In this document: positions 1-14,771 of the stretch, piece after piece
Layout of the letters: each line of letters opens with the position of its first letter
How positions within the stretch are numbered: position 1 is the stretch's first letter
NCBI GenBank assembly: GCA_039802265.1
Contig: JBDRWI010000057.1
Coordinates: 1-14,771 of the forward strand
Source: a candidate division WOR-3 bacterium
GTDB taxonomy: Bacteria; Hydrothermota; Tepidihabitantia; SM23-42; JAOAFX01
Direction: 5' to 3'
DNA length: 14,771 nt
The notes under the pieces: generated by a model
Told to the model about the DNA's origin: nothing
The model's input: only the letters and a program-made list of their open reading frames with translations
The model's database searches: none
Translations under genes and position numbers: made by a program

Positions 1-312
1 AATCCGCAATCCGAAATCCGAAATTAGAGGTCTATCCCAATCCATTCAAAAATCACTGCCTAATTAAATTTCCAAATCCCAAACAATTCCGAATTCCGCA
101 ATCCGAAATCCGAAATTTCTTTAAAGATCTACGATGTTGCCGGTCGGGTTGTTAAATCTTTTAATCCTGAATCCTGTATCCTGAATCATGCATCAGGTAT
201 CACCTGGTCTGGTGATGATGATAATGGTCGCAAATTGCCTTCGGGTATCTATTTTATTGAACTCAAAACCCAAAATTACAATGCGATTCAAAAAGTAATT
301 TTATTAGAATGA
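1..312 (+). pseudogene. 3' end of an upstream secreted-protein gene (T9SS/FlgD-like CTD), frameshifted at 69-71
   Basis: Frame 3 reads SAIRNPKLEVYPNPFKNHCLIK and stops at TAA 153-155. The rest of the CTD (FQIPNNSEFRNPKSEISLKIYDVAGRVVKSF...LPSGIYFIELKTQNYNAIQKVILLE*, TGA 310-312) is in frame 1, which is closed upstream (TAG 25-27, TAA 61-63). The sequence has AAATTTCC where the paralogs at 1422 and 4638 have AAATTCC. Could be a sequencing error. Confidence 0.75.
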
Positions 313-371
313 GAATGTTTATTTTAGCGTCCAGTTTTAACTGTACAAAAATACAAACGAAAGGAGAGCCT

Positions 372-1721
372 ATGAAAATTAAATATATGGCGTTGTTTCT
401 TATTCTTTGCAATGTACTGTTCGCCTATCAAAATTTTCATGGGTGTTGTTTAGCACCCGACAATCAGACTGGCTGGGTTGTCACACTTGATTCCATTATT
501 GTACTAAAAACAACCGACGGCGGTGCACACTGGTTTGAACAGTCAAATAATGCGGCAGCAAGGAAATTCTTTGATATCACATGCCGTGATAATCTCAAAG
601 CCTGGACCTGTGGTATTCTTGGAGAAATTACACACACAAATAATGGCGGGCAGACTTGGACCCATCAGGTTCAGGGGCTGGCAAAATATGCTACAAGAAT
701 TGAATTTATTGATGATACATTGGGATGGGTAGTATGTGGAGACGGTGTTGTAGGCAGAACAACCGATGGTGGCGCATACTGGGAACAGATATTCACACCC
801 TGGGCACAGGCAGAATTTTATGGTGTTTCATTTGCTAATGCCTATGAGGGATGGGTAGTTTCAGGATGGCCCGACAGTCTTGACACAGGGCAAGGTTTAA
901 TCATTCACACAACGGATGGTGGGTTTAATTGGAATTTACAATATTTCAGTTCTGTCTATGAAGATTTTTTTGATGTCCATTTTTTTAATGTTAACATAGG
1001 CATAGTGGTCGGTGGTAATGAACAAAATTATTCACCAATAATCTGGAAAACCATTGATGGAGGATATATCTGGACCCCAATTACTGCACCAGCAAATGCA
1101 TATTATCTCCGTGCCCTTGATTTTGTGGATACCCTAAATGGCTGGGCAGTCGGGAGATTTGGTACAATAATCAATACAACTGATGGTGGAAATACCTGGA
1201 ATTTTCAGACAAATCCTGCCACCACAACCTTGTTTGATGTGGATTTCTCTGATACACAACATGGAATTGCCTGCGGTCAGGGGATAATTTTGTACACAAC
1301 GAATGGTGGAAATACCTGGAATACTGGTACAGGAATAGAAGAATCTACAAATTCGCAATCTACAATCCGAAATCCGAAATTATCGGTCTATCCCAATCCA
1401 TTCAAAAATCACTGCCTAATTAAATTCCAAATCCCAAGCACCAAATCCCAAATTCTAAATAACTCCGAACTCCGCAATCCGAAATCCGAAATTTCATCAA
1501 AGATACTAAATGTAGGGCAAGGCTTCAGCCTTGCGATATATGATGTTTCAGGTCGGGCTGTTAAATCTTTTAATCCTGAATCCTGTATCCTGAATCATGC
1601 ATCAGGTATCATCTGGTCTGGTGATGATGACCTTGGTCGCAAACTGCCCGCAGGGGTTTATTTGATAAGATTAGAAACAGACGACTACACCAAAGTAGAG
1701 AAAACAATTCTTTTGAGATAG
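372..1721 (+). CDS. Secreted YCF48-like/BNR (Asp-box) beta-propeller protein with C-terminal T9SS/FlgD-like sorting domain
   Basis: Seven T-[TNI]-[DN]-GG-x-x-W Asp-box repeats. Signal peptide MKIKYMALFLILCNVLFA. RBS AAGGAG at 361-366 favours ATG 372 over ATG 309. CTD motifs YPNPF, IYDVSGR and LPAGVYLI. Confidence 0.88.
   Translation: MKIKYMALFLILCNVLFAYQNFHGCCLAPDNQTGWVVTLDSIIVLKTTDGGAHWFEQSNNAAARKFFDITCRDNLKAWTCGILGEITHTNNGGQTWTHQVQGLAKYATRIEFIDDTLGWVVCGDGVVGRTTDGGAYWEQIFTPWAQAEFYGVSFANAYEGWVVSGWPDSLDTGQGLIIHTTDGGFNWNLQYFSSVYEDFFDVHFFNVNIGIVVGGNEQNYSPIIWKTIDGGYIWTPITAPANAYYLRALDFVDTLNGWAVGRFGTIINTTDGGNTWNFQTNPATTTLFDVDFSDTQHGIACGQGIILYTTNGGNTWNTGTGIEESTNSQSTIRNPKLSVYPNPFKNHCLIKFQIPSTKSQILNNSELRNPKSEISSKILNVGQGFSLAIYDVSGRAVKSFNPESCILNHASGIIWSGDDDLGRKLPAGVYLIRLETDDYTKVEKTILLR
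1342..1613 (+). repeat. Intragenic heptamer tandem arrays in the CTD (AATCCGA, AAATCCC and AATCCTG families)
   Basis: AATTCGC-AATCTAC-AATCCGA-AATCCGA (1350-1377); AAATTCC-AAATCCC-AAGCACC-AAATCCC-AAATTCT (1422-1456); AACTCCG-AACTCCG-CAATCCG-AAATCCG (1461-1488); AATCCTG-AATCCTG-TATCCTG-AATCATG-CATCAGG (1572-1606). Confidence 0.9.
1512..1534 (+). repeat. GTAG-type REP-like palindrome inside the coding sequence
   Basis: GTAG-G-GCAAGGCT-TC-AGCCTTGC, translated as VGQGFSLA. It is absent from the other five CTDs. Confidence 0.75.
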
Positions 1722-1753
1722 GATTGACTCATTAATTTCAGAAAAACCCACTC

Positions 1754-1781
1754 TTGACTTAAGGCTAATAGTGAATAAAAT
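1754..1781 (+). promoter_or_regulatory. Sigma70-like promoter of the first C25 gene
   Basis: TTGACT (1754-1759), 16-bp spacer, TAAAAT (1776-1781). RBS AAAGGAG at 1792-1798. Nearly identical to the promoter at 4949-4976. Confidence 0.65.
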
Positions 1782-1802
1782 TTTCTAATAGAAAGGAGCT
1801 CT

Positions 1803-4800
1803 ATGAAAAAGTTTTTATTATTCTTTGTATTTCTGATTTCTGCAGGTTTTTCCCAGGAAATCGGGGCAAGATATCTGATAATCACGAATGATGCCTTTTA
1901 TGAGGCAATCTTACCCTTTGCCCAATGGAAGCATAAAATGGGATATAAAACAAAGATTGTCCGGGTACCTTCAGAACTTGCCCAGAATGCCACTGCAATC
2001 AGAAACTATATTGTGAATGCCTACAATACCTGGCAGATAAGACCCGAGTTTATCTTATTTGCTGGCGCGCCAAATTATATACCATGGTCTATCAGTACTT
2101 CACCTTACGGCGATAATAATTATACAAATATGGATGGAGATATCTATAACGAAATCCTTTCAGGAAGATTAAATGTCCACAGTGTTTCTGAAGCCCAGAC
2201 TGTTGTTGCCAAGATGTTGAGATATGAACGTTATCCTGATATTTCAGACCCCTTATGGTTTAAAAAAGGTTGTTTAATTGTCAGGGATATTCAGGATGAT
2301 GATTCAATTACCTATCGGCTTGATGCTGAGTATGTGGCGAGTCATATGGTAAATAATGGTTATGTCAAGGTTGATACATTCTTTGCGAGTCGTGGTGCGA
2401 ATGCAACATCAGTGGTAAATGCGACTAATGAAGGAAGGGGTTTTGTTGTCTATCGCGGTAGTGCGACGAATAACTGGTACAATCCTTTTGCCGTCAATCC
2501 TGATGGGCTTACCAATGGGAATAAACTACCGATAGTTATCTCGGCAACCTGCGGTACACTCGCCACTGGGGCAACTCCCACTGTTGCTGAGCGCTGGTTC
2601 TTAACCGGTTCACCCACTAATTTACGGGGTGCGTCAGGTTATTTTGCGACCACAACAAGCATTGTAAACGGCGCCCATTTAAGGAGTGCGGTTACCCGTG
2701 GATTTTTTGATGGTGTATTTTTATATAAAAGACGCACCTTTGCTGAAGCCTGTGAGGATGGCAGGATAAGAGTCTATAATACATATGGCTCAACGACTGA
2801 ATATCAGGGTTTTACTACTATTGGCGATCCAGCAATGACGTTATGGACTACAACACCAAAGTCGATCACTGTTACATATGATTCAATTCTATATGCAGGA
2901 GTTGAAGAAACCCTTCAGGTAAATGTTCAATATCAGGGTAGTCCGGTTGAATCTGCATATGTTTGTATAATGTTTGATACATTAATATATAAAACTGGTT
3001 GGACGAATAGTTCGGGACATGTGTTTTTTGTCTTTACTGCTTCAAATCCAGGGATACTGGATATCACCGTTACCGGAAGAAATCTTTATCCATTTGAAGG
3101 AACTGCATCAATAATTACCGGCAATGTTTTTATCAGTTACCAAGGATGCACAATCAATGATTCATTAGGTAATAATAATGGTAATATTGATCCTGGAGAA
3201 ACAATCTTACTTTACACATTGCTAAAAAATTTAGGGGTAATTCCTGCACAGGCGGTAACTGCGATATTGAGAACGAATGATACATTGGTAGTAATCAGTG
3301 ACAGCATATCCTATTTCGGTAGTATTAACCCAAATGCTTTAAAGGTCGGTATCAATCCTTTCGTTTTTAGCGTTTCGCCGCGTACATATGGGCATCTCAT
3401 TCCCTTTGATTTGATCGTCCACGATGCAAACGACAGTACGTGGACTTTTAATTTTTCTTTGATGACTACCGGTGCGAGTAGCGGTGGCAATGGGACCGGA
3501 CCTGACCCTTATGGATACTACATTTATGACAATACCGATACCGCAACCGGTAACGCCCCAGTATATTCCTGGTTTGAGATTGCAACACCCGCGGGCGGAC
3601 CCGGACAGATAATCCCTGAAATCACAAACGATGATGCAGATACCGTTACGTTACCTTTGCCATTTACATTTAAATTTTATGGCATAAACTACAACACGAT
3701 AGGGGTCTGCTCAAATGGTTTTGTGGAGATTGGCGGAGCAACCTACCCTTATAGTTACAATGACCCGATTCCAACCGTGGGCAGGGCAAAAAGATATGCA
3801 TCCCCATTCTGGGATGACTTAAATCCAAGCCAGCAGCAGATGGGACACGGTGATATCTACCAATATTATAATCCTACCACCCATCTCTGGTATGTTGAAT
3901 TTTACCAAGTTGCTCTCGGTTATGGTGGCGGTGGCCAATGGGAAACATTTCAGATTATTCTACGCGACCCGGCATATTATCCAACGCCAACAGGTGATGG
4001 TGAAATCCTTTTTATGTATCAAACTGTAATAAATCCAAATAGTTGCACGGTTGGTATTGAAGATGAAACCGAAACCCGTGGTTTGCAGTATCTATTTAAT
4101 GGAAGTTACCACCCTAATGCTGCGGCTATCCAAAATGGCAGGGCACTCTTAATCACAACAAAACCACCGATAAGCCAACATTCACCATGGATAGTAATGA
4201 CCGGCTATGTCGTAAACGACTCTGCTGGTGGTAATAACAATGGTATCCCTGAACCGAATGAAACAATAGAGTTGACGGTCTATATTCAGAATGATGGTGA
4301 TACAATCGTGGCAAATTTAAGCGGCATTTTGAGAGCATATTCAACGAGCGTCTCGCTCATTGACTCAGTGGCAAACTTTGGCGATATTGATATTGGACAG
4401 GTTTCGGACAACAGTTCCAATCCTTATATCATCCAGATATCAGACAATCCCGTCGATACCCTGGTTGGCCTGGCAATCTATTTTTCAGGCAATGGTGGAG
4501 ATTACCATACATATGCCTATTTAACTTTAAGGATTCATTCCGAGGTCAAGATTGAAGAAGGTTCAAATTCGCAATCCGCAATCCGAAATCCGAAATTAGA
4601 AATCTATCCCAATCCATTCAAAAATCACTGCGTGATCAAATTCCAAAGTCCAAACAATTCCGCAATCCGCAATCCGAAATCTGAAATTTCATTAAGTATT
4701 TATGATGTTACTGGTCGTCTGGTCAAATCATTTAACCATTTAACCAATTACCAATCTTCAATCATTTGGTCTGCTGATGATAATTCGGGCCTCAGGCTTC

Positions 4801-4874
4801 CTGCGGGTATTTATTTCTTGAAATTTGAGACAGGTGACTACAGGAAAATAGAGAAGATAGTCCTTCTAAAATAA
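1803..4874 (+). CDS. Peptidase C25 (gingipain-fold) family protein with Ig-like domains and a C-terminal T9SS/FlgD-like domain
   Basis: Signal peptide. C25 motifs: YLIIT..F...I.PFAQWKHKMGY, IRNYIVNAY..W...PEFILFAG, SGRL, ISATC, IGDPAM. Ig-like C25_C region (LDITVTGRNLYPF), two D-x-x-GNNNG-x-x-[DE]P-[GN]-ET domains, a GPDPYGY...PFWDDL domain and a CTD. Confidence 0.88.
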   Translation: MKKFLLFFVFLISAGFSQEIGARYLIITNDAFYEAILPFAQWKHKMGYKTKIVRVPSELAQNATAIRNYIVNAYNTWQIRPEFILFAGAPNYIPWSISTSPYGDNNYTNMDGDIYNEILSGRLNVHSVSEAQTVVAKMLRYERYPDISDPLWFKKGCLIVRDIQDDDSITYRLDAEYVASHMVNNGYVKVDTFFASRGANATSVVNATNEGRGFVVYRGSATNNWYNPFAVNPDGLTNGNKLPIVISATCGTLATGATPTVAERWFLTGSPTNLRGASGYFATTTSIVNGAHLRSAVTRGFFDGVFLYKRRTFAEACEDGRIRVYNTYGSTTEYQGFTTIGDPAMTLWTTTPKSITVTYDSILYAGVEETLQVNVQYQGSPVESAYVCIMFDTLIYKTGWTNSSGHVFFVFTASNPGILDITVTGRNLYPFEGTASIITGNVFISYQGCTINDSLGNNNGNIDPGETILLYTLLKNLGVIPAQAVTAILRTNDTLVVISDSISYFGSINPNALKVGINPFVFSVSPRTYGHLIPFDLIVHDANDSTWTFNFSLMTTGASSGGNGTGPDPYGYYIYDNTDTATGNAPVYSWFEIATPAGGPGQIIPEITNDDADTVTLPLPFTFKFYGINYNTIGVCSNGFVEIGGATYPYSYNDPIPTVGRAKRYASPFWDDLNPSQQQMGHGDIYQYYNPTTHLWYVEFYQVALGYGGGGQWETFQIILRDPAYYPTPTGDGEILFMYQTVINPNSCTVGIEDETETRGLQYLFNGSYHPNAAAIQNGRALLITTKPPISQHSPWIVMTGYVVNDSAGGNNNGIPEPNETIELTVYIQNDGDTIVANLSGILRAYSTSVSLIDSVANFGDIDIGQVSDNSSNPYIIQISDNPVDTLVGLAIYFSGNGGDYHTYAYLTLRIHSEVKIEEGSNSQSAIRNPKLEIYPNPFKNHCVIKFQSPNNSAIRNPKSEISLSIYDVTGRLVKSFNHLTNYQSSIIWSADDNSGLRLPAGIYFLKFETGDYRKIEKIVLLK
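2199..2695 (+). repeat. Near-identical block shared with 5392-5888
   Basis: By eye, ~497 bp with a single mismatch (2285 G vs 5478 A); offset 3193. Confidence 0.88.
4566..4755 (+). repeat. Intragenic heptamer and octamer arrays in the CTD
   Basis: AATTCGC-AATCCGC-AATCCGA-AATCCGA (4566-4593); AATTCCG-CAATCCG-CAATCCG-AAATCTG (4656-4683); CATTTAAC-CATTTAAC-CAATTAC-CAAT (4729-4755). Confidence 0.88.
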
Positions 4875-4948
4875 AAGAATAGCACAAGCAAAGACTCACG
4901 GATTTTGAAATCTCATAGCAATACTGTCGTAAGAGAAGAACTGACCTC

Positions 4949-4976
4949 TTGACTTAAGTCTAATTGTGATTATAAT
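4949..4976 (+). promoter_or_regulatory. Sigma70-like promoter of the second C25 gene, overlapped by palindrome GACTTAAGTC
   Basis: TTGACT (4949-4954), 16-bp spacer, TATAAT (4971-4976). RBS AAGAGG at 4981-4986. Confidence 0.75.
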
Positions 4977-4992
4977 TAATAAGAGGAAATAA

Positions 4993-7900
4993 ATGCGGAA
5001 GTTGGCTCTACTTTTAATTTTTTTGACTTCTTTTGCTATCTCTTCCCCGGGAATTGGGGCGCGTTATTTAATAATAACCCATGACCTTTTTTATGATGCA
5101 ATCTTACCCTTTGCCCAATGGAAACACAAAATGGGCTATAAAACAAAAATTGCCCGGGTTCCATCCGAAATTCCTCAGAATGCAACTTCAATAAGAGATT
5201 ATATTGTAAATGCCTACAATAACTGGCAGATAAGACCAGAGTTTATTCTATTTGTTGGCGCGCCAAATTATATACCATGGTCTATCAGTACTTCACCTTA
5301 CGGCGATAATAATTATACGAATATGGATGGGGATATCTATAACGAAATTCTTTCGGGAAGATTAAATGTTCACAGTTTATCTGAAGCTCAAACTGTTGTT
5401 GCCAAGATGTTGAGATATGAACGTTATCCTGATATTTCAGACCCCTTATGGTTTAAAAAAGGTTGTTTAATTGTCAGAGATATTCAGGATGATGATTCAA
5501 TTACCTATCGGCTTGATGCTGAGTATGTGGCGAGTCATATGGTAAATAATGGTTATGTCAAGGTTGATACATTCTTTGCGAGTCGTGGTGCGAATGCAAC
5601 ATCAGTGGTAAATGCGACTAATGAAGGAAGGGGTTTTGTTGTCTATCGCGGTAGTGCGACGAATAACTGGTACAATCCTTTTGCCGTCAATCCTGATGGG
5701 CTTACCAATGGGAATAAACTACCGATAGTTATCTCGGCAACCTGCGGTACACTCGCCACTGGGGCAACTCCCACTGTTGCTGAGCGCTGGTTCTTAACCG
5801 GTTCACCCACTAATTTACGGGGTGCGTCAGGTTATTTTGCGACCACAACAAGCATTGTAAACGGCGCCCATTTAAGGAGTGCGGTTACTCGTGGTTTTTT
5901 TGATGGCGTATTTTTATATAAAAGACGCACCTTTGGTGAAGCCTGTGAGGATGGCAGGTTAAGGGTCTATAATACTTATGGTGCAACAAATGAATATCGT
6001 GGTTTCACTACAATAGGTGACCCGGCAATGACAATATGGACAGATACTCCCAAACTACTTTCTGTAACCTACGATTCCATCCTACATGTAAGTGCCGAAG
6101 AAACCCTTTGCGTAAATGTCCAGCATCAAGGCTCACCTGTTGAGTCTGCTTACATCTGTATTGTGTTTGACACCTTGATTTACCAGACCGGATGGACAGA
6201 CCTTTCAGGTAATATAACCTTCGTGTTTCCGGTTCAAGATACCGGAATAATGAACCTCACAGTTACTGGCAGAAACTTCTATCCATTTGAAGGTGTGATC
6301 TCAATAATTCATAGCAACGTCTATCTCACTCACACAGGAAATATATTGACGGATTCACTGGGAAATAATAATGGCAATTTAGACCCAGGAGAAACAATCT
6401 TATTATGGGCAAAGATAAAAAATATAGGGGCAATGACCGCACAAAATGTAAGAGCAGTGTTAAGAACAACTGATACAATGGTAGTAATAGCAGAAAGTAC
6501 TTCCTTTTATGGTAATATTGAATCACATCAGATATTTCAGGGTTTAAATCCATTTGTATTCACGATTTCTCCCAAGAATTATCAACATTCCGTACCTTTT
6601 GAATTAACAATATATGATTCCAACAATAACACCTGGAATTCAAACTTTTCTCTTATGACCACTGGAACAACCCCTGGCGGCAATGGCACGGGACCGGACC
6701 TGTATGGATACTATATCTATGATGATACAGATACTTTAACAGGAAATGCTCCAGTCTATTCATGGTTTGAAATTGCGCCTTCCGCGGGTGGGCCAGGGTT
6801 GATAATTCCTGAAATTACTGATAGCGACGATGATACAGTCACTTATCCCCTGCCGTTCAATTTTAAGTTTTACGGTATAGATTATAACTCAATCGGAATT
6901 TGTTCAAATGGATTTTTAGAGTTATCAACATCTACCTATCCTTTTGGGGATAACTCTCCAATACCATCAGCATCAGGTCCTAAAAGGCTTGTCGCTCCTT
7001 TCTGGGATGATTTTGACCTGAGTCCTCCACCCGCTGGAAATGGCGATGTCTACTATTATAATGATACAATTAACCATCGTATGATCATTGAATACAAAGA
7101 CTGTAAGCACTATGGTATTATGCCTCTGAATGCAACCTTTCAAGTAATCTTGCTCGATCCTCTTTATTATCCAACGCCAACTGAAGATGGTGAAATTTTA
7201 ATTATGTTTAATACAGTAGACAACCCATATAGTTGTACTATAGGTATTGAAGACGAAACAGAAACCCGAGGGTTACAATATGTTTATAATAACAACTATG
7301 GTCCGGATGCAATGCAGATCATTAATGGTAGGGCTCTATTGATTACCACGAAACCACCCGCTTATCAGCATTCACCCTGGCTTAATCTTATCAGTCATAT
7401 CATTGACGATTCTGCAGGGGGAAATAATAACGGAATTCCTGAACCAAATGAAATCATTGAATTAACAACCTACATACAAAATTCAGGTGACACACTCGTA
7501 TCAAATGTCATAGGAATTTTAAATACAAACTCAACAAGTGTCTCCTTAATTGATACCATTGCGGATTTTGGAAATATTGATATAGGACAGGTCGCTAACA
7601 ATAGTTCACATCCTTATGTTTTACAGATTACTGAAAATCCAATTGATACCCTTGTCGGACTGGTCATCCATTTCTCGGGCAATGATGGAAATTACAGCAC
7701 CAGTGCCTATTTAACTTTAAGGATTCATTCTGAAGTCAAGATTGAAGAAGGTTCAAATTCGCAATCCGCAATCCGAAATCCGAAATTAGAAGTTTATCCC
7801 AATCCATTCAAGAATTACTGCGTGATCAGATTCCAAAGTCCAAACAATTCCGCAATCCGCAATCCGAAATCCGAAATTTCTTTAAAGATCTATGATGTTT

Positions 7901-8073
7901 CCGGTCGTTTGGTCAAATCCTTTAATCCTGAATCCTGTATCCTGAATCATGCATCAGATATCATCTGGTCTAGCGATGATAATCTGGGTCGCAAACTTCC
8001 TTCAGGCGTATATTTTATTGATTTTAAATCCGACGAAATAAAAGAAATGGAAAAAGTTATTATGTTGAGATAA
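4993..8073 (+). CDS. Peptidase C25 family protein, tandem paralog of 1803..4874
   Basis: Colinear with the previous CDS over its full length, with the same motifs, a signal peptide and a CTD. Confidence 0.88.
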   Translation: MRKLALLLIFLTSFAISSPGIGARYLIITHDLFYDAILPFAQWKHKMGYKTKIARVPSEIPQNATSIRDYIVNAYNNWQIRPEFILFVGAPNYIPWSISTSPYGDNNYTNMDGDIYNEILSGRLNVHSLSEAQTVVAKMLRYERYPDISDPLWFKKGCLIVRDIQDDDSITYRLDAEYVASHMVNNGYVKVDTFFASRGANATSVVNATNEGRGFVVYRGSATNNWYNPFAVNPDGLTNGNKLPIVISATCGTLATGATPTVAERWFLTGSPTNLRGASGYFATTTSIVNGAHLRSAVTRGFFDGVFLYKRRTFGEACEDGRLRVYNTYGATNEYRGFTTIGDPAMTIWTDTPKLLSVTYDSILHVSAEETLCVNVQHQGSPVESAYICIVFDTLIYQTGWTDLSGNITFVFPVQDTGIMNLTVTGRNFYPFEGVISIIHSNVYLTHTGNILTDSLGNNNGNLDPGETILLWAKIKNIGAMTAQNVRAVLRTTDTMVVIAESTSFYGNIESHQIFQGLNPFVFTISPKNYQHSVPFELTIYDSNNNTWNSNFSLMTTGTTPGGNGTGPDLYGYYIYDDTDTLTGNAPVYSWFEIAPSAGGPGLIIPEITDSDDDTVTYPLPFNFKFYGIDYNSIGICSNGFLELSTSTYPFGDNSPIPSASGPKRLVAPFWDDFDLSPPPAGNGDVYYYNDTINHRMIIEYKDCKHYGIMPLNATFQVILLDPLYYPTPTEDGEILIMFNTVDNPYSCTIGIEDETETRGLQYVYNNNYGPDAMQIINGRALLITTKPPAYQHSPWLNLISHIIDDSAGGNNNGIPEPNEIIELTTYIQNSGDTLVSNVIGILNTNSTSVSLIDTIADFGNIDIGQVANNSSHPYVLQITENPIDTLVGLVIHFSGNDGNYSTSAYLTLRIHSEVKIEEGSNSQSAIRNPKLEVYPNPFKNYCVIRFQSPNNSAIRNPKSEISLKIYDVSGRLVKSFNPESCILNHASDIIWSSDDNLGRKLPSGVYFIDFKSDEIKEMEKVIMLR
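7756..7964 (+). repeat. Intragenic heptamer arrays in the CTD
   Basis: AATCCG(A/C) arrays at 7756-7783 and 7846-7873. AATCCTG-family array from ~7923. Confidence 0.88.
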
Positions 8074-8093
8074 TTTCGGGGAAAGGGGGAATC

Positions 8094-11000
8094 ATGAAAA
8101 AGTTTTTAGAATTATCATTAATTTTTGCAATCCCTTTTTTCATATCGGGTGAGGGGATTACTGGTATAAAAAGATTAAGATATGTTGACCCATATGATGT
8201 CCAGATGACATCGTATCAGGAATGGTCCGCAAAAACGAGGATAACAGAGGGGCAATTCAAAATTGGGGAGGCGTACCGAACAAAATTCAGAGCTTCACGC
8301 CTTCCCATGGTTGATATTGTAGTCTATGCCCCACTTTACACCAATATTCTTGATTCTTTAAACCTCTACATTACCGACCTTGAAGCAGAAAATTATAATG
8401 TTCGTGTTGATACAATCCGTGGCTGGCAGGCATCGCAATTGAGGAATCATCTCGCATCACTAATAGATAGCCAGCTCGTTGGTGCGGTATTCATTGGGAA
8501 TGTTCCTGTCGCCTGGTATGAATATGAATCGACCGAAGGACGCGAGGAGTTTCCAATTGAATTGTATTTTATGGATTTAAACGGGACCTGGGTTGATTCG
8601 GATAATGATGGTCTTTATGACGACCATACCGGCAATAAAGCCCCTGAAATATATGTTGGAAGAATTTACGCCGACCCAGTAACCTGGGGAAATGAAATAT
8701 GGCTTGTTAATAATTATCTATCCAAAATTCATAAATACCGCACCAGTGGTTTTGGCATTCCGCAAAAGGCACTTGCCTATGTAGATGATGATTGGTATAG
8801 TTTTAATAATTGTAATCTGAATTTACTCTATGACACTGTCGTCGTAGTTCGGCAATACAATACCACTACCGCAGCAGATTTTCGCCAGCGTCTTGATGAC
8901 CCCTATGAATGGGTTCAAATCTGCAGCCATTCATCACCCTGGGGAAATACATTTAAAAATACATCCGGATATGCAGGCACAGTATTTAATTTTGAACTCT
9001 GGTTTGCTGACCCACCATTCCTTTTCTTAAATCTTTTCCAATGCGCAGGAACAAGATTTATTGAAGAAAATTCTGAAGGGAGTTGTTACATATTCAATAC
9101 CACAAATGGCCTTCTTGCTATCGGCTCTACCAAGGTTGGAAGTATGCTAAATTTCAGCGGTTTTTACGGTCCTTTAAACACGGGCATAACTGTAGGTCAG
9201 GCATTCAAACAATGGTTCACTCAGTACGGAATCAACGATGTTGATTGGTTCTATGGGATGTGTATCATTGGCGACCCAACCCTGAAGCCAAAAAGAACCG
9301 GGATGAAGGTTATAAGTCAACATCGCAATTTTAATCCAATATTACCTTCCTCTAACTGGTCAAATCCGGCACCGGTTGATACCCATCCGGAAACTGATGC
9401 CTTTGTAACTGTGGCAATTGATGGCTCAAGGAGATTGTGGTGTGCCTGGGCAACCGGACGTTCAGTAACAAATGGCAGAACAGAAATCATTGCATCATAT
9501 TATATGAATGGTAACTGGGCACCAGCACAGATTGTGCGACCATATCTTTACTGGGATTTTTTCCCTTCAATGTCCACAGATTTACAGGGCAATCCTTATC
9601 TCACCTGGCAACGGGCTTATGGAAGGAATTATGATATTTTCGGAAGTGTATATGTCAACAATCAATGGGGAACTGAAGAACAGTTAAGCTCTAAGGCATC
9701 AAATGATATGTATCCAGCAATGACCAGGGATGGCGATGGAAGAATGTGGGTCTGTCTTGAACGATGGACACATTTAAATGGTGATATTTATTGCCGTTAT
9801 TTTGATGGAACCACCTGGCAGCCAATGTTTGCGGTAACAACAGACTCAGCCAATGATTATCGTCCCGCAATGGCTACTGATAGCAATGGAATCGCTTGGG
9901 TAACATGGTGTAGTGAGCGTTATCAGTATAATCGAAATATCTATGTGAAAAGATATAATCCAAATACTGGTCATTGGGAAGGGTTATATCGCATCACGAG
10001 CAATCCTGCCCAAGACCAAGATCCTAAGATTGCTGTGTCTGGAGATGGTATGATATGGGTTGTTTGGACCTCCTGGCGCAACGGGAATACAGATATTTAC
10101 GAAAGCCACTACAATGGTTCAACCTGGTCCAATGCCCGCGCAGTTGTTGCTGACCCAAACCGTGATGAACATCCGGTGCTTGTTGTAGATCGAGATGGTT
10201 ATCTATGGTGTATCTGGCAATCCGATAGAACCGGTGATTGGGAAATATGGGCAAAATACTATAAAAATGGTGCATGGGGAGATTCAATGGTAATAAGTAA
10301 TAATTTAGCCCGGGATATATTCCCCAGTGCAGTAGTAGATGATTCTGGCTATATCTGGGTCTTCTGGCAATCAAATCGAAGAGGAAACTGGGATATTTAT
10401 TATAGCAAACTCCATTCTGACCTTGTTGAGCCTCAGGTCACTGTGATTACTCCCAATGGGGGAGAAATCTGGAACATAGGACAAACTTATACGATTCGAT
10501 GGATTGCCCAGGATAATGTAGCAATTGATTCCGCAGTCATTGAATATTCGACTGATAACGGTAATAATTGGAGTTATATAACTACATCATTCGGTAATGA
10601 CTCAACCTATCTCTGGACTATACCACCTACTCCGTCAACGCGATGCCTTGTTCGTATCAGCGCGTTTGATAGAAATGCCAACATTGGGAGAGATTTATCT
10701 AATGCAACCTTCACAATCTATGACCCGATAGCACCTGAAGTCAGTGTGCTCATTCCTAATGGTGGTGAAATATGGTACTGGAATGAATTACATCAAATTC
10801 GCTGGAATTCAAGCGATAATATTGGTATAGACAGTCTAAACATCTATCTTTCCATTGATAGTGGTCTCACCTATCCATACCGGATTTCTCATTTCAATAC
10901 AAATGATTCTATTTATAATTGGATAATACCCCAGGTGAATTCTAATAAGTGTCTGATTAAGGTGCTTGCCTATGACCATTCTGCAAATACGGGTTGTGAT

Positions 11001-11324
11001 GCGAGTGATAATTGTTTTACCATTGGTGCAGTCGGTGCCGAAGAATATACCAATTTGCCCACACAATTCTTCTTAAACTTCCTCTCTCCCAACCCTTCCA
11101 GTGTTGGTCCGTTGCTCCAGTTAGCAATTCCCCACCCAACATTGGTAACAATGAAACTCTACGATATAATGGGGAAATGTGTTTATTCTATAGCAAATGA
11201 AATCCTTTCCCCCGGGTATCACTGCTACGACCTTGGAAAACAAAAATTATCTGCCGGTATTTACTTCATCTCGGTCCAAACAAATGAATTTTCAACCATA
11301 AGGAAAATTGTAATTATGAAATGA
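8094..11324 (+). CDS. C25-like cysteine peptidase domain + beta-propeller-like repeats + two Ig-like domains + T9SS-like CTD
   Basis: Motifs VFIGNVP, PEIYVGRI, putative catalytic His in ICSHS (8928-8930), Cys in NLFQC (9042-9044) and IIGDPTL. About seven repeats of P-x-[MI]-x-x-D-x-x-G-x-x-WVxW...[GN]-x-DIY. Two PxVxVxxPNGGEIW...DNxxIDS domains. CTD motifs PNP, LYDIMGK and LSAGIYFI. RBS AAGGGGG upstream. Confidence 0.8.
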   Translation: MKKFLELSLIFAIPFFISGEGITGIKRLRYVDPYDVQMTSYQEWSAKTRITEGQFKIGEAYRTKFRASRLPMVDIVVYAPLYTNILDSLNLYITDLEAENYNVRVDTIRGWQASQLRNHLASLIDSQLVGAVFIGNVPVAWYEYESTEGREEFPIELYFMDLNGTWVDSDNDGLYDDHTGNKAPEIYVGRIYADPVTWGNEIWLVNNYLSKIHKYRTSGFGIPQKALAYVDDDWYSFNNCNLNLLYDTVVVVRQYNTTTAADFRQRLDDPYEWVQICSHSSPWGNTFKNTSGYAGTVFNFELWFADPPFLFLNLFQCAGTRFIEENSEGSCYIFNTTNGLLAIGSTKVGSMLNFSGFYGPLNTGITVGQAFKQWFTQYGINDVDWFYGMCIIGDPTLKPKRTGMKVISQHRNFNPILPSSNWSNPAPVDTHPETDAFVTVAIDGSRRLWCAWATGRSVTNGRTEIIASYYMNGNWAPAQIVRPYLYWDFFPSMSTDLQGNPYLTWQRAYGRNYDIFGSVYVNNQWGTEEQLSSKASNDMYPAMTRDGDGRMWVCLERWTHLNGDIYCRYFDGTTWQPMFAVTTDSANDYRPAMATDSNGIAWVTWCSERYQYNRNIYVKRYNPNTGHWEGLYRITSNPAQDQDPKIAVSGDGMIWVVWTSWRNGNTDIYESHYNGSTWSNARAVVADPNRDEHPVLVVDRDGYLWCIWQSDRTGDWEIWAKYYKNGAWGDSMVISNNLARDIFPSAVVDDSGYIWVFWQSNRRGNWDIYYSKLHSDLVEPQVTVITPNGGEIWNIGQTYTIRWIAQDNVAIDSAVIEYSTDNGNNWSYITTSFGNDSTYLWTIPPTPSTRCLVRISAFDRNANIGRDLSNATFTIYDPIAPEVSVLIPNGGEIWYWNELHQIRWNSSDNIGIDSLNIYLSIDSGLTYPYRISHFNTNDSIYNWIIPQVNSNKCLIKVLAYDHSANTGCDASDNCFTIGAVGAEEYTNLPTQFFLNFLSPNPSSVGPLLQLAIPHPTLVTMKLYDIMGKCVYSIANEILSPGYHCYDLGKQKLSAGIYFISVQTNEFSTIRKIVIMK

Positions 11325-12916
11325 TTAGATTTACCTTTTTGTTATCATTCATCTTGCACCTTGTATCCGGTGTCTTCTTAATTGACCCTCGTTATCACAC
11401 ATACGAAGAAGCAGTTCAAGAACTTGATTCAATTGCAACCCTCTATCCTACCATTACAAAACTTTTTAATCTCGGGCTTTCAACCCGCGATAGTTTACCT
11501 ATTTGGGGTATAAAGATTTCGGACAATCCCGCAATAAAAGAAGATGAACCAACAATTCTATTTAATGGAATCCACCATGCCGAAGAATTACTTGGATGTG
11601 AAGTCTGCTTGTATCTTCTAAATGACCTCGTGAGTAAATATGGTATTGATTCAGCAATCACCTACTGGATAAATAATGCGGAAATCTGGATAATTCCAAT
11701 TTTAAATCCAGAAGGGCATAATGTTGTGATGAATGGAATTGATACAATATGGCGGAAGAATAAAAGGGATAATAACAATAACGGTTTTTTTGACCCTGAT
11801 TCCGACGGTGTTGACTTAAATCGCAACTACGATTTTAACTGGGAACAAGGTGGAAGTTCGAATCCCGGTGACGAATACTATCGCGGTCCATATCCATTTT
11901 CTGAAAATGAAACAAGAATTGTAAGAAACCTGGCATTTCAGAATCACTTTGTCTTTGATATCTGTTACCACTGTGCCCGGACCGGTCAGGGTGAATTGGT
12001 CTATTATCCCTGGCGCTGGGGAAATCAATTTGCAATTGATCACCCATTTATAAAAAGAATTGCTGATACCCTTGCCTCAAAGATAATAAATGATGCTGGA
12101 AACGGAACCTATGTTCCAATTTATGGTTATGCGACAGAAGGAAATGCAAGAAATTATCTCTATGGGGTATGCGGCACATTTGCCTATACAATTGAGGTAA
12201 GCAGAAGTTGTTATCCACCTGGTTATAAGGTTGATAGCATCTGTATGAGAAATCTTCCTGGCGCATATTATTTACTTGAAAGAACGTTCGGTTCAAGTAT
12301 CACCGGCACAATTACTGATTCAATCACAAACGAACCGATTGTAGCAGAAGTAAGAATTATCGGCTATTATGATTCTACACTTGCATCAAGAATGAGCGAT
12401 TCATTATTCGGTAGATACCGAAGAATTTTGAATCCCGGTACATATTCATTACAATTCAGAAAACAGGGATATGACACAATCACAATAAGCAATGTTGTAG
12501 TACTGCCAGGTATCCCTACAATACTTAATGTAAAAATGAGTCCATTAGGAATTGAAGAATCAGCAATTTCGCAATCCGCAATCCGAAATCCGAAATTAGA
12601 AATCTATCCCAATCCATTCAGAAATCACTGCGTAATTAAGTACCAAATCCCCAATCCCAAATCCCAAACAAATTCCAATTCCCAAATTCCAAATAAAAAT
12701 CTTGCTACTTACTACCCTCTACTCTCTACTCTAAAAATCTACGATGCAACAGGCGAGTTGGTTAGACTATGGGACTATCAGACCATCAGACAATCAGACC
12801 ATGTTGTCTGGAGTACTAAAGACAACACCGGTCGCAGACTTTCTGCTGGAGTATATTTCATTCAGTTTGAATGTGAGAATTATAGGAAGGTAGAGAAGGT
12901 GGTCCTTCTGGAGTAA
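11321..12916 (+). CDS. M14 family zinc carboxypeptidase with carboxypeptidase-regulatory-like domain and T9SS/FlgD-like CTD
   Basis: HAEE (HxxE zinc motif), NPEG, WRKN, GVDLNRNY, FSENET, third ligand His in ICYH and catalytic Glu in YTIE. ITGTITDSITNEPI beta-sandwich follows. ATGA overlap with the upstream gene suggests translational coupling. Confidence 0.92.
   Translation: MIRFTFLLSFILHLVSGVFLIDPRYHTYEEAVQELDSIATLYPTITKLFNLGLSTRDSLPIWGIKISDNPAIKEDEPTILFNGIHHAEELLGCEVCLYLLNDLVSKYGIDSAITYWINNAEIWIIPILNPEGHNVVMNGIDTIWRKNKRDNNNNGFFDPDSDGVDLNRNYDFNWEQGGSSNPGDEYYRGPYPFSENETRIVRNLAFQNHFVFDICYHCARTGQGELVYYPWRWGNQFAIDHPFIKRIADTLASKIINDAGNGTYVPIYGYATEGNARNYLYGVCGTFAYTIEVSRSCYPPGYKVDSICMRNLPGAYYLLERTFGSSITGTITDSITNEPIVAEVRIIGYYDSTLASRMSDSLFGRYRRILNPGTYSLQFRKQGYDTITISNVVVLPGIPTILNVKMSPLGIEESAISQSAIRNPKLEIYPNPFRNHCVIKYQIPNPKSQTNSNSQIPNKNLATYYPLLSTLKIYDATGELVRLWDYQTIRQSDHVVWSTKDNTGRRLSAGVYFIQFECENYRKVEKVVLLE
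12566..12803 (+). repeat. Four repeat families inside the M14 CTD
   Basis: AATCCG(C/A) array 12566-12593; AAATCCC/AAATTCC array ~12638-12690; CTACTTA-CTACCCT-CTACTCT-CTACTCT 12705-12732; octamers AGACTATG-GGACTATC-AGACCATC-AGACAATC-AGACCATG 12764-12803. Confidence 0.9.
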
Positions 12917-12944
12917 CGATTTTATTTCCTTCATTTTTCAATCT

Positions 12945-12973
12945 TTGACATTTTAAAAAAAATTGAATATAAT
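12945..12973 (+). promoter_or_regulatory. Consensus sigma70 promoter
   Basis: TTGACA (12945-12950), 17-bp spacer, TATAAT (12968-12973). RBS AAGGAGGT at 12988-12995. Confidence 0.85.
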
Positions 12974-12998
12974 TATTTTAGCGAACAAAGGAGGTAAA

Positions 12999-13178
12999 AT
13001 GAAAAATTTAAAATACGTGGCTTTTGTGATAAGTATTATCACAATGATTCTTGCCGTTGTTGCTCGTTTATTCTTTCCAGAAAAGGCTTTATTCGGTCTT
13101 GCTGCGCTCACTTATTTGCGTTTAACAATGACAATGTTACTGTTTACGCTGGCTTGCCATTTCTTATTCACTAAATAA
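12999..13178 (+). CDS. Small (59 aa) hypothetical membrane protein with two predicted TM helices
   Basis: Consensus promoter and RBS precede ATG 12999. Two hydrophobic stretches. A hairpin follows the stop codon. Confidence 0.8.
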   Translation: MKNLKYVAFVISIITMILAVVARLFFPEKALFGLAALTYLRLTMTMLLFTLACHFLFTK

Positions 13179-13208
13179 AAAAGGGCAGAATAATCTGCCC
13201 TCAAATTT
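13177..13208. terminator. Intrinsic terminator between convergent genes (possibly bidirectional)
   Basis: Stem AGGGCAGA (13182-13189), loop ATAA, stem TCTGCCCT (13194-13201). The A-tract on the left is a U-tract for the minus-strand transcript. Confidence 0.8.
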
Positions 13209-13224
13209 CTTTATAAACCGTTCA

Positions 13225-13557
13225 TTATCCTCCTGTCTGGGGCGGTTTTAATGCCCTTGTGTTTTCTTCAATAGCAAGTATAACAAGTATCATATCTGCT
13301 GCAGCGAGGAGACTGACAAAAGCAAGGGCACCATAGATTAAAACGAAAAACGCCATACCGATTCCACCGAAGGCACCTAAAGAACCCAACCCTCCATAGC
13401 CGCCATAACCACCATAGCCCCTGCCCATCATACTGCCCATTGCTGCGCCACCGATAAGCATAACAATAAATCCGATAATGGTAAGCACTGCAACAATCCA
13501 GGCAAGGATTTTAAAGATTACTGATATAATCCTCAGCGCTGTAAATTTTTTCTCCAT
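13225..13557 (-). CDS. Hypothetical membrane protein (110 aa), two TM regions with a Gly/Tyr-rich loop
   Basis: Start MEKKFTALR follows RBS AAGGGGGT (complement of 13561-13568). Hydrophobic helices, a GYGGYGGYGG loop and a C-terminal LAIEENTR. Confidence 0.8.
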   Translation of the reverse strand: MEKKFTALRIISVIFKILAWIVAVLTIIGFIVMLIGGAAMGSMMGRGYGGYGGYGGLGSLGAFGGIGMAFFVLIYGALAFVSLLAAADMILVILAIEENTRALKPPQTGG

Positions 13558-13576
13558 TATACCCCCTTGATGAATA

Positions 13577-13604
13577 ATAATACGCAAAATATTTGAGAAG
13601 TCAA
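13577..13604 (-). promoter_or_regulatory. Sigma70-like promoter for the minus-strand membrane gene
   Basis: On the minus strand: TTGACT (13604-13599), 16-bp spacer, TATTAT (13582-13577). Confidence 0.55.
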
Positions 13605-13618
13605 TAAGCAATTTTATT

Positions 13619-13648
13619 TTCCTTTAGAAAAGTGGATTAAGGGGATCT
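13619..13648 (+). repeat. Degenerate copy of a CCCCTTT..AAAGGGGG..AGGGGGAT-type interspersed repeat
   Basis: TTCCTTTAGAAAAGTGGATTAAGGGGATCT resembles 13967-13999. Confidence 0.55.
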
Positions 13649-13659
13649 GCTTACACAAC

Positions 13660-13682
13660 GCATCAGCAAGCTGATGCACTCC
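13660..13682 (-). repeat. GGAG-type REP-like palindrome
   Basis: On the minus strand: GGAG-T-GCATCAGC-TT-GCTGATGC. Confidence 0.65.
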
Positions 13683-13805
13683 AAAAAATCGGCTATCGTT
13701 ATACGGTTTCGCTACCAGTTTTGTTATACGGTCTCGTATATTGGCTAAGTTTTTACTAATTAAAAAATAAGAATCAATGAACTTGCGCTCGTAATGGCAA
13801 TCCAC
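13683..13805 (-). pseudogene. Possible truncated RelE/ParE-like toxin fragment
   Basis: HYERKFIDSY...IRDRITKLVAKPY resembles the N-terminal half of RelE-fold proteins (recalled pattern only). No good RBS, an in-frame TAG lies just upstream, and the 3' end runs into repeats. Confidence 0.3.
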
Positions 13806-13866
13806 TCTAAACTACAAACTAATTACCATACCAGCATCCCAACCCATAAACCAATAACCATTTTTT

Positions 13867-13951
13867 GTAGTGGTCAAGCCTGGTTGAGTTCTCTGTAGTG
13901 GTCAAGCTTGCTTGACATTTGACTCTTTTGCAGAGTAAACTCTGCCACTAC
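13867..13951. repeat. Cluster of three GTAG-type REP-like elements including an inverted doublet (REPIN/BIME-like)
   Basis: GTAGTGGTCAAGCCTGGTTGAG (13867-13888, imperfect); GTAGTG-GTCAAGC-TT-GCTTGAC (13895-13916); minus strand GTAGTG-GCAGAGT-TT-ACTCTGC (13951-13930). Confidence 0.8.
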
Positions 13952-13962
13952 AAAAGATTTTA

Positions 13963-13999
13963 ATCTCCCCTTTAGTAAAAGGGGGATTAAGGGGGATTT
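13963..13999 (+). repeat. CCCCTTT-N-AAAGGGGG-N-AGGGGGAT hairpin repeat
   Basis: ATCTCCCCTTTAGTAAAAGGGGGATTAAGGGGGATTT: the C-tract can pair with either of two G-tracts. Confidence 0.7.
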
Positions 14000-14188
14000 G
14001 ATCAAACACTGTCGTGGTTATTGGGTTAAGGGCATGTCAGCCTGTAATAATAAAAATTTATTTCCATCCCGCAGCGAGAAGGGTCCTGGAAAAAGTCGTG
14101 CTATTCGGACACTTTTTAACATTCTGACACAGGAAGTATAAGTTGAAAAAGGTTAATTTACATTCAACTCGATTAGATAAAAAAATCA

Positions 14189-14216
14189 TTGACACAAAAA
14201 AATATTTATATATAAT
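14189..14216 (+). promoter_or_regulatory. Sigma70 promoter of the secretin gene
   Basis: TTGACA (14189-14194), 16-bp spacer, TATAAT (14211-14216). RBS AAGGGGG at 14224-14230. Confidence 0.8.
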
Positions 14217-14234
14217 TACTAAGAAGGGGGTAAA

Positions 14235-14771
14235 ATGAAATCAAACAATCTTAAATCCGTCATTCTTCTATTCGTCATAATTTCTTTTATACCTGCCCAA
14301 ATGCAAACTGTTAAGCAGGATTTACATACTGCTGTTTTATCGTTAAAATTTATTTCACCGGCTGAACTTGTTGATAATCTTCTAAAACAAAGACAATTGG
14401 ATGATAATTATATTCTTAAAACAAAACAGGGTGATGTCAAACTTCTTGTCAATAACTCAACAAATCAATTATTGCTCACCGGAGACTCAATTTCGATTTC
14501 TGAAGCAAAAAATATGATTGAATTTTTAGATGTGGCACCAAGGCAGATTGTGGTCGAAGCCAAAATAGTAGAACTCAATAATTCAAGAATGAAGGAATTG
14601 GGTTTTGATTGGCAGAAATTTTTGGATAACACAAGAATCGGCGAGCAACTATCGGTTGATGCATATCAAGTGAAAAGGCAATATCAGGGTAACGAAGCCG
14701 AAGAAAAAAGCATTCATACTGCGTTAAACGGCTTTATCCAGCATACCATATCTATTGGTGACCTATTAAAA
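14235..14771 (+). CDS. Secretin (GspD/PilQ family outer-membrane channel), 5' part; runs off the window
   Basis: Manual translation is open for 179 codons: signal-like MKSNNLKSVILLFVIISFIPA, an N-domain (LSLKFISPAEL...NNSTNQLLLTGD...AKNMIEFLD) and the secretin signature LDVAPRQIVVEAKIVE...MKELGFDW. Confidence 0.88.
   Translation, partial: MKSNNLKSVILLFVIISFIPAQMQTVKQDLHTAVLSLKFISPAELVDNLLKQRQLDDNYILKTKQGDVKLLVNNSTNQLLLTGDSISISEAKNMIEFLDVAPRQIVVEAKIVELNNSRMKELGFDWQKFLDNTRIGEQLSVDAYQVKRQYQGNEAEEKSIHTALNGFIQHTISIGDLLK

Follow-up and report, generated by a model that had tools for sequence, protein, structure and literature searches.

Removal of the C-terminal domain (CTD) after export is established for type IX secretion (T9SS) in Bacteroidota. 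Cyanobacterial STRR sequences are dispersed heptamer arrays, and heptanucleotide classes are known from the P6b loop of the Nostoc tRNA-Leu intron. Heptamer arrays are mostly intergenic in Xanthomonas (89-93%) and Nostoc (68%), according to the sections of PMC4692102 available to us. The available text of PMC4679880 describes the direct repeats of Beggiatoaceae as scattered 7-base arrays, some of them in frame at protein ends, with a coding-limited orientation. Heptamer repeats in variable number also precede the S23p ORF (PMC4990558). No paper on arrays in T9SS CTDs was found in a literature search that lay outside most subscription journals and supplements.

Here we analyse a stretch of 14,771 nucleotides, the whole of which is referred to as the window; the source organism is an uncultured hot-spring bacterium. 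A preliminary description had placed 7- and 8-base tandem arrays in three fixed slots of five of the six CTDs encoded in the window, and TRF and our own scan agree with it.

Type IX secretion tags in the window

Five intact proteins and one CTD fragment are encoded in the window, and all of them match PF18962/TIGR04183 in a profile search. TIGR04183 scores above its cut-off of 23 in all six CTDs (24.4-39.5 bits) and PF18962 above its own in four of the six. The CTD model (pLDDT 83) has the Ig-like beta-sandwich fold of solved CTDs, and its five Foldseek matches at E<0.001 are to PorZ, PorU (two chains), a T9SS-bound substrate chain and the mirolase CTD. This fold search was needed, as a sequence search of solved structures returned weak matches (best E 0.23). 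The genome encodes SprA (SprA_N match) and two PorV-like genes. A protein-pattern search of a collection of genome contigs recovered distant CTDs only. The slot statistics given below cover the 87 of 196 C-terminal HMM matches that have all anchors; the 109 left out are mostly short plain types and include the frameshifted CTD 1. The features of the window are as follows.

1..312, + strand, CTD 1, its gene truncated by the contig start (profile match and TRF)
1-28 (TRF 1-24), + strand, CTD 1 slot-1 array (TRF and own scan)
85-118 (TRF 88-116), + strand, CTD 1 slot-2 array (TRF and own scan)
160-195 (TRF 163-187), + strand, CTD 1 slot-3 heptamer array (TRF and own scan)
372..1721, + strand, beta-propeller (BNR/YCF48-like) cargo gene carrying repeat-type CTD 2 (ORF and profiles)
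1356..1380 (TRF 1364-1380), + strand, CTD 2 slot-1 heptamer array, QSTIRNPK (TRF and own scan)
1422..1494 (TRF 1422-1453, 1464-1492), + strand, CTD 2 slot 2, a stack of two heptamer arrays with predicted disorder
1512..1534, + strand, CTD 2 REP-like hairpin with in-frame peptide VGQGFSLA (folding and copy count)
1569..1604 (TRF 1572-1596), + strand, CTD 2 slot-3 heptamer array, FNPESCILNH, predicted short helix
1803..4874, + strand, C25 gene 1, encoding a gingipain-like peptidase and carrying repeat-type CTD 3 (ORF and profile)
2286..2695, + strand, repeat-free 410-base tract in C25 gene 1, identical in C25 gene 2
4565..4604, + strand, CTD 3 slot-1 heptamer array, QSAIRNPK (TRF and own scan)
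4656..4689 (TRF 4659-4687), + strand, CTD 3 slot-2 heptamer array, SAIRNPKSEI (TRF and own scan)
4723..4754 (TRF 4729-4750), + strand, CTD 3 slot-3 octamer array, FNHLTNYQ (TRF and own scan)
4993..8073, + strand, Peptidase C25 gene 2 with repeat-type CTD 4 (ORF and profile)
7755..7794 (TRF 7755-7786), + strand, CTD 4 slot-1 heptamer array (TRF and own scan)
7846..7879 (TRF 7849-7877), + strand, CTD 4 slot-2 heptamer array (TRF and own scan)
7920..7956 (TRF 7924-7948), + strand, CTD 4 slot-3 heptamer array, FNPESCILNH (TRF and own scan)
8094..11324, + strand, 1076-aa cargo gene with a plain CTD, serving as internal control (ORF and profile)
11321..12916, + strand, carboxypeptidase gene (Peptidase M14) carrying repeat-type CTD 6 (ORF and profile)
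12566..12604 (TRF 12558-12596), + strand, CTD 6 slot-1 heptamer array, a low-confidence linker in the model
12641..12735 (TRF 12643-12694, 12712-12732), + strand, CTD 6 slot 2, a stack of heptamer arrays (QIPNPKSQ ... YYPLLST) with predicted disorder
12765..12803 (TRF 12773-12802), + strand, CTD 6 slot-3 octamer array, WDYQTIRQSDH, predicted ordered short helix

The remaining, sixth CTD of the window (about 11031-11324) is plain and carries no repeats, and the orthologue of its 1076-aa cargo gene retains the plain tag type too. In CTD 1 the arrays do lie in the slots, but the assembled sequence has an additional base in the run of Ts at 69-71, overlooked in the preliminary description, that puts the domain out of frame between slots 1 and 2. 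Our own scan labelled the array at 1-28 as intergenic only because of this break. A second allele of this locus overlaps CTD 1 at the end of contig C103. Promoter and terminator scans gave hits at the level of shuffled sequence (58 vs 49 and 15 vs 11, respectively).

Distribution of 7- and 8-base arrays

All 16 arrays identified in the window by our own scan are in CTD regions. TRF listed 17 period-7/8 arrays, each of 2-8 imperfect units, all in CTDs and none in cargo DNA, as had been claimed. Genome-wide, CTDs hold 117 period-7 arrays per 100 kb (72 in 61 kb), against 1.6 for other coding DNA (33 in 2,004 kb) and 6.5 for intergenic DNA (15 in 231 kb), a split that rests on our own ORF calls. 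Arrays are therefore not present at similar density in all coding DNA, and they are not mostly intergenic, with 72 of the 120 period-7 arrays in CTDs and 15 between genes. Period-8 arrays number 14 in CTDs, 16 in other coding DNA and 11 in intergenic DNA, and none of the control periods (5, 10 and 11) has any array in CTDs. The whole genome yields 209 period-7 rows vs 47 when shuffled. Within the 87 anchored CTDs, periodic stretches number 15, 33 and 30 in slots 1, 2 and 3, and 0, 0 and 1 in the conserved frame segments. Slot families were labelled by unsupervised clustering, under which most slot-2 types fall in one cluster.

The array families of CTDs are also found in signal peptides, spacers and the arms of four-helix-bundle genes. 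The arrays are thus enriched in CTDs but not specific to them, and the preliminary description was right to call them dispersed micro-repeat elements, a term that extends to the hairpins described below. More than half of the coding arrays outside CTDs (26/49) fall within the first 45 codons, which make up 12% of coding DNA, and many of these are in apparent signal peptides. By the identical test, an array is present in one of 32 CTD loci of other lineages, and a phylum-wide DNA search was positive for at least 22 of 151 genomes (at most 5 candidates scored per genome). Distant families carry other arrays at the same CTD slots (L156, L160), and the same slot-3 peptides are found in three families of the order.

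Similarity of slot contents between genes

Orthologues whose cargo is 85-98% identical differ in slot contents. The cargo of the propeller orthologue in genome G007 is 98.5% identical to that of the window gene and its slots 2 and 3 are different; between G007 and G013 the last residues of the propeller gene are shared and all three slots differ. Three M14 orthologues (85-91% identical to the window gene) carry three different slot-3 alleles. Slot contents are thus not invariant in relatives in a way that protein-level selection would explain. Conversely, within the window, slots 1 and 2 of CTD 4 match CTD 3 and its slot 3 matches CTD 2. An exact tract of at least 30 bases is shared with a paralogue by 28 of 46 repeat-type CTDs vs 3 of 41 plain ones, and four-fold site identity in the repeat-free frame segments is 0.47/0.32/0.45 vs 0.30/0.25/0.29, an excess that is partly built in because the group of 46 was defined by arrays or common slot clusters. 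The tract-sharing CTDs form 35 pairs, 27 of which are on unrelated cargo.

On a CTD tree of 180 columns, tests of slots 1 and 3 rejected a single clade for each of two alleles of slot 3 (p-AU 0.004 and 0.011) and did not reject it for a two-member slot-3 allele (p 0.30) or for the principal allele of slot 1 (p 0.083). On the frame tree, the alleles of slot 3 nonetheless remain clustered (12 changes vs a shuffled mean of 18.3), and among 12 near-identical slot-2 pairs only one differs in slot 3. Slot copies of the same allele share imperfect units and flanks, suggesting that a small number of old captures have been copied. The 410-base tract at 2286..2695 is a conversion tract without repeats, the rest of the cargo of C25 genes 1 and 2 being mostly 57-73% alike; one contig at about double depth covers 2063-2695 (run X3). 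Judged from sequence comparison, this patchwork of identity among paralogues, incongruent with flanks and cargo, has the hallmarks of gene conversion, and the exchange of slots between genes that had been proposed is supported.

Selection and structure at the slots

In the window, all arrays have the C-rich strand as the coding strand, but the rule drawn from this does not extend to the genome, where 79 of 94 CTD arrays are C-rich and 15 are G-rich on the coding strand. The peptides encoded by CTD arrays have a mean hydropathy of -0.79 vs +0.41 for the opposite strand (lower in 65/84), and in 61/84 at least one frame of the opposite strand is interrupted by a stop. The strand bias is largely accounted for by protein-level filtering.

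The repeat-type CTDs are in frame at 47 of 48 places and out of frame at one. Slot 3 spans 23-26 residues in 43 of 46 CTDs and slot 2 spans 22-66. Slot 3 has a pN/pS of 0.27, is ordered in one structural model (pLDDT 93-94) and is helical in both. The suggestion that the slots are tolerant loops therefore suits slots 1 and 2. It does not suit slot 3, which the models and substitution pattern indicate is an ordered, length-conserved segment under purifying selection.

REP-like hairpins and four-helix-bundle genes

The hairpin at 1512-1534 folds with z = -3.5. Its 30 copies (21 intergenic, 8 in CTDs and 1 elsewhere) make it REP-like in the sense of a tagged, multicopy, mainly extragenic palindrome of 20-40 bases. 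Its 3' end encodes the start of the strand preceding IYD in CTD 2, and it is missing from two orthologues of this gene. It occurs in two registers ahead of IYD, and a 36-base insert was found within its loop. The two best of three Y1 transposase matches score 42 and 48, below the RAYT cut-off of 80 (NF047646), and one REP copy is located about 200 bases past one of these two.

Four-helix-bundle (TIGR02436) genes, of which the order has roughly 300 matches, are present in 48 of 48 of its genomes. Arrays flank 22 of 38 four-helix-bundle genes, compared with 28 of 705 short genes used as controls. Exact matches of 20 and 18 bases link two alleles of slot 3 to four-helix-bundle arms; slot 3 of CTD 6 has 20 exact bases in common with the downstream arm of such a gene in relative L062. 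CTD units within one mismatch of arm units number 14 of 35 vs 18 in shuffles, exact unit matches 3 vs 1.2 (p 0.12), and 13-mers are shared with 5 of 38 arms vs 4.7 in controls; as the unit and 13-mer tests are at control level, family-level sharing between CTDs and four-helix-bundle genes is overall not above chance. The commonest CTD family, RNPKSEI, has no exact unit in the 38 arms, a set that includes orthologous loci. There is no TIGR02436 ORF in the window or within any slot, and on other contigs four CTDs have one inverted arm pair, without an ORF, in slot 2.

Discussion

These results are probably best explained by rare captures of dispersed repeats and REP hairpins, a filter of protein selection, and patchwork conversion among about 46 paralogous tags. 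The lineage would keep making or spreading REP-like hairpins and short imperfect 7/8-base arrays, the latter of the class that brackets four-helix-bundle genes and lies in spacers; a four-helix-bundle cassette is the leading candidate for their source. Gene-borne arrays are found mostly in signal peptides and the CTD, where they may survive as this sequence is loosely constrained, and only the strand and frame with a fitting peptide would be kept (polar peptides for CTDs, charged or hydrophobic ones for signal peptides). One CTD subfamily would have taken up a restricted set of arrays: slot 1 within the linker that precedes the domain, slot 2 within a single surface loop, and slot 3 by same-length replacement of a short ordered segment. 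Homologous recombination, presumably RecA-type conversion, could then copy patches of tens of bases among the similar tags and across unrelated cargo, giving the observed mosaic in which slots turn over fast and the frame is kept. The outcome is probably a recombining pool of tag alleles that is near neutral at slots 1 and 2 and constrained at slot 3. The persistence of 41 anchored CTDs without repeats is not readily accounted for by passive filtering.

An enzyme or cassette that repeatedly writes arrays at CTD slots, with existing arrays attracting more, would account for the meeting of at least 10 unrelated families at the same three slots, for the other arrays in these slots in distant families, and for nested inserts such as that in the REP loop, palindromes inside the slot-3 octamer (L019, L020) and a different palindrome in slot 2 (L118). 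The two registers of the REP and the presence of TIGR02436 genes throughout the order also fit. The candidates would be the four-helix-bundle element, a REP tyrosine transposase or a reverse transcriptase, but ORF and profile searches revealed no such enzyme in the window, the two scored transposases are below the RAYT cut-off, the sole reverse transcriptase match is a broken 110-residue piece on another contig, and no GxxExxY gene was found in the genome (89% complete). Allele copies that retain imperfect units and flanks are moreover what copying predicts, and the depositing mechanism of the preliminary description is thus not borne out; we consider active deposit unlikely. Similarly doubtful is a broader scheme in which a four-helix-bundle cassette or its partner writes the repeats, the arrays seed further inserts and serve as recombination hot spots, the lineage has domesticated this process into a reshuffling of slot alleles among secretion tags, and slot 3 sets cargo route or anchoring; if true, type IX secretion would have an address system that is combinatorial and built from repeats. 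A diversity-generating retroelement was rejected, with reverse transcriptase present only as the broken piece and variation taking the form of whole-segment replacement.

Slot alleles, chiefly of slot 3, might instead be functional variants of the sorting signal, differing in PorV partner, cleavage or surface anchoring, so that conversion reroutes cargo. The ordered state, conserved length and purifying selection of slot 3, the recurrence of its peptides in three families and the SprA and two PorV-like genes are consistent with this, but purifying selection may merely maintain the fold, and near-identical cargo carries different slot-3 alleles across genomes, so that cargo does not depend on a particular allele; we regard such selected diversification as rather improbable. 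There is very little chance that gain or loss of one unit switches the frame of the tag: the periods are not multiples of three and one window CTD is out of frame, yet that break is a single base in a T run and not a unit, and no 7- or 8-base indel is listed in contigs of four DNA runs from one study (contigs drop rare variants). These four were the DNA runs found, and no RNA run was listed. The arrays also do not fit simple-sequence phase variation, being short and imperfect (2-8 units), not long perfect tracts, and in frame at 47 of 48 places. Short-read assemblies can form chimeras at such repeats, Logan contigs break at CTDs with none spanning the window, and contigs C57 and C103 give two versions of one locus. 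Assembler chimeras would not, however, preserve reading frames or the low pN/pS; several runs have single contigs that extend from cargo into slot 1, and arrays and common slot peptides are likewise present in genomes of the order that consist of one contig (G034, L028), making it highly improbable that the mosaics are artefacts.

Under the capture-and-conversion explanation, non-triplet repeats became ordered, selected protein sequence within a working-looking domain, and concerted evolution acts on a secretion tag across unrelated cargo. The alleles form a natural series with which the CTD surfaces important to type IX secretion could be sought beyond Bacteroidota, and the large, dated array set bears on the origin of 7/8-base arrays and a possible role of four-helix-bundle genes. 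Repeat-built tags also break assemblies and mislead paralogue trees.

The tags resemble T9SS type A CTDs (PorZ 5M11, PorU 6ZA2, mirolase CTD 8QB1) in profiles, fold, terminal position on cargo and the presence of SprA and PorV homologues in the genome, and differ in being FlgD-like and longer, with a repeat-encoded linker, loop and helix. As at the Nostoc tRNA-Leu intron P6b loop, unrelated heptamer classes interchange at one tolerant site, although that site is a non-coding RNA loop at a single locus. Short 7-base tandem arrays are genome-wide here as in Beggiatoaceae, Xanthomonas and Nostoc; the portions of those reports available to us (PMC4679880, PMC4692102) describe one dominant family, whereas here there are many 7- and 8-base families in three slots, with most period-7 arrays in one domain and exchanged between paralogues. 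Like ORF-bearing 23S rRNA intervening sequences (S23p, PMC4990558), the order has the same gene family bracketed by heptamer/octamer arms, but the CTD arrays are mostly single arms, with no ORF between, in protein genes and not rRNA. The hairpin is comparable to GTAG-tagged REPs and Rickettsia palindromic elements (PMC3733652) as a mostly intergenic short palindrome translated in frame; unlike those REPs, it is a single type among the slot elements, at one position in 8 paralogues, encodes part of a conserved strand and is accompanied by two scored transposases neither of which reaches the RAYT cut-off. Finally, recombination also reshuffles parts of T9SS cargo genes in Porphyromonas gingivalis surface-protein genes, where the exchanged parts, in the available sections of PMC5266723, are catalytic and adhesin regions without short arrays, while here the patchwork lies inside the CTD.

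Sorting-domain genes of the source genome and the window

The source genome (2.3 Mb, 89% complete), whose sequence is present in hot-spring metagenome runs, contains SprA and two PorV-like genes. A profile of the type A C-terminal sorting domain (CTD) of the type 9 secretion system (T9SS) built here gave 197 matches in this genome, 196 of them C-terminal. The named record that best matches a window CTD comes from Candidatus Stahlbacteria (36% identity), from which we tentatively place the organism in WOR-3. The window is contig C57 of this genome in full, and each of the following genes in it terminates in a type A sorting domain:

End of one gene
Propeller protein, whole
Two C25 peptidases, whole
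1076-residue protein, whole
M14 peptidase, whole

The window also holds the following features:

12945-12973, perfect sigma-70-like promoter, upstream of a 59-codon ORF
13225-13554, minus strand, small ORF for a glycine-rich membrane protein, with no NCBIfam match
13615-13650 and 13963-14005, short palindromic C-run/G-run element, with more copies on contigs C70 and C88
13861-13955, strong intergenic hairpin (z = -4.9), with a handful of copies on two other contigs; it looks like another REP-like doublet
14189-14216, perfect sigma-70-like promoter, upstream of the secretin-like gene start
14235-14771, secretin-like gene start; PilQ/GspD models score below cut-off

Tandem arrays are concentrated in three slots of the sorting domain

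All arrays reported in the preliminary description were found at their positions, and its statement that the cargo (the secreted part before the CTD) carries none agrees with our own scan, in which 16 of 16 window arrays fell in CTD regions. Across the genome, the density of period-7 arrays per 100 kb is 117 in CTDs, 6.5 in intergenic DNA and 1.6 in other coding DNA (period-8: 23, 4.8 and 0.8), and control periods of 5, 10 and 11 gave zero arrays in CTDs. A periodic stretch is present in 41 of 87 fully anchored CTDs (slot 1, n = 15; slot 2, n = 33; slot 3, n = 30), and the three frame segments, the conserved parts between slots, hold 0, 0 and 1. In CTD 1 of the window, one base shifts the reading frame (69-71).

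The C-rich strand had been described as the coding strand throughout; this holds for 79 of 94 arrays but not for the rest. The peptide read from a CTD array is more polar than the opposite-strand reading in 65 of 84 arrays and stops are frequent on the opposite strand, so we attribute the strand bias most readily to selection acting at the protein level.

The repeats were also proposed to be dispersed, and the same kinds of array indeed recur outside CTDs, namely in spacers, at the ends of genes and within other genes. Non-CTD coding DNA contains 49 arrays, of which 26 lie in the first 45 codons, 19 in the middle and 4 in the last 30 codons; many of the 26, placed by our own ORF calls, fall in apparent signal peptides. 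The opposite strand of the RNPKSEI family of CTDs gives FGFRISDFGF in apparent signal peptides. At gene starts on six contigs (C79, C84, C4, C46, C65 and C11), CTD repeat families encode signal-peptide-like leaders; one strand gives their charged fronts, and their hydrophobic cores come from the opposite strand or a different frame. A REP-like element, present in 30 copies in the genome (21 intergenic, 8 in CTDs), forms the slot-2 hairpin.

Structure and constraint of the slots

Two AlphaFold models were built from an alignment of 68 sequences. The modelled CTD is Ig-like and its fold matches the PorZ, PorU and mirolase CTDs. The suggestion that the slots are tolerant surface loops fits slot 1, a linker modelled with low confidence, and slot 2, which forms a disordered loop (pLDDT 45-57), but not slot 3, modelled as a short helix flanked by two strands (pLDDT 93-94 in one model and about 70 in the second). 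Of 46 repeat-type CTDs, 43 have a slot 3 of 23-26 residues, and in 25 of 41 plain (repeat-free) CTDs this span is 25 residues, whereas slot 2 varies from 22 to 66 residues; the content of slot 3 therefore replaces ancestral sequence at the same length. Within three slot-3 alleles (particular repeat contents), pN/pS is 0.27 (27 synonymous, 25 non-synonymous changes), compared with 0.15 and 0.19 for frame segments, as rough counts relative to the majority sequence. Slots gather several element types; at four loci from relatives (L019, L020, L035 and L118), small palindromes of other kinds have been inserted in frame in slot 2 or within the slot-3 octamer.

CTDs were found in 40 of 40 relatives searched. 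The best loci of three families of the order carry the same slot peptides, these loci being picked by query likeness and hence biased. Of 10 regions retrieved from further families of the phylum, 4 have arrays in CTD slots, one of them in all three, and among 32 CTD loci of other lineages a single one carries an array.

Slot contents are exchanged between tags

CTD 3 and CTD 4 are alike in slot 1 (1.00) and slot 2 (0.92) but not in slot 3 (0.44), where CTD 4 matches CTD 2 (0.96). Among pairs with near-identical slot 3, slot 2 differs in 20 of 26, whereas with near-identical slot 2, slot 3 differs in only 1 of 12. Slot-3 labels require 12 changes on the frame-segment tree (minimum 5; shuffled 18.3). 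On this tree a single clade was rejected for the two largest slot-3 alleles, but not for the two-member slot-3 allele or the main slot-1 allele.

The exchange of slot contents proposed earlier is clearest in a syntenic cluster of a relative (G007), whose propeller cargo is 98.5% identical to that of the window over 328 residues, whereas its tag has no REP in slot 2 and carries the octamer allele in slot 3. In a second relative (G013) the gene has the last residues of its G007 counterpart, yet all three slots differ. Two further slot-3 alleles occur in M14 orthologues (91% and 85%); the orthologue of the plain-tag gene also has a plain tag. The G007 cluster has one C25-type gene, about 61% identical to either window C25 gene.

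Of the repeat-type CTDs, 28 of 46 have an exact tract of at least 30 bases in common with a paralogue, versus 3 of 41 plain CTDs, and 27 of 35 tract-sharing pairs have unrelated cargo (44 cargos fall into 15 families). Repeat-type CTDs also resemble each other more at four-fold sites of their repeat-free frame segments, except at the extreme end. Conversion works without repeats too, as seen at 2286-2695 of the window, where 410 bases are identical between the two tandem C25 genes, other cargo parts being mostly 57-73% alike.

Window 1-580 overlaps the end of another contig of the source genome, C103 (443 of 455 bases alike), giving two versions of CTD 1. Slot 2 is short and out of frame in the window but long and in frame on C103, where its REP carries a nested 36-base insert. 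The two versions are either strain alleles or a chimera; contigs from four sequencing runs end at the CTDs, with none reaching across the window.

Four-helix-bundle genes and their arms

All 48 genomes of the order contain the four-helix-bundle family (TIGR02436); the source genome has six such genes, with repeat-like flanks by eye. A 7/8-period arm lies beside 22 of 38 examined genes, which include several orthologues, versus 28 of 705 control genes. Although two slot-3 alleles match arms exactly (20 and 18 bases), overall family overlap between CTD arrays and arms showed no excess over shuffles; arrays and arms belong to one class and may have a common source.

One membrane-protein operon (C14:1442-3693) is interleaved with three four-helix-bundle genes with differing arms, one of which translates its arm as VNGKRSTV, a peptide also found in CTD slot 3. 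At L047 in a relative (G011:C4), an armed four-helix-bundle gene occurs twice, in identical copies, between direct repeats that resemble CRISPR repeats by eye. At a contig end of the source genome (C83:8564-8869), a broken reverse-transcriptase piece lies beside a transposase-like ORF, which we take from its motif to be ISL3-like.

Origin of the array pattern

The arrays, their placement, dispersal, frame keeping and mosaicism are observed directly. We consider it probable that three processes combine. A genome-wide repeat-making process, possibly linked to four-helix-bundle cassettes, would supply the arrays; they would persist in export signals, whose later removal is established for Bacteroidota; and homologous recombination among tags would spread them.

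The array pattern is real and strongly non-random, and we give very little credence to an artefact. We think active deposit of arrays unlikely; a dedicated targeting system could conceivably exist. Somewhat less likely still is a functional address code, for which the constraint within slot-3 alleles speaks and against which the differing alleles of orthologues speak. Phase variation, which the frame shift in CTD 1 would favour although it is one base and not a repeat unit, seems as improbable as an artefact. Supply, survival and recombination together remain our preferred reading.

Comparison with known systems

STRR and tRNA-Leu intron classes are further known comparison systems. Heptamer arrays are described as tolerated at protein ends, with coding potential setting their orientation, in a paper that also sums up earlier work on heptamer excess (PMC4679880), and as mostly intergenic (PMC4692102). 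An IVS four-helix-bundle ORF preceded by heptamer repeats (PMC4990558), REPs read in frame (PMC3733652) and allelic exchange of T9SS cargo genes (PMC5266723) are likewise described. Our literature search found no report of arrays within T9SS CTDs. The arrays here are of the same kind as known dispersed 7/8-base arrays read in frame, but differ in being concentrated in one secretion tag, in having one slot that is ordered and selected, and in undergoing fast conversion across unrelated cargo.
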